Of a DNA stretch of 64,000 nucleotides, positions 1 to 64,000 are shown piece by piece (position 1 is the first letter of the stretch; every line of letters starts with the position of its first letter). The translations under genes and the position numbers were made by a program. The DNA is taken from the sequence record NC_031928.1. One strand, written 5' to 3'. This stretch comes from Escherichia phage WG01. The notes beneath the pieces were generated by a model that did no database searches, was not told the origin of the DNA, and saw only the letters and a list, made by a program, of their open reading frames with translations.

Positions 1-66
1 AGCATATTAATTTCCTCAGGTTTGTTTTTACATTATACTCCAAGGGAGGAAATTCCTCCCTATGCT

Positions 67-765
67 TTAGAACGAGTGGCTTGAGCCTGCTTCCATAGCC
101 AATACATAAGAAGCTTGTGAACCTTCAAACTTGGCTGCGAAACGAGCGTCCTGGCCTTCACCACGGGCCCATAACAATACATGGTAATCGGCAGGCATCA
201 TTTTCATATTAGTTTTGTTGATAATGAATTTGAATTCAGGGCCATCATGATCTGCAACCACTAAGGAATACAATGGACGGGCCAGGTCCTTATCATCAAC
301 TTGTTTGTAGCCATTGATTACAATTTTACCATTGTCTACAGTAATAGCAAATGTATCAATACTCAGTCCAGAGGACACACGCATCAACTGCTGGTAATCT
401 TCGGCTTTAAGGTCAAAAATAACTTCAGCCACCGGGAACGGAATAGCTTTGCTTGGGAATGCAATTGTGCTTGGGTCGGCAATAGGCCACTTAATAGTTG
501 AACGTTGGTCTTTAATAATTAAAGTGGTTTGGTCTTCACTTACCGAAACTTCAGCACTTTCAGATACCAATGACAGAATACTTAAGAAGCCGTTCAGGTC
601 GTAGATTGCGGCTTCGATATCAAAGGTGTCATTTACAGTAGCTTCACCATAACTTGCACCCGTTACTGAACGAGTTAGAATAGTGTTACCAGGTTTAAGC
701 ATGATACCTGGGTTAATACCGGAGAAGTTTTTCAGAATGTTCAGAGTTTCTTTAGAGAATTTCAT
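67..765 (-). CDS. 45: DNA polymerase sliding clamp gp45
   Basis: 232 aa, ATG at 765; N-terminus MKFSKETLNILKNF and length match T4 gp45 as recalled; lies 3' of gp46 as in T4. Confidence 0.92.
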   Translation of the reverse strand: MKFSKETLNILKNFSGINPGIMLKPGNTILTRSVTGASYGEATVNDTFDIEAAIYDLNGFLSILSLVSESAEVSVSEDQTTLIIKDQRSTIKWPIADPSTIAFPSKAIPFPVAEVIFDLKAEDYQQLMRVSSGLSIDTFAITVDNGKIVINGYKQVDDKDLARPLYSLVVADHDGPEFKFIINKTNMKMMPADYHVLLWARGEGQDARFAAKFEGSQASYVLAMEAGSSHSF

Positions 766-793
766 AATGTTTCCTTATCAAGTCAAAAATTAA

Positions 794-1222
794 TTAAGCA
801 ATAACGATCATTTGTTTACGAATGGATTCAGGCAGAGATTCAATATACTCTGGAATCTGGGAAGCAACAATAGCACCAGCTTCAAGCAGTTGTTCGTCAA
901 AATCTACACAATAATCATCTTCGAGACGTTCAGAACCATCACGGTCGATAACCAGTTTAGCACCTGCGGCCAGTGAATCATTATAGTGGCGACGCATAAT
1001 TTCTACCCACTTATCGGATACGTCGTTATCAATGATACCGTAGAGCATGAACTTAGTTTCTTGTGGAAGAGACTGCAGACGACGTGCAGAGTCGGTATCA
1101 ATATTCAGTACCCATGATTTACGGATACGGTTTTGATTATGTGGGTTGGAATCAGTACGAATGGTTTTAACTTGGATATCTTTAACAGTAATAGCGTTAG
1201 CAAACATAATATTTTCTCTCAT
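794..1222 (-). CDS. hypothetical protein at the T4 rpbA position
   Basis: ORF track 794..1249 opens with TTG; first ATG at 1222; position between 45 and 46. Confidence 0.4.
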   Translation of the reverse strand: MRENIMFANAITVKDIQVKTIRTDSNPHNQNRIRKSWVLNIDTDSARRLQSLPQETKFMLYGIIDNDVSDKWVEIMRRHYNDSLAAGAKLVIDRDGSERLEDDYCVDFDEQLLEAGAIVASQIPEYIESLPESIRKQMIVIA

Positions 1223-1267
1223 TTGGTTGGTAGATGTATTATAAATCAATATTTTAAAGCACTTAAT

Positions 1268-1459
1268 TTAATCAAAGTATTCATAAACGAACCAGGCAGG
1301 ATTCCTGTTCGACATGATTCTATCATACTCTGACTTAAAAGCATTTCGGAGATAATCTTCAGTAACAAGATGTTCGTCTCCAGAGAAGTTATTAACTAAA
1401 ACATACCGCTTTAGTTCAGGAACGGCCAACAAATGCTGGCCTGTTATAAAATCACTCAT
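1268..1459 (-). CDS. hypothetical protein (63 aa)
   Basis: ATG start overlapping gp46 stop (ATGA); T4 45.2 position. Confidence 0.4.
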   Translation of the reverse strand: MSDFITGQHLLAVPELKRYVLVNNFSGDEHLVTEDYLRNAFKSEYDRIMSNRNPAWFVYEYFD

Positions 1460-3138
1460 TCCATCACCGTGAATCGTCCAACTTTCTTCATTTGAAGATG
1501 TTGGCCATAAGCTTGTGGGTCATGGTCTCGGTGAGAGATAATGAACACGTTCGTATCCTCAAGGCTATTCAAGATGGTTGCAATGGTCTTAACGCCTTCA
1601 GCGTCAGTAGCACTGTCAAATACCTCATCAAGAATTAACGTGCTGATATTAACACCTGATACCTTAGAAGCAATATCGCGCCATGTAAAAAGTAGTGCGA
1701 TATCAATACGTGCTTTCTCACCCTGTGAAAATGAAGCATAACTAAAGTCTTCACGTCCACGTGATTTAATCGTCTCATTGAACTCTTCGTCTAGTGTAAA
1801 GACGTAGTCCGCTTCCATAATCTTCAAATAAGAATTTATCTGCTTATTAAAGATAGGAATGTATTTCTTAATAATGGAACCTTTAATACCAGTATCCTTC
1901 AACATTTCTGTCAGAATTCCACGATGGTATTTTTCCATTACCAAGGACGATTTGGTAGAGACGATTTTATCAAGCTCTGCTTGAAGCGCGGCAATCTCTT
2001 CGGCATTACTTACGAACTCAGCAGCTGCTTGGTCGATTAATACTTTAACTTTTTTAGCTTTCTCTACGGCAGTAATGGCTTGTTGCTTATGAGTAGCTAT
2101 CTGAGATTTAATAGCCAGAGCTTTATTACGTTGTTCGGTTACTTGGTCCTTAATGAGCTTGAGTTCTTGGTACTGTTCGTTAATCTTATCCAAAGATTTT
2201 TGAAGCTCAAAGTTCTTATCCTTAATTTTAGTAAGGATATTTCCATGCTCTTCCAGTCCTTGCATACATGTAGGACAACTACCACCGGTTTCGTATAATT
2301 TCACGACCTTAGTAAAGGTTGCCATATCATTCTTGATTGCAAATCCTTTATTGCTCAGGTCACTCATAGAGTTGCTAGGGTCATCATCGACGATGACATT
2401 GAGTAATTCATCAGTCAGTTTTTCTATATTGCCCTTCGCAGTCCTGGCTTCTTTAACGAGCTCATCGTACATTGTTTGTAGACGTGCTGCGTTCTCACCT
2501 GATAATTTACGCTGACGTTCTTCGTTGTCATTATAAATTTTAATTTGCTGGATAATAGAATCCTGTTTAACGTCGATTACTTGGATTTGGCTATTAGTCT
2601 CACGAATCAAAGATTTGTTCAACTTGTCCATATCCGCTAATACAGAAACCTCTAAGAGGTCTTCCACAAGCTTTCGGCGCGCAGGGGTCGACAAACCCAT
2701 GAAAGGGGTATACCCTGCTGTACCAAGTACGACAATCTGTTTGAAACTGGTATATGACATTCCGATAAGCTGTTCAAATTCTGCTTGGAAGTCTTTACTG
2801 CTGGCAGATTCATCAAGACGTTCACCGCCACAAGAGATTTCAAAAATATTGGGTTTTTGCCCGCGCTTGATATAGTATTCTTTGCCATCATATTCCATCC
2901 ACAGTTCGACCAAAAGGTCTTTCTTATTACTTGAGTTAATCAACTGCCCTTTCTTAACATCACGAAAAGGCTTACCGAACAGAGCAAATGTAACGGCTTC
3001 AAGGAACGTAGATTTACCAGCGCCGTTTTTACCGGTGACTAAGGTCTTTTGGACCTTATCAAGTTGGATTGTAATAGGTTGCTGGCCTACCGACATAATA
3101 TTTTTATACGTTACTTTCTTTAACTTAAACGTTTTCAT
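1456..3138 (-). CDS. 46: recombination endonuclease subunit gp46 (SbcC/Rad50-like ATPase)
   Basis: 560 aa, same length as T4 gp46; Walker A GKNGAGKST; long coiled-coil middle; C-terminal signature region. Confidence 0.93.
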   Translation of the reverse strand: MKTFKLKKVTYKNIMSVGQQPITIQLDKVQKTLVTGKNGAGKSTFLEAVTFALFGKPFRDVKKGQLINSSNKKDLLVELWMEYDGKEYYIKRGQKPNIFEISCGGERLDESASSKDFQAEFEQLIGMSYTSFKQIVVLGTAGYTPFMGLSTPARRKLVEDLLEVSVLADMDKLNKSLIRETNSQIQVIDVKQDSIIQQIKIYNDNEERQRKLSGENAARLQTMYDELVKEARTAKGNIEKLTDELLNVIVDDDPSNSMSDLSNKGFAIKNDMATFTKVVKLYETGGSCPTCMQGLEEHGNILTKIKDKNFELQKSLDKINEQYQELKLIKDQVTEQRNKALAIKSQIATHKQQAITAVEKAKKVKVLIDQAAAEFVSNAEEIAALQAELDKIVSTKSSLVMEKYHRGILTEMLKDTGIKGSIIKKYIPIFNKQINSYLKIMEADYVFTLDEEFNETIKSRGREDFSYASFSQGEKARIDIALLFTWRDIASKVSGVNISTLILDEVFDSATDAEGVKTIATILNSLEDTNVFIISHRDHDPQAYGQHLQMKKVGRFTVME

Positions 3139-3359
3139 GTATTGTTCTCACGAATTGTTTGTTCAGCATATTCTAGCATTTCTTCGGAAGAAGCAAACAC
3201 GTCGTCAAGTTCCATGGCCCATGAAACACCTTCAGAATATTCAGAAGTGACATACATAGTTCCGGTATACCAAGAACCATCCACGTCCCATTCTACATTA
3301 CCGAACCAGCCATCGCCAATATGAAAATCATGTTTATACATTTTCATCATTATAAGCAT
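3135..3359 (-). CDS. hypothetical protein (74 aa)
   Basis: ATG start; T4 46.1 position. Confidence 0.4.
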   Translation of the reverse strand: MLIMMKMYKHDFHIGDGWFGNVEWDVDGSWYTGTMYVTSEYSEGVSWAMELDDVFASSEEMLEYAEQTIRENNT

Positions 3360-3597
3360 CCTTGATGCATGATTCAGCCATATGAATTAATGTTTCTGGA
3401 GTATCATCTACCATTACATTAAAGCTAAATTCCACAGCCCAATCAGTAGCAACATAAACTTTAATAAGCTCGTTGGTATCGCGAGTGCTCACGGCTTCAA
3501 ACCAGAACTTAATGATATTCGTTTGGTTATCGTCATCAATAACGATGCAGTCGTGTTCTAGTTCAAGGCCTGATTTTTTGAATTCATCTAAAGTCAT
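3334..3597 (-). CDS. hypothetical protein (87 aa)
   Basis: ATG start overlapping gp47 stop; T4 46.2 position. Confidence 0.4.
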   Translation of the reverse strand: MTLDEFKKSGLELEHDCIVIDDDNQTNIIKFWFEAVSTRDTNELIKVYVATDWAVEFSFNVMVDDTPETLIHMAESCIKDAYNDENV

Positions 3598-4616
3598 CGT
3601 GTAACCTCATTATAAAGTTGTGCGGCCATAGTCTTAAGGGCTTTAACATCGTCTTCAGTGTGGCCATCAGGAAGGGCATCGATATAATCATACATCATAT
3701 CCAAGAGGGACTTAACTTCATCTTCCTCTTCAGAATCATCGATATCAACACTGTTATCTACCTTAGACACAATACGTAAAGAGTGAACAACCTTTTCAAG
3801 TTCAGATTCGAACTTGGTAAGCCCGTCATCAATTTTATCGACTATAACACGAACCGCAATATTTGTAAAATCTTTGTAATCGATAGTCGCATTCGGATAA
3901 TGAATCTTACGATGCCAACAAGTTTCATTGATGATGAAATCCATTTTATGGGTTTCTGTATCGAAAATCCAGAAGCCACGAGGGTCGTTCTCATCACCTG
4001 CAGTCAGGGTCCATGGCGTACCAATATACTTGACGTTTGCTGCATCAGAAATGGTGTGGAAGTGACCAGACCATACTTGCTTATACTTCTTAAGGAAATC
4101 AGGTTCTAAACCATGTGATTTCATTCCTTTATAGAAATAGAAACCATTTAATTCCCAGTGGCCAATACAGAAATCGGCAGTAGTATTTTTGATATGGTCC
4201 ATGATATCGGTCGTGTTTTCTTCACACATCCATGGAATCAAATCAATTTCTGTACCATCAAAATTAACCGTAGTAGGTTTCTCAATAACCTTGATATGGT
4301 CGTATTTACCCAGAACTTCAGAAGCAGCGTTCGGAGTCAATGTGTTTTTGTAGTGCATATCATGGTTACCAACGACCGTATACATGGTAATGCCGTTGGC
4401 TTTAAGCAAATCGGAGATTTCGCGAGCGAATTCCATACACTTATGGGTAATTGCTTTACGAACGTCAAAGATATCACCGTATTGAATCCATACAGTAATG
4501 CCATTTGCTTTAGAATAATTAATAGCGTCTTGGATACCTTGACGTTGGATATTTTGTACCCACACATCATCGGCCTTCACTCCAAGGTGCCAGTCACCTG
4601 TGTTTAATATTTTCAT
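3594..4616 (-). CDS. 47: recombination endonuclease subunit gp47 (SbcD/Mre11-like)
   Basis: ORF track start is TTG; ATG at 4616 gives 340 aa starting MKILNTGDWHLG; calcineurin-type phosphoesterase motifs DWHLG, GDIFD, GNHD. Confidence 0.92.
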   Translation of the reverse strand: MKILNTGDWHLGVKADDVWVQNIQRQGIQDAINYSKANGITVWIQYGDIFDVRKAITHKCMEFAREISDLLKANGITMYTVVGNHDMHYKNTLTPNAASEVLGKYDHIKVIEKPTTVNFDGTEIDLIPWMCEENTTDIMDHIKNTTADFCIGHWELNGFYFYKGMKSHGLEPDFLKKYKQVWSGHFHTISDAANVKYIGTPWTLTAGDENDPRGFWIFDTETHKMDFIINETCWHRKIHYPNATIDYKDFTNIAVRVIVDKIDDGLTKFESELEKVVHSLRIVSKVDNSVDIDDSEEEDEVKSLLDMMYDYIDALPDGHTEDDVKALKTMAAQLYNEVTR

Positions 4617-4798
4617 AAGCCAAGCGCCGTTATTGCAATGCAAAATAAAATTATTGAAATGAACCCGTCAGGAGTGGAAAAGAATCCTATCCAACAAGCT
4701 CGTGTGAATGTGTAGAATGCCATGAATAACACGACATATCCTAAAAGTAGTTCCATATGTTCTCCTCAGTTGGTTCATTTTATCATCCAAATATAAAG

Positions 4799-4819
4799 CA
4801 AAAAAGGAGCCTAAGCTCC
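4799..4819 (-). terminator. rho-independent terminator
   Basis: minus-strand hairpin GGAGC-TTAG-GCTCC followed by T6. Confidence 0.6.
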
Positions 4820-4984
4820 TTTACCAACTAATACACCGTACAGAGGTTCGTGATTAGACCTGAACTTGATAGGCTTATAGGTAATAGTACCTTCATTTTC
4901 TGCTTTAATACGAGCGGCTTCAAATTGAAGTATCATCTCATTTTTGTCAGATTTAATCTTATCAAAATCCATCGAATTCGTCAT
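4811..4984 (-). CDS. hypothetical small protein (57 aa)
   Basis: ATG with AGAGG 6 nt upstream; stop codon inside the terminator hairpin; not in ORF track (under 60 aa). Confidence 0.25.
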   Translation of the reverse strand: MTNSMDFDKIKSDKNEMILQFEAARIKAENEGTITYKPIKFRSNHEPLYGVLVGKGA

Positions 4985-5042
4985 TCATACAACCTCTTAA
5001 ACTTTTTCGTATTCGTCTTTCATTAGCCGCCTGTCCACGTTA

Positions 5043-5243
5043 TCATCGTTGCCACCATTTCTTAAGTTGATGAGAATCTACCCAAACCTTGGCTACGGGC
5101 TCAATCCGAAAAATTCCATCGGAATACTGGCCGACCATTTTATATTCGGTTTCGGACTGCTTAATACAGATATTACCGTATGAGCGAAGTCTAAAGGCGG
5201 CTCCAATAAGAAGCCGTTTAAAGGGTTTATTTACTAGGGCCAT
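5043..5243 (-). CDS. hypothetical protein (66 aa)
   Basis: ATG start; compact early-gene array. Confidence 0.35.
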   Translation of the reverse strand: MALVNKPFKRLLIGAAFRLRSYGNICIKQSETEYKMVGQYSDGIFRIEPVAKVWVDSHQLKKWWQR

Positions 5244-5538
5244 TGACGATTTCCCAAATTTGTTTGCGGGTAGATTCCCACATCAATTGAACAAGTTCAT
5301 CAGTAACAGGTTGACGGTAAATACCACGTAATTTAATTAAAGCGTACTTATATGCTTCAAAGTTGTTTTCAAGTACAGCGCCTTGGGCATGGAGATTTAA
5401 ACGACGGATTTCACGAGCATTCTTCTTAAGAATCTTAGCCGCTTGAGAATTAGCTTCTTTAATATTGTGCTCTTCTAAACGTTGCTGGGCTTCTTCAATT
5501 TGCTCATCAGTCAATTGAGAAATGTCATGGCTTTGCAT
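5227..5538 (-). CDS. hypothetical protein (103 aa)
   Basis: ATG with AAAGGA RBS. Confidence 0.4.
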   Translation of the reverse strand: MQSHDISQLTDEQIEEAQQRLEEHNIKEANSQAAKILKKNAREIRRLNLHAQGAVLENNFEAYKYALIKLRGIYRQPVTDELVQLMWESTRKQIWEIVNGPSK

Positions 5539-5539
5539 A

Positions 5540-5731
5540 TTAATCCTTTGGAGTCAATTCAATAGTGAAGTAGAAATTAGCGTTCTCAACATGATAACGG
5601 TAATCTACGTTATTGTCAGGAGAAGTGAATTCAATATTCCTGACGTTAAGTGGGTCAATATCAATAGGAAGACCTTTAACATCCCGTAATATCAATTTAA
5701 TAAAATAAGGGAGTGCTTCGAAGTCTTCCAT
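5540..5731 (-). CDS. hypothetical protein
   Basis: ORF track start is GTG inside gp55; first ATG after the gp55 stop is at 5731. Confidence 0.3.
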   Translation of the reverse strand: MEDFEALPYFIKLILRDVKGLPIDIDPLNVRNIEFTSPDNNVDYRYHVENANFYFTIELTPKD

Positions 5732-5753
5732 TCCATCTAAAAGTGGAGTGATA

Positions 5754-6311
5754 TTAATCTGATGTTCCATATAAAAAATCCAGTTCACCAACTTTAGGTT
5801 GGGCACTCTTATCAGACCCTGGTGCTTTAGTTAAAGAGGTTTCATACTGAGTCATTTTGTCGTAGATATCTTGGATAAAGGTTTCATCTGCAATACCTAC
5901 CATGTCGTCATCATTACTGTCATAGACATTATGGACGAAGTAGCTATATTTCTTTGCCATTTCTTTACGTTCTTTTTTGATACGCTGAACGAAGGCATTA
6001 AAACAAGCCATAGTGATATATGCATGTGGGTTGTCGTATTTTGTTTCGTCGAAGTTGTGAAGACCTTTAATCGAAGCTTCGATTCCATCAGCAATCATTT
6101 CTTGCTTCCAAGATTGGGTATATCCTGAGAAGTTGAAACGTTTACTTAGTCCTTCAGCAATGAGCATAATAGCCAAGCCGATAACGTCGTTCTGGCGAAC
6201 TATTTTATTAGGATCGGTATTTTCTCTGAGTTCTGTTTTCCATTGGGTGATAGCTTTCAGAAGCTCCTTATTATTTACATAGTTATTTTTAGTCAGTTTA
6301 ATTTCGGTCAT
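5754..6311 (-). CDS. 55: late-transcription sigma factor gp55
   Basis: 185 aa, ATG confirmed; near-identical to T4 gp55 as recalled ([55 protein letters not shown]). Confidence 0.95.
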
Positions 6312-6377
6312 TGTTACCTCAGATAACTCAAATCATAGGTCTATTATATCATAGTATTTGAAGACCCTTTTAAAGCA

Positions 6378-6641
6378 TCAACGGAGTAAGCAATAAGCCT
6401 GAAATACGGTTTCAAGGATTTGTGTGAACTCGGAATAAGAAATTGTATCAGTACATCCATGTTCAGACATATATCCACAAAATTCTTTAAAAAGACCTGG
6501 ATATTCGCGATGGTTGTATTTGGAAATATGAGACTTCCATACTAAAGAAGTCTCACCACAAACAAACTCAACATCCATACGGTTATCTATTAAGAAAAAT
6601 CCGAGACCTTCGTAGGCGAGGGTGGTGGATATGGGTTTCAT
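6378..6641 (-). CDS. hypothetical protein (87 aa)
   Basis: ATG start; several Cys/His. Confidence 0.4.
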   Translation of the reverse strand: MKPISTTLAYEGLGFFLIDNRMDVEFVCGETSLVWKSHISKYNHREYPGLFKEFCGYMSEHGCTDTISYSEFTQILETVFQAYCLLR

Positions 6642-6904
6642 TGTAGGAATCGAGCTCCTTCTAGTGCGTCATCAAGATTATCAAACTCGTCGACATAATC
6701 AACACCGCCAACTTCGTCCTTCGCATAAAGCCAGTACTGTTTAAATTCGTATTCGATGATGAAGTGGTCACCCTCAATCTGGAGAGCCCCATCACCATTA
6801 AATTGAACTGCATAACCTGTAAAGCGGACATCATTCAAGAGTTCTTCTTTCATAGCAATCATTTCCAAGTTTTTATCGTAATTAGAGAGTTTTATTTTAA
6901 TCAT
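6638..6904 (-). CDS. hypothetical protein (88 aa)
   Basis: ATG start, ATGA overlap with neighbour. Confidence 0.4.
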   Translation of the reverse strand: MIKIKLSNYDKNLEMIAMKEELLNDVRFTGYAVQFNGDGALQIEGDHFIIEYEFKQYWLYAKDEVGGVDYVDEFDNLDDALEGARFLQ

Positions 6905-7230
6905 TTCGCTGCCTTAACAATTTTCAGGTCAACGAATTTTTTCTTACGTTGGTTTTTCATACGACGGATGGTTTTATCCGTGATTTCACCAGGGGCCCAA
7001 GCTTTAGATTCTACACCAAAGGCAGCGACATCGAATTCATCGAGGATATATTGAACCAGGATTTCACGAATACCGTTCTTACCAATTTTCTGGTCTTTAG
7101 AGTGCATGATAGGTAACAGTTCAGCAACCCATTGGTCAAGAACCTGAGGAGTTACAAAACCTGTTTTCATCAGTTCGTTTACTTTATCGAAAGCGAAAGA
7201 GTTCAGTACGTTTTTAATAGCTTGTGACAT
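6901..7230 (-). CDS. hypothetical protein (109 aa)
   Basis: ORF track start is TTG; ATG at 7230 has GAGGA RBS and an early promoter just upstream. Confidence 0.4.
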   Translation of the reverse strand: MSQAIKNVLNSFAFDKVNELMKTGFVTPQVLDQWVAELLPIMHSKDQKIGKNGIREILVQYILDEFDVAAFGVESKAWAPGEITDKTIRRMKNQRKKKFVDLKIVKAAK

Positions 7231-7264
7231 AATAATTTCCTCAGTTTTAAAGTTATAATCCGTA

Positions 7265-7300
7265 GGACCATTATACTCTGGTCCCAAGAGTTTGTAAACT
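7265..7300 (-). promoter_or_regulatory. T4-type early promoter cassette
   Basis: minus strand GTTTACA, 17 nt, TATAAT; dyad GGACCAGAG/TATAATGGTCC. Confidence 0.6.
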
Positions 7301-7499
7301 ATTTTTGACTCATTGCACCTTTCCAGCCTTCGTACATAGATGCAGCTGAAATTAATAAAGCGCCTGAACAACTTGAATATTTGTGGTTCCAAAACCAGTT
7401 CAGAAAAACTTCGTCATCAATACCTTGGGCTATCATATTTTCAAAGAACTGACGACGAGCTTCAGCAATTCGCTGTGATAATTTAGATTCAGGATTCAT
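7299..7499 (-). CDS. hypothetical protein (66 aa)
   Basis: ATG start. Confidence 0.35.
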   Translation of the reverse strand: MNPESKLSQRIAEARRQFFENMIAQGIDDEVFLNWFWNHKYSSCSGALLISAASMYEGWKGAMSQK

Positions 7500-7638
7500 T
7501 TAAATTTTCCAGTTTCCGTGTTTATCAATGAATTTAATCCAGTCATTTACTGACCACGTGGTTGTATCGCCCTTTGGACTAACATTTAAAGTGTATAGTC
7601 CTTGCTTAAAAAGCATTCGTTTGATATTCATATTTTCC

Positions 7639-7932
7639 TCAGCTATAACGATAACATTCGTTTGATTTACGTTTTGCAACTCGATGAGAAGTATTGTAAT
7701 CAGGTTCATCGTCATTGTAAACATCTTTTTTCAGCTTTCTCACTTCTTTACGAAGCTGGCGGTTCATTTCGTTCTTAACTTCAGAATCAACACCGCGCAT
7801 ACGTTTCCACTTGTCGGAACGGAAGATATTTTCTTCAACCAGTTCCTGACTTACGCCGTCCGGTGCTTTACGACGTCCGGAATAATAAAAATCTTTTACA
7901 GACAATTCTTTACGACGAATAGTTTTACCCAT
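7639..7932 (-). CDS. hypothetical basic protein (97 aa)
   Basis: ATG with GAGGT RBS; Lys/Arg-rich. Confidence 0.4.
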   Translation of the reverse strand: MGKTIRRKELSVKDFYYSGRRKAPDGVSQELVEENIFRSDKWKRMRGVDSEVKNEMNRQLRKEVRKLKKDVYNDDEPDYNTSHRVAKRKSNECYRYS

Positions 7933-7934
7933 AG

Positions 7935-8189
7935 TTACCTCAGCAGTTTGTATCCAATAAGATTTTTAATGTATTGGACATCTTTGACATCCAAATCTAA
8001 CTTAATATCTTTCAGACGGTCGCACAGGGTCAAAAAGGTTACATGTTTCCAATTCTTCACTGGGCAACAATAAGTCTTAGGACCATTTGCAATTTCAATA
8101 TTCTTATCAGTGACGGTGAGAAAAATCAGGCGCTCATCATCCAGATTAAGGGTAATGATATTTTTCATTGAATGTAATTTCAGACTCAT
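7935..8189 (-). CDS. hypothetical protein (84 aa)
   Basis: ATG start. Confidence 0.4.
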   Translation of the reverse strand: MSLKLHSMKNIITLNLDDERLIFLTVTDKNIEIANGPKTYCCPVKNWKHVTFLTLCDRLKDIKLDLDVKDVQYIKNLIGYKLLR

Positions 8190-8368
8190 GATTTAATTTC
8201 CTTAGCTACTGAACAAAATAAAGAACGGTCGCACACCATCAATGGAGCATCAGGGTGAGTCAAAGGTTGATACCATACATCGAGATTTGTTACCTTTGTT
8301 ACTTGAACAGGGTAGCCATTTACTGAATAATACTGGTCGGCTTTAATTTCTTTATCTTGGATAGTCAT
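8186..8368 (-). CDS. hypothetical protein (60 aa)
   Basis: ATG with GAGGAG RBS. Confidence 0.4.
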   Translation of the reverse strand: MTIQDKEIKADQYYSVNGYPVQVTKVTNLDVWYQPLTHPDAPLMVCDRSLFCSVAKEIKS

Positions 8369-8387
8369 AATGTTCTCCTCATGTGTT

Positions 8388-8428
8388 GATAGGATAGACT
8401 ATAACACGTGAGGAGAGGAAGTAAATAC
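8388..8428 (-). promoter_or_regulatory. early promoter cassette (degenerate copy)
   Basis: ATTTAC -35-like and TATAGT -10-like, same layout as the other cassettes. Confidence 0.4.
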
Positions 8429-8745
8429 TAATCTTCAATTAAATCTTGGTCATAACCAAGTTCAATCAAAAGCGATTTGAAGGCAGGAATATTTTCTATT
8501 TTCTTATTATCGACAAATATGACAGGATAGCGTATCGCTAAGCTCTTGAAGCCTGCACGTTTGGCCAATGATACTATAAGAGGCTTGTCGTATACTGCGC
8601 CTGACGGCGTCTGGTTAATCACAGGATAGAAAGTATGTGGGATAGAAAGGGAATTTAGGAGCGATAGAACAGCAATGCACCCTGGACAGCGCATGACTGT
8701 CTCAGGGATACCGTAAATCTCAATTTTAGTTAACTTTTGGTCCAC
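8428..8745 (-). CDS. glutaredoxin/thioredoxin-fold protein (NrdH-like?)
   Basis: 105 aa; GTG start with AAGGAG RBS; CPGC after a beta-strand-like KIEIYG; C-terminal YPVIFVDNKKIENIP resembles the glutaredoxin P-x-I-F motif. Confidence 0.5.
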   Translation of the reverse strand: MDQKLTKIEIYGIPETVMRCPGCIAVLSLLNSLSIPHTFYPVINQTPSGAVYDKPLIVSLAKRAGFKSLAIRYPVIFVDNKKIENIPAFKSLLIELGYDQDLIED

Positions 8746-9022
8746 AGGAAATAACTCCTTGGTAGTCCCAAGTTTTTAGAACTTCGTCTTCATTAGTTCC
8801 GTATGGGACGTAAATCTGGATAAGGAACCCGGTATCATCAAAAGAGAAATAGACAGTAGGTTTAATACCATGAATCTCTGACAGAGCATAGATGTCCTTG
8901 AGGTCGTCTTCCTTACCTTTAAAGAATTCAGGGTTCAGGTCACAGTCATGGAAGTACCAATCATCACCAAACTTGTCCCAAGCGGTCCAATTCAAAGCTA
9001 CATATTCTTCAAAACGTTTCAT
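8726..9022 (-). CDS. hypothetical acidic protein (98 aa)
   Basis: ATG with AAGGTGA RBS. Confidence 0.4.
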   Translation of the reverse strand: MKRFEEYVALNWTAWDKFGDDWYFHDCDLNPEFFKGKEDDLKDIYALSEIHGIKPTVYFSFDDTGFLIQIYVPYGTNEDEVLKTWDYQGVISCGPKVN

Positions 9023-9234
9023 TCTTTCACCTTCATCATTTTTGCAATAACACTATGAACAGCCTGGATTCGTTTGTCGAACTCGGACCCTTCAAGACCT
9101 TTTTCAGTACTCAGAGCACCAATAATCATGAACAGCAATCCAAACGGAATAGCCAGGATTAAAAGGCATACGATAAACAGAACCAATGTTATATTAGCCA
9201 GGATATCAGAAACAGCATTACGAAATTTATTCAT
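9019..9234 (-). CDS. small membrane protein
   Basis: ORF track start is GTG; ATG at 9234; one long hydrophobic helix. Confidence 0.35.
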   Translation of the reverse strand: MNKFRNAVSDILANITLVLFIVCLLILAIPFGLLFMIIGALSTEKGLEGSEFDKRIQAVHSVIAKMMKVKE

Positions 9235-9355
9235 TAAAGAACCCACATGTTAGTTACAACAAATAACCATTGAGCAGGATACTCAACACCCATAATACGC
9301 ACCGCATCATTCAGAGATTCGGCTAAAGCATAAAATGTGTAGCCATAAAAATTAA

Positions 9356-9829
9356 TCATTTAAGCGATTTCCTCAGTTGTTTTTTAAATGAATCGACCAT
9401 TTGTTTCTTAGTGTCAGATTCATTATAAGTCATTCCATGTGAAAGCATTTCAGCAATCATTTCTTCCTTACCTAACCTGCTGAACTCTTTGGTTTTATCA
9501 GGAACGAAATTAGGATGGATATTGTTTTCAGTATAATCAGCTTTCAGATAGACCAGCAAATTCTCTAACCATTCGAGGTAGTCAACGTTTTGACCTTTAA
9601 GACCAGAACGGTTGAACTTATGCTTCATTTGTCCTTCTGCAGCATTACACAGATTACATAGTAAACCACGAACCTTACCGGCTTTTGGCCCGTTCAATTC
9701 ATGGTCGTGGTCAAGGTGGTTACTTTGAACATCAGGGTTTAATTCACGTTTACAAATCAAACACTTACCACATTGTGCATCATAAAGTTTTTGTTTTTCT
9801 TCTTTGTATAATTTGCCGGTCAACAACAT
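9356..9829 (-). CDS. 49: recombination endonuclease VII (Holliday junction resolvase) gp49
   Basis: 157 aa, same length and near-identical to T4 endo VII as recalled (MLLTGKLYKEEKQK...CNLCNAAEGQMKHKFNRSGLKGQ). Confidence 0.95.
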   Translation of the reverse strand: MLLTGKLYKEEKQKLYDAQCGKCLICKRELNPDVQSNHLDHDHELNGPKAGKVRGLLCNLCNAAEGQMKHKFNRSGLKGQNVDYLEWLENLLVYLKADYTENNIHPNFVPDKTKEFSRLGKEEMIAEMLSHGMTYNESDTKKQMVDSFKKQLRKSLK

Positions 9830-9864
9830 AATAAACCCTTACCATTATTAGATAAGGGTATTTA

Positions 9865-10062
9865 TTATTTTTCAAATGTACTATAAAACGAGCGATGCAA
9901 CCGTTTAAATTGACGAATCATCTTTTTAGTAGGACGGGTGTATAACCCTACACAAGTGGCCATAAACTGATCAGTAGGACTTCCTTTAATAAGAAGTTTC
10001 CAGACTTTACCGCCATTTAACTTTTCAGTATAAATCAGTTCAGTTTTCATAGTAAAACCCAT
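9865..10062 (-). CDS. hypothetical protein
   Basis: ORF track start is TTG; ATG candidates at 10062 and 10050 with weak RBS. Confidence 0.3.
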   Translation of the reverse strand: MGFTMKTELIYTEKLNGGKVWKLLIKGSPTDQFMATCVGLYTRPTKKMIRQFKRLHRSFYSTFEK

Positions 10063-10094
10063 ATTCCATATCAATTAAATCATTGTTTGAAGGT

Positions 10095-10127
10095 TCATTA
10101 TACTCTATTTCGGAATCGTTGTAAACG
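10095..10127 (-). promoter_or_regulatory. T4-type early promoter
   Basis: minus strand GTTTACA, 17 nt, TATAAT. Confidence 0.6.
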
Positions 10128-10181
10128 GGTTCCTCTGGCTCGGTAGGTTCTATCGTATCCCACCGAGCGACATACCATGGC

Positions 10182-10490
10182 TTAACGGTCACACCACCAA
10201 CTACTTACTTCAAAATCAGGTTCACCGTGTTCCCAGTACCAAGGACCGACTGGATGCCAATCACCGTGTTCATCTTCTTCAAATTCTTCAGATTCAAGGC
10301 CAACGTATTGCCATTGGACTTCGTAAGCGGTGCCGCCGATTACAACAGTGTTCTCGCCATATGGATGGGCTACAGCAAAGTCTATACCTTCTGCTTTAGC
10401 CAACCAAACCATATATTCGTATAGTTTATATTCCAGGTCATCTTCGGTACCATCACCTAGAAAAATGGTTTGTTCGTTTAATTCAATCAT
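10182..10490 (-). CDS. hypothetical acidic protein (102 aa)
   Basis: ORF track start is TTG; ATG at 10490 overlaps the upstream small ORF stop (ATGA). Confidence 0.35.
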   Translation of the reverse strand: MIELNEQTIFLGDGTEDDLEYKLYEYMVWLAKAEGIDFAVAHPYGENTVVIGGTAYEVQWQYVGLESEEFEEDEHGDWHPVGPWYWEHGEPDFEVSSWWCDR

Positions 10491-10648
10491 TTGAAGTTCC
10501 AGAATGAAGCACCAACCAGAAATAAAGGCCAACAAATCATAGACGTCAACCACCAACAAAAGTCACCTGAATCATCTAATTTAGCTAGGGTCTTAGCATA
10601 ACCAATACCGATGATAAGATACAAAACAACCAACATTAATTCAATCAT
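10487..10648 (-). CDS. small hydrophobic protein (53 aa)
   Basis: ATG overlapping nrdC stop (ATGA); MIELMLVVLYLIIGIGYAK; not in ORF track. Confidence 0.3.
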   Translation of the reverse strand: MIELMLVVLYLIIGIGYAKTLAKLDDSGDFCWWLTSMICWPLFLVGASFWNFK

Positions 10649-10908
10649 TTGAAATACGCTCGCAGTTGGTCAAAGCCACCAATATGACTTCCATCAGGGG
10701 CAAATACTTGCGGCATGGTCAAACCGATTTGAGATTCGCGACCAAGCGCAGCCAGGAGTTGAGCAATCTTCTCATCATCAAATACGCCTTTTTCCGGCAT
10801 CACGTTAATGAATTCGTAAGGTTGTTTCTTAACATCAAGCAGACGTTTGGCATTATCACAGAAAACACAACGGTGAATATTTGAATCATAACCATAAACT
10901 TTAAACAT
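10645..10908 (-). CDS. nrdC: glutaredoxin-like thioredoxin NrdC
   Basis: 87 aa, CVFC active site; near-identical to T4 NrdC as recalled. Confidence 0.9.
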   Translation of the reverse strand: MFKVYGYDSNIHRCVFCDNAKRLLDVKKQPYEFINVMPEKGVFDDEKIAQLLAALGRESQIGLTMPQVFAPDGSHIGGFDQLRAYFK

Positions 10909-10909
10909 T

Positions 10910-11146
10910 TTAAATTCCTAATATTTGTTTGAATGCTTCAGAACGGTCAAGTTCTGTTCCATATTTTTCCATGTGCTCATATTTTAAATTATACACATCA
11001 GATAGTATATTATTATACGAGCGAGTTAAAGCAGATTTCAATACTGAATAACTGTCCGGAAATTTACCATGCTCTTTATAATAAGCTAAAGTAAGTTCGC
11101 GGACTGCCTTATCGGCAGCCTCTACATATTCTTTACGCTTTGCCAT
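10910..11146 (-). CDS. hypothetical protein (78 aa)
   Basis: ATG at 11146 downstream of the overlapping Zn-ribbon ORF. Confidence 0.35.
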
Positions 11147-11444
11147 TTTCTTCTCGCTCAAATTTATGTTTACAATGGCGGCATTTGTAACGAAGATTAC
11201 TAGTCTGCCAATGGACCAATTGAACCTGTTCTGTGCCGCACTTAGGACAGTTAGGAACATTCTTAGAAGCTTGTTCTCGTCGTGCGACCATAGCCATTAC
11301 AGCATCCCAATTAACGGCATCACCATAATCATCACAACCATGAATTTTACCAACCAATTCAACTTCAACATCCGCGGCTTTAATAAATTTCAATAAGCCG
11401 GTATTAGATGCTGAAGCAATATCTTCAGCTAAACGTTGTTTCAT
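11133..11444 (-). CDS. zinc-ribbon protein (103 aa)
   Basis: ATG with GGAG RBS; C-terminal CPKCG...CRHCKHKF. Confidence 0.45.
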
Positions 11445-12451
11445 TTCAGCAGCTCCAGAGCCTGTTCAAGACGGTCTAAACGATTGGTAGACTCTTCCCA
11501 AAGTTTCTTGGCAGCGGTATATTGTCCAGCCAGTTTTTTGTTGATAGCAAGGGCATCTTTATACGCTTTTTCTAAGGCAACGACTTCTGGTAACTTGGAT
11601 TTAGTAATTGGTGTAGGGGCCATGATAGGGCCGTTCAAGTCGTTAATCAAATCTTCTAATGTAGCAGGCTCTTTATCAGTGTTCACAATTTCCTCACATT
11701 TTTCTTGGTAAATTTCAGCGTCAGTTTTTGGAACGGTACATTTGATTTCACGGACTGTTACTAAGACTTCATATCCTTTCCAGCCTAAGTGGTGTTTAAC
11801 TTCTTGGGTCTCATATTTCTCTACGGTATCCATCAGAGCTAAAGCCTGTTCGATAGTATTCAAGGTATCGTAAGCAATATCTTGATACTTTACAACTTCC
11901 GCATCATCTTTAGGTTTCCTATTAGGCGACCAAATAACAGAAATAATAGCTTTTCCTTTATAACTATTTGTTTTAATCATGCAATTAGCCATCGGGTGAA
12001 TAGTACGACAATCACCGGAAACTATAGTTTTAGAGGCCGCTTTGAGAATTAATGCAGAGTTAGCCTTGAATTCGCTAACCCAACGTTGCGGAAATAAACT
12101 ATTAGGGTCCATACCTTTAATTTTGATATAACCTTTTATGGTATCACCAAACCATTTGTAGCTAACAACACGGTTGGAACCTGGATATTTCTCTTTACCG
12201 AACTCAGAAAGGATGTCCTTATTGACCAGGCGCGAAAGCAGTCGAGAACCTTTAAATGTTTTAATGATATCATGAATGCACAAACGGCCTGCAATCTTTT
12301 CGATTTCAGCTTTGAAACAGCGCGATAATGCATCATCAATTTGGTCGACCCATTTATTGATATTAGAAACTATTACCTCGTATGGGGTTAACGGAGGGGT
12401 GTTGGTAGTGATATACGTAGTAAAGGCATTGATGTATTCAGTACGAGTCAT
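11441..12451 (-). CDS. conserved hypothetical protein (336 aa)
   Basis: ATG at 12451 with GAGGAG RBS; the 13 upstream codons of the ORF-track version lie in the promoter. Confidence 0.5.
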   Translation of the reverse strand: MTRTEYINAFTTYITTNTPPLTPYEVIVSNINKWVDQIDDALSRCFKAEIEKIAGRLCIHDIIKTFKGSRLLSRLVNKDILSEFGKEKYPGSNRVVSYKWFGDTIKGYIKIKGMDPNSLFPQRWVSEFKANSALILKAASKTIVSGDCRTIHPMANCMIKTNSYKGKAIISVIWSPNRKPKDDAEVVKYQDIAYDTLNTIEQALALMDTVEKYETQEVKHHLGWKGYEVLVTVREIKCTVPKTDAEIYQEKCEEIVNTDKEPATLEDLINDLNGPIMAPTPITKSKLPEVVALEKAYKDALAINKKLAGQYTAAKKLWEESTNRLDRLEQALELLK

Positions 12452-12477
12452 GATATTCTCCTCAGTAGATTTAAAAA

Positions 12478-12509
12478 GATTATACTCCATCCGTCCTTGG
12501 ATGTAAACA
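12478..12509 (-). promoter_or_regulatory. T4-type early promoter
   Basis: minus strand GTTTACA, 17 nt, TATAAT. Confidence 0.65.
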
Positions 12510-13403
12510 TTATTTTAGAGCTAATACTGCCGCGCTAAGCTTGTCACGCTGGATTTCCATGTTCTTGATGCGAATCAATACGTCTTGAATACTCTTTTTC
12601 TCATCTTCGATCTGGCCGTTTAAACGGTGGATTGATTCCTGGAGGTGGTCCTCATGATACTTCTCGATAGGTTTCATCGTAGGGTTAGTAACCACCAAAG
12701 AATTCTCGGGTTTAATTTTCCAATGATACGGTTCGGAATTGAATGGGCTTGGTACAGCAGTGGTTTTGAATTTGTCATAGGCCGCATACTGGCCTACACT
12801 GTCACATGATACTGCAGAGATACGACGTTCCATTTGTGGGTCCTTTTGTTGGGATTGATAAGGGGCATAAGACAAAAGATATTCACGAGTTAGTTTAACA
12901 TTAAAATACACTGCATCAGGCCGTCCGGAACAATCAGCATATTCATCGGTTGTAACTTTATATGATTCTACTGCCTTAATACGAGTCATTGCTTCCCTGA
13001 ATAAGGTTTCGAATGCTTCACGAAGAGCCTTATTGCCTTTTGAGGTGGGACGGAAACGAACTTGAATACCGTCAGGCAGAATATTAATGACTAGGTTACG
13101 AGCCGTAAAATTAATATTCTTGATATTGACAGGAACCGTAGAAATACGTCCTGCGGTAGCCAAGAGGTCTTTGATATTAGCTCGCAGTGTTGCACCAAAT
13201 AAATGAGCAGGGCAACGGCAATAATCGTTCAAAGAACTAATATAAGTCCCTTTACGACCTACACCATAAGTATAATTACCATTACAAATATGGCCAAAGT
13301 CTGCCAGCCGATCGATAGCGATACGACGAGTCGTGTCATGGTCATAGATGGAATATTCTTTACGTGTTTTAATGTTCATATCAGAGTCCAAATAATTTTT
13401 CAT
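12510..13403 (-). CDS. hypothetical protein (297 aa)
   Basis: long ORF; start ambiguous (13403 or 13379). Confidence 0.5.
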   Translation of the reverse strand: MKNYLDSDMNIKTRKEYSIYDHDTTRRIAIDRLADFGHICNGNYTYGVGRKGTYISSLNDYCRCPAHLFGATLRANIKDLLATAGRISTVPVNIKNINFTARNLVINILPDGIQVRFRPTSKGNKALREAFETLFREAMTRIKAVESYKVTTDEYADCSGRPDAVYFNVKLTREYLLSYAPYQSQQKDPQMERRISAVSCDSVGQYAAYDKFKTTAVPSPFNSEPYHWKIKPENSLVVTNPTMKPIEKYHEDHLQESIHRLNGQIEDEKKSIQDVLIRIKNMEIQRDKLSAAVLALK

Positions 13404-13596
13404 AGAGTTTAGCGATAGGCCACAGAATTAGCATACATAACCAGGCAAAGCAAAATACTGGCCATACAAATGTAATGAATACCGCATCATAGCTTGATTC
13501 AATTTTAACCGGGTTCCACGCGCCTGTTTTATGCGCAATCAAAGCAGTAATAAATCCTATCACAAGATAAGCAAGAATAAAACCAATAATTTCCAT
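13381..13596 (-). CDS. small membrane protein (71 aa, two TM helices)
   Basis: ATG with AAGGA RBS; two hydrophobic segments. Confidence 0.45.
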   Translation of the reverse strand: MEIIGFILAYLVIGFITALIAHKTGAWNPVKIESSYDAVFITFVWPVFCFAWLCMLILWPIAKLYEKLFGL

Positions 13597-13598
13597 AA

Positions 13599-14441
13599 TT
13601 AATCCTTAAGAAGATTTAGGATATCGATATATTTTTGACGTTCAGCCTTGGCTTTAGCATTCAGACCAGAGAGTCGGAAAATCTCATCATCTTGTTGTTG
13701 AATTGTAACATTCAAGCAAGTAAGCAAATTGCTAAAATACTCAATCTGGGCTTGATGCTTCTCATTGCTGCGCACTGGCACAGGTTCCGGTTTAGGAGCT
13801 TGTTCTGAATGCTCTTCAGCCAGGTCTTTAATTTTATAAAGTTTAATACGCTGACCCACCCCAGTTTCGGCATCACCAAAACTAAGAACACCGTGCTGTT
13901 CTAATTCGGACAAGGCTAATCGGAGATGGAACTTCCAGTTGTCATATTGACAACCACTAAAAGTTGAAATGGTATACTCATTTTCATTTCTGGGGTGGTT
14001 AACAATACTAAAGATAATCCAATCACCTGAACCATTAGTCTTAAAGGTCATTTGTTTATCTTGACCTTTTGCAAGGCGAGCACCTAGTGCTAGTAGACGT
14101 CGTTGGTTGGCATGAAGGTCTTGAACCACTTCGTCAAATGACATCGCCGGGATTAAACGACCATAGAGGTCGTAGCCTTTGTTATAATTTTTAAGAATAA
14201 TTTTGGCATTAGCACGAGACAACATACCTGTTTTACGAAGAGTTTTCATGACCCGGTCTTCTAAGGTAAACGACCTGGTCTTGTCAAAGATTTTAGTGAA
14301 GTCATCTTTAACAGTACAAACGTTGAACTTGTCCCACATCATATATAGAACCTTTTCAACCACTTCTTTAGAACTCGGAATACGACCAAATTTAACAACT
14401 TTTTTAACTTCAGAACGAATTTGATTAATTGCCTGTGACAT
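13599..14441 (-). CDS. hypothetical protein (280 aa)
   Basis: ATG with GAGGA RBS. Confidence 0.5.
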   Translation of the reverse strand: MSQAINQIRSEVKKVVKFGRIPSSKEVVEKVLYMMWDKFNVCTVKDDFTKIFDKTRSFTLEDRVMKTLRKTGMLSRANAKIILKNYNKGYDLYGRLIPAMSFDEVVQDLHANQRRLLALGARLAKGQDKQMTFKTNGSGDWIIFSIVNHPRNENEYTISTFSGCQYDNWKFHLRLALSELEQHGVLSFGDAETGVGQRIKLYKIKDLAEEHSEQAPKPEPVPVRSNEKHQAQIEYFSNLLTCLNVTIQQQDDEIFRLSGLNAKAKAERQKYIDILNLLKD

Positions 14442-14465
14442 AATAATTTCCTCAGTAAGTAATTA

Positions 14466-14500
14466 AGAACCTAGAACCATTATACCATCCTTGGTATAAA
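14466..14500 (-). promoter_or_regulatory. candidate MotA-dependent middle promoter
   Basis: minus strand GCTTTA (MotA-box-like), 12 nt, TATAAT; no GTTTAC -35. Confidence 0.35.
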
Positions 14501-14504
14501 GCGT

Positions 14505-15029
14505 TTATGCGAGAACCGTCTTTAAACGCTCTTCAAATTTCTGAAGCAGAGCTTGGCGTTCAGCTCGTTGTGATTTGTACTGCTCGATACGACCTGAAGT
14601 GAGGGCGTACTGTTCGTTTACTGATTCCCGCATGAATTCAGGAATCTCTTTACAAGCTTTGATTTCGTCAAACTTATCAATAACAGCTTGTTGTTCAGCA
14701 ATCAGATTATCGAAATAAGCGATATCAGATTTAACGTTTGCCAGGTCAGATTCGGTAGGCATTAAACGTTTGTTACGTTCAGCTTGATAAGCTTGATTGG
14801 TTTCACGACTCCAGTGAAGAGTACGTTTTTTGTTAGTGTTTTTATAGAGCTCTACAATACCAACTGAATCGATGACAACAATCCAGTTCCAACGGCTTTT
14901 GTAAATCTCTCCTCCAGATACAGTAATCTCATTACCACAAGCAACGTCGTTAAAGAACTTGCTTTGTTTTTCGGATTTGAAATTACCATTGTTATAATTG
15001 ATGAGTGAAAAAATATCTTTAGCGTTCAT
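14505..15029 (-). CDS. hypothetical protein (174 aa)
   Basis: ORF with coiled-coil C-terminus. Confidence 0.5.
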   Translation of the reverse strand: MNAKDIFSLINYNNGNFKSEKQSKFFNDVACGNEITVSGGEIYKSRWNWIVVIDSVGIVELYKNTNKKRTLHWSRETNQAYQAERNKRLMPTESDLANVKSDIAYFDNLIAEQQAVIDKFDEIKACKEIPEFMRESVNEQYALTSGRIEQYKSQRAERQALLQKFEERLKTVLA

Positions 15030-15043
15030 GTTAACCTCCAGTA

Positions 15044-15081
15044 GTTGATAGGTCTATAGTATCATTTCTACTGGAGATGTA
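15044..15081 (-). promoter_or_regulatory. early promoter cassette
   Basis: GTTTAC -35 and TACTATAGACC -10 region with dyad CAGTAG/CTACTG. Confidence 0.55.
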
Positions 15082-15086
15082 AACAA

Positions 15087-15428
15087 CTAATAGAAACTTT
15101 TTTCACCGGCTTGACCACTAAACCAAGCGGATTGGGTGTTCTCTTTCCGTTGGTGTTCAATACGAATGCGATATTCATTCCTGATGGCGCAGAGTTCATC
15201 TCGGAAGTCGCCTGCCAACTTTACCTGCTTATGGTCTAGATTTATTAAGGCCTGGGTCTTCGCGGCCAAGAGCAGTCTCTTGTAGTCTCCTTCTTCACAA
15301 TCGGTTTTATAAACTCTATTAGTATATCCATCGATAAGTTCTTTATCATAGTCCTCGACGGACTGTTTCATAGCTTTGGAAAAAGTCTGACCTGCGTTAT
15401 AAAGATTGTAAATAAATTGTTCAAACAT
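15087..15428 (-). CDS. hypothetical protein (113 aa)
   Basis: ATG ORF. Confidence 0.45.
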   Translation of the reverse strand: MFEQFIYNLYNAGQTFSKAMKQSVEDYDKELIDGYTNRVYKTDCEEGDYKRLLLAAKTQALINLDHKQVKLAGDFRDELCAIRNEYRIRIEHQRKENTQSAWFSGQAGEKSFY

Positions 15429-15437
15429 AATTCACCC

Positions 15438-16418
15438 TTATTTCAGAAGTGTAACTTCAGCGATTTCGCTCCAGTCATTTTTATCGGTGGCAATGAAGTC
15501 CGCCAGATAAAGAGCTGTACGTAATGATACGTTACGAAGACGAGATACATTAGCCTTCATCCATGCTAAAGCTTGGTAAGTCTCGGCATCAGTCAGACCA
15601 CGGTTTTGCATCATATCAGTGGACAGGATAACGTCTTCAACACGAACCATAATCTCTTCGTTAGAGTGAACTCCGAGGTCTAAGTAAACTGAACGAGATA
15701 CTAAAGCCTGGAGGTGTGGAGCAAGTTTAGTTCCACGCTCTAATTCACGGTCAATATCAACGTTGGTGATGAACACGATGGTGCCTTCATACTCAAATTC
15801 TTTATCGATATTTTTATCATCAAGATAAGAACTTGAAGTGCTCCAGCACACCTTACGTTTTTCACCAGTATCCAATGCTGCTTTTAACAGGTTCAGGATA
15901 TCCATATCAGAGAATACATCAACATCATCAATAAGAAGAACACTATTAGGGCCGCGGTTATTCCAAAGCTGCTCGTAAAGACCGATTCCACTAATCTTTC
16001 CGTTGATTGATTTATATTCGATAGTTTCATTTTCGTGGGCATTCTGTAATGCTTTATCCAAAGAATATGTTTTACCAATACCTGCGGCACCAGAGATTAT
16101 AAGGGAACGAATTTTACCATCGATGATTCCGTTAGTCATCATGTTCATTACTTTAAAACGTTTGTTGATACGGTGTTTCATTTCTTCAGCGGATTCAGTA
16201 ACCATTGCAGGAGCTGGTGCGCCTTCGGTTTCGATATCACATTTGAATACCCATACACCACGTTCAACACCATCAATCTGTACGAATACCTTGCCATCAC
16301 CGAGGTGAGCTTCGGATTCATGAATTTTGTTAGGGAACCAGGTTTTACCTGAACTCATGAACGTACCAGAGATTTCATTACCGCGATAGATACCTTTGTT
16401 GATTTTGATAGTTAACAT
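15438..16418 (-). CDS. P-loop NTPase (326 aa)
   Basis: ATG at 16418 with GGAGA RBS; Walker A GAAGIGKTYS and Walker B VLLIDDVD; upstream ORF-track codons lie in the promoter. Confidence 0.55.
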   Translation of the reverse strand: MLTIKINKGIYRGNEISGTFMSSGKTWFPNKIHESEAHLGDGKVFVQIDGVERGVWVFKCDIETEGAPAPAMVTESAEEMKHRINKRFKVMNMMTNGIIDGKIRSLIISGAAGIGKTYSLDKALQNAHENETIEYKSINGKISGIGLYEQLWNNRGPNSVLLIDDVDVFSDMDILNLLKAALDTGEKRKVCWSTSSSYLDDKNIDKEFEYEGTIVFITNVDIDRELERGTKLAPHLQALVSRSVYLDLGVHSNEEIMVRVEDVILSTDMMQNRGLTDAETYQALAWMKANVSRLRNVSLRTALYLADFIATDKNDWSEIAEVTLLK

Positions 16419-16444
16419 TATATTCTCCATTTCACTCAGTAGAT

Positions 16445-16485
16445 TTGATAGGTCTATAATAACATGTTTAAAGCAGATGTACACA
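16445..16485 (-). promoter_or_regulatory. promoter cassette variant (GTGTACA -35, TGCTTTA box)
   Basis: same dyad core GATAGGTCTATAATAACATG; -35 reads GTGTACA and a MotA-box-like TGCTTTA overlaps it. Confidence 0.45.
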
Positions 16486-16486
16486 C

Positions 16487-16717
16487 TTATTTTGCAATAA
16501 TTTCACAGAAGCCATCTTTATAGCGGGCCCATGTTTCACCATTTACTGTATAAAGAGCAGCTTTACGGCCATTAGGCATAACAACTTGTTTACCTTTGTT
16601 TTTAGTTACTGCTTCAATAATTTCGTATTCTTCAGCACGATCAGCTTTAAAGGTATCTTCCAGAGCGATCAAGTTAGTAGTGTAAGAACCGTATTTGTAA
16701 TTTTTGATAGCGTACAT
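16487..16717 (-). CDS. hypothetical protein (76 aa)
   Basis: ATG ORF between two identical promoter cassettes. Confidence 0.4.
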   Translation of the reverse strand: MYAIKNYKYGSYTTNLIALEDTFKADRAEEYEIIEAVTKNKGKQVVMPNGRKAALYTVNGETWARYKDGFCEIIAK

Positions 16718-16757
16718 TTTTATATCTCCGTTTGGTTTAAGTTTTCAGCTCTTTAGC

Positions 16758-16796
16758 TGATAGGTCTATAATAACATGTTTAAAGCAGATGTACAC
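16758..16796 (-). promoter_or_regulatory. promoter cassette variant (duplicate of 16445..16485)
   Basis: near-identical ~40-bp copy. Confidence 0.45.
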
Positions 16797-16816
16797 TACT
16801 TTTTTGCACTAAACCC

Positions 16817-16838
16817 AAAAAAGGCCCGAAGGCCTTTT
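16817..16838 (-). terminator. rho-independent terminator (bidirectional shape)
   Basis: GGCC-CGAA-GGCC hairpin flanked by A6 and T4. Confidence 0.55.
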
Positions 16839-16839
16839 A

Positions 16840-17850
16840 TCATTTATAATACGAGTTATGGTTTTCTAGGTAAACCTGCTCAACGAACTTGTCCCAGAAC
16901 TTCATGTCTACCTTCTCAGGCATACCGTTCTTGGCCGCCCAGATGGCATTGGTTTCGACTTCATCAACGATAGCTTCAAGTTCGGCCTGTACATCTTTAA
17001 AAGCATGAAGCCCTTGTTTGATTTCAAGGATAAACGGTGCTGTACGTAAAGGATATTGGAGGTCACCTGTTTGATAGATTTCCTTCAACTGGTATCCAGC
17101 ACGATAAGCGTGGCTCAGAGCTTTCCAGTCAATACCTTCGTTAGCTTCAGCTTTACGAGCACGTTCACCATATTCCGCATCAAGCTTATTCAGGGATTGC
17201 TTGAGCTCTGTAATTGATAACGTTGTTTGGTACTTACGTCCGAGAACAGTATAGAACGTTTGCGGACCTGTTTTCTCATGGTTATGGAATACCCATTCAC
17301 AGAACTCATTTTCAGGGAGTCTGTGTTTGATATCTTCTACCTTAGTACGACGAAGTCTATCAGGGATTCCTTCTTGATAATCGACCCACTGTTCAGGAAT
17401 CTGGTTAACAATAGCCAGTACACCACGCAGTGCAGCTAGTCGAGAACCCTTAACACCATATTTAGAAGCTTGCTTACGGACGTACCCTAAATAGGCTTTC
17501 ATGTTAGTCGTATAGAACCGAGAACGATTGTCTTGGATAAATTTCCATACACCAGGTAAATCAGATTTAACCACCAGTTCAGGTGGAGTGTGGAGCATAT
17601 CCAGAGCAACGGTTTCGCCTTCAGCAGCCAGTTTAAAGAAATATTTCAGACTGTAAAGCTCGTGGTCAACATCATCTTTAGTGTTTTTGGAAGCAGTGTT
17701 ATTCGTATTCAGGTTGGTATGGTTCATAGCCGTACCTAACAGAATATCACGCGGATGTGGAACAAAGATTTCTTTAAAATCAACATCAGATTCTGGAGTA
17801 CTTGTTCCATAAAGGTGGCTACCGAAGTAGCCTTTCATAACTGTTCTCAT
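16840..17850 (-). CDS. hypothetical protein with minimal nucleotidyltransferase-like motif
   Basis: 336 aa; N-terminal GYFGSHLYGTSTPESDVDF fits the pol-beta superfamily pattern hG[GS]x(9-13)Dh[DE]h; remainder predicted helical. Confidence 0.45.
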   Translation of the reverse strand: MRTVMKGYFGSHLYGTSTPESDVDFKEIFVPHPRDILLGTAMNHTNLNTNNTASKNTKDDVDHELYSLKYFFKLAAEGETVALDMLHTPPELVVKSDLPGVWKFIQDNRSRFYTTNMKAYLGYVRKQASKYGVKGSRLAALRGVLAIVNQIPEQWVDYQEGIPDRLRRTKVEDIKHRLPENEFCEWVFHNHEKTGPQTFYTVLGRKYQTTLSITELKQSLNKLDAEYGERARKAEANEGIDWKALSHAYRAGYQLKEIYQTGDLQYPLRTAPFILEIKQGLHAFKDVQAELEAIVDEVETNAIWAAKNGMPEKVDMKFWDKFVEQVYLENHNSYYK

Positions 17851-18299
17851 TCTTTGTCCTCGAAGTGGATTACCGGACAGACCTTAGATTTACGAGCTTT
17901 AATGTATTGAATAACGATGTTTTCTTTAGTTTCTCGGCCTTCACGCTCAGCTTGAATACGTTGCCATTCCTTTTCTTCTCTACGGGCATCATACCATGCG
18001 TGTAAATTCATCGCACCGAATGCCAAACCAATGGATAGCGCAATAATAAGAGCTATTGCAACCAATCCTAAAACAAACCCTAGACTCAACAGAACAGGGG
18101 TACTTAATACAAAGAAATGCTCTAATACACCAACACCTGCAACAGTTAATCCAAAAAGCGTACTACCTGCAACAACAGCACAAGCAAAACAAGCCCAAAC
18201 CATTTTCCAGAAGTAAGCACACAAAGAGTGTGGTCGAGAATGACGGTCATAAAAACGGTCATGAAGTTTAGCGTGCCAAGAGTTTGCATTGATAATCAT
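17847..18299 (-). CDS. membrane protein (150 aa)
   Basis: ATG with AAGGA RBS; three or four hydrophobic helices. Confidence 0.45.
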   Translation of the reverse strand: MIINANSWHAKLHDRFYDRHSRPHSLCAYFWKMVWACFACAVVAGSTLFGLTVAGVGVLEHFFVLSTPVLLSLGFVLGLVAIALIIALSIGLAFGAMNLHAWYDARREEKEWQRIQAEREGRETKENIVIQYIKARKSKVCPVIHFEDKE

Positions 18300-18309
18300 A
18301 ATATTTTCC

Positions 18310-18870
18310 TTAAGAGTTCATAGTTGGGATAACAGAGTTCAGATAAGAGACTAAAACTTTTAGTTCGTCTTTAGTAAATACCACTTCACTTTCACCATCG
18401 TGTCTTTGGGTCAAGGATAACAAATCACGGCCCTGATGTTGATACACGGTTAATTCAGTATCATAATTCAGTTCTTCTTCATCACCTTCAAAGGTTTCAC
18501 TAGAACGAATCACGGCATCTTGGCCAGGGACTTTCCATTCAACTTCCGGCTTGCATTCTTCCTGGAACAGTTTGAAAATACAATCAAAGAATTTATCAGA
18601 ATCGCTGATGCTCAGACATTCAATACCATTTTCCAGATTAAACCCGGTTTCATTTTTATAGATATAGGCAAACATATCATCATTGATATCGATAGGAGCA
18701 CTAGCCCGACCGTTAAGATAATCGTGTCTATCTAAAACCATTAAATCATAAAGCGGTTTAATATCAGCGATAGTCAGTACGATTTTATCGTCTTCTTGTG
18801 AAAGCTCAATTGCGTTATTAACTACTTCAGCGGACAGTTCGCCAAACAATTCAGTTGTTTCAATAATCAT
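18310..18870 (-). CDS. hypothetical highly acidic protein (186 aa)
   Basis: ATG with GAGGA RBS; strong D/E excess. Confidence 0.45.
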   Translation of the reverse strand: MIIETTELFGELSAEVVNNAIELSQEDDKIVLTIADIKPLYDLMVLDRHDYLNGRASAPIDINDDMFAYIYKNETGFNLENGIECLSISDSDKFFDCIFKLFQEECKPEVEWKVPGQDAVIRSSETFEGDEEELNYDTELTVYQHQGRDLLSLTQRHDGESEVVFTKDELKVLVSYLNSVIPTMNS

Positions 18871-18880
18871 TTTCTATTCC

Positions 18881-19078
18881 TCAACGGTTATGTTTTAAAA
18901 TACTATAAAGCTCTTCGACTTGGTCTGCATTCAGACAAATCATATCATTTTCTTGTTGGAGCGTGATTCCACCTTTTTCTTCCCAATCTTTAACAAAGAC
19001 GTCATCGTCAGATTCTTCAACATCTGCTAAAAGGGCAATCACACCATCTTCAGAACAACCATTTGGATCGTATAACAT
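18881..19078 (-). CDS. hypothetical acidic protein (65 aa)
   Basis: ATG ORF. Confidence 0.35.
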   Translation of the reverse strand: MLYDPNGCSEDGVIALLADVEESDDDVFVKDWEEKGGITLQQENDMICLNADQVEELYSILKHNR

Positions 19079-19199
19079 TTACAATTTCCTCACTAACCAT
19101 GAAAAGAATAAACCGATTAAAATAGGGCCTATAATCATTGTTGACCAAGCCCAGGGTTCTAAGTAATAAATCATCTTCATGCTCCTATGCCGACAGCCA

Positions 19200-19382
19200 T
19201 TAGGCTTTCAACCCATTCAGATACTCAACCAATGCCGCTTTAGAGTTATCCAAATCTCGTTTACACTGCTCTATTGCGGAATATGAATAGCCTTCGCAAT
19301 GTTCTACTGCACTATCATAAGAATCACGTTCAATAGCAGTAGCTAGTTTAAGGATTTGTTCAATCTGTTCAGTAGTTAACAT
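19200..19382 (-). CDS. hypothetical protein (60 aa)
   Basis: ATG ORF. Confidence 0.35.
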   Translation of the reverse strand: MLTTEQIEQILKLATAIERDSYDSAVEHCEGYSYSAIEQCKRDLDNSKAALVEYLNGLKA

Positions 19383-19386
19383 AATA

Positions 19387-19623
19387 TCACCAGTATTTGT
19401 TGATAGTAGAAATTAATTCTTGGGCTTGGGTAGTCTTCAGTTTACATCCACAACCCTTTAATGTGTCTTTAAGGAGCCACGGTTCCTTGAGCTCGTCCTT
19501 TTCTAGACGAATTCTGTATCCTCGATAATCAGCGAAGATACTTCGGTCGTCGAATATCTTAATCTCAAGGATACGACCGTTGATTTCATATTCTAATGAA
19601 ACCGTAGTACTTGTAAGTTTCAT
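19387..19623 (-). CDS. hypothetical protein (78 aa)
   Basis: ATG ORF directly downstream of a promoter cassette. Confidence 0.4.
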   Translation of the reverse strand: MKLTSTTVSLEYEINGRILEIKIFDDRSIFADYRGYRIRLEKDELKEPWLLKDTLKGCGCKLKTTQAQELISTINKYW

Positions 19624-19640
19624 ACTGTTCTCCTCATTAG

Positions 19641-19680
19641 TTGATAGGTCTATAGTATCATGTTCCTAGAGGATGTAAAC
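19641..19680 (-). promoter_or_regulatory. early promoter cassette
   Basis: GTTTACA -35, TACTATAGACC -10 region, same cassette. Confidence 0.55.
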
Positions 19681-19687
19681 ACCTAAA

Positions 19688-19714
19688 CGAAAAAAGGTCC
19701 CACCGAAGTGAGAC
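19688..19714 (-). terminator. rho-independent terminator
   Basis: 8-bp stem with CGAA-type loop followed by T6 on the minus strand. Confidence 0.55.
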
Positions 19715-19720
19715 CTTTGA

Positions 19721-20104
19721 TTATTCTAACGTCAGCAAATACTTAGTCTGGTAAAAGACGCCAGTGATATCGTCCAAAGTCGACTGGATGGCCTTAGGAA
19801 GGGTGTCATAGATTTTATCAGATGCTTTAAGAAGCTCGTCAAGGAAATCTACAGGGTCCTTAGGCAAGTCTGAAGCAGACGGTAATGATGCTTTATATTC
19901 TTTGCCACTGAATCCAAGATATTGCTCACTAAATTGGTCCAGCGGTCCTTGAACTTCTACATAATAGAAGTCATACGCTTTGTGTCTTGCATAGCTTTTG
20001 GTTTCTAAATGGGCTGACTTAAAATAGGCTAAAGAAACCAGTAGCCAACCAATATAAGAATCCACTTCAGACCCTCGACTGGGTACGAAATCATTGAACT
20101 TCAT
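19721..20104 (-). CDS. hypothetical protein (127 aa)
   Basis: ATG ORF; T4 rI.-1 position. Confidence 0.4.
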   Translation of the reverse strand: MKFNDFVPSRGSEVDSYIGWLLVSLAYFKSAHLETKSYARHKAYDFYYVEVQGPLDQFSEQYLGFSGKEYKASLPSASDLPKDPVDFLDELLKASDKIYDTLPKAIQSTLDDITGVFYQTKYLLTLE

Positions 20105-20384
20105 CTTCCACCTTCATTAGTTTTACATAACGCTCTCCGATGGCCCGACCTTCAATTGAGCACGCTTCTATAGTCCGACAACTTGAAATCTTCCAGGAAG
20201 CCGTAACATAGGCCCAATAGTCTTCGGAGGCCTTTACGCTGGGTCTACTCATTTGCGCATAAACAGGCATCGCACTACTAGCAAATGCATCCATCAATTT
20301 ATCATTGGCACCATTTGCTAGTGAAACTGTAGGGCTTAAACATCCCGCCATAAGGATACAAGCCGCTGTACGGAAAATATCCAT
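20091..20384 (-). CDS. secreted protein, candidate RI-like antiholin
   Basis: 97 aa (T4 RI length); N-terminal signal-like segment; position adjacent to tk as rI is in T4; sequence similarity only loosely recalled. Confidence 0.4.
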   Translation of the reverse strand: MDIFRTAACILMAGCLSPTVSLANGANDKLMDAFASSAMPVYAQMSRPSVKASEDYWAYVTASWKISSCRTIEACSIEGRAIGERYVKLMKVEDEVQ

Positions 20385-20473
20385 ACAAAAGTCCTTTGTT
20401 GTTTTATACTATTTGCCTTTCGGCCTTAACCGATAGCGATTACCAAAAGCTAAAGCTCTACGGTTAGTATTAT

Positions 20474-20481
20474 TATTTATA
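20474..20481 (-). promoter_or_regulatory. candidate late promoter TATAAATA
   Basis: exact TATAAATA on the minus strand ~90 nt upstream of the ATG at 20384. Confidence 0.3.
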
Positions 20482-20755
20482 GCTTTTTAAGCTTACGACA
20501 ATAAGAATAGAACACGTCGTTAAAATTATATTCAACCCAATTCCTCTGTATAGGCGAGGTAATGGAAAGCATATAATGCGCTTTAATTAAATCCATCCCG
20601 TTTTTATTAGGACACTCTTTATTATTAGCATTATACGTCGCTGCTACAACCTCTATCTCTCTTTTGTAAGCCACATCATCCATGATAGGCGAAAGAACAA
20701 TATAAGAAATAGCCACAGCGAACGCTAGAATTAAAATCTTTGAATTTAGGTCCAT
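20477..20755 (-). CDS. membrane-anchored/secreted protein (92 aa)
   Basis: N-terminal hydrophobic segment ILILAFAVAISYIVL. Confidence 0.4.
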   Translation of the reverse strand: MDLNSKILILAFAVAISYIVLSPIMDDVAYKREIEVVAATYNANNKECPNKNGMDLIKAHYMLSITSPIQRNWVEYNFNDVFYSYCRKLKKL

Positions 20756-20762
20756 AATACCC

Positions 20763-21335
20763 TCAACTCGTTATTTCTATCCAGTGCTTCCTGCACAATG
20801 ACACGTAAGAATCGTTGCCACCTATAGAAACTTGGGCGCCGTCCTTAATTGCGATACCATCCTGGACCCTAGCAGTCATAGTAGCTTTACGGCCACAATG
20901 GCACACACCTTTGTACTCAACGAGTTTATCTGCCGTAGCGAGTAATTCAGCAGAGCCAGGAAACAGTTTACCCTGAAAATCAGTTCTTAGCCCATAGCAC
21001 ATAACTGGAACATTATAATTGTCTACTATCTTTGCCAGTTGTTTTATCTGTGCAGGTTCTAAGAACTGTGCTTCATCCACAAATACACAGTGGATATCTT
21101 TTTGAGATTCAGCCCAACGATAGAACTCGTATAGGTCCATATCCGGAGTCACGGCATTAGCCTCTTGACTAATCCCTATACGAGACGAAATGCTATGGCT
21201 TGATTCTCTATTGTCTATCGCAGGCTTTAAAAGGAGTACGCCCATACCGCGTTCTTTGTAGTTATGAGCCGCTGTTAGCAATGAAGCGGTCTTCCCAGAA
21301 TTCATCGCCGCATAGTGAAAATAAAGTTGAGCCAT
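20763..21335 (-). CDS. tk: thymidine kinase
   Basis: 190 aa; P-loop AAMNSGKT; C-terminal CHCG...C zinc site; close match to T4 Tk as recalled. Confidence 0.93.
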   Translation of the reverse strand: MAQLYFHYAAMNSGKTASLLTAAHNYKERGMGVLLLKPAIDNRESSHSISSRIGISQEANAVTPDMDLYEFYRWAESQKDIHCVFVDEAQFLEPAQIKQLAKIVDNYNVPVMCYGLRTDFQGKLFPGSAELLATADKLVEYKGVCHCGRKATMTARVQDGIAIKDGAQVSIGGNDSYVSLCRKHWIEITS

Positions 21336-21344
21336 ATTACCTTC

Positions 21345-21551
21345 TTAAAGACTATTTACATAAGCAATTAATTCATTTTCTTTCTCATCAAATCGATTAG
21401 CAAATTCTTCCAGATGGTCGGCATCTATAGGGCCGTATTCATCATAAAAGGCGTTTGCTTCTGTATGCTCGTCCAAAAGCTCATGGATAAGCTCAAACAA
21501 TTTATCTTTCTGTTCTTTACTCAGACTCATAACCATTGCACCTTTAAGCAA
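21345..21551 (-). CDS. hypothetical acidic protein (68 aa)
   Basis: ATG ORF. Confidence 0.35.
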   Translation of the reverse strand: MLKGAMVMSLSKEQKDKLFELIHELLDEHTEANAFYDEYGPIDADHLEEFANRFDEKENELIAYVNSL

Positions 21552-21739
21552 TATTCTTCTACATGCTGTTTACGTTTATTTTTATCTATAAAAGTATATT
21601 CAACATATTCACCAATATACCATTTATCGGTGTTGTGTTGACTTTTTATAGGGCATTTAGTTACTCGTGTTTCGGTCCAGCGTCGAATAATTTCCGCTTT
21701 GTTTTTAGGGTCAAACGGATGCGGGTAATGGGCTTTCAT
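21527..21739 (-). CDS. hypothetical protein (70 aa)
   Basis: ATG ORF. Confidence 0.35.
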   Translation of the reverse strand: MKAHYPHPFDPKNKAEIIRRWTETRVTKCPIKSQHNTDKWYIGEYVEYTFIDKNKRKQHVEEYCLKVQWL

Positions 21740-22178
21740 AATCTACCACCACTAAATTAATATCAGGAGTAAACAAATTAATCAATTGGTAAACCTTGTC
21801 CCAATCACCACCAGCAATACCACAACCAATGCGAGGAATATAAATTCTTGGTTTAAACAAAAGACCTTTTGCGGTACGGTTTAATTCTATCATACAGTTT
21901 ACTAAAGCACCATAATCAAGATTAGGGCCTGGTTCGTATTGGGTATATAAATTATAGCAAATTTGGCCATTATTACCTGTAGCTTGAGTAAACGTGCCAA
22001 GTTTTGCCAAATTGCCTAAATAAGTAGTTTTATCGATAGCGAGAATAGGCGGATAAGCCTTAGCCAATTGCCCAGCTACACCTGAACCCATTGTGTGGAA
22101 ACAGTTGCACCCGTGTGCAACATTATTACCTTGAAGAAACAGGGCGACGATATCGCCCTTAATATAATCAATAATCAT
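21711..22178 (-). CDS. macro-domain protein (ADP-ribose binding/processing fold)
   Basis: 155 aa; Gly-rich loops NVAHGCNCFHTMGSGVAGQL and IGCGIAGGDW resemble macro-domain ligand-binding motifs. Confidence 0.55.
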   Translation of the reverse strand: MIIDYIKGDIVALFLQGNNVAHGCNCFHTMGSGVAGQLAKAYPPILAIDKTTYLGNLAKLGTFTQATGNNGQICYNLYTQYEPGPNLDYGALVNCMIELNRTAKGLLFKPRIYIPRIGCGIAGGDWDKVYQLINLFTPDINLVVVDYESPLPASV

Positions 22179-22531
22179 TTAGAGTTTAATCCTCGATTGT
22201 ATGAGTCAACGAGTCTGTCTACCATAGACGCGCACATTTCTTTGTACTTTTTATCAGATGGAATACATTCAGTAACGTTTAGACGTTGCTCGTATCTTTT
22301 AGAAAGAGTTTTCTCTTTCATTCGGCGATGCTCTACGTCATTCTGGCCATCTTTAAAAGCAGCTGTGATTTTTGAACTGAATTCGATAATGCATTCAGTA
22401 TTGCTCGGATGACAATAATCTTTTGCTGTACGGGTAGCATACTCGACAATTGAATTATTACTATCATCAACTTGTGACGCTAATACTCCCGGAGCAATCA
22501 ACATAAGCGCTATAGTCATCTGCTTAATCAT
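22175..22531 (-). CDS. secreted Cys-containing protein (118 aa)
   Basis: signal peptide MIKQMTIALMLIAPGVLASQ; four Cys. Confidence 0.4.
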   Translation of the reverse strand: MIKQMTIALMLIAPGVLASQVDDSNNSIVEYATRTAKDYCHPSNTECIIEFSSKITAAFKDGQNDVEHRRMKEKTLSKRYEQRLNVTECIPSDKKYKEMCASMVDRLVDSYNRGLNSK

Positions 22532-23071
22532 TTAATACACCGCCTCAAACATCTTTTTAGATTTTAGGTAATTGGCCTTTTCTAGAACTTCAGAAGCATA
22601 TTTACTGCCTGCTTTGGCGTTCCAGCCCGCATTATAAGAAGCAATCGCTTTTCTCAGGTCACCTTTGTGAACATCAATCCAATAAGACAGTTCAATGTAG
22701 GCCCAAGAGGCACTGTTCTGTCGTTTTTGGACCATACGAATTATTTCTTTGTCTGACATCTTCCAACCTACCTGTTGAACACGACTTCTTAACGTAGGCA
22801 AGTAATTTTGGAACATGCCATAAGCATGGTGCTTATCTTTATTTAAACCCTGATTAATTCCGGCAGATGATTCCTGCCATAGTAATCCGGCCATGATATA
22901 TCCTAATCCTTTTTGATTAGGGTTTTCTTTGAACTTTCCCGACTTTTGGTATTGTTCACCGAAAGCATATGCATAATGCAAATTGTCGAGTTGCTCACTG
23001 TTGAAAGTAGGCTCTACGCTATAGGCAGACATACTAACTGTCAATAGTAAAGTGGCTAATACTTTTTTCAT
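22532..23071 (-). CDS. periplasmic lytic transglycosylase-like protein (SLT domain)
   Basis: 179 aa; signal peptide MKKVLATLLLTVSMSAYS; SLT-like motifs WQESS, AYGMFQ, SYNAGWN. Confidence 0.5.
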   Translation of the reverse strand: MKKVLATLLLTVSMSAYSVEPTFNSEQLDNLHYAYAFGEQYQKSGKFKENPNQKGLGYIMAGLLWQESSAGINQGLNKDKHHAYGMFQNYLPTLRSRVQQVGWKMSDKEIIRMVQKRQNSASWAYIELSYWIDVHKGDLRKAIASYNAGWNAKAGSKYASEVLEKANYLKSKKMFEAVY

Positions 23072-23083
23072 GAGACCTCATTA

Positions 23084-23542
23084 TTAAAGATAGATTACTT
23101 TCGTGCTGGTTTTACCTTCTAAACGTTTAGAGTTAACAAATGCCATACGACATTTAAGGGAATATCCTTTATCAGGATGTTTACGGTCTACAGTCATACC
23201 TAGCCATAAGGTTTTATCGGTAATTTCGAGACGCAATGGGCGATACACTTTACCAGGAATGATTTCGGCTTCTACATCAGGCAGAGGTTCCTGGATTAAA
23301 AATTCATGAATTTCTTTAACATGGTTATGGAGTTGCTTGAATAAAGCAAAAACGTATTTTTCGTCGATTTCACGTTGGATAGCACGGTCCAACAAGTGAT
23401 TAGAGTACTTAATAAAGAAGGCTGGGACTCCGCTCTTAATGGCGGCTTTTTTGATGGACGCATTCAGTTCACGGAATTCGGTTTCGAACTGACGACGTAA
23501 TTTATTGCGGCGGATGAATACTTCTGAATTAATTTCTGACAT
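23084..23542 (-). CDS. regB: RegB site-specific endoribonuclease
   Basis: ATG at 23542 gives 153 aa (T4 RegB length) starting MSEINSEVFIRRNKLRR, closely matching T4 RegB as recalled; the longer ORF-track version runs into the promoter. Confidence 0.85.
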   Translation of the reverse strand: MSEINSEVFIRRNKLRRQFETEFRELNASIKKAAIKSGVPAFFIKYSNHLLDRAIQREIDEKYVFALFKQLHNHVKEIHEFLIQEPLPDVEAEIIPGKVYRPLRLEITDKTLWLGMTVDRKHPDKGYSLKCRMAFVNSKRLEGKTSTKVIYL

Positions 23543-23559
23543 TTTGTAATCTCCTGTAG

Positions 23560-23600
23560 TTGATAGGTTTATAGTATCATACCTACAGGAGATGTAAACT
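23560..23600 (-). promoter_or_regulatory. early promoter cassette
   Basis: GTTTACA -35, TACTATAAACC -10 region, dyad CCTGTAG/CTACAGG. Confidence 0.6.
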
Positions 23601-23603
23601 GCT

Positions 23604-23882
23604 TTAGTACTTTTCTTCCGGTTGGAAAACGGAACGACACGCCCACATACTAGCTTCTTTAAGACGGTCAATTGCATTACGAATCTGGGTAATGCGTTCA
23701 TGAGCCTGGTCTAGTTCTTGTTCAGAAACCTCTTCGGTATCTAAGTTCATATAATAGGTAACATGTTCTTCTTCTAGAGCTTTAAACATCAGCCCTAACC
23801 GAATTTCGGCATCTTTAATAGCATTCACTTTACCGATTTTATCGTCGGTATGTGGTTTGTAACCCTTGATATCTTCAATCAT
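23604..23882 (-). CDS. hypothetical protein (92 aa)
   Basis: ATG ORF; T4 vs.3/vs.4 position. Confidence 0.4.
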   Translation of the reverse strand: MIEDIKGYKPHTDDKIGKVNAIKDAEIRLGLMFKALEEEHVTYYMNLDTEEVSEQELDQAHERITQIRNAIDRLKEASMWACRSVFQPEEKY

Positions 23883-24097
23883 TTCACTTCCTCGCCAGTT
23901 GCGATATCATATTCTACCAAACGAAGGCCTTCAGTCCAACCTTGCACGGAGATATAGGTAGTCGGGTAAATCATTTCTTTACCGTTCCACCGACCGCCAT
24001 CCCAGACTTCCAGAAAGTCTTGTTCACCTGGTCCATTAAGCCATTCAACAAATCTTTTCAGAGCTTCTTCAGAACCTTCAATTGTCAATTTAGACAT
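23879..24097 (-). CDS. hypothetical protein (72 aa)
   Basis: ATG ORF. Confidence 0.4.
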   Translation of the reverse strand: MSKLTIEGSEEALKRFVEWLNGPGEQDFLEVWDGGRWNGKEMIYPTTYISVQGWTEGLRLVEYDIATGEEVK

Positions 24098-24434
24098 ATT
24101 TTTTCCAATCAGAAATCATATGAATCTCTTGGTCATAAGTCAAGAGACTACGAGCAATAATACCCTTACAAGGCCCTGAGATGAACTCGAGAGTGAAGTA
24201 AGGAACCTGTTTCATTAATCGGATACTAGGAGCATGACATCTAAAACGAGAGCCCTTAAAGGGCCCTGTCATGAATACATATTCCAATGGGTAGAAATAA
24301 GCATATTCGAAATTTGCAGTAAGGTCCTCTCTTCGAACCTTACGTGAGAAATAACAGAACTCAAAAAGTTCTTCATCAGTCATCATTGCATTCCTATCAC
24401 AAAGAACAGAGGCAAAGGCTTGTCGCCTTGGCAC
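24090..24434 (-). CDS. hypothetical protein (114 aa or shorter)
   Basis: ORF; start uncertain. Confidence 0.35.
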   Translation of the reverse strand: MPRRQAFASVLCDRNAMMTDEELFEFCYFSRKVRREDLTANFEYAYFYPLEYVFMTGPFKGSRFRCHAPSIRLMKQVPYFTLEFISGPCKGIIARSLLTYDQEIHMISDWKKYV

Positions 24435-24910
24435 ATAAATTTATTAATCATTACCTGGTAAGCTTCATAGAACTTATCCATCGCTGGAAGGCGCATTGGC
24501 TCTTCGATAATAATCAATAATCGAGTAACAGATAGTCCACGATACTTATGGAAATTGTCTTCATCAAGGAAACTGCGCACAGTATCATAGACAACAAAAC
24601 CAGGACCTTCGACTTGGAGATGTGGGTGTGCCTTAGAAACCTGTTTTATTACATTACAAATTTCTCGCGAGCGATGCGAAGAACTCGACATAACAATCAC
24701 ATCATTACCCTTGGAAACCCAATCAGCGGCGAACTGAGCAAGGGCACTTGTTTTACCTGTTTGGCGTCCGCCATCAAGTCGAAGAGTACCAAACTCTTGC
24801 ATTCTTGAAGCAGGTTCATACCAGGTATATTGGTCTGAGTCTAAACGTTCAATGGCGCGTTCAGCGAAGGCGTGCATTAAGGTTAGATAAATGGGAGTTA
24901 AAAATTTCAT
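24383..24910 (-). CDS. small P-loop protein (175 aa)
   Basis: ATG at 24910 with AAGGA RBS; GRQTGKTS Walker-A-like loop. Confidence 0.4.
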   Translation of the reverse strand: MKFLTPIYLTLMHAFAERAIERLDSDQYTWYEPASRMQEFGTLRLDGGRQTGKTSALAQFAADWVSKGNDVIVMSSSSHRSREICNVIKQVSKAHPHLQVEGPGFVVYDTVRSFLDEDNFHKYRGLSVTRLLIIIEEPMRLPAMDKFYEAYQVMINKFMCQGDKPLPLFFVIGMQ

Positions 24911-25059
24911 AGTATTTCCTTTGAGGGCCGTTCCTTGGCACATTAATTCGTCCCTTTCTGCATTTACCCATTACCGCACTTGGGCTCGACCTTATTACAG
25001 GTTGGCGGGAGTCCCTCACAGAATTGTGAGGTCCAGGTTGCTCCCATTTAAAATGCTAA

Positions 25060-25317
25060 TTAACGTTCTTCGTGTTTAAAACCTTTCTTAGTAAACAGCT
25101 TAACAACATCTGCTACTTTACGAAGTTGATCTGCATCAGCAACCAGTTGCTTAACCACTTTCTCGTCAGTTTCTTTAGAGCTAAAAGCGTGCTCAAGTTC
25201 GTCATCATTAGGGTCGGCCATAGAAACTTCAGTGCCGGAAGGTTTAACGTTTACAATCATATTCCAACGTTTAGAAACTAAAGTGGATTCTGTAATAAAT
25301 TCTTGGTAAGTTTTCAT
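25060..25317 (-). CDS. internal-protein-like packaged protein (CTS-tagged, 85 aa)
   Basis: N-terminus MKTYQEFITE, the T4 capsid-targeting sequence ending in the prohead-protease motif I/L-x-E. Confidence 0.6.
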   Translation of the reverse strand: MKTYQEFITESTLVSKRWNMIVNVKPSGTEVSMADPNDDELEHAFSSKETDEKVVKQLVADADQLRKVADVVKLFTKKGFKHEER

Positions 25318-25325
25318 ATTAAGCC

Positions 25326-25685
25326 TTAAAGATGGTCTAGTGCCGGGTTATGAGGTTTTTCTGCTTTAGTAGTGTTTTTATGCCAATCTGATTTAGAAAC
25401 ACGGATGGCATCCGCGCCATAAGAACTCTTAAGGAGACCTTTTTTATTGTACACACTTATTGAAGTAAGAGAATCACCATTCCATGTAGCATGAATGAAG
25501 TTAGATTTAGATTTAAGTTCTTTAGCCAAGCTCTGGTTAGTGGCCATGGAAGCAAAGTCTTTACCTGTAACTTTAAAAACTTCAGATGGGTTCAGCCCTT
25601 CTTTGGCCTTAGCCAATTGTTCAGGAGACATAGCTTCGTTAATGCGCTGAGTAGATTCAGTAATAAATTGTTGGTAAGTTTTCAT
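25326..25685 (-). CDS. internal-protein-like packaged protein (CTS-tagged, 119 aa)
   Basis: N-terminus MKTYQQFITE. Confidence 0.6.
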   Translation of the reverse strand: MKTYQQFITESTQRINEAMSPEQLAKAKEGLNPSEVFKVTGKDFASMATNQSLAKELKSKSNFIHATWNGDSLTSISVYNKKGLLKSSYGADAIRVSKSDWHKNTTKAEKPHNPALDHL

Positions 25686-25727
25686 ATTATTCCTTAAGTT
25701 GATAGAAGTATTCTATCACGGATTTAA

Positions 25728-26144
25728 TTAAGCGTAAATAGCCTTGCCGTAATGTTTGTACCAGGTAGAGCGTTGTGCAATTTTTTCGTCCAAACGGGCC
25801 TGAGATATAGCAATAGAAGCTTCGTGTGGAGTATAGTCACCACGGAATTCCTGAGGAATGTCACTAATGTCCTGGACAGTAGTATCCTTGATATTAAAAC
25901 CACGTTTTAAACATTCGGCTATAAGCTCAATTTGTCGCTTACGTAAAAATTCAAGCTTATCGTAAAAGAATGTAACATGGCCTGTGCCAAGGATAAAAGT
26001 AGGACTGATTTTGAAATCACGGACACGTTTACCATTAGCAACATGCTTACGAACTGCACCGAAAACACGTGGTAATTCACGATATTCAGCCATTAAGTGT
26101 TGGTCAGCCAATTCAGATACTAAGGTAAGGTTGATACGAGTCAT
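25728..26144 (-). CDS. denV: endonuclease V (pyrimidine-dimer DNA glycosylase) DenV
   Basis: 138 aa; near-identical to T4 DenV as recalled ([34 protein letters not shown]...). Confidence 0.95.
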
Positions 26145-26159
26145 TTTTAATCTCCTGTA

Positions 26160-26200
26160 GTTGATAGGTCTATAGTATCATGACTACAGGAGATGTAAAC
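26160..26200 (-). promoter_or_regulatory. early promoter cassette
   Basis: GTTTACA -35, TACTATAGACC -10 region, dyad CCTGTAG/CTACAGG. Confidence 0.6.
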
Positions 26201-26224
26201 AACTTTTATCAAGTATAGGCTTTA

Positions 26225-26821
26225 TTAATTACCACGGGCAGCATTAGCAACGGCGTAAGCGTACTGAATATTAGCGTCTTTAAACGTACCTTTAGAGGTA
26301 TCTATTTCTGCCTTAAAGCCGCCTTTAGCCATAACATCGGCAAATTCTTTACGGAAAGTCATTGCATCAAGACCTTTCCATGCGGATTTATGCTTGGCAA
26401 ATTCAAGACCGGCGAAGTTGACCGCCTTAGCCAATTTATTATCAATAGTCCATTTACCTGCTTTAGGTACAAATACAGGACCTTTCTGTTTAGAGAACAG
26501 TTTTAAATTCCAGCGACGAAGGTCGCCGTCAGCTTTAACAAAAGCTGCGTCCAAGTTACTAGCAACAACATCTTGGATATGGGCAAATTTAAGTCCATCA
26601 GCTTCAATATTTAGGTCGTTACGCCAGCGAAGTCCTTCCCAGGCGAAAGCTTTAAAATCAGAAGCTTTTGTAGCCAAGTACCGTTCAATAGGAGCTGTTT
26701 TAGCGTCAAAACCGTTTCCTGGGTTGTCAACGCCGTTTCCTTTGTAAGTCCACTCATCTTTATTAATGCCTTGGACCTTTCCTACAGAAGCTTCGGCGAT
26801 AAATTCTTTATACGTTTTCAT
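26225..26821 (-). CDS. ipIII: internal protein III-like (CTS-tagged, 198 aa)
   Basis: N-terminus MKTYKEFIAE; length and position next to e match T4 IPIII. Confidence 0.7.
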   Translation of the reverse strand: MKTYKEFIAEASVGKVQGINKDEWTYKGNGVDNPGNGFDAKTAPIERYLATKASDFKAFAWEGLRWRNDLNIEADGLKFAHIQDVVASNLDAAFVKADGDLRRWNLKLFSKQKGPVFVPKAGKWTIDNKLAKAVNFAGLEFAKHKSAWKGLDAMTFRKEFADVMAKGGFKAEIDTSKGTFKDANIQYAYAVANAARGN

Positions 26822-26867
26822 ACGGGTTCCTTAAAGGAAAATATTTTAATTGGTCTGTTCAAGTAAC

Positions 26868-26903
26868 TGTAGATATACTATCACAATTCTAGGAGATGTA
26901 AAC
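26868..26903 (-). promoter_or_regulatory. early promoter cassette (short copy)
   Basis: GTTTACATCTCCTAG followed by TAGTAT. Confidence 0.45.
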
Positions 26904-27302
26904 TTATTTATAGGTCTTCATCCAATTCTTGAACAAAGCCGCGACGTCTTTCTCTTTAACGTTCAGTTTAATGTCCAACATTTTACCACCCGCTGCTCTG
27001 GTTTGGCGAATCTTAGCAGTACCGGTTTCGCCATTCCACTCAACATAATACTGTCCAGTGTTCATTGCAATACCATCACCGTAGTCTTCATTTTTAGAAG
27101 TGGTGAATGCTAGCTTCATAGTCTTAGATACACGAGCCTGCATGCCTGTCTGAAGGGCATTACGAACGCGAATAACCTGAGGAGTGGCCTGGGTCAAGTT
27201 CTCATTCAGTTCTTCAGTGAACTCTTCAGATTCAAACATCGCCAAAAGTTCTTTAGATGCAGGAATTACATTCTCTGCGATAAATTCATTATAAGTTTTC
27301 AT
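26904..27302 (-). CDS. internal-protein-like packaged protein (CTS-tagged, 132 aa)
   Basis: N-terminus [10 protein letters not shown]; T4 ipII position. Confidence 0.6.
26905..26912 (-). promoter_or_regulatory. candidate late promoter TATAAATA
   Basis: exact TATAAATA on the minus strand upstream of ipIII, overlapping the upstream stop codon. Confidence 0.4.
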
Positions 27303-27783
27303 ATGCTTTCCAAGTACCTGTTTTAAATGTTGAAATCACGCGCTTAGCACGATTAGGAGTTTGTTTATACCAACGGGATTGAGCCAGGTTAACTGCCGCA
27401 TCGTTCCAACGTTTCTGTTGGAGCATACGTAAAGAGTTAGTGAACCCTGCTACGCCTGCTTCACCCATTTGGAAGACCATGTTAATTAAAGCACAACGAC
27501 GAACTTCGTCCAGTACATCATAAACAGGTTTCAATTTAGGATTACGCAGAATAGCTCTACGAGCATTTTCAACCGATCGGTTAAAGAGTTGTTCAGCTTC
27601 AGCCATAGTAATACGACCATTACAAACTCGACCCATAAGCTTATCAAGTTCAGCACGAGCAACATCTTTAGAAGGGTTCTTAGTAATCAATTGGCCAATG
27701 CCAATAGTCCAATAACCTTCAGTGTCTTTATAAAGATTTAAATCAAGACCTTCGTCTTGACGTAACATATCAAAAATATCCAT
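27289..27783 (-). CDS. e: lysozyme (endolysin) e
   Basis: 164 aa, same length as T4 lysozyme; catalytic Glu11/Asp20/Thr26 context [21 protein letters not shown] conserved. Confidence 0.95.
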
Positions 27784-27787
27784 AATA

Positions 27788-27813
27788 CCTCCTGAGTATA
27801 GGAGGTATTTATA
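27788..27813 (-). promoter_or_regulatory. late promoter TATAAATA with RBS-sequestering hairpin for e
   Basis: minus strand TATAAATA-CCTCC-tatactca-GGAGG-tatt-ATG; the 5' arm CCTCC can pair with the RBS GGAGG. Confidence 0.6.
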
Positions 27814-28263
27814 TCAAAAGAGTGAATCCAAAACCTTAAACATCGACGGGCCCATGACATATTCCCATTGTGGCCGTTTAATCAAGGCAAAAGCATCGAA
27901 TTCAGGAATAGTACGACCATCAGGGAACGTATGGTAAGCCGTACATTTGCAATCCTTGAACTGCTCGTGTTCCACAGGAACTGTATATAAGAACAGATGT
28001 AGATTCTTATTGCTTGAATATTTGAACTCACCTAGGTCTTTCAGGAACGCAGGATCGTATGCTGTGAATCCAATCTCTTCTTCGGTTTCGCGCATTGCCG
28101 CTTGAATGGGCTCTTCGCCTGGTTCGACATGACCCTTAGGAATGTCCCATTTATGACGCATATTCTCTGGATTACGAGAGCCTGTTACACGGCCCATGAC
28201 CAGTTCTTTATCAACGGTCATGAATAAAATACCGGCAGATAGTTCTTTCACTTTCTTACTCAT
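27814..28263 (-). CDS. nudE: Nudix hydrolase NudE
   Basis: ATG at 28263 gives 150 aa; Nudix box GHVEPGEEPIQAAMRETEEEIG; follows e as in T4. Confidence 0.85.
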   Translation of the reverse strand: MSKKVKELSAGILFMTVDKELVMGRVTGSRNPENMRHKWDIPKGHVEPGEEPIQAAMRETEEEIGFTAYDPAFLKDLGEFKYSSNKNLHLFLYTVPVEHEQFKDCKCTAYHTFPDGRTIPEFDAFALIKRPQWEYVMGPSMFKVLDSLF

Positions 28264-28492
28264 CGTCTCGTTCCCATGATTGTTTAAAAATATCTTGCAT
28301 AATAATTTGAAGTCTATTTTCTGATGATGGACTTTCACTATCAGACACTTGAAGCATATAGTCACCAATAGGACAGAACATATCCATATCGCTTTCTAAG
28401 TCTTCTTTAATTTTCTCTTCTGATGTTCCGGTATCATAGGAATACAGATAAGAATCACATGACTCAGATTTAATATAAATTGCAATGCTCAT
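28256..28492 (-). CDS. hypothetical acidic protein (78 aa)
   Basis: ATG with AAGGAA RBS lying in the conserved junction motif. Confidence 0.35.
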   Translation of the reverse strand: MSIAIYIKSESCDSYLYSYDTGTSEEKIKEDLESDMDMFCPIGDYMLQVSDSESPSSENRLQIIMQDIFKQSWERDDE

Positions 28493-29076
28493 TTACGGCA
28501 TTCCTTAATAAAAGAGTTTAATGTATTTTTCTTAGTGATATCGTCATATACCTTTTTAACTTTAGAAATACGAAAAGGTACTTCGATAACAGAGGTCCAT
28601 AAAAATGATGCGATAAGACCTAAGATAGCAGCAGACATCGCTGAAGCGAATACACAAATAGGCAGGTCATTATCTGTTGTCAGGAAAAACCCTAGGAGTG
28701 GGAAAAATAATATACCCATCCAAACATAGAATCTAGAACTCACCAATTTGTCGTATTCATCACTCCAGGCACGGAAGCCGTATTTTTTGCTATAACAAAT
28801 CAATGGGTCTGGAGTCTGTTCTTTATATGGTTCCGCTTGCCAGCCGTTTACAATATAGCCCATTTTATATTCCTCAATTAAAAGCTGTTTCATTTCGGCA
28901 GTACAACCTGACCAATCTATTGTACTGGCTGAAATTCCTTCATCACAGTCATCGATATTTCGCCAGGACTTTTTAATAATCATATTCTCACCACTTGGGA
29001 TAATAATTCCAGCATTTTCCGACCGACGGATGAAGTTTGTATCAATACCCATACAACCAGGTTCATAAAGGGCCAT
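28489..29076 (-). CDS. membrane protein with conserved C-terminal FIKEC tail (195 aa)
   Basis: ATG start; two C-terminal TM helices; tail ...NSFIKECRK. Confidence 0.45.
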   Translation of the reverse strand: MALYEPGCMGIDTNFIRRSENAGIIIPSGENMIIKKSWRNIDDCDEGISASTIDWSGCTAEMKQLLIEEYKMGYIVNGWQAEPYKEQTPDPLICYSKKYGFRAWSDEYDKLVSSRFYVWMGILFFPLLGFFLTTDNDLPICVFASAMSAAILGLIASFLWTSVIEVPFRISKVKKVYDDITKKNTLNSFIKECRK

Positions 29077-29762
29077 TACCAGCCCTCCATAGGGAATTCC
29101 AGATATACTTGAGCATTAACGCGGATTTCATTTGTAATCTTTTTAACACGGTCTGTATTACGAGACACACGACCAAACCAGCGCCAACCGTTACTTACTG
29201 CACGAGAACCTGTATGCCATGTCTGCCAATCAAACTGGAGCAACGTGCGGTCAGGAGCATCCCACTTAGTTAATTCATTAGACTCAATTTTTTCCAGAAC
29301 TTCTTTATGCCACTGGCGATAGATAAGTTCGCCTTCAGGAATCTGACTGAACTGGGCAGTTCCGGTTGCAAAATGAGTAGGACACACATCAGCGTTAACA
29401 AGACCAAGAATATGTTCAGAATGGTATCGAGGATTATCATAATCAGGTTGCCCTGCGGTAATAAAGTGTTGACCCACCGGAATATCCGGGCGTGGTACAT
29501 CATCATGGTGGAAGCCTGGAATTGCAGGGTACCAGCCGGGCATTAACATGTGTACACGGGAATCAAATACGCATTCAACGGCTTTCCACTCATCAGGGAG
29601 ATTAGTAATAAAGCTACGAGTAATAGGACCACCATTTTGTGCAGCAAAATTCAAATCACAGTTAAAGAACATAGGCTCGTTTTTAATATCATCATTAGAA
29701 ATATGACCTGCAAAACCACCTACTGCACGAGCTTTAGAATTAAAAGTTTTCGGACCGTTCAT
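29076..29762 (-). CDS. hypothetical protein (228 aa), His/Asp-rich
   Basis: ATG with GAGGA RBS; HHDD...H cluster. Confidence 0.5.
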   Translation of the reverse strand: MNGPKTFNSKARAVGGFAGHISNDDIKNEPMFFNCDLNFAAQNGGPITRSFITNLPDEWKAVECVFDSRVHMLMPGWYPAIPGFHHDDVPRPDIPVGQHFITAGQPDYDNPRYHSEHILGLVNADVCPTHFATGTAQFSQIPEGELIYRQWHKEVLEKIESNELTKWDAPDRTLLQFDWQTWHTGSRAVSNGWRWFGRVSRNTDRVKKITNEIRVNAQVYLEFPMEGW

Positions 29763-29776
29763 AATATTTTCCTCAC

Positions 29777-29989
29777 TTACTTTTTGTTGAAAAAGTACAT
29801 TTTACCTTTAGGAGATAAGGATACACGAAGTGCGTTACCAATACCAACTGAACATTTAACCAGGTCAGCAGATTTCAATTCACCAAATGCTTGACGAAGG
29901 TCACCATCACGAGTGTTAACCATCAGGCATTTAGCACCAGCTGCACGAACTTCGTTTAACATGTTGATTGCTTGGTTAGAAAGTTTCAT
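29777..29989 (-). CDS. hypothetical protein (70 aa)
   Basis: ATG at 29989 with GGAGA RBS; upstream ORF-track codons lie in the promoter. Confidence 0.4.
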   Translation of the reverse strand: MKLSNQAINMLNEVRAAGAKCLMVNTRDGDLRQAFGELKSADLVKCSVGIGNALRVSLSPKGKMYFFNKK

Positions 29990-30015
29990 TTTATTCTCCA
30001 TTTCACTCTGTTGTT

Positions 30016-30056
30016 TTGATAGGTCTATAGTATCACACCTATAGACCTTGTACACT
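30016..30056 (-). promoter_or_regulatory. promoter cassette variant (GTGTACA -35)
   Basis: dyad GGTCTATAG/CTATAGACC around TACTATAGACC. Confidence 0.5.
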
Positions 30057-30067
30057 GTTTTGTGCAA

Positions 30068-31027
30068 TTATTTTTCGAAAGGACGAATTAAATGTTGGTT
30101 ACGCTTAAACCGTTCAATGTAGTCGTTTTCACCTAAAGTCTTGTACATATTAACCACAGCTTGGTAGTTTTCCCATGCATAAGTGCGGAACCAACCTGAA
30201 GTGATTGAGGTGCACACTTTCTCAAGGGCCATATAGAAACTTAATGATGGTGAAATATTGAAGTCATTAGGAACCTGTGAACGTTCTAGTGCCAGGACAC
30301 AAGTTTCTTCATACACACCAGCCAGTTTAATAGCTTCAGGCAAAGCCTCGAACTTCTCACGAGAGGTCATGACTTCAGAACCTTCCTTCATATAAAAGGT
30401 ATATGCAGGGCGCCCTGCCAATGCCACTGCTTCATGGATAGAGTCGTGGTCTAGGGTATAAATGGTATCATTAAAGAACGATGATTTGTTTACATCCAAT
30501 TTAGGGTGGGAATAGCTCAACGTTTCTTTTTGACGTTGCAACATAATTTCCTGGAGTTCTTCGTTAAGGGTGATACCTTTATTACGAAGGTATTTGATGT
30601 GGGACATGGTTTTCAAGAAGAACGGATTATTCTTCAAGAAACGATGGGAGGTTTTGATAGCCAGACAGATATCAGGGGTTGCCCAATAGAAACCTGTAAG
30701 ACGGTCCTTTTTAATATGATTTTCAGCATATTTCAGAAGACGATAACTTGAGGTGAAATCTTCATCTTGGAGCTCACCGGTGATTTCTCGTACGTTAGTC
30801 AGAGCACGAACGATATATGCTTCAAAATAGGTTTCTTTACCGTTGTACATGCATTTAAAAGCCTGGACATCAGGATTATCCACAGGAACATGGGCACCAA
30901 ACATCCGAGCTTTAAAGTGATTCCATGAGCCTTGGTCGGCAATGAAATCCCAATCAGAATTTTCGATATGCTTACTTTCAATCAGACCAGCGTGGTGCAG
31001 TGCACGAGAACCAATAACTAACATCAT
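30068..31027 (-). CDS. hypothetical protein (319 aa)
   Basis: ATG at 31027 with GAGGA RBS; N-terminal VIGSRALHH...SDWDF is only weakly nucleotidyltransferase-like. Confidence 0.45.
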   Translation of the reverse strand: MMLVIGSRALHHAGLIESKHIENSDWDFIADQGSWNHFKARMFGAHVPVDNPDVQAFKCMYNGKETYFEAYIVRALTNVREITGELQDEDFTSSYRLLKYAENHIKKDRLTGFYWATPDICLAIKTSHRFLKNNPFFLKTMSHIKYLRNKGITLNEELQEIMLQRQKETLSYSHPKLDVNKSSFFNDTIYTLDHDSIHEAVALAGRPAYTFYMKEGSEVMTSREKFEALPEAIKLAGVYEETCVLALERSQVPNDFNISPSLSFYMALEKVCTSITSGWFRTYAWENYQAVVNMYKTLGENDYIERFKRNQHLIRPFEK

Positions 31028-31046
31028 AATATTTTCCTCAGTAAAC

Positions 31047-31286
31047 TTAAATTTCAGCGACGTAATCGTTATGCAATTCCCACATATCATCAGAATTATT
31101 CTTAATGATAGGAATTATCTCATTAGAGATTTCTTCAGCATAAGGGTCATTGATACAGTGGGCATCTTCAAAACGAACACCGTAATCAGACTTCTTATAA
31201 GAGAAGCCATAAATCTTTTTAAACTTGGCGCGAGTAATGCGTACCGGTTCATTAGACTTATCGGACATCGGAGCGTAATACCACAT
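31047..31286 (-). CDS. hypothetical protein (79 aa)
   Basis: ATG ORF downstream of a promoter cassette. Confidence 0.4.
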   Translation of the reverse strand: MWYYAPMSDKSNEPVRITRAKFKKIYGFSYKKSDYGVRFEDAHCINDPYAEEISNEIIPIIKNNSDDMWELHNDYVAEI

Positions 31287-31305
31287 ATGTTCTCCTCATG
31301 TTTGT

Positions 31306-31350
31306 GTAGGGTAATAGTAACATGATTTTCTAGAGTTGTACATCACTTCT
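31306..31350 (-). promoter_or_regulatory. promoter cassette variant
   Basis: TGTACA -35-like and TACTAT -10-like with dyad GGGTAATAG. Confidence 0.4.
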
Positions 31351-31680
31351 GCAATATTCTAAAAATAATTTATCATTGTCTACTGTATCCCAACGACGCC
31401 AAGACGGGTTCCAGACCAAAGCGTTGTCACCACAATCATTGAGCTTAAAATGGTCGTAGTACATAGCTATGTGTCTAGTCTCGTCACCAGAGAACCCCAG
31501 TATAGGCTCACCGCGGGTGTGATACATATGATGGTGCATTGAGAGGTCGCATTTGTAAAACATCTCACGTTTACCACGAACGAACAAGAAGGCCTGTCCA
31601 TTCATATAGAATTCTTTATTTGTTTTCAAAAGATATTTGAATACTGAATCTTTATGCATAAGTCCTCCTACCACATCCAT
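31330..31680 (-). CDS. hypothetical protein (116 aa)
   Basis: ATG ORF; His/Cys-rich. Confidence 0.4.
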   Translation of the reverse strand: MDVVGGLMHKDSVFKYLLKTNKEFYMNGQAFLFVRGKREMFYKCDLSMHHHMYHTRGEPILGFSGDETRHIAMYYDHFKLNDCGDNALVWNPSWRRWDTVDNDKLFLEYCRSDVQL

Positions 31681-31689
31681 GTGGTTAAA

Positions 31690-31917
31690 TTATTTTCCTA
31701 ACGAAATACGAGTAGGTTTTTTACCGAAATAGTCTTCATAAGAACCATCTAAACGACCTGCTTTAGACCGACAATATGAATCGTACTTTTTGTAATAAGT
31801 CATCTCAGTATTATAACGCGGGTGTCTATCAGCCATAATAATACTTAACGGCCAACCTTTGGCATAATCGCGAAGACCATTTATTTTACGAATGTATCTT
31901 TTCTTTAATTTTAGCAT
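31690..31917 (-). CDS. hypothetical basic protein (75 aa)
   Basis: ATG overlapping upstream stop. Confidence 0.4.
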   Translation of the reverse strand: MLKLKKRYIRKINGLRDYAKGWPLSIIMADRHPRYNTEMTYYKKYDSYCRSKAGRLDGSYEDYFGKKPTRISLGK

Positions 31918-32135
31918 GAGCTCGGATACCAGATTTTACCATCGGCCTGAGCAACGAAGGTGCGACCAGCTTCTTCGCCATAACACGAGCTATTCAGCCA
32001 ATCTTCGAGACGAACTTCACCGTCATAATCGTCGAGCTCAACACCAAAACTTTGAGCAGAAGCCATATCTTTTACTTTCTTATACAGTGCAGCCAGTTCA
32101 AGTGCAGCTTTTTCTAATTCATTAATATCAGACAT
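31911..32135 (-). CDS. small acidic protein, paralog family member (C-terminal W..SSC)
   Basis: 74 aa; ATG with AAGGTGA RBS; ends WYPSSC. Confidence 0.45.
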   Translation of the reverse strand: MSDINELEKAALELAALYKKVKDMASAQSFGVELDDYDGEVRLEDWLNSSCYGEEAGRTFVAQADGKIWYPSSC

Positions 32136-32146
32136 TTTTTATCACC

Positions 32147-32359
32147 TTAGCAAGACATAGAGGATGTAAACCAGAAACCTTCACCTTCCGGAATACCGTA
32201 GTCATCACGGACCCATTCGTAATCATCATATTCCGGGTTCTTTGGAGAAATGTATTCTCCACGACCAGAAACACGGAACTCTTCACCCGTTTCGTCAGCC
32301 ACAGACTGGCCTTTACGTACTAATTCACGGATTTGGTTTTCAATTTCATCAATAGTCAT
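32147..32359 (-). CDS. small acidic protein, paralog family member
   Basis: 70 aa; ATG with AAGGA RBS; ends FWFTSSMSC. Confidence 0.45.
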   Translation of the reverse strand: MTIDEIENQIRELVRKGQSVADETGEEFRVSGRGEYISPKNPEYDDYEWVRDDYGIPEGEGFWFTSSMSC

Positions 32360-32368
32360 TTTATTTCC

Positions 32369-32650
32369 TTAACATTCAGAAGAAGAGGACACCCAACCAC
32401 CATTTTCTAGGCTGGTAGTGTAATCATGTTGGTTTACAATAGCGTACTGAGCTTCACCGTATTCTTCCCAGTGGGCAAGGTCGGCTTTCAAGGCGCCAGG
32501 AGAATAATAGTCACCGCCCATACCGCGAGCAGGGTATATATTAAAATGAGTCTCATATTTGTTTGCAATTTCCTCGGCACGACGAATAGCTTTATGGATA
32601 TCATTTACTGCTTCAGCCAATTCTTTATTTTTATGGTAATCATTCATCAT
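32369..32650 (-). CDS. small acidic protein, paralog family member
   Basis: 93 aa; ends GGWVSSSSEC. Confidence 0.45.
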   Translation of the reverse strand: MMNDYHKNKELAEAVNDIHKAIRRAEEIANKYETHFNIYPARGMGGDYYSPGALKADLAHWEEYGEAQYAIVNQHDYTTSLENGGWVSSSSEC

Positions 32651-32659
32651 AAAATTTCC

Positions 32660-32950
32660 TTAGCACATTGCCGAAGAGGAGATCCAAGCACCAACTGTAA
32701 CGACGCCATTTTCAACTTCACCACCGTTGTTTTCAATTTCATCTTTAAACCATTGGGAGCATTCATAACCGACAGGATAATATGTACGGCCTGAACCATA
32801 ATCACCAGTACCGAATTGGATACCATACTTATCGGCAATAGCTTCACATTCATGTTCGATGGTATTCACTTTATTCAGAAGAGCATAGATAGCCTTTTCT
32901 GCAGATTTCTCGTCATTGTGTTCCGGGATTTCAATTTCAATTTTATTCAT
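32660..32950 (-). CDS. small acidic protein, paralog family member
   Basis: 96 aa; ends GAWISSSAMC; shares IA.KY..F...YY core with 32369..32650. Confidence 0.45.
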   Translation of the reverse strand: MNKIEIEIPEHNDEKSAEKAIYALLNKVNTIEHECEAIADKYGIQFGTGDYGSGRTYYPVGYECSQWFKDEIENNGGEVENGVVTVGAWISSSAMC

Positions 32951-33300
32951 GATTTACATTCCTTAATAAAGGTTTCAAGGTCATTACGTTTAGTTTGTTT
33001 TACATACTCATTATAATTAGCCATAGCTAAAGCATATCTCTTTTTACGTGGCTTGTTTATTTTATTAGTTTGGGCAATATCAAAGACCCATGGGATAAAA
33101 AATCCTATTAAAGCCGGAACCCAAATCCACGCGAGGCTCATATCTTCAAACGGATGGCGAGGCATACCATTAATAATCCCACCGACAAGAAATCCAATTA
33201 TCCCTGCAGTCATACTAGTAGCAATGCCGAGGAATAATGAAATAGAGATATCGTAATCTGCTAATGCGTAACCAGGGTCGGTTTTACTAGGCTTATGCAT
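32947..33300 (-). CDS. membrane protein with conserved C-terminal FIKEC tail
   Basis: ATG at 33300; two TM helices; tail ...LETFIKECKS. Confidence 0.4.
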   Translation of the reverse strand: MHKPSKTDPGYALADYDISISLFLGIATSMTAGIIGFLVGGIINGMPRHPFEDMSLAWIWVPALIGFFIPWVFDIAQTNKINKPRKKRYALAMANYNEYVKQTKRNDLETFIKECKS

Positions 33301-33829
33301 TTTGAACCTCTTTAGCGTATTCGCGACATTCAGCAATAAAACGATCAAGCTTACGGTGTTGTTTACGACTTTCTAATGTGTACTCATTAGCCAAAATAAT
33401 AAGCTCATCTTTATCGTAATTTTTAATATCAGAGTAAGATGGGCGACGGTCAACCATTCCAAATACATCACCATTTTCTAAAGCTACATAGCATACTAAA
33501 TGGTAATCATCGTCTGCCATATTAAGAAGCACACAATCAGCGCTCTCGTTTAAAGAATATACTGAATAACGTAGTCCAGCGAATTCCACTCGTTGAATAG
33601 CCAGATTTACGTCAATAATTTCCAAAGCATCTTCAAAAGAAAGGTCTTCAGCTAAAGCAAAAATAAAAGGTAATTTGGTAGTATCGCCACGGCTAGATGT
33701 TCTGCTTAAGAAATCGTTTGAATAGCCTAGGTCTTGGCGAATTCTATAAAGAACTGAATTGGTTTCATGGGAAAGACCACTATTTTTAAACCAATCAATA
33801 TTTGATATCAGGTCGTCATATAAACTCAT
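33293..33829 (-). CDS. hypothetical protein (178 aa)
   Basis: ATG with GGAGGAGAGGAG RBS; C-terminal DRFIAECRE resembles the FIKEC tail. Confidence 0.45.
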   Translation of the reverse strand: MSLYDDLISNIDWFKNSGLSHETNSVLYRIRQDLGYSNDFLSRTSSRGDTTKLPFIFALAEDLSFEDALEIIDVNLAIQRVEFAGLRYSVYSLNESADCVLLNMADDDYHLVCYVALENGDVFGMVDRRPSYSDIKNYDKDELIILANEYTLESRKQHRKLDRFIAECREYAKEVQNA

Positions 33830-33877
33830 AATATTCTCCTCTCCTCCAAATAGGGAGACCGAAGTCTCCCGGTAACA

Positions 33878-34471
33878 TTACTTAAGTGAATTAATGTAGT
33901 CTTCGATATCAGCAGAAGTCGTATCCATTCCAACTTGCGGGCCTTTAAACGTTTCTACGCGCATCAGGGTGTCTTCGATATCAATCTTGGTCAGTGCAGC
34001 AATTTCAACAACATCGTCGGCAGTAGCAATACCAAGGGCAGCCATATTACGAGTTTCACGGATGTACTCGAGCTTAACAGCCAGTTCCTGACGAGAGTCA
34101 TCAAGTTCCTTAACCTTCAGTTTAATTTCATTACGCATTTCGATATAATCATCGGCTTTCTTACGAAGCTGGGTAGCTGTACGACGATAAAGGAGGCCAA
34201 GTTTAGCATGTACCTGGACATCAGCGCCTTCGGCAATCAGTTTACGAATTTCACGTTCTTTAGAAGCAGCGAGCTGGTCTTTTTCATTAGCCAATGCACG
34301 AATACGTTTTTCTTCATTCACAGACTTAACATGAGCAGTCTGGAGTTCAGTGATTTTATCAATCAGAGTAGAAGCAGCTTTGGTGTATTGGTCTTCGATT
34401 GACAGGTTCTGAGCCATTGCGGTGCCCAGTTTAGAACGAATGAATTCAACGATTTTCTTTAAAGTGTTCAT
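33878..34471 (-). CDS. coiled-coil protein (197 aa)
   Basis: ATG at 34471 with GAAGGA RBS; upstream ORF-track codons lie in the promoter. Confidence 0.45.
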
Positions 34472-34500
34472 AGTATTTCCTTCAGTTGGTTGATATTTTG

Positions 34501-34545
34501 TAATCCATGAGGACATTATACCCTGTCCTCTGAGGTTTGTAAACA
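34501..34545 (-). promoter_or_regulatory. T4-type early promoter with stem-loop
   Basis: minus strand GTTTACA, 17 nt, TATAAT; dyad GAGGACA/TGTCCTC. Confidence 0.6.
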
Positions 34546-34547
34546 TT

Positions 34548-34946
34548 TTATTTCATTTTTGCGAGGCAGATTTCATTGGCTTCCCATTGAGCTTGCTTAA
34601 TAATAGCTTTGGATACAGGAGCCCTTTGGCCATAAGTTTTTGACGTTGAGAGAACAATACATTTGTTTGCTTCATTATGCCAGCCCCATGATTTTTCGCC
34701 ATGAGTACCTTTAACTACAGCTGACACCTCAACAGAGCAACCACCATCAGAAATCTTGGTTTCGACAACCCATTCATTTCTCTCAGCAGCTTCAATTTCT
34801 AATCTAGTTTTTTCTTCATACATCGCGGCCCAATCAGTTTTTGCCAAGTTGAAAGTAAGAGCTTTCTCTAATTCTTTGGCATATTTTTGTTGTTCAGGTG
34901 TTAATGAATTATACAACTCTTGCATTTCTTTATCTTCGATATTCAT
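34548..34946 (-). CDS. hypothetical protein (132 aa)
   Basis: ATG with GAGGAG RBS. Confidence 0.45.
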
Positions 34947-35004
34947 TATGTTCTCCTCAAATTATGGGCTCATAATATCTTAATCATGAGCCCATGTAAA
35001 CGTT

Positions 35005-35268
35005 TTATTTCATATTATTGAAATAATTTTCTGCATCAAAATCATTACCATGGTAAACTTTGGTAGACGATTTGGCGTAACCTTCAGCTGAGAACATATT
35101 AATCACAACTTTAATTGTATACCACTGTCCATCTTCATTACCCATTACTGCATAGGTTTCATACACCGGGTGTTCAGGACCGATAACCTTAATATCGTTA
35201 ACTGTGGCACCAAATTCTTCCGGAACACATTTCATAAAGAAATTAAACACTTCACCATAATTATCCAT
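35005..35268 (-). CDS. hypothetical protein (87 aa)
   Basis: ORF track start is GTG in the promoter; ATG at 35268 with AAGGAG RBS. Confidence 0.4.
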   Translation of the reverse strand: MDNYGEVFNFFMKCVPEEFGATVNDIKVIGPEHPVYETYAVMGNEDGQWYTIKVVINMFSAEGYAKSSTKVYHGNDFDAENYFNNMK

Positions 35269-35291
35269 TTTACTCTCCTTCACTCTGTTGT

Positions 35292-35332
35292 TTTGATAGG
35301 TCTATAGTATCATGTTCTACGAAAGAGTAAAC
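35292..35332 (-). promoter_or_regulatory. early promoter cassette
   Basis: GTTTAC -35, TACTATAGACC -10 region. Confidence 0.55.
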
Positions 35333-35355
35333 ATCTTTTTTAAACCTTTTAGAAA

Positions 35356-35384
35356 CAAAAAAGGCCCAACCTTTCGGAAGGGCC
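35356..35384 (-). terminator. rho-independent terminator
   Basis: GGCCC-TTCCGAAAGG-TTGGGC hairpin followed by T7 on the minus strand. Confidence 0.55.
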
Positions 35385-35389
35385 TAGAA

Positions 35390-35944
35390 TCAGTTCTTGT
35401 AGAACCGGAATGGGTTTATGTGGAAGGCTAACATAGCCTTAGGGATTTTACGAGACAAAAGACTCTTAAGTTTCCAACCACAGTATACACGAAGGTAAAA
35501 GGTAATCCCACCTACTTTAAGATACGGAACTGAAGCAAAGACTCCCCATGCTTCGTCATTCCACATCCATAACCATCCATGATGAGCTTTATCAGGAGAA
35601 CCGGATTCAACGTCAGGATTACCACGATAATGGAATTCTGAGCTACAATCGCGTCCAAGTTTATGGTAAGCAAAGTTATAAGCTTTATTTCGCCATAGCC
35701 AAGCTACCCTCTGGAGATAAACACCGCCCGGCATTTTCCTGATTTTAGCCCAACGTTTAATATGACCTTTGTCACCGTCAATTGGATTATCGTATGTCAT
35801 CATCCAATCAAAGCCATAAGGCAATTTACCGGTCTTTTTATTATGGAAAGGAACTACAAAAGGCGCAAGGATAACGGCCAGAACCATAGAGATGAAATCC
35901 AGTGGAACCAACAGAACCCAACTCAAATATTTTAAAAGTTTCAT
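35390..35944 (-). CDS. membrane protein (184 aa)
   Basis: ORF track start is TTG; ATG at 35944; N-terminal TM helices; Trp-rich. Confidence 0.45.
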   Translation of the reverse strand: MKLLKYLSWVLLVPLDFISMVLAVILAPFVVPFHNKKTGKLPYGFDWMMTYDNPIDGDKGHIKRWAKIRKMPGGVYLQRVAWLWRNKAYNFAYHKLGRDCSSEFHYRGNPDVESGSPDKAHHGWLWMWNDEAWGVFASVPYLKVGGITFYLRVYCGWKLKSLLSRKIPKAMLAFHINPFRFYKN

Positions 35945-35988
35945 ATATTTCTCTAAGTTAACCAAAAAAGCCCCAGACGGGGCTTTCG

Positions 35989-36453
35989 TTATTTGATTTG
36001 TTTAGCAGACCAGATACGGTCTTTGATGATTTTCTGAATATCTTCAACATACTCTAAGTCGTGAGCATGTGGATTATCTTTGAAGCTATGTGCTCGTGCC
36101 AGTTTCTGGCCTTCTGTTTTGATTACTAAAAGCTCTTTAAGAATTGCTTCATACTTAGAAATAATTCCTTTGGCGATATTTTTTTCTTGAGCGGCTTTAG
36201 GGTCCGCTTTTGACGCAGGTGCTTTACCTGTAGCTTTCTGGAACAATTCACCTGATGCAGCTAGGCTTTTAAAAACTCGGCTAACAGTATTGGCATTAGT
36301 AAAACCTTCGGCTTTAAAATCTTTAATAAAACGGAAACGTTCTTCATCAGAGGCGTCTTTGTAAGAATATTTACCTGCTTGAATTGCTGCAATCGCAGCG
36401 GCTTTTACATCTGAACTAGATTGTTCAGTCAAAAATTCATTGTAAGTTTTCAT
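35989..36453 (-). CDS. internal-protein-like packaged protein (CTS-tagged, 154 aa)
   Basis: N-terminus [10 protein letters not shown]; late promoter ~27 nt upstream. Confidence 0.6.
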   Translation of the reverse strand: MKTYNEFLTEQSSSDVKAAAIAAIQAGKYSYKDASDEERFRFIKDFKAEGFTNANTVSRVFKSLAASGELFQKATGKAPASKADPKAAQEKNIAKGIISKYEAILKELLVIKTEGQKLARAHSFKDNPHAHDLEYVEDIQKIIKDRIWSAKQIK

Positions 36454-36479
36454 ATTATTTCCTAAGTTAGTTTACTACA

Positions 36480-36487
36480 TATTTATA
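36480..36487 (-). promoter_or_regulatory. late promoter TATAAATA
   Basis: exact TATAAATA on the minus strand ~27 nt upstream of the ATG at 36453. Confidence 0.55.
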
Positions 36488-36488
36488 C

Positions 36489-36518
36489 AAAAAAAGCCCA
36501 ACCTTTCGGAAGGGCCTT
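36489..36518 (-). terminator. rho-independent terminator ending the tRNA/stable-RNA transcript
   Basis: same hairpin as 35356..35384 (GNRA loop) followed by T7. Confidence 0.55.
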
Positions 36519-36559
36519 TAACCTAGGGTAACCTTGTCGGGGTTCCACCTGCTAGGCAA

Positions 36560-36898
36560 GTGTTTGTACGAAACGCCGGGATTCGAACCCGGTTATTAAG
36601 TAGTTGACGCCACTCAATATTTTTAAAAGGCCATATCTCGACCATATCCGAACGTTCCGTCAAAAACGCTACTCGGCTTACGGCAAAGATATTTCCTCGA
36701 ATCGATAATTCGGTGCGCCGTTTCTGCTGTGATGTAAGGGGACGTTAACAGATCGTAAAGATTTGTTAATGCCAGTCCTTACTCAGGGAACATCAGTCCG
36801 ACGACTTACCGGTAGCGACCCGGTTTCTTGTTTGTTGCGCCGGTGAATGCTGGTAATCAGTCTTCATACGACGGCTTGACTATATAATAGTCTTCATT
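36560..36898 (-). ncRNA. candidate stable RNA(s) downstream of the tRNAs
   Basis: ~340 bp with no ORF of 60 aa or more; minus-strand T-arm-like hairpin CCGGG-TTCGAAT-CCCGG at ~36575-36595; no full cloverleaf found by eye. Confidence 0.25.
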
Positions 36899-36973
36899 TG
36901 GTATCCCGCCCTGGGATCGAACCAGGACCGCAAACTTAGAAGGATCGTATGCTATCCATTACACCAGCGGGAC
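36899..36973 (-). tRNA. tRNA-Arg (anticodon TCT)
   Basis: minus strand cloverleaf with anticodon loop CTTCTAA, T-loop GGTTCGATCC and encoded CCA. Confidence 0.8.
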
Positions 36974-36978
36974 GTAGT

Positions 36979-37055
36979 TGGTGACCCAGACCAGATTTGA
37001 ACTGGTAACCTTTCCCTTATGAGGGGACTGCTGCTAACCATTGAGCTACAGGGCC
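36979..37055 (-). tRNA. tRNA with CAT anticodon (Met or lysidine-type Ile)
   Basis: minus strand GGCCCTGTAGCTCAATGGTTAGCAGCAGTCCCCTCATAAGGGAAAGG...GTTCAAATC...CCA. Confidence 0.7.
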
Positions 37056-37060
37056 TTAAA

Positions 37061-37327
37061 TCAAACTACAAATCCAGCAGGAGCATTATCATCTTTAGCC
37101 ATGTGCTGAATTGTATGATAAGTCATTTCTTCAGGAGCAACCAGATAAGCCGCAGCGTTAACTAGTGGAATTATTTTTGGTTTAGCGAATGTGCTATCGG
37201 CAATTGCCATAAAGGGCTCGCCGTCGGTCTCAACTTCACCAAATTGACATTCATACGAAATAGAACAACGTTTGGTAGTGGTTGTCTTGGTTGCCGGGTC
37301 ATAAAAAGCTAATTTTAATACTAACAT
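37061..37327 (-). CDS. hypothetical protein (88 aa)
   Basis: ORF track start is GTG; ATG at 37327 with GAGGTG RBS. Confidence 0.4.
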   Translation of the reverse strand: MLVLKLAFYDPATKTTTTKRCSISYECQFGEVETDGEPFMAIADSTFAKPKIIPLVNAAAYLVAPEEMTYHTIQHMAKDDNAPAGFVV

Positions 37328-37506
37328 AAACACCTCAAATAAAATTAAGTAAAGTAAGTTTGATTAATAGACCTTGTCTATTATGAAAGGTTCTTTGAGG
37401 GAAGAACCTTTGGTAATAGAGGGTTACTTAATAATGTTAGAGTAATAATAACACATTACTCTTAAAGCATATTACTATTTTTAGGAATAGTCTGGTCAAA
37501 TTTGAT

Positions 37507-37797
37507 TCATTGTGGCCACATATTAATGTAATCAAGTTTAATAGAAGCAATCTTCAAAGGATTTTTAAAGATGTCGTATTCGACCAACCCGTTTTCAGTT
37601 GCGGTGTAGAAAGTAAAGTTAACAGAATTATAACGGCGACCATTAACTTTTAGTTTAACGTCGCTTGAACTACGACCAATATTAACCTGTTGGACATCAA
37701 GCACAGCACCTTTGCCAAAGTTGCGAATCAGTAGCTCTGCTGCAACCTGGTCTGAATTATATCCATTCTCTGGATTAGTAACCTTAACGTATAACAT
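37507..37797 (-). CDS. hypothetical protein (96 aa)
   Basis: ATG ORF. Confidence 0.4.
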   Translation of the reverse strand: MLYVKVTNPENGYNSDQVAAELLIRNFGKGAVLDVQQVNIGRSSSDVKLKVNGRRYNSVNFTFYTATENGLVEYDIFKNPLKIASIKLDYINMWPQ

Positions 37798-38199
37798 TTA
37801 ACCCTCGTCTACAATAGTATGGGTATTGGCATTAACAATCTGCCACCAGTCAAAACGATCTGAGCCGTAAAGAGGATTATTCTCGTTTTCTTTAACAATT
37901 TCACGTAGTTCGTCTTCAGAAAATGCTTTAGCGATTAAATCGGTATAGCCACCACGTGGATAATAGTTATCACCAGCGAACAAAAGGAAATTTACCTTTC
38001 CAGAAGGAACATATGCTTCCTTAGGATACTTGTTTCCTGCATGGTCTACCACTTCAATATAACGGTAAGGAATATCAGTACTTTCAACCCATTGCCAAGC
38101 CGCAGCAGGGGATTCAAAAGCATCAACACCTAAACGGTTATCTTCATCTTTAGACGGATTATTTTCATAATCCGCATATACATAATATTCAACGTTCAT
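37798..38199 (-). CDS. hypothetical acidic protein (133 aa)
   Basis: ATG ORF. Confidence 0.4.
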   Translation of the reverse strand: MNVEYYVYADYENNPSKDEDNRLGVDAFESPAAAWQWVESTDIPYRYIEVVDHAGNKYPKEAYVPSGKVNFLLFAGDNYYPRGGYTDLIAKAFSEDELREIVKENENNPLYGSDRFDWWQIVNANTHTIVDEG

Positions 38200-38384
38200 T
38201 ATTCACCTTTAGAGATTTTATCCATAACGATAGCGATTAAGCCGATTAGAAATGCTACTACCAATGAGATAGAATTTTCTGTTGTTGTCAGTAGTCCACA
38301 AATGAATCCTACAAACATCGAAAAGCTAAAAGCCATTGAAGCAATTACTACAGCAACATTACGAATCAGTTCAGCGCGTTTCAT
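38199..38384 (-). CDS. small membrane protein (61 aa)
   Basis: two hydrophobic helices. Confidence 0.4.
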   Translation of the reverse strand: MKRAELIRNVAVVIASMAFSFSMFVGFICGLLTTTENSISLVVAFLIGLIAIVMDKISKGE

Positions 38385-38401
38385 TTTATTCTCCTCAGTA
38401 G

Positions 38402-38442
38402 TTGATAGGGTAATAGTATCACTACCCTATCTAAAAGTAAAC
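38402..38442 (-). promoter_or_regulatory. early promoter cassette
   Basis: GTTTAC -35 and dyad AGGGTAATAGTATCACTACCCT. Confidence 0.5.
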
Positions 38443-38453
38443 GGTTTTATAAA

Positions 38454-38762
38454 CTATTTTATTCCGCGTGATGCAATCGTATTCTGCCGTTTAACGCCAG
38501 TTTGTTTAAAGTTATGATTGTCGAGTTGATCGGTACGAGCAACTCCGAATGATGATTTAATCTTAGCTTTAGATCCTTTAGTTATAGAAATAAACATCTC
38601 GGGAGCCCCTTTCTTAAAGTCCGAAGCAATTACTTCAACACCGTTCTTAGCAAGTGACCTCAGAATTGCTTCCACATACTCATCATCAAGACCTGCTTGA
38701 GTATGAATAACGAATGTCTTTGGTGCAGCCGCTTCATTGATAAATTCTTGGTATGATTTCAT
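38454..38762 (-). CDS. internal-protein-like packaged protein (CTS-tagged, 102 aa)
   Basis: N-terminus MKSYQEFINE. Confidence 0.6.
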   Translation of the reverse strand: MKSYQEFINEAAAPKTFVIHTQAGLDDEYVEAILRSLAKNGVEVIASDFKKGAPEMFISITKGSKAKIKSSFGVARTDQLDNHNFKQTGVKRQNTIASRGIK

Positions 38763-38784
38763 TTTATTTTCCTAATTAATTTTG

Positions 38785-38822
38785 ATGAGATAATAGTACC
38801 ACAACCCTATTTAAAAGTAAAC
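38785..38822 (-). promoter_or_regulatory. early promoter cassette
   Basis: GTTTAC -35 and TACTAT -10-like. Confidence 0.45.
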
Positions 38823-39095
38823 TCATTTTAAATAAATTGCATATTTTTTATAACCCGCTGTCTCATGACGAAGACCCTTATCATTAGCAAAACGCTCAAT
38901 GTTGTTAATTTGATTCTGGTCAAGTTCAGAGATGTCAAACACGAAAAAGTTACGTTTGTTGCCTAAAGTTACGTGATTAGTCAAATCGATGTTATAGAGA
39001 TGATTTATATTATCAATCATGGTCTTAACAGATTTGTTAATTTTTACTTCTTCATTAAGAATAGATTCAGCGATAAATTCTTGGTATGATTTCAT
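38823..39095 (-). CDS. internal-protein-like packaged protein (CTS-tagged, 90 aa)
   Basis: N-terminus MKSYQEFIAE. Confidence 0.6.
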   Translation of the reverse strand: MKSYQEFIAESILNEEVKINKSVKTMIDNINHLYNIDLTNHVTLGNKRNFFVFDISELDQNQINNIERFANDKGLRHETAGYKKYAIYLK

Positions 39096-39096
39096 T

Positions 39097-39318
39097 TTAT
39101 TCTACGCCTGCGGCTTTCAAAAGTTTTTTAAGATTGGCTATGCCGCCAGCAGAAAACGTGACCTTGCCACCTTTTTCATTGATAGAGCCAGTCAATTTAG
39201 CAAGCTTATCACTAGGGACTTTTTTAAAATCAGCCAGTATGCCATCAAAGGTTTTTGTAACAACCGGCAGTTGGTCATGTTTTTTGGCTTCTGTAATAAA
39301 TTCTTGATAAGCTTTCAT
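39097..39318 (-). CDS. internal-protein-like packaged protein (CTS-tagged, 73 aa)
   Basis: N-terminus MKAYQEFITE. Confidence 0.6.
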   Translation of the reverse strand: MKAYQEFITEAKKHDQLPVVTKTFDGILADFKKVPSDKLAKLTGSINEKGGKVTFSAGGIANLKKLLKAAGVE

Positions 39319-39345
39319 TTTTGATTTCCGTTTGGTTAGTTTGTT

Positions 39346-39385
39346 TTGATAGGTCTATAGTATCATGCCTATAGACCTTGTAAAC
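39346..39385 (-). promoter_or_regulatory. early promoter cassette
   Basis: GTTTACA -35; dyad GGTCTATAG/CTATAGACC. Confidence 0.55.
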
Positions 39386-39396
39386 AACTTTTTAAA

Positions 39397-40295
<899 letters not shown>

Positions 40296-40303
<8 letters not shown>

Positions 40304-41057
40304 TTTTATTTCCTAATAATTTATCAATAGTGGTGTATAGTTCAGAAAGAGTGCCGTTATTTTCAACAACAACGTCACCAGGTAAAATTGGTAGACCCGC
40401 TTCAGTGATGTGCGAGTCTTGTACTTGACCGGTTTCAGCGCGAACTACATGAATAATCGTAGCACCCATCGCTCTGAGCGAATCAATTTCGTGTGTTTGA
40501 CGAACATCAGGTACGACATAGTATTTCGCATCAGAGTATATTTTATCAAAATAGTCTAAAGCGAACAACTTAACCCAATACATCTTATCAAATTGGTTAA
40601 CAATAATATCAGTCCCAAGGGTCTGCATGAGACGACGTACTGACCAATTGTTATTTTTATTTATTACTTCAAACAGTTGGTCTTTTGTTTCTTCAGACAG
40701 ATACTGGACTGGGGTAAGACCATAATGATATGCGGTACGAACATCCATTCCTGGAATAGGAAGGATATTATTCAGTTTGACAATAGCATTTTCAAAGATA
40801 TCAATCACATCATATGGTTTTAAAGGAATGATTTCTTCACGGTCGTAACCGATACCTTCAAAACAGTTAAAATCTAGTTTAGGCATGTAACTACGGTCGA
40901 ATACAGGGTCATCAGAGATGTATTCATAGGCTTCAGCCAGATACTTTTTAATAGGACCTGCGAGCTGAAATTTTACCGAATCCATATTTTCGATTACATA
41001 GTTAGCAACGGTATCCTTACCGCTACGTTTGATTCCTACAATTGATATTAGTTTCAT
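40296..41057 (-). CDS. 1: deoxynucleoside monophosphate kinase gp1
   Basis: 253 aa; N-terminal P-loop GIKRSGKDT; matches T4 gp1 as recalled. Confidence 0.9.
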
Positions 41058-41647
41058 TATTTTCTCATAGATGGATGCATAGACATACGAGCCACTCGTT
41101 GTTCGGCATACGAATCAATTTGTGGACGACCTGTAACTATTGTACCATCTATTTCTACAGCAAACGATTTGAAGTTGAATGTTGCTGTGGCGATAATCGC
41201 CGGGTCAGAATCCTCTTTATAAGAGTACTGGATTTCCGAGAGGTCGGATGGCCAACCACCGTAGTAATGAATGCTCATTACGATTTTCTGTTTGTTGTTA
41301 TCAAGGATGTGGAGGGTGATAGCTTCCGGTTGACCTTTAGGATGCCAGGCTTCTGAATCATGGGTTACATAGTTGTTTAATGACAACATCCACTTATAAA
41401 CGTCAAGCCACGATTTCAATTCACGGTCCACAAGAAAGTTCACAATCAACGGGTCGAATTCTACAGTAGAACCTGGCAGCTTAGCACGATGTATGCCCTG
41501 GGTCGATCCTGGGACGTCTGAGACCGGAATATGGATACCCGGTAGTGTTACATCTTGTACGTTCAATTTGAATGCCTGTGTCATTCCTGCGTCACTAACC
41601 TCTAAGATAAAGTTAGTAGTGTTAGTTTGGTTAAATAAACCGTTCAT
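41057..41647 (-). CDS. 3: tail completion/sheath stabilizer gp3
   Basis: 196 aa; position between genes 1 and 2 as in T4. Confidence 0.7.
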   Translation of the reverse strand: MNGLFNQTNTTNFILEVSDAGMTQAFKLNVQDVTLPGIHIPVSDVPGSTQGIHRAKLPGSTVEFDPLIVNFLVDRELKSWLDVYKWMLSLNNYVTHDSEAWHPKGQPEAITLHILDNNKQKIVMSIHYYGGWPSDLSEIQYSYKEDSDPAIIATATFNFKSFAVEIDGTIVTGRPQIDSYAEQRVARMSMHPSMRK

Positions 41648-41729
41648 AGGGTTCCTATATTGCTTAAGTCCCAGACAGTGTATAATGGTCCTAGGTCTGT
41701 TCCATTCAATAACTGGCTGGGATAATAGA

Positions 41730-42557
41730 TTATGAATTCTTCCATACTTTCTGAGCTGAATAACGCTTGCCTTTAGACATGAACTGTTGGAGCGGCATCA
41801 TTACGACATTAGCCCAATCAGACGGTTTTATCTCTACTAAAGGTCCCTTAATATTTCCAGGGATATAAGCCTTAATCATCACGTCGGCGCCAGCGAATCC
41901 TTTTACCTTACTCCAATCGATTTTTAATTTAGTCGAGTTCGTAATGGTAGGCGTACTCGCGTATTGCTTCAGCAATTCTTCCAGAAATTGCTGACGTGCT
42001 TTAGGTGGAATATAGTGTAAGTTCAGTCCGTACATTAAATTATGCTTACCTAACCCAAGATAAATTATTAAAGGATATTTGTCCCAGTATGGTAGGGTAT
42101 CCTTATGTTTGGCATCATAGATATAAGCATAAAGCTTACCAGGAGACGGTTTAGATACCTGGTGCCCACGAATTCCTTTCTTTAATGTTTCTGTAAACCA
42201 TTTAGCCGATTTATTGTTTACAGCGGCGCCCTCGTTAGCAATCTTATCACGAATACTCTTTCTAAAACTATTCACCAAAATTAATTGACGTTCTGCTTTG
42301 GTTAATTTATTGCCAGGTTTCTTCTGAAGTTTTTCAACCTGTACAGCAGTTTTAATTCGACTCGAGTATCGAGACATCGCAGATGTAAAGCTAGAATACT
42401 TGATGCCTTTATCTTCAGCGAATTTCTTAGCCGAAACACCTTTAGCCTTAGCGTTGGCATATTCAACGCCTAAAGTTATCCATTGTTGTTCTGAACGAGT
42501 AGGCTTGGAACCTTTTGTAGTTTCAGTAGCCTCGTTGATGTAAGAAAATATACTCAT
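41730..42557 (-). CDS. 2: DNA end protector gp2
   Basis: ~275 aa; ATG at 42557 overlaps gp4 stop; position as in T4. Confidence 0.8.
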
Positions 42558-43003
42558 CCTTTCCATCCTAATTTTTTCAGTGAGTTTTCGGTAATCAATC
42601 TGAAATTAATTCCCATTTTATCTGCTGTAGCTTTAGCAGCTTTCCATTTATCTTTATTTACACTCCATGTATAATGTTCGTTGATATATCTCTTTTTAGC
42701 AGCTGTAGTCATTTTAGCAGGCGCCGCTGGAGGATGGGTCTCTTTAAAAGGTTTGACTTCGAAAAAGAATTGTTGACCATTGTCGAACTTCACCCAGAAG
42801 TCCATAAAATACCGACGTTTCTTTCCATCAGCGTTACTAAAATATGGAATCACAACCTCTTCCGAGTTCCACTGGACGACATTAGGATGGTTGTCAAGCC
42901 AACGCATAAGCCATGCTTCCCAAGAGGAACGATATTGGATTTTCTTCCAATCACCTTTATATTTTTGTAAGTTTGTAGGTTTAAATTTCCCTGAGTAGGC
43001 CAT
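42554..43003 (-). CDS. 4: head completion protein gp4
   Basis: 149 aa (T4 gp4 is 150); AGGAGG RBS; divergent from gene 53. Confidence 0.85.
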
Positions 43004-43048
43004 AGTGCCTCCTTATAAATATTAATATTATTTATACTCGGAGGCACT
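43003..43048. promoter_or_regulatory. divergent late-promoter region for genes 4 and 53
   Basis: TATAAATA on the plus strand (43014..43021) and on the minus strand (43029..43036), bracketed by a perfect 9-bp inverted repeat AGTGCCTCC/GGAGGCACT that contains both RBSs. Confidence 0.65.
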
Positions 43049-43651
43049 ATGCTCTTCTCATTTTTCGATCCTATAAATTACGAATCAAAAACAGTCAAGC
43101 CAGATTCCGGCTCATTAACTGATGCCGATGTACTGAGCGTACCGATGACTGATATATTTAGAAACTATAAAGAATATTTTGATAAAGTGGCTAAAAATTA
43201 TACACTTAAAACATATTATATCAGTGGGGCCCCTCGTCCAGAAGAATTAGCCCATCAACTTTATGGTAACGTGCAATTATATTGGGTTTTATTGATGTGT
43301 AATAACGTATATGACCCTTATTACGGCTGGATTACAGGCCAAGAATCTGCGTATCAAGCAGCTATTCAACGTTATGCTACTGCAGGCGGAAACCAAGTCC
43401 TTTATCATGTCAATGAAAAGGGTGAGAAATTCTGGAATCTAGTAAATACTCCGGAAAATCCTTATACTTGGTACGATAAAGGTGATACAGAAAAACGTTA
43501 TCCTCAATATGAAGGTCCTTTGGCTGCAGTAGATATTTACGAGGACGCCATTCGTAAAAATGAATATAAGCGCGAAATAAAGATTATAGACCCTAATGAC
43601 ATCGAGTCCTTTGTTTCCGCTTTAATTAGAGAAATGGAGAAAGCCCTCTAA
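43049..43651 (+). CDS. 53: baseplate wedge protein gp53
   Basis: 200 aa; MLFSFFDPINYESKT matches T4 gp53 as recalled. Confidence 0.9.
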   Translation: MLFSFFDPINYESKTVKPDSGSLTDADVLSVPMTDIFRNYKEYFDKVAKNYTLKTYYISGAPRPEELAHQLYGNVQLYWVLLMCNNVYDPYYGWITGQESAYQAAIQRYATAGGNQVLYHVNEKGEKFWNLVNTPENPYTWYDKGDTEKRYPQYEGPLAAVDIYEDAIRKNEYKREIKIIDPNDIESFVSALIREMEKAL

Positions 43652-45438
43652 TGATTAACATGTCTGATAATGTAAGTTGGTTCGTCGGTGTAGTTGAAGA
43701 CCGAATGGACCCACTCCAACAAGGCCGAGTACGCGTGCGCGTATGGGGTATGCATCCCTATGAAAAGGTGCAAGGTCCTGTAAAAGGCCTTCGTACAGAA
43801 GATTTACCATGGATGTCGGTATTAATGCCTACATCTTCTGCCTCTGTTTCAGGTATCCAAACCGCTATGACTGGTATGGTCCCCGGTACACAAGTTTATG
43901 GTCACTTTCTTGATAAGTGGAAATTAAACGGACTTGTCCTTGGTACATACGGTTCCGCTTCAAGACAGAAGGCTAATCCTAATGAAGGGTTTAGTGACCC
44001 TACAGGCCAATATCCGCTTTATTTAGGTAACGATGCTGCTGCTTTAAACCGAGGTGGTGAAGTTGGATACGATGCCACTTCTAACGTAATACAAGATGCA
44101 AACACTGATGTAGGTATTAATCCTGACGGGTTGGATTTAAGTCAAGTCAAACCAGACGATAATCCTAATTTCACAATAGAAAACATGCTTCATCGTGATG
44201 AAGGGCTTAGACTGAAGGTATATTGGGATACCGAAGGTTATCCTACTATAGGTATAGGCCACCTTATCACACCACAACCTATTAGAGATATGAATCGAAT
44301 AAACAAAATATTATCTAATCAGGTAGGACGAGAAGTTAAAGGTAACCCTGGTGCAATATCAATGGATGAGGCTTCTAAATTATTCCAAGAAGACCTTAAA
44401 AAAGTCCAAAACGATATAGGTCGGCATAGTGTTGTAGGTCCTGTTTACAATAAAGAAAACCGTTCAAGACAAATGGCTCTTGAAAACATGGCTTTCCAAA
44501 TGGGATTAGGTGGATTGGCTAAATTCCGTGGAATGCTTAGTGCAATGCTAATAGGCGATTATAAAAAGGCATTTGAGGAAGCTCGTAATTCAGTATGGTT
44601 TAACCAAACTAAAGGTCGCGCATCAAGGGTGTCAATGATTATCCTCACAGGTAACATGGAATCATATGGTATTATGGCCCCTAAAGAAAGGTCATTTAAT
44701 GGCCGTTCGTATAGAATGATTCAAACCTTTGTGGCCCCTACAAATTCAGACCCTGCCGACCCGTGGACTCCAGAAGACACAAGGATTCTTTTTAAAGAAC
44801 CTGATTCTAGTTATAAAGGCGAATATCCATATGTCCAAACCATGCAAACTGAAGGCGGGCATATCCAAGAATTCGATAATACCCCAGGGCAAGAACGATA
44901 CCGTTTAATCCATCCTACCGGTAGTTATGAAGAAGTTGCTCCTGATGGACGTAAAACTTCTAAGACGGTAGCCGATGGTTATTATATGACCCAAGGCGAT
45001 TCAAATACTTATGTTGGTGGTAATAATAAAGTCAACGTTGGTGGCGATGAAACCTATTATAATATGGCAAACGTGCGCCGTCAAACTGATGGGTCTGAAA
45101 GCATTCATATTCGAGGGAATGAAACCAAAACTGTAGAAGGTAATGGAACTCTGCTTGTTAAAGGAAATGTTAAAATAGTTATTATGGGTACTGCTGATAT
45201 AACTGTTGAACAAGAAGCATATATTACGGTTGAAAAAGATACAACAGTTAATGTCAACCAGAATGCAGATATAAGCGTTAAACAAAAGGCCACAATCAAT
45301 GCTCAAAATATGGATGTAAATGTCGAACAAGATTTAAATTTTGCAGCGACGAACATTAATTTAAACGCATCAAATACTGTGCATATGGATGGCGGTTCAT
45401 TAGCTAAAGTATCTGGTGGCAACGTACAGGTCGGTTAA
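43651..45438 (+). CDS. 5: baseplate hub/central spike protein with lysozyme domain gp5
   Basis: 595 aa; N-terminal WFVGVVEDRMDP; lysozyme domain DEGLRLKVYWDTEGYPTIGIGHL; C-terminal beta-helix repeats. Confidence 0.93.
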   Translation: MINMSDNVSWFVGVVEDRMDPLQQGRVRVRVWGMHPYEKVQGPVKGLRTEDLPWMSVLMPTSSASVSGIQTAMTGMVPGTQVYGHFLDKWKLNGLVLGTYGSASRQKANPNEGFSDPTGQYPLYLGNDAAALNRGGEVGYDATSNVIQDANTDVGINPDGLDLSQVKPDDNPNFTIENMLHRDEGLRLKVYWDTEGYPTIGIGHLITPQPIRDMNRINKILSNQVGREVKGNPGAISMDEASKLFQEDLKKVQNDIGRHSVVGPVYNKENRSRQMALENMAFQMGLGGLAKFRGMLSAMLIGDYKKAFEEARNSVWFNQTKGRASRVSMIILTGNMESYGIMAPKERSFNGRSYRMIQTFVAPTNSDPADPWTPEDTRILFKEPDSSYKGEYPYVQTMQTEGGHIQEFDNTPGQERYRLIHPTGSYEEVAPDGRKTSKTVADGYYMTQGDSNTYVGGNNKVNVGGDETYYNMANVRRQTDGSESIHIRGNETKTVEGNGTLLVKGNVKIVIMGTADITVEQEAYITVEKDTTVNVNQNADISVKQKATINAQNMDVNVEQDLNFAATNINLNASNTVHMDGGSLAKVSGGNVQVG

Positions 45439-45439
45439 T

Positions 45440-47503
45440 ATGAATTACTACGATAAAGTTGATGAAGTGGTAGGGACTGTAACAAGTCCCTGTGATGACG
45501 CAGTAGGACCCGGTGAATATCGCCGGGTTAAATGGGAATTATATAACCCAACAGGTGCTTTTATTCAACCTGGGAATGGCGTTGAATGGGATACCGAGAT
45601 TATTCCACTAGCTACACATTTATACACACAAAATCCATTTGGTAATAAGTCCGAAACTTTTCCTGCACCTCCCCCACCGGAAGATGGAACAAGTCAAGGT
45701 ATCTGGTGTGCTAAACTCGGAATATTCTTTATTACGCAATTGGATTTAGAAAATTATGTAGAATCGATTGGTGCAACTCTTTTGCCCGGTAATGATTGGT
45801 ACGGCGCTGATTTATCAAAATCTGTATTGTATAAAACATCTATTGAATATGATATGTATCGCATCGAAAACTGTGGCGGTGTATGGACATCACAAGGCCC
45901 CAGAATGGACCCCAGGACGATGATTGCAGTTACGGCTGATTATCATATGTATGTCAACTTTAACGGCCTTGGTGACTCCCGCAGGGCTTATTTGAAGTAC
46001 TATGAGACAAAACCTTGTACTTATGTTGGACTGGTATTAAATCTAGATGTTGATATGAGTATCCCAGGAACTCCGATTCCGGGACCGGTATCCATCGGGT
46101 CTTTACCGCCAGAAATAACCGGGCGAGCCAGGGCAATAAGCTGTGTTCCTTTTACAGCGGAATTCCCTTACAACGGATTGACCAATGCGATTATGGCTTC
46201 ATGGAATACATCTAGGAATTCATTCAAATTATATTGGGATATGCTCCCTGGATGGCCATCATCTGGTGGAACCGATTGGGAAAAATTCTTCGATTCTGGT
46301 TATAGTAAGCTATCGGTCGCAATGGAAGAGCTAGGCAACTCGGCTGTTGCTATGTGTCAATATGTTCAGCAAATGGCTTTTCTTGCATTTAAAGATGCCA
46401 TATCACAGGTCTTGAATATTGTTGGCGGTGGGTGGGACTTACTTAAAAGCTTTTTACCCTCGATTACTATTATGGGCATGACTATTGACCTAGAAGACCT
46501 CTGCACTTCAGGTGATGGTGTACAGAAATTAAAAGAAGCATGGAAAAACTTTAATTTAGAAGAAACCATCCAATCGATTTATTCTGCCATTGGGTCTGCA
46601 TACGATTATTCGGTTGAACGCGTCAAGATGTATTCGCGTGACCTTATTGATGCAATTACAGACTTGTATGACTGGGCCTGGTCTCAATTGCTTATGGCTG
46701 GTGTTGCATTATCAAAACTGTGTGTAGACCTCGCTCAAATATGGAGTATGCCTCCTATAGTTCCGAACCCAGTTTGGAGCGTTATTACTGCGGTCAAGGA
46801 AATGATGAAGCAAGTTAAACCACTGGACATGATAATGAGCGGTAACTTTCCAGGATTCACAGCATCAGATGTTTATCAAATGGTTATGGAAAAGGTAGAC
46901 CAGAAAATAGACGAAGCTTATGCAATGATTGAGGCTCTTAAAACCCAGGCACTCAATCTGTGGAATGAGATTAAGCTCAAAAAGCAAGAAGTACAAAAAC
47001 AAGCTATTGAATTTAAACAATATCTTTCAGGAATGTACGAAAAAGTTACAGACGAGCTAACTGCTCAGAAGGAAGCCGCATTAGCACAAGCTGAAGCTGC
47101 ACTCGAACTTTTAAAGAATAAATATAATCAGATTAAGAACTCTATTACCGAAAGTCAAACCTCCGTTTCTGATGTATTAGATATGGCTTTAGAAGAATTC
47201 AAAAAACTTCCTATTGTGGCTCAAATGGAAGAACTTCTCGGTATGCTCGGAGCTACTGTAGATGATATCATGGTTATATACGAGAACTCAGTAACTAAAG
47301 CAAAATCTTTATATCACGAATTTACTGATGGTTCCAGGTCAATGAAAGACTTGTGCAAATCAATGTATAACCAAATATCAACATTATCCTTAAGTAAGGT
47401 GGTACAATGGATTAATAAGATGCTGGGAATATTCGGTTTAACGATTGCATTTCCATCCCTTTCCATTTGCATACCTTGTTTAGAATCTCCTACTAGGAAT
47501 TAA
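45440..47503 (+). CDS. large hypothetical protein (687 aa) between genes 5 and 6
   Basis: ATG at 45440 directly after the gp5 stop; mixed N-terminal half, long coiled-coil C-terminal half, hydrophobic C-terminus; no motif recognised. Confidence 0.6.
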   Translation: MNYYDKVDEVVGTVTSPCDDAVGPGEYRRVKWELYNPTGAFIQPGNGVEWDTEIIPLATHLYTQNPFGNKSETFPAPPPPEDGTSQGIWCAKLGIFFITQLDLENYVESIGATLLPGNDWYGADLSKSVLYKTSIEYDMYRIENCGGVWTSQGPRMDPRTMIAVTADYHMYVNFNGLGDSRRAYLKYYETKPCTYVGLVLNLDVDMSIPGTPIPGPVSIGSLPPEITGRARAISCVPFTAEFPYNGLTNAIMASWNTSRNSFKLYWDMLPGWPSSGGTDWEKFFDSGYSKLSVAMEELGNSAVAMCQYVQQMAFLAFKDAISQVLNIVGGGWDLLKSFLPSITIMGMTIDLEDLCTSGDGVQKLKEAWKNFNLEETIQSIYSAIGSAYDYSVERVKMYSRDLIDAITDLYDWAWSQLLMAGVALSKLCVDLAQIWSMPPIVPNPVWSVITAVKEMMKQVKPLDMIMSGNFPGFTASDVYQMVMEKVDQKIDEAYAMIEALKTQALNLWNEIKLKKQEVQKQAIEFKQYLSGMYEKVTDELTAQKEAALAQAEAALELLKNKYNQIKNSITESQTSVSDVLDMALEEFKKLPIVAQMEELLGMLGATVDDIMVIYENSVTKAKSLYHEFTDGSRSMKDLCKSMYNQISTLSLSKVVQWINKMLGIFGLTIAFPSLSICIPCLESPTRN

Positions 47504-47504
47504 A

Positions 47505-49463
47505 ATGGCTACTCCTACGAATTACCAATTAACAAGAACCGTTAACGCTATCCCAAAAGTATTTGTGGGAGCTACGTTTGAAGAGATTAAAAAGAATATT
47601 ATCGATTGGCTTTCTAGCCAGGACGAATTTAAGGATTACGATTTCGTTGGTTCGCGAATGAATATCCTGATTGACATGTTAGCTTACAACACCCTGTATA
47701 TGCAGCAGTTTGCTAATACCGCGGTATATGAATCTTTCATCGGTACTGCTAACTTGCGTTCCTCCGTCGTCCAGGCTGCACAGGATAACGGCTATTTGCC
47801 AAGTTCTAAATCAGCAGCCAAAACAAGTATCATGTTGACCTGTACCCAAGCCCTGAATGAAAAGAATATTCGTATCCCACGTGGTACTAAATTCTTGGCC
47901 TATGCCCGTGATACTTCAGCAGACCCGTATGCTTTTGTTACCACGGAAAACGTTATTGCCGTACGTGATGTTAATAACCAATATCTTCCTATCGTATCTT
48001 TAGCACAAGGTCGTATTATCCGTACTGAACTTAAGTATGACCCTAAAACTCCTATTCTTATTCGTGACCCGGATATTGATAGACAGGAAGTTAAACTTTA
48101 TGTCGATGGCGCAGAATGGACTAACTGGACTAATAAATCCATGGTTCATGCTGGTAGTACATCAACAATTTACTATATGCGTGAAACCGTAGATGGTAAT
48201 ACTGAATTCTTCTTTGGTGAAGGTGTTGCTGAAAAATCAGTTGCAGGTGGGGTATTAGAAGCTAATTATATTGGTGGTTTAAAACCTGTTAAAGATGCTA
48301 CCATTGTTATAGAATACCTTCGTACAGATGGTGAAGTTGCTAACGGGGCAGTGGACTTTAGTTATGCGGATTCTTTGGCATATATTACGGTTGAAAAAAT
48401 TACAGAAAACTACGATGAAAACCCGGATTATGTAGGTGCTGACGGTGGTGGTGACCCTGAAGATATTGAACGTATTCGTGAACTTGCTGTAGTTAAACGT
48501 GAAGCCCAGATGCGTGCTGTAACCGGTACAGATTATGATACATTCGTTTCGGAGCGATTTGGTTCTATTGTACAAGCAGTACAAACCTTTACAGACCCAA
48601 ATAAACCAGGTTATGCCTTTGTTACCATTAAACCTAAATCAGGATTGTATTTGACTGCGGTTCAACGCGAAGATATCCAAAATTATCTTTCAGAATTTAA
48701 CTTGGCACCTATTACCCCTTCGGTTATTTCTCCTGACTACTTGTTCTTGAAGCATAAAATTAAGGTTTCATATGCACTGAACAAATTACAGGAATCCGAA
48801 CAATGGTTAACGGCTCAAATCCTTTCCCAAATAGACCGTTATTATATTAACGAAGTTGAAATATTCAACCACGGATTTGCCAAGTCTAAAATGCTGACTT
48901 ATATTGATAATGCAGACCACAGTATCCTTGGCTCTTCGGCTACGGTAACAATGGTTCGCGAGGTATTAAACTTCTTCAAAACACCTGAAGCAGGTATTAA
49001 ATACTATAATCAATACACCAACCGTTCTGTAACTTCTAGTGAATTTGAGTTCGTCCCAACAAACGTATCTGATGTTGTTAAATCTTACAACGTACGTATT
49101 GTTGCCACAGATAAAGACGAACGAGGCGATGGTAAAATGGTTATAGGTCCTTTCCGACCTGGCGATGTAATTGAAAACCAATACATCCAACCTTACACCG
49201 GAGATGACTTCGATAAAATGGCAGCGCCTGCAGACCAATCGGTCTACTATGTTATTGGCGAAATTGATTATTACTCGGACTTTATTTTCTGGGATATCGC
49301 CGCAATAGGCCTTACTTCCGACCGTTTTGAAGTCCAGTCTATTGAACTTTATGCAGGGCCAGACCAAGACAACATCTTTACCAAAGACGGTTCTTTAATC
49401 GTATTTGAAGATGACCTTCGTCCTCAGTACACAACTATAGAGTTGGAACCAATTACAATATAA
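47505..49463 (+). CDS. 6: baseplate wedge protein gp6
   Basis: 652 aa; NYQLTRTVNAIPKVFVGATFEEIK and later blocks match T4 gp6 as recalled. Confidence 0.93.
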   Translation: MATPTNYQLTRTVNAIPKVFVGATFEEIKKNIIDWLSSQDEFKDYDFVGSRMNILIDMLAYNTLYMQQFANTAVYESFIGTANLRSSVVQAAQDNGYLPSSKSAAKTSIMLTCTQALNEKNIRIPRGTKFLAYARDTSADPYAFVTTENVIAVRDVNNQYLPIVSLAQGRIIRTELKYDPKTPILIRDPDIDRQEVKLYVDGAEWTNWTNKSMVHAGSTSTIYYMRETVDGNTEFFFGEGVAEKSVAGGVLEANYIGGLKPVKDATIVIEYLRTDGEVANGAVDFSYADSLAYITVEKITENYDENPDYVGADGGGDPEDIERIRELAVVKREAQMRAVTGTDYDTFVSERFGSIVQAVQTFTDPNKPGYAFVTIKPKSGLYLTAVQREDIQNYLSEFNLAPITPSVISPDYLFLKHKIKVSYALNKLQESEQWLTAQILSQIDRYYINEVEIFNHGFAKSKMLTYIDNADHSILGSSATVTMVREVLNFFKTPEAGIKYYNQYTNRSVTSSEFEFVPTNVSDVVKSYNVRIVATDKDERGDGKMVIGPFRPGDVIENQYIQPYTGDDFDKMAAPADQSVYYVIGEIDYYSDFIFWDIAAIGLTSDRFEVQSIELYAGPDQDNIFTKDGSLIVFEDDLRPQYTTIELEPITI

Positions 49464-49464
49464 A

Positions 49465-49486
49465 CCTCTTCGGAGGTTTAAGGAGA
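49465..49486 (+). promoter_or_regulatory. intergenic hairpin between genes 6 and 7
   Basis: AACCTC-TTCG-GAGGTT stem-loop with no T-run, immediately before the gene 7 RBS. Confidence 0.3.
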
Positions 49487-49490
49487 TTTA

Positions 49491-52400
49491 ATGTCTGTAC
49501 AAGCGCCTTATGTTACTAGTCTGAGAATTGATAAACTCTCGGCTAACCATGTGAGCATTCTTTGGGATGACGTAGGCGCCAACTTCTATTATTTCGTAGA
49601 ACTGGCCCAAACGAAGGATGCGGGTGTAGAAATTCCCGACGATAGATTATTTTGGAGAAATTTAGGTTACACCCCTAATAACGAATGGTTTGAAGAGGCA
49701 TTCATTTCTCCTAATTCATTTTATAAAATGCGAGTTGCGGTGGCCGCCCAGGGGTTTGAGCAGTCCGAATGGGTTTACACTGAAGAATTTGAAACTTTCT
49801 CTACCAACGCATATACATTTGAGCATATGCGCGAATTCACTTTGTCTAATAAATTTATTGAAGAAAAATTCACAAAAAATAATCAGAATTATGTGAACTT
49901 TAATACCGATGCCATTATGGCTTCCTTAATGACGGAAGATTTTAACTTTACGCCAGCGTATTCGCATTTGTCATCTATATCAAATTATGTTTTAAAAGCC
50001 GACCGTTTCCATGAAATCCAAGGAAGCATCCAAGCGGTTTGTAAAGACCCTAAACGTTCTATTTTAATGGAACTTGGTGGTGTACTTTACCTTTTAGAAA
50101 GATTCCAAAGTACTGCTAAGGTTTCTAATGATAAAGGGCAGAACTGGCATTATATCCGTTTGTTTAATGACCGAGTAGGTAACCCTGTTTCGCGTACAGC
50201 ACATTACCAAACTGAAACTACTACGTATGTTCTAGGTTATGACCAAATATTTTACGGACGTAAATCAAGTGATATTCGTTGGTCTGCTGATGATGTCCGT
50301 TTTAGCTCCCAAGATATAACATTTGCTAAAATAGGTAGTGATATCGACCTTCCATTTGAAATCGAGATATTTGGGTCATATGCAAAACTTCCTTTGCCTA
50401 TTTCCACTATTGCTGAAGCTATATGCGCTTCTGATGATTTCATTTATGTTGCAGGTAGAGACAGAGTTTATAAAGCAAAAACATCTGAGGCCCCTATAGA
50501 CACCGACCCTAGTTCTCCGACTTATGGAGAGAAGATATTTGAAAGCGGATATTCGACTATCACAGGGAACCCTAAAGCAGTTTGTTATAAATTAGATTCT
50601 ATCCAAGGCCATACATTTGCTTTAATTACAGGTGAAGTTAAAGAAGAAAAAATGGACCCTACGGTCGAATCCAATGTGGTTGATTCTGAATCCAAAGGTG
50701 TTTATTGGTTAGACACTTCAACTGATACATGGACCCGTGTATTTGGAAACACTGAAGAAGAACGTCGTCGTATAGAGCATGGATATACCAGCATGTCTAC
50801 TGATGGAGAGGAATTATTTTTCAGTTCAAGCAACTTTAGATATGAAGTAGAGGTTGATTCTGAGCTTCCTTTGGAATACCCTGAAATTGTCACCTCCGCC
50901 GTTAAATATGTTAAAGATGAACAATGGATTCACGATAAACATTATTTGATGATGAGTTTTAGGTCTAACTCTAAATCCGATTTCAAAGAATTTAAACCTG
51001 GGCGTATGGCTTATTATGCCGAACCATTCTTTAGTTGGTCTCGACGCGATGGAACCCGTTCATGGATTACCACTGGTGACCATGCGATGGTTGTTTATAA
51101 CGATGCTTTATACCAGAAAATTATCGACCTGAACAGTGGTTCTTCACCTGAACGTATTGTTCATGAGATTTGGAATAAAGGTTTTTGTAAAGTCACATCT
51201 CCTAATATAGAGTTCAACGGCTTTAAGAAATATTCTTCTGGAATGATGATTCACAAATCTACAGGTGAATTGGTTGGATATTTTGAATTCGACTATCGTG
51301 TACGCGATGAAGTCCGTGTTATTTGGAAGCCTAAAGAAATTATGTTTACGGCTGAATTGCAAAACCAAGAACATGAAATCCCGTGGAAACCTAAAGAGGA
51401 AGTTGGTGAGCAAGACCCGGACCTCCAGCCTTTACTGGTTAAAATGATTCCAGATAGTTATTTGCTTCAAGATAGCAACTTTGAAAAATTCTGTGAATAC
51501 TATCTCCAATTTATTAGTGATGGCTCAGGTACACACTATAATAATTTGTTGAATCTTATTCGTAACCAATACCCACGTGAAGAAGATTCATGGGAATATT
51601 TGTGGTCGGAAATCTATAAGCGTAATATCTATTTGTCGAAAGAAAAACGCGACGAAGTAGTTCGTTTTTTCCAGGCGCGCCAAACCGATTTTTGGTCTAC
51701 AAAAGGTACCGAAGCTTCATATAAATTCCTGTTTAAATTGCTTTACAATGAAGATGTAGAAATTGATATCGAGTCCAAGAACTCTATCGAATATGATATC
51801 ATCGTAGAATCTGATAATATCAGTGAAGATATCGTAGGCCAAACGATTTATACTCCTACAGGTCGTAGTAATGTTACTTATATAGAACGAAATTACAAAG
51901 ATGGTAAACTGCAATGGCGTTTAACCATTCATAATCTTTTAGGTCGTTTTATAGTCGGACAGGAAATTAAATCTGAACGTACTTCGTTCAAGGGTATGAT
52001 TGTTCAGGGCGTACGTGGTAAAGAGCTTTTGAGTAACAATATCGACTATATCAACCGTAACCGTTCTTATTATGTGATGACCATTAAGTCTAATCTCCCT
52101 ACTTCTCGTTATCGCAACGATGTTTTGAGATTTGTTCATCCAGTAGGTTTCGGCTTTGTAGGTATAACTTTGCTTTCTATGTTCGTTAACGTAGGTTTAA
52201 CGCTAAAACATACAGAAACTATTATTAATATCCTTAAGAACTACAAATGGGACTCAGGTTTGCCATCTGAATGGTATGATAGAGTTGCTGTAATAGGTTT
52301 TGATGGTAATATAGAACGAGACCCTAGAACAGGACTTCCGGTTTATAACGTTGGACCTAAAGCAGGAGAACCGTTTGATATCCCTGCAGATTATGATGCG

Positions 52401-52586
52401 GAAAATGATTTCTCTGTATTCCAAGGTCAATTACCACACGAACGTATTAAAAAGCATAGTCCATTGTTTGACCAAAGTGCTGTGACCTTTGCCAATTGGC
52501 GTGCACTGGTTGATAAGCGTCTTAAAGACGATATTGGAAATCCTAGAGACCCTAAAGTTCCAACTCAGGTAAAAATTAATGATTAA
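49491..52586 (+). CDS. 7: baseplate wedge protein gp7
   Basis: 1031 aa (T4 gp7 is 1032); position between 6 and 8. Confidence 0.9.
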   Translation: MSVQAPYVTSLRIDKLSANHVSILWDDVGANFYYFVELAQTKDAGVEIPDDRLFWRNLGYTPNNEWFEEAFISPNSFYKMRVAVAAQGFEQSEWVYTEEFETFSTNAYTFEHMREFTLSNKFIEEKFTKNNQNYVNFNTDAIMASLMTEDFNFTPAYSHLSSISNYVLKADRFHEIQGSIQAVCKDPKRSILMELGGVLYLLERFQSTAKVSNDKGQNWHYIRLFNDRVGNPVSRTAHYQTETTTYVLGYDQIFYGRKSSDIRWSADDVRFSSQDITFAKIGSDIDLPFEIEIFGSYAKLPLPISTIAEAICASDDFIYVAGRDRVYKAKTSEAPIDTDPSSPTYGEKIFESGYSTITGNPKAVCYKLDSIQGHTFALITGEVKEEKMDPTVESNVVDSESKGVYWLDTSTDTWTRVFGNTEEERRRIEHGYTSMSTDGEELFFSSSNFRYEVEVDSELPLEYPEIVTSAVKYVKDEQWIHDKHYLMMSFRSNSKSDFKEFKPGRMAYYAEPFFSWSRRDGTRSWITTGDHAMVVYNDALYQKIIDLNSGSSPERIVHEIWNKGFCKVTSPNIEFNGFKKYSSGMMIHKSTGELVGYFEFDYRVRDEVRVIWKPKEIMFTAELQNQEHEIPWKPKEEVGEQDPDLQPLLVKMIPDSYLLQDSNFEKFCEYYLQFISDGSGTHYNNLLNLIRNQYPREEDSWEYLWSEIYKRNIYLSKEKRDEVVRFFQARQTDFWSTKGTEASYKFLFKLLYNEDVEIDIESKNSIEYDIIVESDNISEDIVGQTIYTPTGRSNVTYIERNYKDGKLQWRLTIHNLLGRFIVGQEIKSERTSFKGMIVQGVRGKELLSNNIDYINRNRSYYVMTIKSNLPTSRYRNDVLRFVHPVGFGFVGITLLSMFVNVGLTLKHTETIINILKNYKWDSGLPSEWYDRVAVIGFDGNIERDPRTGLPVYNVGPKAGEPFDIPADYDAENDFSVFQGQLPHERIKKHSPLFDQSAVTFANWRALVDKRLKDDIGNPRDPKVPTQVKIND

Positions 52587-53583
52587 TTCTACAGTAGTTT
52601 ATCGTTCTATTGTTACTTCAAAATTTAGAACGGAAAAAATGTACAACTTTTACAGAACAATAGGTGATGGTGAAGACCAGAACACCATGTATGTATCTTT
52701 CGGAAGGGCCCGACCATGGGCCGATAACGAAAACGACCCAGGTTTTGCCCCGCCATATCCTGTAGATGATTCTGAAGGCGTAGAAGACGTCTGGACAAAC
52801 ATGATGGGATGCGTTAAGGTTTATAAGAGCATGTTGGATTGTGTTGTCCCGCGCAAAGACTGGGGCGATACCTCTTATCCTAATCCGTTTACTTTCCAGA
52901 TTGGTGAAATTGTAGTGGCGAACAGCCAGCCGCAAAACCGTACTGATGTCGGTGCCGGGTGGATGGTTTATCGTTGTGTAGATATCCCAGAATCAGGTAC
53001 ATGTTCTATTTTGTCCCTTGATAATAAAACTGAGTGTATTAAACTTGGTGGTAAATGGACCTCAAATGTACAGTCGGTTAAAGCTCCAGCAGGTCAAGGT
53101 GATACGGAAGGTATGGTTGATACGGGTGATGGGTATCTCTGGGAATATTTGTATGAGATTCCACCTGATGTAAGTATTAACCGTTGCACTAATGAATATA
53201 TTGTAGTACCATGGCCAGAAGAAATTGCCGAAGACCCTGAACGTTGGGGATACGAGAATAATCTTACTTGGCAGCAAGACGATTATGGATTGATTTATCG
53301 TATTAAAGGCAATACCATTCGTTTTAAAGCATTCTTAGATTCAGTTTACTTCCCTGAATTTAGTCTTCCTGGTAACAAAGGATTTAGACAGCTTTCGATA
53401 ATTTCTAATCCATTAGAAGCTAAAGCTCACCCATCCGATCCGATCATTAAAGCCGAAAAAGAGTACTATGATGTTATAGACCTCTCCCGCCATTCAGGTG
53501 AAATGATTTATATGGAAAACCGTCCTCCGGTTATTCGTTCCATGGACCAAACAGAAGAAATTAACATTATCTTCGAATTCTAA
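52579..53583 (+). CDS. 8: baseplate wedge protein gp8
   Basis: 334 aa, same as T4 gp8; start overlaps gp7 end. Confidence 0.9.
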   Translation: MINSTVVYRSIVTSKFRTEKMYNFYRTIGDGEDQNTMYVSFGRARPWADNENDPGFAPPYPVDDSEGVEDVWTNMMGCVKVYKSMLDCVVPRKDWGDTSYPNPFTFQIGEIVVANSQPQNRTDVGAGWMVYRCVDIPESGTCSILSLDNKTECIKLGGKWTSNVQSVKAPAGQGDTEGMVDTGDGYLWEYLYEIPPDVSINRCTNEYIVVPWPEEIAEDPERWGYENNLTWQQDDYGLIYRIKGNTIRFKAFLDSVYFPEFSLPGNKGFRQLSIISNPLEAKAHPSDPIIKAEKEYYDVIDLSRHSGEMIYMENRPPVIRSMDQTEEINIIFEF

Positions 53584-53586
53584 TAA

Positions 53587-53610
53587 GGGCCGCAAGGCCC
53601 TTTCGGGTTT
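53587..53610 (+). terminator. candidate terminator after gene 8
   Basis: GGGCC-GCAA-GGCCC hairpin followed by TTTCGGGTTT. Confidence 0.4.
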
Positions 53611-53644
53611 AATAAATACAGTATATCAATAATGAGGCATACCT

Positions 53645-54505
53645 ATGATTAAGCAAACTGGTAAAGAACTAATTGACGTCGGTGAAATTGGTAATGCCAG
53701 CACCGGCGACATTCTTTATGATGGCGGTGTTAAACTGAACACTGACTTAAACAACATATATAATACTTTCGGCGACCAACGCAAAACTGCTTTAACTGGT
53801 GAATTAACCGGTCAGAAATTACACGCTACAGGTTATTATCAAAAATTTGGTGATATGGACCAAGCAAGCTCAGTAGATTTAGGCTCTTTGGTGGATATCG
53901 ATGCTTCTACCGGTTCTATCGTATTAACCACTGTAAAAGGTGCAGTCGGTGAAGGAATCGAGATTATCAACTCTAACGGGAGTATTTCTTCCACTAATTA
54001 TCTTGAAATCCGTATATTGGATACTTTTGCAAGCCATTCAACTTCGACTTTGCGTATCGTAACACCCTATACACGGGTTCTTTTATGGTGTGTATCGGAT
54101 ACAAACGGCGTTGCAGTATGGGATTATTCAATTGAAAGTATGTTTGGTGATAAACGAGTTCCATTAAATAAGACATATAATATATCTTCTGTCGCTCGTG
54201 ATATTCCGGTGGTTTATTCCGGCCAGTATTCATTGGTCAAACTTTTAGTTACGGCAGTGAATGCCAACGAAACCATTTACAAAGCTTCAGAATATCTTGT
54301 GTTTATCGACAACCAAGCTAAAAAGATTTATTCCACCGAATACGCTGTTATTAAACGTGGGCAAACTTCAGATGATGACGAAATTTATTCCCTAGATTTT
54401 AAATTCGATACATCAAACTATATTATCGCGACCGCTTCTTCTGTCAATCCTATGAGGCTTGCAATTAAGGTCGTAGAAACCCAAACTATTGGAGTTCCAG
54501 TATAA
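53645..54505 (+). CDS. 9: baseplate protein gp9 (long tail fiber socket)
   Basis: 286 aa (T4 gp9 is 288); order 8-9-10. Confidence 0.88.
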   Translation: MIKQTGKELIDVGEIGNASTGDILYDGGVKLNTDLNNIYNTFGDQRKTALTGELTGQKLHATGYYQKFGDMDQASSVDLGSLVDIDASTGSIVLTTVKGAVGEGIEIINSNGSISSTNYLEIRILDTFASHSTSTLRIVTPYTRVLLWCVSDTNGVAVWDYSIESMFGDKRVPLNKTYNISSVARDIPVVYSGQYSLVKLLVTAVNANETIYKASEYLVFIDNQAKKIYSTEYAVIKRGQTSDDDEIYSLDFKFDTSNYIIATASSVNPMRLAIKVVETQTIGVPV

Positions 54506-56316
54506 TGAAACAAGACTTAAAAGTAGGTTCCGCTGTTGATGACGGGTCCGGTGATTACCTGCGTGCAGGTGGTCTTAAAATTAATAACAACTTCAATGAG
54601 CTTTATTACCAATTAGGTGATGGCAACAACCCTCATGCAGCAGGCGCTTGGAAACAGCATTCTACTGCAGATGGTGCTTTGTTGAACGCTGTAATGGGTC
54701 ATAGCTATACCCTTAATACTCAAGGTGGGCGTATTAACGTTCAGCTTCCTAAAGGCTCTCCTGAAGAATATAACTTTGTTATCCGTGTACGTGATGTGTA
54801 TTCCTCATGGCAAGCTAACCCTGTAACCCTAATCCCTGCCACGGGTGATACCATTAAGGGTTCAGCTACTCAAGTAGAAATTGCTCGCAACTTCTCGGAC
54901 CTTGAATTAGTTTATTGTGCCCCAGGACGATGGGAATACGTTGAAAATAAGCAAGTAAACCGTATTCCAAATAACGACCTCGCTACTGTAGCAACTAAGC
55001 AGTTTATTGCCACTGAAGGTCAAACAGACTTTCTAGACATTTTCCCAGGGCTTTCTTATAACGTAGCAAGTTTAAGCGTTTCGCAACGTGGTAACAATTT
55101 GTTCTACGGTATTGATGATATTTTTGATGCGGCTACTGCAGAATTCGGTTCTCCGGGTGCTCAACCAGGTGAATTGGTTGCCTTGAATGGTAAAGACATC
55201 CGTTTAAAATATCCTTGTGAAGCAGGTGATACTGTTATTATCAAATCATATAATGACGGGCTTGCTCAATGGCGCAGTTCTTATAACCGCCGTGATATAA
55301 CAATCCAAAGTTCAGAATTGACTAAAAACGTTTCTGTTCCTGGTTCTTCTTTCGTGGCTGATTTGAATACTTCGCATGTTATATCGGCCGCAGATTTGAA
55401 TATTTCTGTTAATAGTCCTATCAACCCAAATGCTTGCCAAGTTATGCTGAATAGCACATTACTTCATCAAGCTGGTACGGCAGGACTTCCTTCGTTTTAT
55501 TGTGAAGGTGCTGATGGTCGTACTGCTACCGAGTGTTTTAATGCTGGTGGTCAATGGACCCAATCTAAATCAGATTATATTTTTAATTTGACTCCTGAAG
55601 ACAAGATTGAATCTATTGAATTTGGACGTAACTTTGAACACGGCGATATTCTTACAGTAATTTGGTACAATAATGATATCGGTACCACCATGGAAATTGA
55701 TGAGATTTTGGATTATACCAACAACATCTATATTTCTAAAGGGCCTTCTATCGATATAACAGGTCAAGTTCGTATCACTGATGTAGACAATCCTTTTGCA
55801 CCTAACGTTGAACCGGTCGCCGCGTCCAATATTACAATAGATACAGCAGCAACGTTTTTTGATTTGGTTTATCCAATAGGAACCATCTATGAGAATACGG
55901 TGAACCCTAATAACCCTAAAACTTATATGGGCTTTGGTTCATGGAAGCGTTTATCTGATGTGTTCTTGGTAGGTTGGTCTCCTGACGCTAGTTCTTTGTT
56001 TAATGCAAATAACAACGATCTGGATTCTGCTGGTATTCCACAGTCAACTGCTGGCGGTACTGGTGGCGCTCATGTGGCTAATTTGAAATATGAGAATATC
56101 CCTGAACTTAATACCGATGATAAAGTCCTTATTGCTGATAACGATGGCCCTATTTTTGTAGGTGGATGTTTAGTTGACCCTGATTCACAAGGACCGGCTT
56201 ATACAAAATATCGTGAAGATAAAGCCAGTATTAATAAGGCTCAAGGAACCACTCCTATCCCGGTTAATACTCTACCACCATACTTAACTGTTCATCGCTG
56301 GATGAGGATTGCATAA
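54505..56316 (+). CDS. 10: baseplate wedge protein gp10
   Basis: 603 aa (T4 gp10 is 602). Confidence 0.88.
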   Translation: MKQDLKVGSAVDDGSGDYLRAGGLKINNNFNELYYQLGDGNNPHAAGAWKQHSTADGALLNAVMGHSYTLNTQGGRINVQLPKGSPEEYNFVIRVRDVYSSWQANPVTLIPATGDTIKGSATQVEIARNFSDLELVYCAPGRWEYVENKQVNRIPNNDLATVATKQFIATEGQTDFLDIFPGLSYNVASLSVSQRGNNLFYGIDDIFDAATAEFGSPGAQPGELVALNGKDIRLKYPCEAGDTVIIKSYNDGLAQWRSSYNRRDITIQSSELTKNVSVPGSSFVADLNTSHVISAADLNISVNSPINPNACQVMLNSTLLHQAGTAGLPSFYCEGADGRTATECFNAGGQWTQSKSDYIFNLTPEDKIESIEFGRNFEHGDILTVIWYNNDIGTTMEIDEILDYTNNIYISKGPSIDITGQVRITDVDNPFAPNVEPVAASNITIDTAATFFDLVYPIGTIYENTVNPNNPKTYMGFGSWKRLSDVFLVGWSPDASSLFNANNNDLDSAGIPQSTAGGTGGAHVANLKYENIPELNTDDKVLIADNDGPIFVGGCLVDPDSQGPAYTKYREDKASINKAQGTTPIPVNTLPPYLTVHRWMRIA

Positions 56317-56981
56317 TGACTTTAACTGAAATGAAAAGCGGGTTAAAATCCCGCTTAGCCGATTATTTGGAATTATCTTACACTAGTGACAAGCCTACTG
56401 CTGTCGCTGACCAACGTCCTATTGGTGGTCCTTCTGCAAACCAAACCCAGAAGGGTGTTTATTTTCCTACGGTCCAAAGTGCAATAGATGATATTGCATT
56501 TAGAACAGAGCTTCCTGTGAACTCTGTTATTATTACCACAGAAAACAGAGCACCTGGATTTATCCAGCAATCTGATAAAATTACATTTACCGGTTCTATT
56601 TCTTCAGGCGGTGAACTTGGCGACCCGGTTATTATTAAAGTGTTCGGACTTCCTGTAGAGGTCTTAGTTGGCGATTCATCTGTATTGGTTGCATCTAAAG
56701 TAAATGATGTGTTTTTAGACGCTATTGCTAATAGCTATATTTTGGCCGAAACTGCTATTGATGCCTTAGACCAATCTACCTTGAATATTAAATACAATGA
56801 CTATCAGAATCATATTTTTTCACCATATAAACAATCGGGTTGTACAATTTCCCATACTATAGTCCAACAGCCAAGGGCTGGATACGGTAAGTGGGAATAC
56901 TTAGGTAACTCTACCCAATCGTTAGCAGGTGGTACAGTTAACGGCACGATTCCTTTATATTACTATAAGAGATTATATTAA
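56316..56981 (+). CDS. 11: baseplate protein gp11 (short tail fiber attachment)
   Basis: 221 aa (T4 gp11 is 219). Confidence 0.88.
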   Translation: MTLTEMKSGLKSRLADYLELSYTSDKPTAVADQRPIGGPSANQTQKGVYFPTVQSAIDDIAFRTELPVNSVIITTENRAPGFIQQSDKITFTGSISSGGELGDPVIIKVFGLPVEVLVGDSSVLVASKVNDVFLDAIANSYILAETAIDALDQSTLNIKYNDYQNHIFSPYKQSGCTISHTIVQQPRAGYGKWEYLGNSTQSLAGGTVNGTIPLYYYKRLY

Positions 56982-58507
56982 TGTCAACAAACACACTAAA
57001 ACACATTAGTGATAAATCGGAATTCAAATCATTCGACCCTACTGGGTCGAATTTCCCGCCTGATATTACTAATGTTCAAGAAGCATTGGCAACTATTTCA
57101 TTAATCGGCGTCACAGGTAATGTTCCTTCAGCTACAGAAACGTCCCAAGGCATTATTCGTCTTGCCACAACACAAGAAGTAATGGATGGTCTGGATGCTT
57201 ATAGTGCAGTGACACCGGCAACTTTAAAAGCCCGTTTAGATATTCCTACTCAGGCAACAGAAACTTATGTAGGTATCACCCGTTATGCTACTAACGCTGA
57301 AGCTATAGCAGGCACAGAGCCCCAGGCTGCAATCGTAGCAACTTCTTTGAAAGCGGTAATGGATTATACATTTGAGAACCGTTTATCAACAGAGAACGCC
57401 ACAGGCGTTATCAAGATTTCAACTACACCTGCCGCATTAGCTGGTACCGATGATACCACAGCAATGACCCCACTTAAAGTATCTCAGGCAATTGGTGCAG
57501 CGACGGCCGCGTTACCGGTTTATTCTACAGCAACGACTACAAATGAAGGTTTAGTTCGTTTAGCGACCAATGCAGAGGTTGGTAATGGAAGTCTTTCGGT
57601 AGGTATCGCTATTTCTCCGGCAGGATTAGCCACATTAACTTCCACCGAAGAACGAAGCGGTATTATTAAACTCGCAGGTTGGGATATGGTATCTAATGGT
57701 ACCGACCATACCGCCGCAGTTACACCGGCTTCTTTGTTAGCTCGTACAGGTAATACTGGACGTATTGGGTTGGTTCGTTTATCTACTACTGTAGGCCAAG
57801 GCGATGGTAATACGGCGCTGGCTTATAATGCTAACGTTATTTCTACTTCAGGCGGCGAAATATGGGGTACTTTAAACGTTAATGGAGCATTACGTCGTAA
57901 TGGTGTTGATGTTGTTACCCATGACCAATTATCAGATAGCGTTCCGGTGGGTACTATTTGCATGTGGGGTGGCAATGAAGGTAATATACCTGGTAAATGG
58001 CGTGCTTGTGTAGGTGGGACTTACACTGGTGGTGCATATTTAAATGCTGTTGGTGGGCGTTGGGGATGGTGGGGTGCTATTCCAGATTTCCGTGGATTAT
58101 ATCCTCGTGGCGCTAACATGGTCGGTGGATATTCTGAAGGCGAAGTTAACCCGCATATTGCCGGTAACCGAGGAGAAGACGGTAAAGGTAAAGCCCGTTT
58201 AGGTAATGGTGTTGGTTCTTTCCCGCAATCTTCCGTTCAAGCCCAAGCATTACGTTATCATAAACATGCTGGTGGTTTTGGTGAACATGATAACTATGGC
58301 GCTTTTGGTAACACCGCTAACTCCGGATATGTTGGTACTCGTAAAGGCCTTGACTGGGATAACCGTAGTTATTATACCAACGAAGGTTTTGAGACCACCG
58401 ATCCTTGGAACCGTGATGGACATACCACATTGAATAGTGAAGGTCTTATTGCCAACGAAACACGTCCATGGACAATGTCCGTTCTTTTTATTATTAAAGT
58501 AGAATAA
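56981..58507 (+). CDS. 12: short tail fiber protein gp12
   Basis: 508 aa; repeated motif G(I/V)xRLATxxE (GIIRLATTQE, GITRYATNAE, GLVRLATNAE, GLVRLSTTVG). Confidence 0.9.
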   Translation: MSTNTLKHISDKSEFKSFDPTGSNFPPDITNVQEALATISLIGVTGNVPSATETSQGIIRLATTQEVMDGLDAYSAVTPATLKARLDIPTQATETYVGITRYATNAEAIAGTEPQAAIVATSLKAVMDYTFENRLSTENATGVIKISTTPAALAGTDDTTAMTPLKVSQAIGAATAALPVYSTATTTNEGLVRLATNAEVGNGSLSVGIAISPAGLATLTSTEERSGIIKLAGWDMVSNGTDHTAAVTPASLLARTGNTGRIGLVRLSTTVGQGDGNTALAYNANVISTSGGEIWGTLNVNGALRRNGVDVVTHDQLSDSVPVGTICMWGGNEGNIPGKWRACVGGTYTGGAYLNAVGGRWGWWGAIPDFRGLYPRGANMVGGYSEGEVNPHIAGNRGEDGKGKARLGNGVGSFPQSSVQAQALRYHKHAGGFGEHDNYGAFGNTANSGYVGTRKGLDWDNRSYYTNEGFETTDPWNRDGHTTLNSEGLIANETRPWTMSVLFIIKVE

Positions 58508-58516
58508 GGGTAAAAA

Positions 58517-60106
58517 ATGATTAACAAATTGGAACTTAGTGAGTTACCATTTGTTGACGGCGTACCTGATGCTCCTCAAAAGCGTATCCAATGGATACGC
58601 GAGGGTGATTGTATGTCTGCAGCAAAAACAAAATACGGCAATGAAGGTAATTTGAACGCTGCTGCTTTAGGAGTTCAGAAAAACGTTGAAGCTCTTGATG
58701 CGAATGATTTGAAAACCGCAGATAAAGTTAACGAACTGGTAGAAAACGTTAATAATATCAATGATGCCTTAGAAATGGCTACGGATATTTCCGTCATCCA
58801 ACAAATTGAGAAAAACCGTGTTGATATCGTAGAGCTTAAGAGAGTAGAAGGCGAAACCACTACTGGGCTAAACAATTTAACCATAAATTTAGACCACCTA
58901 AAAGAAGACGTTGGTTACCATGACCCTTTACAAGATGGCCCATATTTAACTGTACGTGAAAATATTGTTCTTCTTAAAACCGAAATAGGTCATTATGAAA
59001 ACCAGGATATAAATGGTAATCCGTTGCCTCCTGGTGAAACCAGCGAAGCCACCGGTATGAAACGTCGCATCATTGATAATACCACTCAATTGGTCGACCA
59101 TCGTCTTCGCATTGATACCCTTGAAAGGAATTATGAAGATTCTGACGTCGGGCAACTAGGTATTAAATTAAATGAAATTCGTGCTGAACTCGGGCCCCAT
59201 TCCGATACGGTAGGTAAACAACAGGCTTATACCCGAATTTCTGTATTAGAAACGGCTGCAATTAATTTCAATACATCTATCGACGAAATTAAGACTAATA
59301 TTGATTTCTCCGGTATGCCTATAAAGGACCGAGTAACTACTTTAGAAAGCAAAACTCTTACCCTAGAAAATTCAGTCAACGTTGATTTAAAACCTCGTGT
59401 AACATCAATTGAAACCCAAATAGGTTCTGAATCAACTCCTACTTCTATTAATGGACGTTTAAGCGGTCTTCGTACTGATGTAAATGACCTTAAAACCATA
59501 GTGGGTGTTAGTTCAAGTGATGGCTTACGTTTCCAAGTTACTGATATCAACCGCCGTTTAGGTAGTGAAGTATCTCCGGCAGCTGGGACCATTAATAAGC
59601 GTTTAAATGACGTTATTATCCAAGCAAACCAATCTACTTCATCTATCCAGGATATTCAAGTAGAAATTGGAAATAACCAATCCGGTATTAAGGGTACTTT
59701 ACTTAAACTCACCAATAAGGTTGACGGGACAAACCCTAACGGTACTACTGTAGAAGAACGTGGTCTTATTAACGCGGTTACTTCTTTAGAAACCCGGATG
59801 TTAGGTAAGTTGAATGATGCCCCTTCCGATGGTAAGCTTTATGCTCGTCGTAATGCTACGTGGACCGAAGTTCCTAACGTTTCTACTGAAATAGGGACCG
59901 TTAAAGCTGATTTAGTTGTTACCGATGGTAATGTGGCAGCTTTAACTTCTAGAGTTACTACAGCAGAAGATAAAATCACTGCATTAGAAACTGAACTTGC
60001 TAAACGTCCACCAGTGGCTCCAGTTGCTGATGGACTTCCATATGTTCTTGTTAATAATGCGTGGGTGCTATTGTCAGATTTTGTGACTTTAAACCCAGCA
60101 CCATAA
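58517..60106 (+). CDS. wac: fibritin (whiskers) Wac
   Basis: 529 aa; N-terminal LPFVDGVPDAPQ; long coiled coil; C-terminal foldon-like GLPYVLVNNAWVLLSDFV. Confidence 0.9.
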   Translation: MINKLELSELPFVDGVPDAPQKRIQWIREGDCMSAAKTKYGNEGNLNAAALGVQKNVEALDANDLKTADKVNELVENVNNINDALEMATDISVIQQIEKNRVDIVELKRVEGETTTGLNNLTINLDHLKEDVGYHDPLQDGPYLTVRENIVLLKTEIGHYENQDINGNPLPPGETSEATGMKRRIIDNTTQLVDHRLRIDTLERNYEDSDVGQLGIKLNEIRAELGPHSDTVGKQQAYTRISVLETAAINFNTSIDEIKTNIDFSGMPIKDRVTTLESKTLTLENSVNVDLKPRVTSIETQIGSESTPTSINGRLSGLRTDVNDLKTIVGVSSSDGLRFQVTDINRRLGSEVSPAAGTINKRLNDVIIQANQSTSSIQDIQVEIGNNQSGIKGTLLKLTNKVDGTNPNGTTVEERGLINAVTSLETRMLGKLNDAPSDGKLYARRNATWTEVPNVSTEIGTVKADLVVTDGNVAALTSRVTTAEDKITALETELAKRPPVAPVADGLPYVLVNNAWVLLSDFVTLNPAP

Positions 60107-60131
60107 TAAAAGGGCTTCGGCCCTTTTTTGC
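60107..60131 (+). terminator. rho-independent terminator after wac
   Basis: AAGGGC-TTCG-GCCCTT hairpin followed by T6. Confidence 0.6.
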
Positions 60132-60139
60132 TATAAATA
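60132..60139 (+). promoter_or_regulatory. late promoter TATAAATA for gene 13
   Basis: exact TATAAATA 22 nt upstream of the ATG at 60161. Confidence 0.6.
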
Positions 60140-60160
60140 CGGTTATTAGAGGAATAAACC

Positions 60161-61096
60161 ATGGCAAGTGAATCATATAACCCTAAGCAACTCAAGGACG
60201 CAATCCTGCGCCGCCTGGGTGCACCGATTACGAATATTGAAGTAACTACAGACCAAGTATACGATTGCATCCAGCGCGCCCTGGAGCTCTACGGTGAGTA
60301 TCATTATAACGGCTATAACAAAGGTTATCAGGCTTTTTATATAGGCCATGATGACGAAGAAAAATTCCGTAACGGCGTATTTGACCTTAAAGGCCGTAAT
60401 ATATTTGCAGTAACACAAATTTTAAGAACTAATGTAGGTTCTTTAACATCTATGGATGGCCAAGCGACTTATCCATGGTTTACTGATTTTGTATTAGGCC
60501 TAGCTGGTATTAACGGCGGTCTTGGAACTTCTTGTAACAGCTTTGGGCCTAATGCCTTTGGTGCTGACCTCGGGTATTTTACACAATTAATGCAATATCG
60601 TTCTATGATGCAGGACCTTTTGGTTCCATTGCCTGATTATTGGTATAACGATGCCACTGAACAGTTGAAGGTAATGGGTAACTTTGTTAAAGGCGATTTT
60701 ATTGTAATTGAAGTTTATACTCGCTCTTTTAATGGGGTCGATTCTATGGTAGGAAATACCGCAGGATATGGATATGCCTCTGGTGGGTGCGACGAAAATG
60801 AATGGAGCCCCGGAGCTATTTGGGATAACCCGGCTCGTCGTATTTCAGGTATGAGGGCAGGTGAAGACCTTGGTTTGCAAGATGGTTCATATAATAACCG
60901 TTGGGTCAAAGATTATGCGACGGCATTGGTTAAAGAAGTCAATGGTAATATTTTGGCCAAACACCAAGGCATGCAACTTGCGGGTGGAACCACTGTAGAT
61001 GGTATTCGATTGATTGAAGAAGCTCGTTTAGAAAAAGAACGCCTTCGCGAAGAATTAGATTTACTCGACCCACCAACACCTATTTTAATTGGATAA
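60161..61096 (+). CDS. 13: neck protein gp13
   Basis: 311 aa (T4 gp13 is 309); order wac-13-14. Confidence 0.88.
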
Positions 61097-61098
61097 TT

Positions 61099-61872
61099 AT
61101 GGCTACTTTCGATTCGAGTTTATTTGCCAAGCTGGAAAATAATACTGGCTATGCTAACACGAACGAAACTGAAATAATGAATCCGTTCGTCAACTTCTAC
61201 AAGCATGAGAATACCCAAACATTGGCTGATGCTTTAGTTGCTGAGTCTATTCAAATGCGTGGTATTGAGCTTTATTATATACCACGTGAATACGTTAATC
61301 CAGACCAGCTATTTGGCGAAGACCTTCAGAACAAATTTACTAAAGCCTGGAAATTTGCAGGTTATTTGGATTCCTTTGAAGGTTATTCCGGTGACAATAC
61401 TTATTTCAGTAAGTTCGGTATGATGGTTAATGATGAAGTAACAATCACAATTAACCCTAACCTTTTTAAACATCAATGCAATGGCACTGAACCTGTTTCA
61501 GGTGATTTGATTTATTTCCCAATGGACAACAGCCTATTCGAAATTAACTGGGTACAACCTTACGACCCATTCTATCAAGTAGGAGCTAACGTCCAGCGGC
61601 GCATCACCGCTACCAAGTTCATTTACAATGGTGAAGAACTTCGCCCTGAATTACAGAGAAATGAAGGTATTAATATCCCTGAGTTTAGTGAGCTTGATTT
61701 AATGCCTGTTAAGAATATCGACGGATTGGCTGATATCTCCGACATTCAATATGAAGAGGTCAATGAGATTAATGCTGAAGCGGCGGAATTCGTACATCCT
61801 TATGTTGTAATTAATGGACGAGGAGAGGATGCTCCTCCTACAGCATTTGATGATGCTTTTTTAGATGATTAA
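61099..61872 (+). CDS. 14: neck protein gp14
   Basis: 257 aa (T4 gp14 is 256). Confidence 0.88.
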
Positions 61873-61880
61873 ATAATACA

Positions 61881-61905
61881 TGGCGCATGGTGCGCCATTT
61901 TAGGA
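61881..61905 (+). terminator. candidate terminator after gene 14
   Basis: ATGGCGCA-TGG-TGCGCCAT hairpin followed by TTTT. Confidence 0.45.
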
Positions 61906-61911
61906 GGTTTG

Positions 61912-62774
61912 ATGTTTGGACATTGGTATAATAGTTCGCTACGTCGCTATATTGTTTTGATGGGTGATTTATTTTCCCATGTTCAAGTAGCACGTCAAAG
62001 AGAAGATACAGGACTTAAATTTATTAAGGTTCCTATTACGTATGCTTCTAAAGAAAGATTTATGGCAAATTTGGGTAAATGGACGGCAGTACAGAATATT
62101 CCAAATCCTAATATGACAGCTAAAGAACGGGCCGAACAAAAAGCTAAAGTGGAAACAGTTCTTCCGCGTATGAACCTCCAAATGGTTGATATGCTTTACA
62201 ACTCACAATATAAAACAGCCCTTCAAAACAGAACACAAATTCAATTTGAGAATGGCGACCCACGTAAGCGTGTCAGCCAATATTCTCCTACTCCGGTTAA
62301 AATGATTTTCGAACTGGGTATTTACACTAGAACCCAAGATGATATGTTCCAAATTGTAGAACAGATTATGCCTTATTTCCAACCTCACTTCAATACAACT
62401 ATCACTGAACTCTATACAAACGAAATTAAATTTGACCGTGATATCCGTATTGTGTTCCAATCTATAGCAATGGATGAACAATTAGAAGGTGATACCACTT
62501 CTAGACGTCGCTTAGAGTGGTCTATGATGTTTGAGGTTAATGGTTGGTTATATCCTCCTGTGAAGGAAATGGAAGGCGAAATTAAAACCATTTATCTTGA
62601 TTTCTTTGCCAACTCAAAGGAACTCGCTCCTGAAGGTAATTTCGAATCGGTTGATAGCGAAGTGGTTCCTAGAGGTGTAGAAGAAAAAGAATGGGATGGT
62701 AAGTCCATTCAAACATATTCACAAGATATTCCAGTGCCTGTCGAGCCAGCGCCTCCAGCACCAAGGAGAAACCC

Positions 62775-62778
<4 letters not shown>
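61912..62778 (+). CDS. 15: tail sheath stabilizer/tail terminator gp15
   Basis: ORF track start is TTG; ATG at 61912 with AGGAGG RBS; [21 protein letters not shown] matches T4 gp15 as recalled. Confidence 0.9.

Positions 62779-64000
<1,222 letters not shown>

Follow-up and report, generated by a model that had tools for sequence, protein, structure and literature searches.

A conserved C-terminal peptide module on otherwise unrelated early proteins encoded downstream of e.6 in T4-type phages, and its possible role as a docking tail

In the Straboviridae, a short C-terminal tail marks a set of 2–6 fast-diverging, otherwise unrelated early proteins per genome, which are encoded just downstream of e.6. 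The tail is selected as a peptide and not as DNA. The reading that we favor, with a probability of about 0.55, is that it is a modular, predicted cytoplasmic docking tail for a common partner, kept by selection on the peptide, into whose codons the SD of the next gene has been co-opted, with e.6 as the leading candidate partner. The tail is the first common denominator for the T4 "hypothetical" genes e.2–e.5 and for dozens of ORFans of related phages; the varied bodies of the block have one tail, probably cytoplasmic, and one invariant neighbor, e.6, and an unannotatable hyperplastic region becomes a directly testable system.

Tail-bearing genes in the window

The DNA stretch analyzed, hereafter the window, comprises 64,000 nt of Escherichia phage WG01 (NC_031928.1), a Dhakavirus (JS98/Bp7-like T4-type coliphage). 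The order of its block, e.6-...-e.2-nudE-e, matches that of T4, with inserted genes that are missing from T4, and in this block the window carries an e.2 ortholog, an e.3-type protein and a gene in the e.5 position. The gene at 28489..29076 (-) encodes a 195-aa protein that belongs to the T4 e.2 family by its phrog_2203 profile match (E 1.4e-69 over residues 32–195) and by its position upstream of nudE/e; it is annotated e.2 in Bp7/IME08, PF26896 (Pfam, precomputed) is found on all of its close homologs, and tblastn with the window e.2 reached the Tequatrovirus e.2 at ~30% identity, with the alignment running to the final residue. Its layout is an N-terminal domain, a TM hairpin at ~116–156, a basic linker and the tail ...TLNSFIKECRK. 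The gene at 32947..33300 (-) encodes a 117-aa, e.3-type 2-TM protein (phrog_2330, E 1e-43) with TM segments at 22–40 and 55–73, the basic linker KINKPRKKR... and the tail ...DLETFIKECKS. By body-only BLASTP, with the tail removed, this protein grouped with e.3 of RB51 and PhAPEC2 (family 1), and in the alignment of its orthologs the tail was invariant and the TM region fell to 50% identity. The ...FIKEC(R/K) ending that the original prediction had attributed to these two ORFs (...NSFIKECRK and ...ETFIKECKS) was confirmed.

Directly downstream of e.6, in the e.5 position, the gene at 33293..33829 (-) encodes a soluble 178-aa protein (phrog_8788) with the C-terminus ...DRFIAECREYAKEVQNA, with TTTATTGCTGAATG; its tail reads ...LDRFIAECREYAKEVQNA, with 9 residues beyond the motif. 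The tail-bearing proteins had been described as membrane proteins, which holds for e.2 and the 117-aa protein, both with a TM hairpin, but not for the 178-aa protein, which is without a TM helix. The latter is syntenic with T4/RB51 e.5, whose C-terminus is ...FVKECREYVK.... Its assignment as a T4 e.5 homolog was rejected, as the two proteins fell into separate BLAST families (fam3 vs fam4) with an hhalign probability <80%; with no homology detectable between the bodies, they share only the position after e.6 and the tail ...F[IV]xECREY[AV]K.... A fourth gene, overlooked in the original prediction, lies at 31330..31680 (-) and ends in ...KLFLEYCRSDVQL; its product is soluble (109–116 aa, C-terminus ...DNDKLFLEYCRSDVQL) and falls into family 6, and its counterpart by position is gene 143 of Klebsiella phage KLB31 (C-terminus ...LDAFIQMCRRNQNVSS). 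The tail set was defined by [F/W][I/V/L]xx[C/V/I/A][R/K] in the last 22 residues, a hydrophobic residue (PHI) at -3 and a gene location between e.6 and the lysozyme gene e, and these features were found in the four window genes 28489..29076, 31330..31680, 32947..33300 and 33293..33829. Within the 64-kb window, the C-terminal pattern was confined to the tail-bearing ORFs.

The tail recurs on unrelated bodies in T4-type phages

The distribution of the tail was determined in 37 related loci, all anchored on e.6. The strict motif F[IV]xxC[RK], counted in the last 22 residues of ORFs, occurred in 118 C-terminal tails vs 0 times in 178,027 internal residues, and 117 of these 118 tails lay between e.6 and the lysozyme gene (Fisher p 4e-60), with 2–5 per locus. 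With the relaxed motif, 152 of 159 matches fell inside the block and represented 143 unique proteins in 28 body families, approximately 19 of them membrane and 9 soluble. The tail-free bodies were unrelated, with an hhalign probability of ≥80% in just 2 of the 378 family pairs, and among the families, which had been chosen by the motif, 59 of the 69 pairs that reached E<1e-2 had their tails aligned in register. Tail conservation exceeded body conservation in each of the five largest families, and the Cys beside a basic residue was retained in 22 of the 28 families. In T4 itself, e.2, e.3 and e.5 have the strict motif and e.4 a degenerate form with the Cys shifted, the C-termini in T4/RB51 being ...FITECRKLK (e.2), ...FV[SI]DCRKIK (e.3), ...FVKESRCKSQ[NS] (e.4) and, for e.5, the one given above. 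The consensus of the module is (acidic)-PHI-x-x-[F/W]-[I/V/L]-x-x-[C, rarely V/I/A/S/M]-[R/K], and it lies 0–15 residues from the C-terminus (28 in RB43). One of the two explanations originally put forward, a functionally important cytoplasmic tail, is thus the one that the data uphold, the tail being the best-conserved part of each family, on ~28 unrelated bodies and in several genera, with free synonymous variation.

For T4 e.2–e.5 (msp7–msp4, "hypothetical / predicted membrane proteins"), we found no annotated function and no shared motif; the tail-bearing proteins had no Pfam/NCBIfam matches, including to the PspC or LiaI-LiaF-TM domains, and a full-text literature search returned nothing relevant. 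Two phage signals were considered and rejected: a gp21 prohead-protease site, for which E at +3 was present in just ~8 of 28 families, and a capsid-targeting sequence (CTS), which is N-terminal whereas the motif is C-terminal. With the tail PSSM, the CTS of internal proteins scored 8–12 bits vs ≥11.7 (median 22) for the tails.

The module is selected as a peptide, and its codons supply the next SD

The tail codon counts were TTT 95 and TTC 41, ATT 83, ATC 19 and ATA 10, and TGT 71 and TGC 53, and all six Arg codons were used. The codons for F, I, C and R vary synonymously, and therefore selection acts on the peptide. Translational coupling links these genes, so that the SD of each following gene sits in whichever tail codons fall 7–9 nt before its start: in short tails, with one residue after C-R, it is in the x-x codons (AAG GAA, GAG GAA or AAA GGA), and in genes with three residues after C-R, AGG serves as the Arg codon in 17 of 22, being rare elsewhere. 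This is a clean natural case of dual coding, in which six codons meet the peptide motif and, via choices such as AGG or AAG-GAA, also provide the gene that follows with its SD.

In the window, the tail codons are TTT ATT AAG GAA TGC CGT (F I K E C R) in the e.2 homolog (28495..28512, (-)), TTT ATT AAG GAA TGT AAA (F I K E C K) in the 117-aa gene (32953..32970, (-)), TTT ATT GCT GAA TGT CGC (F I A E C R) in the 178-aa gene (33323..33340, (-)) and TTT TTA GAA TAT TGC AGA in the fourth gene (31348–31365, (-)). The 14-mer TTTATTAAGGAATG was found exactly twice, at 28499–28512 (-) and 32957–32970 (-), and encodes F-I-K-E-C in both. As originally claimed, the tail DNA holds the RBS of the next gene, and this extends to related loci. 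A translationally coupled junction was defined by an SD-like purine run 5–10 nt before the next start, within the upstream ORF, and by stop/start overlap; both 14-mer junctions are of this kind, with AAGGAA 8 nt ahead of the next ATG and an ATGA overlap (28489–28492 and 32947–32950). The AAGGAA of 28495..28512 is the SD for a 78-aa gene, whose ATG (28492–28490) overlaps the TGA stop, and that of 32953..32970 is the SD for a 96-aa gene, whose ATG (32950–32948) likewise overlaps the TGA stop. The motif codons of the 178-aa gene do not act as an SD, the SD at its junction with the 117-aa gene being AAAGAGG, 3′ of the motif. Translational coupling is common in T4 operons, and the window likewise has the SD inside the upstream ORF and the ATGA overlap, the tail SD being placed in differing codons according to tail length. 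Coupling explains K-E, K-G and AGG but leaves the conservation of F, I/V, C and R unexplained, as these are present also where the SD lies elsewhere.

The second explanation in the original prediction was that a recombination or translational-coupling cassette had been copied from gene to gene and had taken a few codons with it, the shared residues being a by-product. In its favor, two gene junctions of the window have the same 14 nt, and the SD spacing and ATGA overlap are the same at both; T4-type hyperplastic regions do shuffle modules, and, as with known shuffling cassettes, the early region in question is plastic and rich in insertions and has a repeat where genes meet. However, the identity ends at 14 nt, the DNA flanking the two copies shows no likeness, the repeat contains no promoter or stem-loop, and the peptide is conserved instead of extended DNA. 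The third and fourth window tails use different codons, all four conserved residues are synonymously variable across genomes, and the motif is kept where the SD is elsewhere, in tails with 5–15 residues after C-R. As DNA the 14-mer is not significant alone, since at ≤2 mismatches 5 matches were observed vs 1.7 expected and 3 of 100 shuffles reached 5. Among 250 within-genome tail pairs the longest exact match was usually 5–7 nt, with a mode of 5–6 nt, and a match of 14–15 nt was seen only in the window and two related loci (L016 and L023). The exact 14-mer is peculiar to the lineage of the window, and most relatives carry FIEECRK; because the e.2 of close relatives has GAG GAA, with GAG for AAG, the repeat is not conserved. 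The similarity is also not limited to the 14-mer, because as protein it reaches upstream of it, with 10 of 18 residues identical between e.2 and the 117-aa protein. Copying of a cassette is hence very improbable, and the exact repeat in the window is a by-product of the same peptide, tail length and SD solution. It is scarcely credible that the resemblance arose by chance or composition, with K-E set by the SD and the rest coincidental: the SD does explain K-E and K-G at x-x in short tails, and this AT-rich phage abounds in F, I, K and E, but the motif is C-terminal in 118 cases and internal in none, no SD is encoded by its F, I/V, C and R, and it is conserved across genera.

Predicted topology of the tail proteins and their neighbor e.6

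Most tail proteins are small 2-TM inner-membrane proteins with the module ~20–45 residues past TM2, the others being soluble, and in e.2 and the 117-aa protein the TM hairpin ends 32–37 residues ahead of the motif. The linkers after TM2 are K/R-rich and the soluble members are without a signal peptide; because a basic linker follows TM2 and soluble members exist, we infer that the tail is cytoplasmic. In the low-confidence AF2 model of e.2 (pLDDT 58, 52–56 over the tail), TM2 runs on through the tail as one helix from 140 to 194; the hydrophobic moment of the tail was only modestly above that of shuffles (mean z 0.5).

The e.6 homolog, a 197-aa all-helical hairpin protein, is encoded at 33878..34471 (-), immediately upstream of the tail-bearing genes. 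In all of the Straboviridae e.6 loci examined, the gene directly downstream of e.6 is a tail gene, and this adjacency persists amid differing neighbors, as in Aeromonas phage 31 (between nrdD/49 and 47/46/45), ZPAH1 and RB43. In the Ackermannviridae, the membrane protein that comes after an e.6-like protein lacks the tail, which counts against the docking reading. The e.6 protein (~200 aa) appears to begin with one helix, which leads into a long helical hairpin and then short helices at the C-terminus; its sequence contains no Cys, and its top Foldseek PDB matches are Vipp1/PspA. By sequence profile, e.6 had no Pfam/NCBIfam match at E≤0.1, including to the PspA_IM30 and Snf7 families of the PspA/IM30/ESCRT-III superfamily, and PspA/Vipp1 was absent at E≤10 from a PDB profile search. 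HMMER with e.6 gave 46 matches in 1.84 billion representatives, all of them e.6-like proteins of ~200 aa or fragments.

Possible functions of the tail

The tail may be a short helical docking motif by which all these proteins, whatever their bodies, would reach a single common partner in the cytoplasm. On the grounds of gene adjacency only, the leading candidate for this partner is e.6, which is possibly PspA/Vipp1/ESCRT-III-like, and the 2-TM tail proteins could act as its membrane anchors or regulators. The proposed model is that of the sliding-clamp (gp45)-binding C-termini common to T4 gp43, gp33 and gp55, which are likewise short conserved C-terminal peptides on otherwise unrelated proteins of one phage; the sequence differs, the partner of the tail is putative, and its carriers are mostly membrane proteins in one gene block. 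Tandem duplication alone would, however, also keep paralogs adjacent to each other and to e.6, and a Cys that hardly varies is not what a purely hydrophobic contact would usually show and may reflect other chemistry.

Two alternatives retain a peptide-level function with a different partner. The tail might be read by a host machine, be it a protease, an adaptor, a membrane-associated complex or a sensor of defense or stress, whereby the phage would deliver, hide or destabilize varied proteins via one host hub. A modular tail on unrelated bodies, and genes that look early and non-structural (from the promoter-like site and the T4 annotation), accord with this, and many T4 early proteins target host factors. 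We consider it rather unlikely, as phages with Escherichia, Klebsiella, Serratia and Aeromonas hosts have the same motif, which requires a very conserved host target, and as the tight linkage to e.6 is left unexplained. The variable distance from motif to C-terminus, 0–15 and 28 in RB43, also makes reading of the terminal carboxylate unlikely, and C-terminal degrons and motifs of the ssrA or PDZ type were rejected on this basis. Alternatively, the tails could bind each other in homo- or hetero-oligomeric helix bundles, with the Cys as an intermolecular metal site or redox-sensitive link. The retention of Cys beside a basic residue in most families (22 of 28), the lack of Cys in e.6 and the co-encoding of several translationally coupled tail proteins, which favors stoichiometric co-expression, suit such self-assembly, but the number of Cys tails per locus varies from 1 (Aeromonas phage 31) to 5, several families have V/I/A/S/M for Cys yet keep F, I and R, a hydrophobic stretch of ~8 residues is too short for a stable coiled coil, and the bacterial cytoplasm is reducing; this explanation is therefore judged unlikely.

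A more far-reaching version of the docking reading, which we regard as doubtful though conceivable, is that T4-type phages encode their own PspA/Vipp1 (ESCRT-III-like) membrane-maintenance system, in which e.6 would be the polymerizing effector and the tail its docking peptide on a fast-evolving panel. The tail would then perhaps mimic the C-terminal helix of e.6 (...D-[IV]-x-[ED]-Y-[IL]-x-S-L-K), and the panel, made up of e.2, e.3, e.4, e.5 and many ORFans as 2-TM anchors or soluble regulators, would control the site and timing of e.6 action at the inner membrane of the infected host. PspA, Vipp1 (IM30) and LiaH effectors have the small membrane partners PspB/PspC and LiaI (PMC8281802, PMC11237479); e.6, possibly a helical hairpin protein of similar fold, is followed by small TM proteins with predicted cytoplasmic C-terminal tails. 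If e.6 were the partner of the tail and were PspA/ESCRT-III-like, a classic model phage would have its own membrane-remodeling or -repair module with exchangeable adaptors.

Predicted transcription and translation signals around e.6

Upstream of e.6, a sigma-70-like promoter, TTTACA-17-TATAAT (11/12; a consensus match only), was found at 34515..34543 (-); -35/-10 signals are annotated upstream of e.6/msp3 in the T4 record L13089. Between e.6 and the 178-aa gene lies the hairpin GGGAGAC-UUCG-GUCUCCC followed by UAUUU (33853..33870, (-)), and after the hairpin a strong SD, GGAGGAGAGGAG (33836–33847, (-)). The same T4 record annotates a stem-loop at the matching place after e.6.

A C-terminal tail shared by four genes of the window

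The common C-terminal ...FIKEC(R/K) ending reported in the original prediction was confirmed, and it is strong as protein and unremarkable as DNA. The exact 14-mer TTTATTAAGGAATG occurs in two copies on the minus strand (28499-28512 and 32957-32970) and codes F-I-K-E-C within ...NSFIKECRK of e.2 (28489..29076) and ...ETFIKECKS of the 117-aa protein (32947..33300), and the third gene, encoding the 178-aa protein (33293..33829), carries TTTATTGCTGAATG (FIAEC), followed by REYAKEVQNA. With up to 2 mismatches, 5 matches to the 14-mer were found vs. 1.7 expected, and the flanking DNA was unlike. BLASTP of e.2 against the 117-aa protein aligned 18 residues with 10 identities, and a looser match extended to the 178-aa protein. 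The pattern as first searched was present in no further ORF of the 64-kb window; a looser scan of the window revealed a fourth tail gene, absent from the original prediction, at 31330..31680, the 116-aa product of which ends ...KLFLEYCRSDVQL. The description of the carriers as membrane proteins held for e.2 and the 117-aa protein, in which 32-37 residues lie between the end of the transmembrane (TM) hairpin and the motif, but not for the 178-aa protein, which has no TM segment; a TM segment is also absent from the 116-aa protein.

These genes lie in a 5.8-kb region that is 92-98% identical to the Dhakavirus genomes of Shigella phage PSD9 and Escherichia phages Bp7, IME08, QL01 and MX01, and every gene of which is on the minus strand. 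By T4 nomenclature, e.6 (33878..34471) comes first and is followed by the 178-aa gene (phrog 8788), the 117-aa gene (phrog 2330), four small paralogues and then several RB69-type ORFs, e.2 (PHROG 2203, 'membrane protein'), a 78-aa gene, nudE and the lysozyme gene e. The three reported proteins thus belong to three different PHROGs, and zero Pfam or NCBIfam matches were obtained for any of them, as was the case when ten e.5-position proteins were searched against Pfam.

At its N-terminus, e.2 has a 31-residue extension (MALYEPGCMG..., 28984..29076, minus strand) that is kept among homologues with YEPGCMG nearly invariant; a shorter e.2 of 164 aa is annotated in JS10 and VR7, and the PHROG profile begins at e.2 residue 32. 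In the 117-aa family, otherwise close Dhakavirus/Gaprivervirus relatives differ strongly in the TM region (alignment columns about 20-85), for which two allelic forms exist, and agree in the first 20 and last 30 residues. This region has the appearance of a mosaic patch, and the alignment suggests that recombination or diversifying selection may have acted on the TM hairpin.

The tail recurs on unrelated proteins of one gene block in T4-type phages

In the syntenic regions of RB51 (Tequatrovirus), PhAPEC2 (Mosigvirus) and Klebsiella phage KLB31 (Kanagawavirus), the same ending was found on e.2, e.3 and e.5, and a degenerate tail with a shifted Cys on e.4. The RB51 proteins e.5, e.4, e.3 and e.2 end ...LEKFVKECREYVKTITIPSK, ...IMKFVKESRCKSQN, ...MEEFVSDCRKIK and ...LNNFITECRKLK, respectively, and T4 itself likewise carries the motif on e.2, e.3 and e.5 and its degenerate form on e.4. 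With e.6 as the anchor, 34 IMG/VR loci with 10-kb flanks were retrieved, a better yield than that of e.2, which gave only 10 related loci. The motif was counted in plus-strand ORFs of ≥50 aa from 37 e.6-bearing loci, comprising the window, three annotated phage regions and 33 IMG/VR loci. Within the C-terminal 22 residues, F[IV]xxC[RK] was found in 118 ORFs, and in 178,027 internal residues it was found 0 times. Of these 118 ORFs, 117 map to the interval from e.6 to the lysozyme gene (Fisher p 4e-60), with 2-5 per locus. A relaxed pattern gave 159 matches, 152 of them within the e.6-lysozyme block, and these block matches represent 143 unique proteins in 28 families (BLASTP after tail removal). 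Homology among the tail-less bodies was rejected, since profile-profile comparison (hhalign, all-against-all) linked only 2 of 378 family pairs at a probability of ≥80%; therefore, the tails are more than the terminus of a single recognisable domain shared by paralogues. The tails are in register in most family pairs, a result with some circularity, as the motif had been used to pick the families. In 19 of the 28 families, one TM segment or a pair of them precedes a K/R-rich linker, 19-78 residues long (19-44 in two-TM families), and the other nine, including all e.5-position proteins, are soluble. The tail is a real feature, widespread in T4-type phages.

The profile of the 28 families, weighted by family and with F set as position 0, reads K at -10, an acidic residue, S or N at -4, L/F/I at -3, E at -2, F (25/28) or W at 0, I (23) or V/L at +1, variable residues with K and E commonest at +2 and +3, C (22) or V/I/A at +4, and R (25) or K at +5. 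The tail PSSM also picks up degenerate members, such as ...AFLKEMRK and ...DFVMEMRK. Its best off-target matches, scoring 8-16 bits where true tails have a median of 22, are the N-terminal capsid-targeting sequence (CTS) of internal head proteins (MKTYxEFI[AT]EA[RK]) and the Nudix box of NudE (EAA[VI]RECREETGF), located at 26904..27302 (minus strand) in the window and in internal-protein genes of the retrieved loci L016-L043; this likeness is probably a coincidence.

At remoter e.6 loci the arrangement of e.6 and tail genes is kept in different neighbourhoods. In Aeromonas phage 31, e.6 and a protein ending ...ELFVDYCRRTASKK are encoded between nrdD/49 and 47/46/45; three tail genes are present in Aeromonas phage ZPAH1 and five on a metagenomic contig, and in RB43 LEKFIHSCKK stands 28 residues from the protein end. 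In Ackermannviridae, an e.6-like protein (21-30% identity) is followed by a membrane protein without such a tail.

T4 e.2-e.5 are already known as 'hypotheticals', and as msp4-msp7 in a 1993 record. No annotation or literature on the shared tail or on a function was found, and the tail is apparently undescribed. In that record (GenBank L13089, T4 msp1-msp8), e.2/msp7 is annotated as 102 aa (2927..3410), and its TM-plus-tail part (...NLNNFITECRKLK*) can be read as far as nudE if the frame is changed, pointing to a frameshift in the old record. In one T4-like IMG/VR locus (L025), e.2 is absent altogether.

The tail is conserved as a peptide and accommodates the ribosome-binding site of the next gene

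The proposal that the tail DNA also carries the ribosome-binding site of the next gene was borne out and could be generalised. At both 14-mer sites, AAGGAA is followed after 8 nt by the next gene's ATG, which overlaps the stop codon as ATGA, and in the 178-aa gene the next gene's Shine-Dalgarno sequence (SD; AAAGAGG) lies within the extension after the motif. The genes of the block are chained through overlapping or abutting stop/start codons, and the next gene's SD sits in whatever tail codons give the right spacing. Where one residue follows C-R, the x-x codons are AAG GAA, GAG GAA, AAA GGA/GGG, AAA GAG or AGG AGC; where three follow, the Arg codon, rarely AGG in other classes, is AGG in 17 of 22 genes (TGC AGG AAA...); and where four follow, there is an extra GCG AGG AAA. 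The x-x window was more SD-like in short-tail than in long-tail families, with a borderline family-level test (p 0.054). The SD accounts in part for the K-E and K-G of the tail but not for F, I/V, C and R, which are kept in long tails with the SD elsewhere.

The original prediction had offered either a functional cytoplasmic tail or a recombination/translational-coupling cassette copied with its coding context, and only the former was upheld. Synonymous variation occurs at all four conserved residues (Phe, TTT 95/TTC 41; Ile, ATT 83/ATC 19/ATA 10; Cys, TGT 71/TGC 53; Arg, AGA 50/CGT 35/AGG 21/CGC 12/CGA 9/CGG 1). The tail is the best-conserved segment in orthologue comparison: YNEY.KQT..N.LETFIKECKS is almost invariant in the 117-aa family, the TM region of which falls to 50% identity, and conservation of the tail exceeds that of the body in all five of the largest families. 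The relatives of the window e.2 mostly carry FIEECRK (GAG GAA) instead of FIKECRK, and in 250 within-genome tail-DNA pairs the longest exact match was usually 5-7 nt, 14-15 nt being reached only in the window and two near-identical genomes, which indicates that the 14-mer is a lineage-specific coincidence and not a copied cassette. The two copies match because peptide, tail length and SD solution happen to be identical at both sites. A DNA cassette was ruled out by the unlike flanks, the codon tables and the within-genome longest-match statistics, and is very improbable; that chance produced the shared ending is scarcely credible at all. These results demonstrated strong purifying selection on the tail as a peptide module, which is restricted to the C-termini of proteins from one gene block.

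Possible functions of the tail and e.6 as a candidate partner

We suggest, with a probability of roughly 0.55, that the tail is a short helical docking motif for one partner common to all carriers. It would be cytoplasmic, as judged by the positive-inside rule and by the lack of signal peptides in soluble members. The four hydrophobic positions (-3, 0, +1 and +4) are compatible with a single face of a helix, although the hydrophobic moment of the tail is only slightly above that of shuffles. The AF2 model of e.2 draws TM2 as one helix through the tail at low confidence (pLDDT 58); its N-domain was unusable for fold search, and only the low-confidence helical tail was readable. T4 gp43, gp33 and gp55 have clamp-binding C-terminal tails, and the proposed mechanism would resemble that of such hub-binding C-terminal peptides. 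Recognition of the tail by a host hub is unlikely, and self-assembly of the carriers through their tails, at a Cys-based site, slightly more so. A terminal degron was rejected on the variable distance to the C-terminus, and a reading of the terminal carboxylate is excluded by the 0-15 residues after the motif. A gp21 I-x-E site was rejected with E at +3 in only about 8 of 28 families, as was a capsid-targeting signal, CTS scores being below those of true tails.

For the proposed docking, e.6, a helical-hairpin protein, would be the best candidate partner, an assignment that is possible rather than probable. All Straboviridae loci examined, including those with a changed context, encode it directly upstream of the tail genes, and it is conserved far above the tail carriers. 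A good sigma-70-like promoter precedes the window e.6, and 3′ of it a GGGAGAC-UUCG-GUCUCCC hairpin and UAUUU are followed by the very strong SD of the 178-aa gene, GGAGGAGAGGAG, with three GGAG motifs (33836..33870, minus strand, including the SD); the same stem-loop is annotated at the equivalent place in T4. Such a layout would be consistent with e.6 being made in larger amounts than its partners. GGAG motifs are of the kind cut by the RegB endoribonuclease, and regB is encoded near the locus in related phages.

If e.6 were PspA-like, e.6 and the tail carriers would also resemble PspA/LiaH, which have small membrane partners (PMC8281802, PMC11237479). Nothing significant bridged e.6 and PspA in Pfam, NCBIfam, two PDB profile searches, HMMER against 1.84 billion representatives or hhalign, membership in PspA/LiaH-type families was not found at the sequence level, and literature searches on T4 e.2-e.6 functions and on phage-encoded PspA returned nothing relevant. 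The C-terminus of e.6 (about 33881..33913, minus strand) reads A-D-[IV]-x-[ED]-Y-[IL]-x-S-L-K and is spaced like the tail (acidic, hydrophobic, x, x, aromatic, hydrophobic, x, x, hydrophobic, basic). Its tail-PSSM score is low (-4 to +6 bits), so that 'alpha5 mimicry' of the e.6 end by the tail would be a weak lead.

A second C-terminal signature interleaved with the tail genes

Small soluble proteins (phrog_899) encoded at 32660..32950, 32369..32650, 32147..32359 and 31911..32135, all on the minus strand, are interleaved with the tail genes and share a second signature, G-W-[VI]-S-S-S-x-x-C or ...W-x-[PS]-S-S-C, in which the final residue is Cys (AWISSSAMC, GWVSSSSEC, FWFTSSMSC and IWYPSSC). 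None was found in the Tequatrovirus loci; the genomes carry 0-5 copies each, and 120 of 124 copies lie within 6 kb downstream of e.6.

Follow-up and report, generated by a model that had tools for sequence, protein, structure and literature searches.

The e-tRNA region of Escherichia phage WG01 is a variable accessory-gene region of T4-like coliphages that carries a candidate nucleotidyltransferase gene linked to genes for small W-SS-C proteins

Introduction

What are the genes that Escherichia phage WG01 carries between nudE and its tRNA genes, and does this block hold functions peculiar to the strain? A sequence-only reading of the 64,000-nucleotide stretch of NC_031928.1 analysed here (the window) had described about 8 kb of small and medium minus-strand genes at this place and proposed them as the most likely site of strain-specific host-interaction genes. 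The explanation as a whole that we consider likely is a hyperplastic region built of promoter-stem-loop (PeSL) cassettes, with five gene groups that include a module of a nucleotidyltransferase (NTase) and small proteins with a conserved tail.

Results and Discussion

Identity and gene content of the block

The block was found as described: 19 ORFs lie at 28256-36453, all on the minus strand and with overlaps or gaps of at most 121 nt, position 28264 being the first base past the nudE start codon.

28256-28492, minus strand: g1, 78 aa, acidic (pI 4.1), RB69 ORF130c family (phrog_2900, E 3e-37)
28489-29076, minus strand: g2, e.2-family membrane protein, 195-aa ORF (phrog_2203 'membrane protein')
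29076-29762, minus strand: g3, 228 aa, RB69 ORF132c family
29777-29989, minus strand: g4, 70 aa, basic (pI 9.9), variable cassette gene (phrog_6001)
30068-31027, minus strand: g5, 319 aa, predicted Pol-beta-fold nucleotidyltransferase (Pfam DUF7277 and DUF7275)
31047-31286, minus strand: g6, 79 aa, RB69 ORF135c family (phrog_3723)
31330-31659, minus strand: g7, 109 aa (phrog_9796)
31690-31917, minus strand: g8, 75 aa, basic (pI 10) (phrog_7065)
31911-32135, minus strand: g9, 74 aa, ends ...GKIWYPSSC (phrog_899)
32147-32359, minus strand: g10, 70 aa, ends ...GFWFTSSMSC (phrog_899)
32369-32650, minus strand: g11, 93 aa, ends ...GGWVSSSSEC (phrog_899)
32660-32950, minus strand: g12, 96 aa, ends ...GAWISSSAMC (phrog_899)
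32947-33300, minus strand: g13, 117-aa membrane protein, e.3 homolog (phrog_2330)
33293-33829, minus strand: g14, 178 aa, acidic, e.4/e.5 position (phrog_8788)
33878-34471, minus strand: g15, e.6 homolog, 197 aa, Lys/Glu-rich, without Cys or Trp (phrog_1203)
34548-34946, minus strand: g16, 132 aa, e.7 position, two flanking promoter repeats (phrog_8232)
35005-35268, minus strand: g17, e.8 homolog, 87 aa (phrog_2678)
35390-35944, minus strand: g18, 184 aa, basic (Pfam DUF7338, E 4e-63; phrog_2143)
35989-36453, minus strand: g19, 154-aa internal-head-protein candidate (phrog_2280)

The closest genome matches are Dhakavirus (91-99% identity), and the gene order from nudE to tRNA-Arg/Met is the same in JS98, E33, RB69 and T4. 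We identify the block as the e-tRNA hyperplastic region of a Dhakavirus (a JS98-like T4-type coliphage), an ordinary variable accessory-gene region of T4-like coliphages that has been sequenced many times before. As had been supposed from its position, it takes the place of T4 e.2-e.8, between e/nudE and the tRNA genes, but holds 19 genes in 8.2 kb compared with seven in 3.0 kb. It does not follow T4 gene for gene: only 4 of the 19 match the T4 region, namely g2 (e.2), g13 (e.3), g15 (e.6) and g17 (e.8), which at the same time corrects the earlier view that the block could not be placed against T4. The other 15 have no match there, and homologs of T4 e.4 and e.7 are absent from the block.

The ORF130c-e.8 region of RB69 (Mosigvirus) is closer, with 11 of the 19 genes matched in the same order (among them g1, e.2, g3 at 89% identity, g5 at 74%, g6, two paralogs, e.3, e.6 and e.8) and with the same tRNA pair, Arg and Met. 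Where WG01 has g12, RB69 has a homolog in two parts, ORF139c and ORF138c, and it has ORF133c, e.4, e.5, frd.3 and ORF145c/146c as against g4, g7, g8, g14, g16 and g18 in WG01.

Promoter and terminator cassettes

The following elements punctuate the block.

29991-30047, minus strand: promoter, stem-loop and leader cassette 5' of g4
34515-34544, minus strand: predicted early promoter 5' of e.6, GTTTACA-N17-TATAAT, 11 of 12 consensus positions
34972-35001, minus strand: predicted early promoter 5' of g16, with the embedded stem GGGCTCAT/ATGAGCCC
35304-35332, minus strand: predicted early promoter 5' of e.8, GTTTAC-N17-TACTAT, preceded by an A/T-rich tract
35355-35385, minus strand: intrinsic terminator copy 1, 3' of g18 (repeat D6)
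35967-35986, minus strand: terminator-like hairpin and U-run between g19 and g18 (-14.5 kcal/mol)
36480-36487, minus strand: candidate late promoter TATAAATA 5' of g19
36487-36517, minus strand: intrinsic terminator copy 2, just outside the block, ending the tRNA/rnaC/rnaD transcription unit

A generic promoter/terminator scan alone was not above chance; repeats, motif counts and hairpin folding bear out the punctuation that had been noticed. The motif GTTTAC-N17/18-TAYWAT occurs 15 times in the window, on the minus strand only, against 0.23 matches expected by chance, and three of the copies are the early promoters listed above. At 30019-30047, 5' of g4, lies a variant (GTGTAC ... TACTAT) whose cassette has a 10-bp stem (AGGTCTATAG/CTATAGACCT) and a 45-nt leader that recurs at 35268-35312 (direct repeat D3, 89% identical). 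The expected four or more promoter cassettes are accordingly represented by three canonical early promoters and one variant, in addition to the late promoter, which was assigned on its position because the seven TATAAATA matches in the window are a count not above chance. Both terminators of the earlier description are present, with hairpins of -16 kcal/mol followed by U6 (copy 1) and -15 kcal/mol followed by a U-run (copy 2), but they are identical at 30 of 31 positions rather than throughout. The surroundings of copy 2 (36485-36834) are 90% identical to the T4 rnaC-rnaD region.

Stems sit in or beside the promoters and leaders are repeated, in agreement with the published description of PeSL elements (Arbiol et al., 2010, PMC2839356; Comeau et al., 2014, PMC4122927). 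The likeness extends to early promoters of the sigma-70 type that follow an A/T-rich tract, to stem-loops embedded in the elements, to 3' ends with a Shine-Dalgarno sequence and an ATG, and to gene gain and loss bounded by such elements (PMC2839356, PMC4122927). Unlike in known PeSL cassettes, the consensus GTTTAC ... GATACTAT is specific to the WG01 lineage.

Variation among relatives

Gene content differs between relatives, with breakpoints at promoter/terminator cassettes, and the variation lies in cassettes bounded by PeSL-type repeats. One locus (L011) lacks g16: its breakpoints, 34559/34995, fall within repeat D14, and what is missing is precisely the stretch between two repeated cassettes. 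In Dhakavirus loci other than L011, g4 and g6-g8 are absent, again with breakpoints in intergenic cassettes; g4 is lacking in L008, L009 and L012, with breakpoints at 29775 and 30065-30072. The central part of e.2 (28513-28836) is mosaic between relatives, and in many of them g19 is swapped for another gene, coverage ending at 35961. The two terminator copies bracket g18-g19, whereas T4 runs directly from e.8 to that terminator.

Concerning transcription timing, dispensability and recombination history, we infer that the block is a series of accessory genes, presumably dispensable and for the most part served by sigma-70-type early promoters, in which each cassette would come with a promoter, a stem-loop and a Shine-Dalgarno sequence of its own. 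Homologous recombination between near-identical PeSL-type cassettes may insert, delete or swap genes and would so produce the presence/absence differences among relatives.

Small e.x-type proteins and the g18-g19 insert

The membrane proteins anticipated in the block are g2 and g13, with two hydrophobic segments each, and g18, with one at its N-terminus (residues 3-21). The product of g2 is 30% identical to the T4 e.2 region and ends in ...NSFIKECRK; its conserved part begins at M32 (28983), the phrog_2203 alignment likewise starts at residue 32, and both candidate starts have a Shine-Dalgarno sequence. That of g13 shares 23% identity with T4 e.3 (E 1e-8) and 30% with RB69 e.3, and ends in ...ETFIKECKS, while g14 has only the C-terminal ...RFIAECREY... 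motif in common with T4 and RB69 e.5. The e.2, e.3 and e.5-like products can be grouped as a family of small membrane and soluble proteins with a common C-terminal (L/I)xxF(I/V)xEC(R/K) motif.

The conserved group of the block is e.6 and e.8. The e.6 homolog g15 is 74% identical to T4 and 73% to RB69, and g17 is 80% identical to e.8 of both. For g15 the 197-aa start is favoured, since the promoter at 34515-34544 falls within the longer ORF; phrog_1203 aligns from M16 of that ORF. It is also the candidate for the coiled-coil protein that had been listed, through a weak Pfam coiled-coil match only (E 0.05). At the e.7 position, g16 has no match to the T4 region and is unrelated to T4 e.7. With RB69, g1 is 62% identical (to ORF130c) and g6 43%; g6 is missing in some Dhakavirus loci, and the presence of g7 and g8 varies among relatives.

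The capsid-tagged gene was located as g19, one of seven window genes with a capsid-targeting N-terminal tag. Its N-terminus matches phrog_7857 'internal virion protein', and it resembles T4 IPI, IPII and IPIII in its MKTYxEF(I/L)xE capsid-targeting N-terminus, late promoter and hypervariable locus, although in its mature part it is not similar to any of them. The terminator-bracketed insert carries a DUF7338 membrane protein and a candidate late-expressed internal head protein that would be injected with the DNA.

A putative oxygenase and the question of counter-defence

The 228-aa His/Asp-rich protein of the earlier reading is g3 (10 His, 15 Asp). Neither g3 nor g5 matched a Pfam catalytic family or a PDB sequence with single sequences or profiles, and g3 has no match at all in Pfam or NCBIfam. 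The models of both are confident, and the invariant catalytic-type residues are consistent with the folds that they match. The AF2 model of g3 (pLDDT 85) has a predicted double-stranded beta-helix fold, and nearly every one of the top 50 Foldseek matches in the PDB is a PhyH-type 2OG oxygenase or closely related to one (E from about 2e-3 upward, probability mostly >0.9, TM-score only 0.23-0.44). As in PhyH-type enzymes (proline hydroxylase H11, GriE, EctD, EvdO2), an H-x-D at a strand end, a distal His and an R-x-S on the next strand are invariant; the invariant residues are H85 H86 D87 D88, H183, and R194 R198 S200. The modelled fold suggests that g3 is probably Fe(II)/2-oxoglutarate oxygenase-like, with H86/D88/H183 as the putative metal site.

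The block might instead be a strain-specific island of host-interaction (counter-defence) genes newly acquired by WG01. It occupies a known variable region, close relatives differ in the central part of e.2 and in g4, g6-g8, g16 and g19, and the internal head proteins of T4 form a class with known anti-restriction function. Nevertheless, we consider such an island unlikely. At least 80% of the block is common to 40 phage records (90-99% identity), E33 is 99% identical across 28837-36453, and RB69 keeps its 11 genes in unchanged order. The families of g3 and g5 have 1322 and 1920 database relatives in many phage genera, so that the claim of strain specificity does not stand for the block or for these genes. 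Moreover, g3 is at least 68% identical in phages of Aeromonas, Serratia, Erwinia and Klebsiella, a wide conservation that suggests a conserved enzymatic role and not an arms-race gene. PADLOC, Pfam and NCBIfam gave no link to defence or counter-defence; none of the block genes matched the PADLOC anti-phage defence models, a library of host defence systems whose null result says little on phage counter-defence genes.

A nucleotidyltransferase linked to small W-SS-C proteins

The 319-aa protein of the earlier reading, g5, is modelled as a Pol-beta nucleotidyltransferase, and the closest solved structures to its predicted fold are the MenT1, MenT3 and MenT4 toxins. The four-paralog array is also present as g9-g12, in tandem and with pI 4.2-5.0, g10-g12 being 22-32% identical to the first. 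Their last residues are W-x-x-S-S-(x-x)-C, with the Cys terminal, as it is in 123 of 135 database cluster representatives, and this short tail is the sole strongly conserved part of the family.

In 72-73 of 80 viral loci (72 with the iterated family HMM), W-SS-C family members are encoded immediately upstream of the NTase; many of the loci come from related T4-like genomes, in which common descent by itself preserves gene order. Clustered at 60% identity, the NTases form 18 groups, of which 17 retain the pairing. A scan of 7404 ORFs gave 195 with the motif at their end, and 186 of these are on the NTase strand and no more than 2.5 kb upstream. A locus has one NTase gene as against up to six family members (iterated HMM). 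Other neighbours change between lineages; relatives of g1 adjoin the module in jumbo-phage loci (L047, L049, L051-L053, L059). No literature on the pair was found, and we regard it as an undescribed gene pair linked across very distant phages.

Regarding its function, we infer that g5 works with g9-g12 and that the enzyme may recognise and modify the invariant tail, for example by nucleotidylylation of the serines, so that one enzyme would serve several substrate or adaptor proteins. MntA-HepT and GlnD/GlnE are Pol-beta nucleotidyltransferases that nucleotidylylate a partner protein. They offer a possible parallel, as an enzyme of the same superfamily is genetically coupled to a small protein with an invariant hydroxyl-bearing site, but the likeness is a resemblance only, since they modify tyrosine whereas the invariant residues of g9-g12 are Trp, Ser-Ser and the terminal Cys. 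More distant homologs of the NTase, from actinophages and a roseophage, retain the GS...DxD motif but lack a W-SS-C neighbour, which means that the small proteins can be neither the sole substrate nor the ancestral one.

These distant homologs adjoin Pnk, Rnl2, a phosphoesterase or tRNA clusters and are accompanied by a different small ORF that overlaps, as might be expected if the W-SS-C proteins were antitoxin-like inhibitors or regulators of a MenT-like NTase whose real substrate is RNA, e.g. tRNA 3' ends. MenT toxins are described as targeting tRNA acceptor stems and as restrained by diverse antitoxins (PMC10435456, PMC11375011). The structural neighbours of g5 and the small acidic proteins encoded upstream on the same strand would also suit a phage version of MenA/MenT or AbiEi/AbiEii, in which the antitoxin gene precedes the toxin gene. 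We find this proposal doubtful: up to six paralogs per enzyme would be unusual for one-to-one toxin-antitoxin pairs, the short tail is more suggestive of a site for recognition or modification than of a binding fold, and tRNA genes are nearby in only 5 of 40 distant loci. The enzyme g5 differs from MenT/AbiEii in lacking sequence-level membership (no Pfam DUF1814/AbiEii match), in aligning over only ~144 of its 319 residues, in a large, highly conserved extra helical domain (DUF7275), and in its occurrence in lytic phages with several partner paralogs that have a fixed C-terminal tail.

The array and the NTase might have no functional connection and be neighbours only through inherited gene order in a shared accessory region. 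This would fit the synteny of the T4-like loci, the three unrelated genes g6-g8 between them in WG01 and distances of up to 1.6 kb from the NTase ORF start to the nearest member, but is quite improbable given the cluster and upstream-window counts above and the survival of the pairing where every other neighbour has changed: on ~350 kb contigs (presumably jumbo phages), in loci with an NTase only ~42% identical to g5, and in metagenomic lineages.

Gene Content of the Block and Comparison With T4 and RB69

The block between nudE and the tRNA genes comprises 19 minus-strand genes (g1 to g19, 28256-36453), as determined by an ORF listing and inspection of the start sites, and adjacent genes overlap or are separated by gaps of at most 121 nt. 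Each feature that a previous sequence-only reading had named here was found: the membrane proteins (hydrophobic segments in g2, g13, and g18), the 228-aa His/Asp-rich protein (g3, with 10 His and 15 Asp), the 319-aa protein (g5), the array of four tandem paralogs (g9 to g12), the capsid-tagged gene (g19, with a T4-type capsid-targeting tag at the N-terminus) and, as a candidate for the coiled-coil protein, the Lys/Glu-rich e.6 homolog g15. Curated families were searched in Pfam and PHROGs for all 19 proteins and in NCBIfam and PADLOC for ten proteins each, and only families of unknown function were retrieved, i.e., DUF7277 and DUF7275 for g5, DUF7338 for g18, and a PHROG for each gene. The literature searched contained no mention of these three DUF families. 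Sequence searches of the PDB with single proteins and profiles returned nothing for g3, g5, g14, g15, g16, and g18, while the profile of the paralog family retrieved designed helical proteins only. An Rfam scan yielded two tRNAs and nothing else.

The 8.19-kb stretch matches 379 phage records, 40 of which cover at least 80% of the block. The best matches are Dhakavirus genomes (JS98-like T4-type coliphages); E33 is 99% identical over 28837-36453, and QL01, LHE83, and UGJNEcP3 follow at 95-97%. JS98 and E33 are annotated with the same order of denV, internal head proteins, e, nudE, hypothetical genes, and tRNA genes. At this position T4 has seven genes, e.2 to e.8, spanning 3.0 kb, and a tblastn search of the 19 proteins against the T4 region gave matches to e.2 (30%), e.3 (23%, E 1e-8), e.6 (74%), and e.8 (80%). 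Since only these four match, the block does not correspond gene for gene to T4 e.1 to e.8. In RB69, however, the genes follow in the same order: ORF130c (g1), e.2 (g2), ORF132c (g3, 89%), ORF134c (g5, 74%), ORF135c (g6), ORF137c (g11), ORF139c and ORF138c (a split g12), and then e.3, e.6, and e.8. Most of the block is therefore common to several genera. Accordingly, the previous interpretation as a variable T4-type region stands, but its expectation of strain-specific genes does not.

Beyond the four tblastn matches, a C-terminal motif is shared with T4 e.5. The motif (L/I)xxF(I/V)xEC(R/K) is C-terminal in g2, g13, and g14, and in no other gene of the whole window; it is also present in e.2, e.3, and e.5 of T4 and RB69 and in RB69 ORF133c, and e.4 has a variant form. 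T4 e.2 (L003 3482-3961, annotated with 102 aa) resembles a broken copy, as the similarity to g2 extends beyond two stop codons to the C-terminal ...NNFITECRK. In the RB69 record, ORF139c and ORF138c (L004 9735-10041) together make up one paralog, the gene being split there.

Beyond the block, at 36899-37055, there are two tRNA genes and no others, tRNA-Arg(tct) and tRNA-Met(cat). RB69 has these two as well, and JS98 has an additional tRNA-Asn between them. The non-coding stretch between g19 and tRNA-Arg (36485-36834, minus strand) is 90% identical to T4 rnaC and rnaD and 93% identical to RB69, more than the protein genes on either side of it; no Rfam family covers the stretch. The part equivalent to rnaC (36565-36708) is absent from JS98.

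Regulatory Elements and Variation Among Relatives

The early promoter pattern GTTTAC-N17/18-TAYWAT occurs 15 times in the window, compared with 0.23 expected, and every copy lies on the coding strand.

Early-promoter matches in the window (pattern match)
7270-39385, minus strand, 15 matches, e.g., at 15056, 19652, 23571, 26172, and 39357

Within the block, the pattern precedes three genes (e.6, g16, and e.8), and g4 is preceded by a GTGTAC variant. A putative late promoter, TATAAATA, is located 27 nt before g19, although the TATAAATA counts in the window are at chance level. The promoter cassettes proposed previously were thus recovered as these individual elements, whereas a generic promoter and terminator scan showed no excess over chance. 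Two terminators had been described as identical; both are present (35355-35385 and 36487-36517), forming hairpins of -16 and -15 kcal/mol followed by a U-run, but they agree at 30 of 31 positions. This terminator repeat (D6) brackets g18 and g19, while in T4 e.8 leads directly into that terminator, followed by the rnaC and rnaD genes. A 45-nt promoter-leader repeat (D3) is common to g4 and e.8.

Stems, e.g., GGGCTCAT/ATGAGCCC and AGGTCTATAG/CTATAGACCT, are embedded in predicted promoters. In several near-identical cassettes outside the block, the spacer of the promoter can pair with the complementary Shine-Dalgarno leader that follows it (CTCCTGTAG ... CTACAGGAG), and transcripts reading through from upstream could therefore hide the ribosome-binding site.

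The block is flanked by e and nudE on one side and by the tRNA genes on the other. Among Dhakavirus loci, g4, g6 to g8, g16, g18, and g19 vary by presence or absence, and alignment placed breakpoints at the following positions.

Alignment breakpoints in the block
28512/28837, inside e.2
29775/30065, around g4
31043/31906, around g6 to g8
34559/34995, around g16
35344-35960, g18

In one relative (L011), g16 is deleted (34559-34995), and the deleted stretch is flanked exactly by two copies of a 22-nt repeat (D14). The repeat comprises the upstream margin of two predicted early promoters together with their first bases, at the -35 end. T4-type hyperplastic regions contain promoter-stem-loop (PeSL) cassettes, and recombination between cassettes shuffles their accessory genes (PMC2839356, PMC4122927). 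The block has variable content between core genes, cassettes of promoter, stem-loop, and Shine-Dalgarno sequence with ATG, and indels bounded by cassettes; judged by sequence and breakpoints, its organization is of this PeSL type. The block would accordingly consist of accessory cassettes that are transcribed early and kept fluid by recombination at regulatory repeats.

Taken by itself, the block adds little, as it is an ordinary case of a known kind of region and near-identical sequence is already in GenBank. Its value as a lead is that, among the genes annotated as "hypothetical" in T4-like phages, several encode conserved putative enzymes and are not throw-away strain genes.

Conserved Pairing of a Nucleotidyltransferase With Small Tail Proteins

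The protein g5 has the characteristics of a Pol-beta nucleotidyltransferase (NTase), namely the fold, the hG[GS] ... D-x-D motif, and a third carboxylate. We collected 80 viral loci by the presence of a g5 relative, down to 42% identity; among them are T4-like and Aeromonas phages, metagenomic contigs, and contigs of ∼350 kb that presumably belong to jumbo phages. An iterated HMM detected members of the g9 to g12 paralog family in 72 of these 80 loci; with few exceptions, they lie just upstream of the NTase gene and on its strand. A regular expression for the paralog tail, W-x-x-S-S-(x-x)-C, matched 195 of 7404 ORFs; 186 of these are located within 2.5 kb upstream of the NTase gene, and at least one tail-bearing ORF is found in this interval in 73 of the 80 loci. 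When the NTases were clustered at 60% identity, the pairing was kept in 17 of 18 clusters. Clustering of all neighboring ORFs revealed no other family accompanying the NTase across lineages. A g1-like protein recurs in one large-contig lineage. The pair of NTase and tail protein is thus conserved, staying together in T4-like phages, the large contigs, and other distant phage lineages, and it is the part of the block worth following up. Literature searches, including one for C-terminal cysteine and nucleotidyltransferase, returned nothing on such a pairing.

The linkage is limited, however: distant NTase homologs without a W-SS-C neighbor were found in Streptomyces phage Circinus (L090), Gordonia phage Norvs (L091), and roseophage DSS3_VP1 (L092). 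Each of them has a different small overlapping downstream ORF, and they adjoin Pnk, Rnl2, phosphoesterase, or tRNA genes (for DSS3_VP1, L092 1001-4627). A link between the NTase and tRNA genes was dropped, as tRNA genes are nearby at only 5 of 40 distant loci. A bacterial origin of the NTase was likewise dropped, as 185,579 species genomes gave five matches, all on metagenome-assembled contigs. By accession order, no hit of a toxicity screen of Mosigvirus AV110 (bioRxiv 10.64898/2026.09.14.751387) maps to the block, and the paper on the RB69 5-hydroxycytosine pathway concerns genes other than those of the block.

The paralogs g9 to g12 have a common layout of an N-terminal helix, often a (G)xYGxGxTYYP loop, an acidic stretch, and the invariant tail, in which Cys is the last residue. 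A full HMMER scan of 1.84 billion cluster representatives identified 135 clusters of this family, with representatives almost all 70-136 aa long and Cys-terminal in 123 of 135. One hit of the representative search (P0280, 769 aa, 12 repeats) is a false positive driven by its repeats. One subfamily, comprising g9 (31911-32135) and relatives such as L023 7406-7627, has the motif twice, as internal DW(L/N)xSSCYGE and terminal WxxSSC. Longer relatives (139-144 aa; L043-L046, L055, L057, L060, and L078) end with ...AWCSSSMIC, ...AWCSSSMEC, or ...GWISSSICW, and in four loci the sole family member is ∼6 kb away, on the strand opposite to the NTase gene.

Possible Functions of the NTase and Its Tail Proteins

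One enzyme is accompanied by several paralogs, and conservation is concentrated in a short tail bearing hydroxyl and thiol groups. For these two reasons we tentatively favor the view that the NTase recognizes and modifies the tail. A tail of this kind beside a dedicated enzyme could lead to the discovery of a new protein modification that the phage uses in infection. A further-reaching version, which we regard as speculative and rather doubtful, is that the DUF7277-DUF7275 NTase and the proteins ending in W-x-x-S-S-(x-x)-C-COOH form a phage-specific system of protein or peptide modification. The NTase would covalently modify the invariant tail, either by serine nucleotidylylation or by serine activation and elimination, with the terminal cysteine then attacking to close a ring, and processing of the tandem paralogs would subsequently yield effectors acting on the host. 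If true, lytic phages would have a maturation chemistry that is new and has no relation to the known enzymes of RiPPs or toxin-antitoxin systems.

The paralogs do not have the neighbors typical of known RiPP or lanthipeptide-type precursors: Pfam detected no LanB, LanM, LanKC, LanL, radical SAM, or YcaO domain and no leader protease or exporter domain on any of the 19 block proteins. A Nif11 match in one of 38 paralog-family members (E 0.003) is within chance for 38 queries.

Alternatively, the small tail proteins might be antitoxin-like regulators of the NTase. This has a low probability in our view; the resemblance of the NTase to MenT and the upstream position of the small-protein genes speak for it, but DUF1814 (MenT/AbiEii) matched none of 42 g5-family members, even at E up to 5. 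Literature searches on MenT in phages returned nothing relevant. That the pairing is mere synteny appears unlikely.

Two Further Candidate Functions in the Block

The N-terminus of g19 matches phrog_7857 and carries a capsid-targeting sequence with a prohead-protease site (L/I-x-E) at its end. Seven genes in the window start with the tag MK[ST]YxEF[IL]xE.

Starts of genes with the N-terminal tag
25060, minus strand, tagged gene
26225, minus strand, tagged gene
26904, minus strand, tagged gene
35989, minus strand, tagged gene (g19)
38454, minus strand, tagged gene
38823, minus strand, tagged gene
39397, minus strand, tagged gene

The phage therefore carries a large and dispersed set of internal-head-protein candidates. 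On the basis of its tag, g19 is a candidate T4-type internal head protein, which would be a late product and packaged.

The g3 family is highly conserved; it has 1322 relatives, and the best 120, spanning phages of several genera, share at least 68% identity. The AF2 model of g3 (pLDDT 85) has a predicted double-stranded beta-helix fold, and the best 50 Foldseek matches are almost all PhyH-type Fe(II)/2-oxoglutarate oxygenases or close relatives, including proline hydroxylase H11, GriE, EctD, and EvdO2, with probabilities mostly >0.9 but E-values of ∼2e-3 or weaker and TM-scores of 0.23-0.44. H85, H86, D87, D88, H183, R198, and S200 do not vary among 37 homologs. In the model, these residues are located at the end of strand 82-85, on strand 182-185, and on strand 192-201, where the H-x-D, distal His, and R-x-S motifs would be expected, and they are candidates for the metal triad and the 2-oxoglutarate-binding Arg. 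No Pfam or NCBIfam family matched g3, including 2OG-FeII_Oxy and PhyH, and one UniRef entry in the family is named "Phytanoyl-CoA dioxygenase family protein." Taken together, the predicted fold and the placement of these residues suggest that g3 is probably a 2-oxoglutarate oxygenase. A remote relationship to g3 is possible for gp038 of roseophage DSS3_VP1, which gave a BLASTP E of 0.05 and in which the distal His and the R-x-S motif align.

Follow-up and report, generated by a model that had tools for sequence, protein, structure and literature searches.

Enzymes of the Pol-beta nucleotidyltransferase fold are established as modifiers of proteins that are encoded nearby: GlnD nucleotidylylates PII, GlnE nucleotidylylates glutamine synthetase, and MntA nucleotidylylates HepT. 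(Fused MNT-HEPN proteins carry out oligoAMPylation.) The acceptor in these three systems is a tyrosine, on a folded loop or on a HEPN helix, and we know of no protein nucleotidylylation by this fold that targets serine. A serine is the acceptor for CitX and MdcG, holo-ACP synthases of the nucleotidyltransferase superfamily, which put a nucleotide-derived prosthetic group on the acyl-carrier subunits CitD or MdcC, acidic proteins of ~100 amino acids; in CitD, this serine is near the N terminus.

MenA1–MenT1 and AbiEii/MenT (DUF1814) are bacterial toxin-antitoxin systems. MenT1, MenT3, and MenT4 act on the 3' ends of tRNAs, not on proteins (PMC10435456), and MenT-type nucleotidyltransferases can move phosphate onto a serine or threonine hydroxyl of a protein (PMC11375011). 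MenT1 is regulated by MenA1, a small helical protein that is encoded upstream (PMC10435456). MenA1 has 68 amino acids and a long N-terminal helix, and it acts by blocking the active site or by inducing auto-phosphorylation at the hG[ST] motif (PMC10435456, PMC11375011). The last 17 residues of MenA1 are unresolved in its crystal structure (PMC10435456).

We analyzed 64,000 nucleotides (the window) of Escherichia phage WG01, a T4-like Dhakavirus. This DNA encodes an array of four small acidic proteins and, downstream, an enzyme with the nucleotidyltransferase fold (Table 1). Unlike the bacterial MenA1–MenT1 and AbiEii/MenT systems, this module is found in phages only, and each enzyme is accompanied by one to six small genes. 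Its enzyme differs from MenT and AbiEii in having no Pfam hit to DUF1814 and in carrying an extra, very conserved domain (DUF7275). Also, the small proteins end in an invariant W-x-S-S-x-x-C, which to our knowledge is absent from MenA1.

We propose that the array supplies the small proteins of a conserved, phage-specific two-part module in which the tail engages the enzyme, most likely as a serine acceptor, so that one enzyme marks several proteins. This proposal is tentative, and we rate its chances as somewhat short of even. GlnD–PII, GlnE–glutamine synthetase, and MntA–HepT are the functional analogy behind it; here, the modification is predicted, and the candidate acceptors are serines of the C-terminal tail. 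By Pfam scan and PDB structure search, the small family shows no similarity to HEPN, PII, or glutamine synthetase proteins. The resemblance to CitX and MdcG is a lead only; we detected no sequence or fold similarity to CitX/CitD or MdcG/MdcC, and the genes for citrate lyase and malonate decarboxylase are absent.

Four small proteins with a shared C-terminal tail

In order of transcription, the four genes encode proteins of 96, 93, 70, and 74 amino acids, with pIs of 4.42, 5.04, 4.17, and 4.22, respectively. The initial annotation reported that each of the ORFs has an ATG and ends in a tail with an aromatic residue, several serines, and a cysteine. This is borne out by the sequence: all four have W-x-(S/P/A)-S-S-x-x-C or the shorter W-x-S-S-x-C. 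Among six-frame ORFs of at least 40 amino acids, a C-terminal W.{1,3}S[ST].{0,3}C is present in 4/631 from the window, which are precisely the four members of the array, and in 0/1434 from T4. A chance origin of the four shared tails is excluded.

Table 1. Features of the array, its partner gene, and their surroundings in the window.
Feature	Coordinates	Strand	Details
Sigma-70-like promoter match	34515..34543	-	TTTACA-17-TATAAT; 11/12; best match upstream of the array
Paralog 1, GDYGSGRTYYP type	32660..32950	-	96 aa; ATG start; C terminus GAWISSSAMC
Junction of 96 aa and 93 aa genes	32651..32659	-	GCAATGTGC-TAA-GGAAATTTT-ATG; stop + GGA is the Shine-Dalgarno of the next ATG
Paralog 2, (R/Y)GMGG-YY-P type	32369..32650	-	93 aa; ATG start; C terminus GGWVSSSSEC
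Junction of 93 aa and 70 aa genes	32360..32368	-	TCTGAATGT-TAA-GGAAATAAA-ATG
Paralog 3	32147..32359	-	70 aa; ATG start; C terminus GFWFTSSMSC
Junction of 70 aa and 74 aa genes	32136..32146	-	ATGTCTTGC-TAA-GGTGATAAAAA-ATG
Paralog 4, double-motif type	31911..32135	-	74 aa; ATG start; internal WLNSSCYGEE and terminal KIWYPSSC
Three ORFs between array and enzyme	31047..31917	-	75 aa (basic), 116 aa, and 79 aa
Partner enzyme	30068..31027	-	319 aa; ORF open to 31090; N-terminal DUF7277, then DUF7275
Acidic 78-aa protein	28256..28492	-	pI 4.05; candidate accessory component

The proposed paralogy also stands, as the similarity extends past the tail. The 93 aa protein is similar to the 96 aa protein (BLASTP E = 8e-4) and to the 70 aa protein (E = 2e-5); BLASTP alone finds no similarity between the 70 aa and 74 aa proteins. 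A single PHROG profile, phrog_899, matches all four (E = 2.8e-23, 2.4e-20, 6.2e-14, and 1.4e-9, in order of transcription), and each of these alignments reaches the C-terminal end of the profile. The IA(D/N)KY..F......YY core that had been described for the two longest proteins is present.

The three junctions within the array share TG(C/T)-TAA-GG, which, as previously described, provides the ribosome binding site for the next gene. At the fourth junction, between the 74 aa gene and the ORF of 75 amino acids, the next ATG overlaps the cysteine codon (TC-ATG-C-TAA). We considered the tail as an artefact of the junctions, and we rejected this explanation: the tail is invariant in unrelated junction contexts, and its conservation in 371 clusters is one of protein sequence.

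These 371 representative clusters (at 50% identity) come from an exhaustive profile search for the small family. The proteins are 70-175 amino acids long, and nearly all of the clusters terminate exactly at the cysteine of W-x-S-S-S-x-x-C. In an alignment of 188 sequences, the tail's tryptophan is conserved in 187, the serines in 187 and 180 (with threonine in another 6), and the terminal cysteine in 186, despite an overall identity of ~26-30% in the family. Among 184 collected relatives, the exact W..SS..C$ is present in 163 and a relaxed form in 181. Some family members have additional internal copies of W-x-S-S-x-C, and in many members the motif is repeated two or three times in the acidic linker, such as RWESSSEGWESSSEGWVSSSSQC or WNSSGCEWESSGC...WNSSSAHC. 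These repeats suggest that the motif behaves as a short recognition or modification motif and not as part of the structural core.

Ahead of the tail, an amphipathic N-terminal helix ends in (I/L)A(D/N)x.G..F and is followed by a glycine-rich hairpin (YGMGGTYYP or a variant). The 96, 93, and 70 aa proteins show these features clearly, and the 74 aa protein shows them more weakly (E = 8e-4 to the family HMM). The AlphaFold2 model of the 96 aa protein (pLDDT 92.2) has a long helix at residues 14-42 and then a small beta-sheet. In this model, the tail forms a strand (88-91) and a helix (92-95) that are packed on the domain (pLDDT ~76). The model has no structural match in PDB, and its matches in BFVD are members of the family only. 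Comparing the family profile to all PDB sequences gave only designed helical bundles, which align to the N-terminal helix; we took these to be spurious. Scans of the four proteins against Pfam, NCBIfam, and PADLOC gave sub-threshold noise only, and other members of the family, both typical and longer ones, had no match in Pfam. The small proteins are acidic (pI 4.2-5.0), as are DNA-mimic anti-restriction proteins such as Ocr, ArdA, and Arn, and no Pfam or PDB match links them.

The 93 aa paralog has tblastn hits in 283 phage records, from Dhakavirus, Mosigvirus, and phages of Klebsiella, Citrobacter, and Enterobacter. In T4 itself, a six-frame HMM scan of the whole genome found no tail genes and no named ortholog, and the enzyme was not found either. 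(T4 tk.1 and tk.2 have non-significant matches to the family HMM, E = 0.02 and 0.8, which involve the helix only.)

Linkage to a nucleotidyltransferase gene and selection on the array

The last paralog in the window is followed, 884 bp downstream, by the start of the enzyme gene. To find related loci, we used a DNA pattern back-translated from YGMGGTYYP. At all of the adequately flanked loci, one to six tail genes lie within about 2.5 kb of a DUF7277+DUF7275 homolog. This linkage is seen in T4-like phages, Phapecoctavirus, Otagovirus, Menderavirus, jumbo phages, and metagenomic contigs. When the small family is the starting point, the enzyme gene is immediately downstream in 10 of 13 loci from IMG/VR, and the remaining three are truncated on that side. 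Starting from the enzyme, tail-bearing ORFs adjoin it in 4/4 metagenomic contigs, in 6/6 isolated phages from different genera, and in 6/6 contigs from metagenome-assembled genomes (MAGs), one of which has a degenerate locus (L037). Across 18 loci that we compared (the window, the 13 loci from IMG/VR, and the 4 metagenomic contigs), the tail-protein and enzyme gene clusters are the only ones in common. Fusions of the tail or the small domain to the enzyme were not found among 120 homologs.

Among 50,697 deposited phage genomes, 732 encode the enzyme, which has over 1,900 homolog clusters. Searching the genomes of 185,579 species gave six hits only, all of them in phage-like MAG contigs. We looked for a bacterial version of the module, as in a toxin-antitoxin pair or a defense island, and found it in these phage-like contigs and in none of the isolate bacterial genomes. 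This absence argues that the module is not a classical toxin-antitoxin pair.

Two aspects of gene order count against the two-part reading. First, in the window, three unrelated ORFs intervene between the array and the enzyme gene; they belong to three PHROG families without a known function (phrog_7065, phrog_9796, and phrog_3723). Second, Stenotrophomonas phage Mendera has its tail genes downstream of the enzyme, not upstream. None of the other 17 loci compared, at which the tail genes are usually directly next to the enzyme gene, have homologs of the intervening ORFs. By these comparisons, the three ORFs are lineage-specific fillers.

The array and the enzyme gene are probably transcribed together from an upstream promoter of the early type. 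A candidate early promoter for the whole block (Table 1) is a match to the consensus only, in a region whose total number of promoter matches is not above the shuffled expectation. Between this match and the enzyme gene, we found no terminator-like site with a strong stem on the minus strand. Beyond the enzyme gene is an acidic protein of 78 amino acids, whose homologs are encoded directly upstream of the tail genes at six jumbo-phage loci (L008, L010, L011, L012, L018, and L019). It could be an accessory component, and this suggestion is weak because only two lineages are involved in all.

The initial annotation mentioned neither the nucleotidyltransferase gene nor the conserved module, which are the main context of the array. 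It viewed the small proteins as a diversifying effector family. In such a model, they would be independent anti-host or anti-defense proteins, such as acidic mimics, under diversification against targets in the host, and the nucleotidyltransferase would be a syntenic passenger. The proteins are indeed small and acidic, and their genes are in the early region, in the hyperplastic part of the T4-like genome between the homologs of e.2 and e.6. Tail-gene copy number varies between phages, and within related phages the identity of orthologs of the 96 aa protein is as low as 53%. But the linkage to the enzyme persists in phage groups that have no other neighboring gene in common.

Also, the paralogs are not diversifying. 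The GDYGSGRTYYP (96 aa), (Y/R)GMGG (93 aa), and WLxSSCYGE...WxSSxC (74 aa) types have orthologs in Aeromonas, Shewanella, Phapecoctavirus, and metagenomic phages. For instance, UP17, Aeromonas phage 31, and L022 have the 96 aa type, and the double-motif architecture of the 74 aa protein adjoins the enzyme in Aeromonas phage 31, UP17, Shewanella phage Thanatos-2, and L024. As judged from these sequences, the paralogs are anciently diverged types, not recent copies. The types are kept across phages of Gamma-proteobacteria and across Bacteroidota-like and CPR-associated contigs, which argues against host-specific diversification. Between the source phage and Bp7, the dN/dS of the four genes is 0.04, 0.30, 0.14, and 0.26, so they are under purifying selection. 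We consider independent effectors to be quite improbable. Because of the invariant tail and the near-constant adjacency to the enzyme, the small proteins look like substrates or regulators of the enzyme, and not like free-standing, fast-evolving effectors.

The enzyme and possible roles for the tail

The partner enzyme (phrog_2141) has an N-terminal Pol-beta-type nucleotidyltransferase domain (DUF7277) and a highly conserved all-alpha domain (DUF7275). It has the alpha/beta nucleotidyltransferase fold and the signature of the Pol-beta superfamily, which is hG[GS]...[DE]h[DE]h and a third carboxylate. The corresponding residues, namely G6 and S7 of the IGS motif, D25-W-D27, and E69, are invariant in 40 homologs, down to ~44% identity, and they are retained in more distant homologs as well. 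Its closest structural relatives are MenT1, MenT3, and MenT4. At E <= 1, Pfam scans of the 40 homologs found DUF7277 and DUF7275 only, and PADLOC and NCBIfam scans of the enzyme found nothing.

We rejected two other identities. We do not take the second domain to be a HEPN domain, as the histidine of its putative R-x6-H is not conserved and is phenylalanine in the protein from the window. (This domain has a faint match, E = 0.51, to the KEN domain of RNase L.) The enzyme is also not RlaP, a family of RNA-ligase-associated nucleotidyltransferases that is defined as PF10127 (PMC12776372); it belongs to a different Pfam entry and has no hit to PF10127.

The similarity to MenT suggests an alternative, in which the enzyme is a MenT/AbiEii-like nucleotidyltransferase of tRNA 3' ends, for host takeover or tRNA repair, and the small proteins either inhibit it, as MenA1 does with MenT1, or adapt its specificity. 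The N-terminal helix would dock on the enzyme, and the acidic tail would plug the active site or mimic the substrate, without turnover. That MenT1 is controlled by a small protein encoded upstream fits this alternative equally well, as the small genes are normally upstream of the enzyme here too. The helix...IADExG..F segment is well conserved in the family, and G6-S7 of the enzyme, equivalent to the hG[ST] at which MenA1 can induce auto-phosphorylation, is invariant. Distant homologs of the enzyme adjoin an RNA ligase gene (Streptomyces phage TunaTartare) or tRNA genes (Gordonia phage Miskis and Shewanella phage Thanatos-2), which suggests an ancestral function on RNA ends. And the action of the MenT relatives on tRNA 3' ends counts against a protein acceptor.

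On the other hand, one inhibitor should be enough, yet each phage has one to six ancient, non-redundant paralogs, some with a repeated tail motif, and a strictly invariant, nucleophilic Ser-Ser with a terminal cysteine exceeds what a plug needs. The family profile matches neither MenA1 nor any other solved chain. The enzyme is near-neutral (median pI 6.2) and has no hit to DUF1814, and the absence of the module from isolate bacterial genomes also bears against a classical toxin-antitoxin pair. Overall, we view the regulator model as a serious alternative that is nevertheless rather unlikely.

Returning to the acceptor model, each small protein has a long helix in its N-terminal part, then a body formed by a small beta-hairpin and an acidic linker, and at its end the tail, W-x-S-S-(S)-x-x-C-COOH. 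The tail would be the element that engages the Pol-beta-fold nucleotidyltransferase, and the invariant pair of serines would be offered to its active site as hydroxyl acceptors, most likely for O-nucleotidylylation or O-phosphorylation. One enzyme may thus mark, switch, or arm several different small proteins early in infection. The analysis establishes the family, its invariant tail, the linkage of the genes, the fold and motifs of the enzyme, and the purifying selection; from these we infer a physical contact between tail and enzyme, a covalent modification with its chemistry, and a role downstream. The model of the 96 aa protein, in which the tail is not free and is placed on the domain, counts against the acceptor reading.

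The terminal cysteine may be held by a subsite that is exclusive to the tail-associated clade of the enzyme, formed by R165, Y172, H174, P175, C272, S274, S277, F280, and R281. These residues are specific to that clade in a comparison with only three out-group sequences: three distant homologs without tail genes retain the catalytic core and lack C272 and its neighbors. Alternatively, the paralogs could join each other or the enzyme through the terminal cysteine, by a metal or Fe-S site or by disulfides, with Trp-Ser-Ser as a pocket. This cysteine is invariant and is the only one in 93/184 members, the invariant Cys272 of the enzyme co-occurs with the tail family, distinct paralog types are inherited together as sets, and, in L023 and Pseudomonas phage REC, a glutaredoxin gene is immediately next to a gene of the family. 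But the copy number of one to six implies no fixed stoichiometry, the cytoplasm is reducing, Pfam and NCBIfam/PADLOC scans detected no metal-binding family, and the Ser-Ser would be left unexplained. We give this cysteine-bridged assembly little credence.

The DUF7275 domain is extremely conserved and rich in His, Lys, Arg, and Cys, so it could be a second active site. If so, the module might be a system for tagging and maturing phage proteins, in which the MenT-like enzyme covalently modifies a portable C-terminal W-x-S-S-x-x-C tag and thereby arms a full set of small early proteins. The chemistry could be O-nucleotidylylation or phosphorylation of serine, or a thioether cap at the C terminus that uses the terminal cysteine. 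We think that such a tagging system is unlikely.

A more specific version invokes maturation as in lanthipeptide-type RiPP arrays, which also have clustered small genes with a conserved Ser/Cys C-terminal segment, upstream of one enzyme. The enzyme would phosphorylate or nucleotidylylate a serine of the tail and so activate it, elimination would leave dehydroalanine, and the terminal cysteine would add to it, forming a C-terminal thioether ring of the lanthionine type. S-x-x-C, the commonest spacing in the tail, corresponds to a four-residue lanthionine ring. The several precursor-like genes, the possible second active site, and the phosphorylation of protein serine or threonine by this fold (PMC11375011) are all compatible with this scheme. 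In contrast to known RiPPs, the spacing between serine and cysteine is not constant (WYPSSC, WESSGC, and WVSSSxxC are all found), and what would be the "leader" is confidently modeled as a folded protein. No LanB, LanC, LanM, LanKC, LanL, radical-SAM, or YcaO domain was found when the enzyme and ten neighboring ORFs were scanned with Pfam and PHROG. We know of no Pol-beta-fold enzyme that takes part in lanthionine formation. Of all these explanations, we consider lanthionine-type maturation the least probable.

Novelty and implications

Our literature searches found no description of the tail family or of the DUF7277-DUF7275 module, and the comparative-genomics papers that we consulted on phage conflict systems do not mention it. 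In GenBank, both partners are labeled as "hypothetical" or have wrong names. The phrog_899, phrog_2141, DUF7277, and DUF7275 records are unannotated, with function unknown; the tail motif and the linkage of the genes appear in none of them.

The module is present in phages of enterobacteria, Aeromonas, Acinetobacter, Pseudomonas, and Stenotrophomonas, and in phage-like contigs that were binned with CPR (Saccharibacteria) or Bacteroidota (Chitinophagales). With an invariant, nucleophilic terminal motif and a tight linkage to an apparently active nucleotidyltransferase, it is experimentally tractable. If the small proteins are instead regulators of a tRNA-end nucleotidyltransferase, then phages encode MenT-like enzymes together with dedicated control proteins, which would bear on the takeover of translation, on tRNA-targeting defense, and on counter-defense. 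The tagging reading, if true, would add a new enzyme-tag pair, and in its thioether version, lanthionine-type crosslinks would be made on folded proteins by a new route. The tail, if modified, would be a new protein-modification tag, possibly with new chemistry, and it would give a handle on the function of a large block of the "dark" early genes of T4-like phages.

The array in phage WG01

The initial annotation described the four ORFs, their tails, their acidity and their junctions as we find them, and only the strand needs correction, as all four are on the minus strand (see the table). The encoded proteins have a pI of 4.2-5.0. TG(C/T)-TAA-GG(A/T)... lies 8-10 nt 5' of the following ATG at three junctions; at the fourth, the following ORF starts with an ATG that overlaps the Cys codon. 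Identity over the region is 99.9% with Escherichia phage vB_EcoM-E33 and 92-98% with other genomes of Dhakavirus (T4-like Straboviridae). In Bp7, the block lies between the homologs of e.2 and e.6 (T4 gene names), and all of its genes are annotated as "hypothetical." Between the array and the gene for a nucleotidyltransferase, which we will call the enzyme, the window has three ORFs of 75, 116, and 79 aa that are specific to the lineage.

Upstream of the array's gene block is a strong sigma-70-like promoter match, and we found no convincing minus-strand terminator between this site and the enzyme gene. This is compatible with co-transcription of the array and the enzyme as an early unit, although promoter matches in the scan overall were not above chance. 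A second good match is upstream of the same block.

The ORF directly upstream of the array (117-133 aa, phrog_2330) appears from its sequence to be hydrophobic. Its protein is 53% identical to the Bp7 counterpart (dN/dS = 0.67), while the flanking genes are 89-100% identical to Bp7. The ORF resembles a locally hypervariable gene.

Features of the array, the enzyme, and related loci
Feature	Sequence	Coordinates	Strand	Remark
96-aa ORF	window	32660-32950	-	ends GAWISSSAMC
93-aa ORF	window	32369-32650	-	ends GGWVSSSSEC
70-aa ORF	window	32147-32359	-	ends GFWFTSSMSC
74-aa ORF	window	31911-32135	-	ends KIWYPSSC
Enzyme	window	30068-31090	-	
Hypervariable-like ORF	window	32947-33348	-	phrog_2330
78-aa acidic protein	window	28256-28492	-	pI 4.05
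Promoter match, strong	window	34543-34515	-	TTTACA-17-TATAAT
Promoter match, second	window	34972-35000	-	TTTACA-17-TATTAT
tk.1, tk.2	T4 (NC_000866)	60346-60716		~60 aa, tandem
Glutaredoxin gene	L023 (metagenomic contig)	2229-2456		
Glutaredoxin gene	L025 (Pseudomonas phage REC)	493-726		
SIR2-family gene	L026	6721-7521		
SIR2-family gene	L022	7519-8316		
SIR2-family gene	L024	7107-7856		
SIR2-family gene	L030	6400-7140		
RNA ligase gene and enzyme homolog	L031 (Streptomyces TunaTartare)	2662-4136		
tRNA cluster and enzyme homolog	L032 (Gordonia Miskis)	3309-7341		
tRNA genes and enzyme homolog	L028 (Shewanella Thanatos-2)	3504-4606		

A protein family defined by its tail

BLASTP links the 96-aa protein to the 93-aa protein (E = 8e-4) and the 93-aa protein to the 70-aa protein (E = 2e-5), with no link detected between the 70-aa and 74-aa proteins. 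All four match phrog_899, a PHROG profile of unknown function (E = 1e-9 to 3e-23), always at its C-terminal end. These pairs and the common profile match bear out the proposed paralogy. The terminal pattern is found in 4 of the window's 631 six-frame ORFs, which are exactly the array ORFs, and in none of 1434 ORFs from T4. When 37 close homologs representing all four paralogs were aligned, no column was invariant except those of the W, the two serines, and the C.

Searching exhaustively with HMMER and a family profile (E <= 1e-3), we obtained 371 representative clusters. Members are 70-175 aa, the match reaches the last residue nearly always, and the consensus is M..KEA...I.ELVK.A..LI.EAE.IADE.GL.FSF..AYGMGGTYYPKG....DW..SD....EGGWVSSS.SC. 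Among 188 aligned sequences, the W is conserved in 187, the serines in 187 and 180 (plus 6 with Thr), and the terminal Cys in 186. In many members, further copies of the motif stand in an acidic low-complexity linker (for example, WESSSEG-WESSSEG-WVSSSSQC and WNSSGC-EWESSGC...WNSSSAHC). The 74-aa protein is one of a widespread type with two motifs, WLxSSCYGE...WxSSxC. This nucleophile-rich C-terminal motif is the only invariant feature of a large family, whose paralog types are ancient and are inherited as sets. In one structural model, the tail is predicted to be partly folded, not free.

Pfam, NCBIfam, and PADLOC gave no match to the family, and no relative was found among PDB sequences. T4's tk.1 and tk.2 lack the tail motif; they hit the family HMM non-significantly (E = 0.02 and 0.8), in the N-terminal helix only, and remote kinship is conceivable.

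The four array genes have dN/dS of 0.04, 0.30, 0.14, and 0.26 relative to Bp7. The initial annotation had proposed a diversifying effector family, but this selection is purifying, which makes independent diversifying effectors improbable.

Linkage to a nucleotidyltransferase

Using a back-translated YGMGGTYYP pattern, we gathered 13 distant loci from IMG/VR, including jumbo phages of 355-389 kb. Each has one to three tandem family genes. A homolog of the enzyme is immediately downstream in 10 of the 13, and the other three loci end exactly at the edge where it would come. Across 18 loci, the only widely shared clusters were the small family (18/18) and the enzyme (15/18); the next commonest was found in 7 loci from two lineages. 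Conversely, 4/4 divergent enzyme homologs from metagenomic contigs have two to six tail ORFs directly upstream, and tail ORFs adjoin the enzyme in 6/6 isolated phages of different genera (Pseudomonas REC, E. coli UP17, Stenotrophomonas Mendera, Shewanella Thanatos-2, Acinetobacter PhT2, and Aeromonas 31), although in Mendera they are downstream. A scan of 185,579 species' genomes for the enzyme found six loci only, all on MAG contigs and all with tail-like ORFs upstream (degenerate in one, L037). Taken together, these loci show the module to be phage-specific. T4 lacks both families. Judging from gene neighborhoods, linkage of the tail genes to this predicted and apparently active nucleotidyltransferase is obligate. 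Shared descent could account for part of the linkage, but the flanking genes differ wholly between phage groups, which argues against this.

Other genes recur near the module. In six loci from jumbo phages (L008, L010, L011, L012, L018, and L019), homologs of the window's very acidic 78-aa protein are directly upstream of the tail genes. This protein may be a third component of the module, although the arrangement occurs in two lineages only. A glutaredoxin gene is immediately upstream of a family member in two loci, and the module is often amid nrd, td, and frd nucleotide-metabolism genes (L021, L023, L028, and L033); the terminal Cys may have a redox connection. Phapecoctavirus UP17, two related metagenomic contigs, and one Vibrio phage have a gene of the SIR2 family 2-3 kb downstream of that for the enzyme.

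The enzyme (DUF7277 + DUF7275 in Pfam) has over 1,900 homologous clusters and is carried by 732 phage records. Its N-terminus, (M)LxIGSxA...D-x-D...E, has invariant G6, S7, D25, D27, and E69, which by sequence is a Pol-beta nucleotidyltransferase signature. Conservation is stronger still in the C-terminal domain (K125, H128, K139, R165, E168, Y172, H174, D193-H194-D195, H198, E240-E241, E248-R249, K270, C272, and TSGWFR). Three distant homologs without nearby tail genes (from a Vibrio KVP40-like phage, Streptomyces TunaTartare, and Gordonia Miskis) keep the catalytic core and are missing T140, R165, Y172, H174, P175, C272, S274, S277, F280, and R281. These three out-group sequences suggest that the tail-associated clade gained an extra subsite. 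The homologs from TunaTartare and Miskis adjoin an RNA ligase gene and a tRNA cluster, respectively, and the full-length, tail-associated homolog of Thanatos-2 abuts tRNA genes. These neighbors hint that the family's original target was RNA ends.

Potential roles of the tail

Given the invariant, nucleophile-rich and sometimes repeated motif, the obligate linkage, the purifying selection, and the ancient paralog sets, we infer that the tail engages the enzyme. Our favored, still tentative, model is that the tail is a substrate: the enzyme would modify a tail Ser by O-nucleotidylylation or phosphorylation, and a clade-specific subsite would hold the terminal Cys. We favor this because one repeatable tag is common to several non-redundant proteins and because the invariant residues are chemical nucleophiles. 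Phosphate transfer to Ser/Thr of a protein is a known activity of MenT-type enzymes (PMC11375011).

The main rival is that the small proteins are MenA1-like regulators of a tRNA-end nucleotidyltransferase. MenT1 is the enzyme's closest structural match, and MenA1 is a 68-aa helical protein whose gene is upstream of MenT1 (PMC10435456). We consider this model less likely than the substrate model. Hetero-oligomers or cofactor sites formed via the Cys are doubtful, and RiPP-like thioether formation is more doubtful still.

Some array and enzyme ORFs (30068-32950 in the window, and in public records) are named "tail completion protein," "prohead assembly scaffold protein," "host specificity protein," or "major capsid protein" in GenBank. 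Nothing in our analysis supports these names, which look like annotation-transfer errors. Databases hold both families only as unannotated bins (phrog_899; DUF7277/DUF7275). Searching the literature by family identifiers and related terms, we found neither the tail motif nor the pairing described, and both are also absent from the comparative-genomics papers on phage conflict systems that we consulted. We regard the array and the enzyme as a variant within the partner systems of nucleotidyltransferases and small proteins, and there is a modest chance that the module performs new chemistry.
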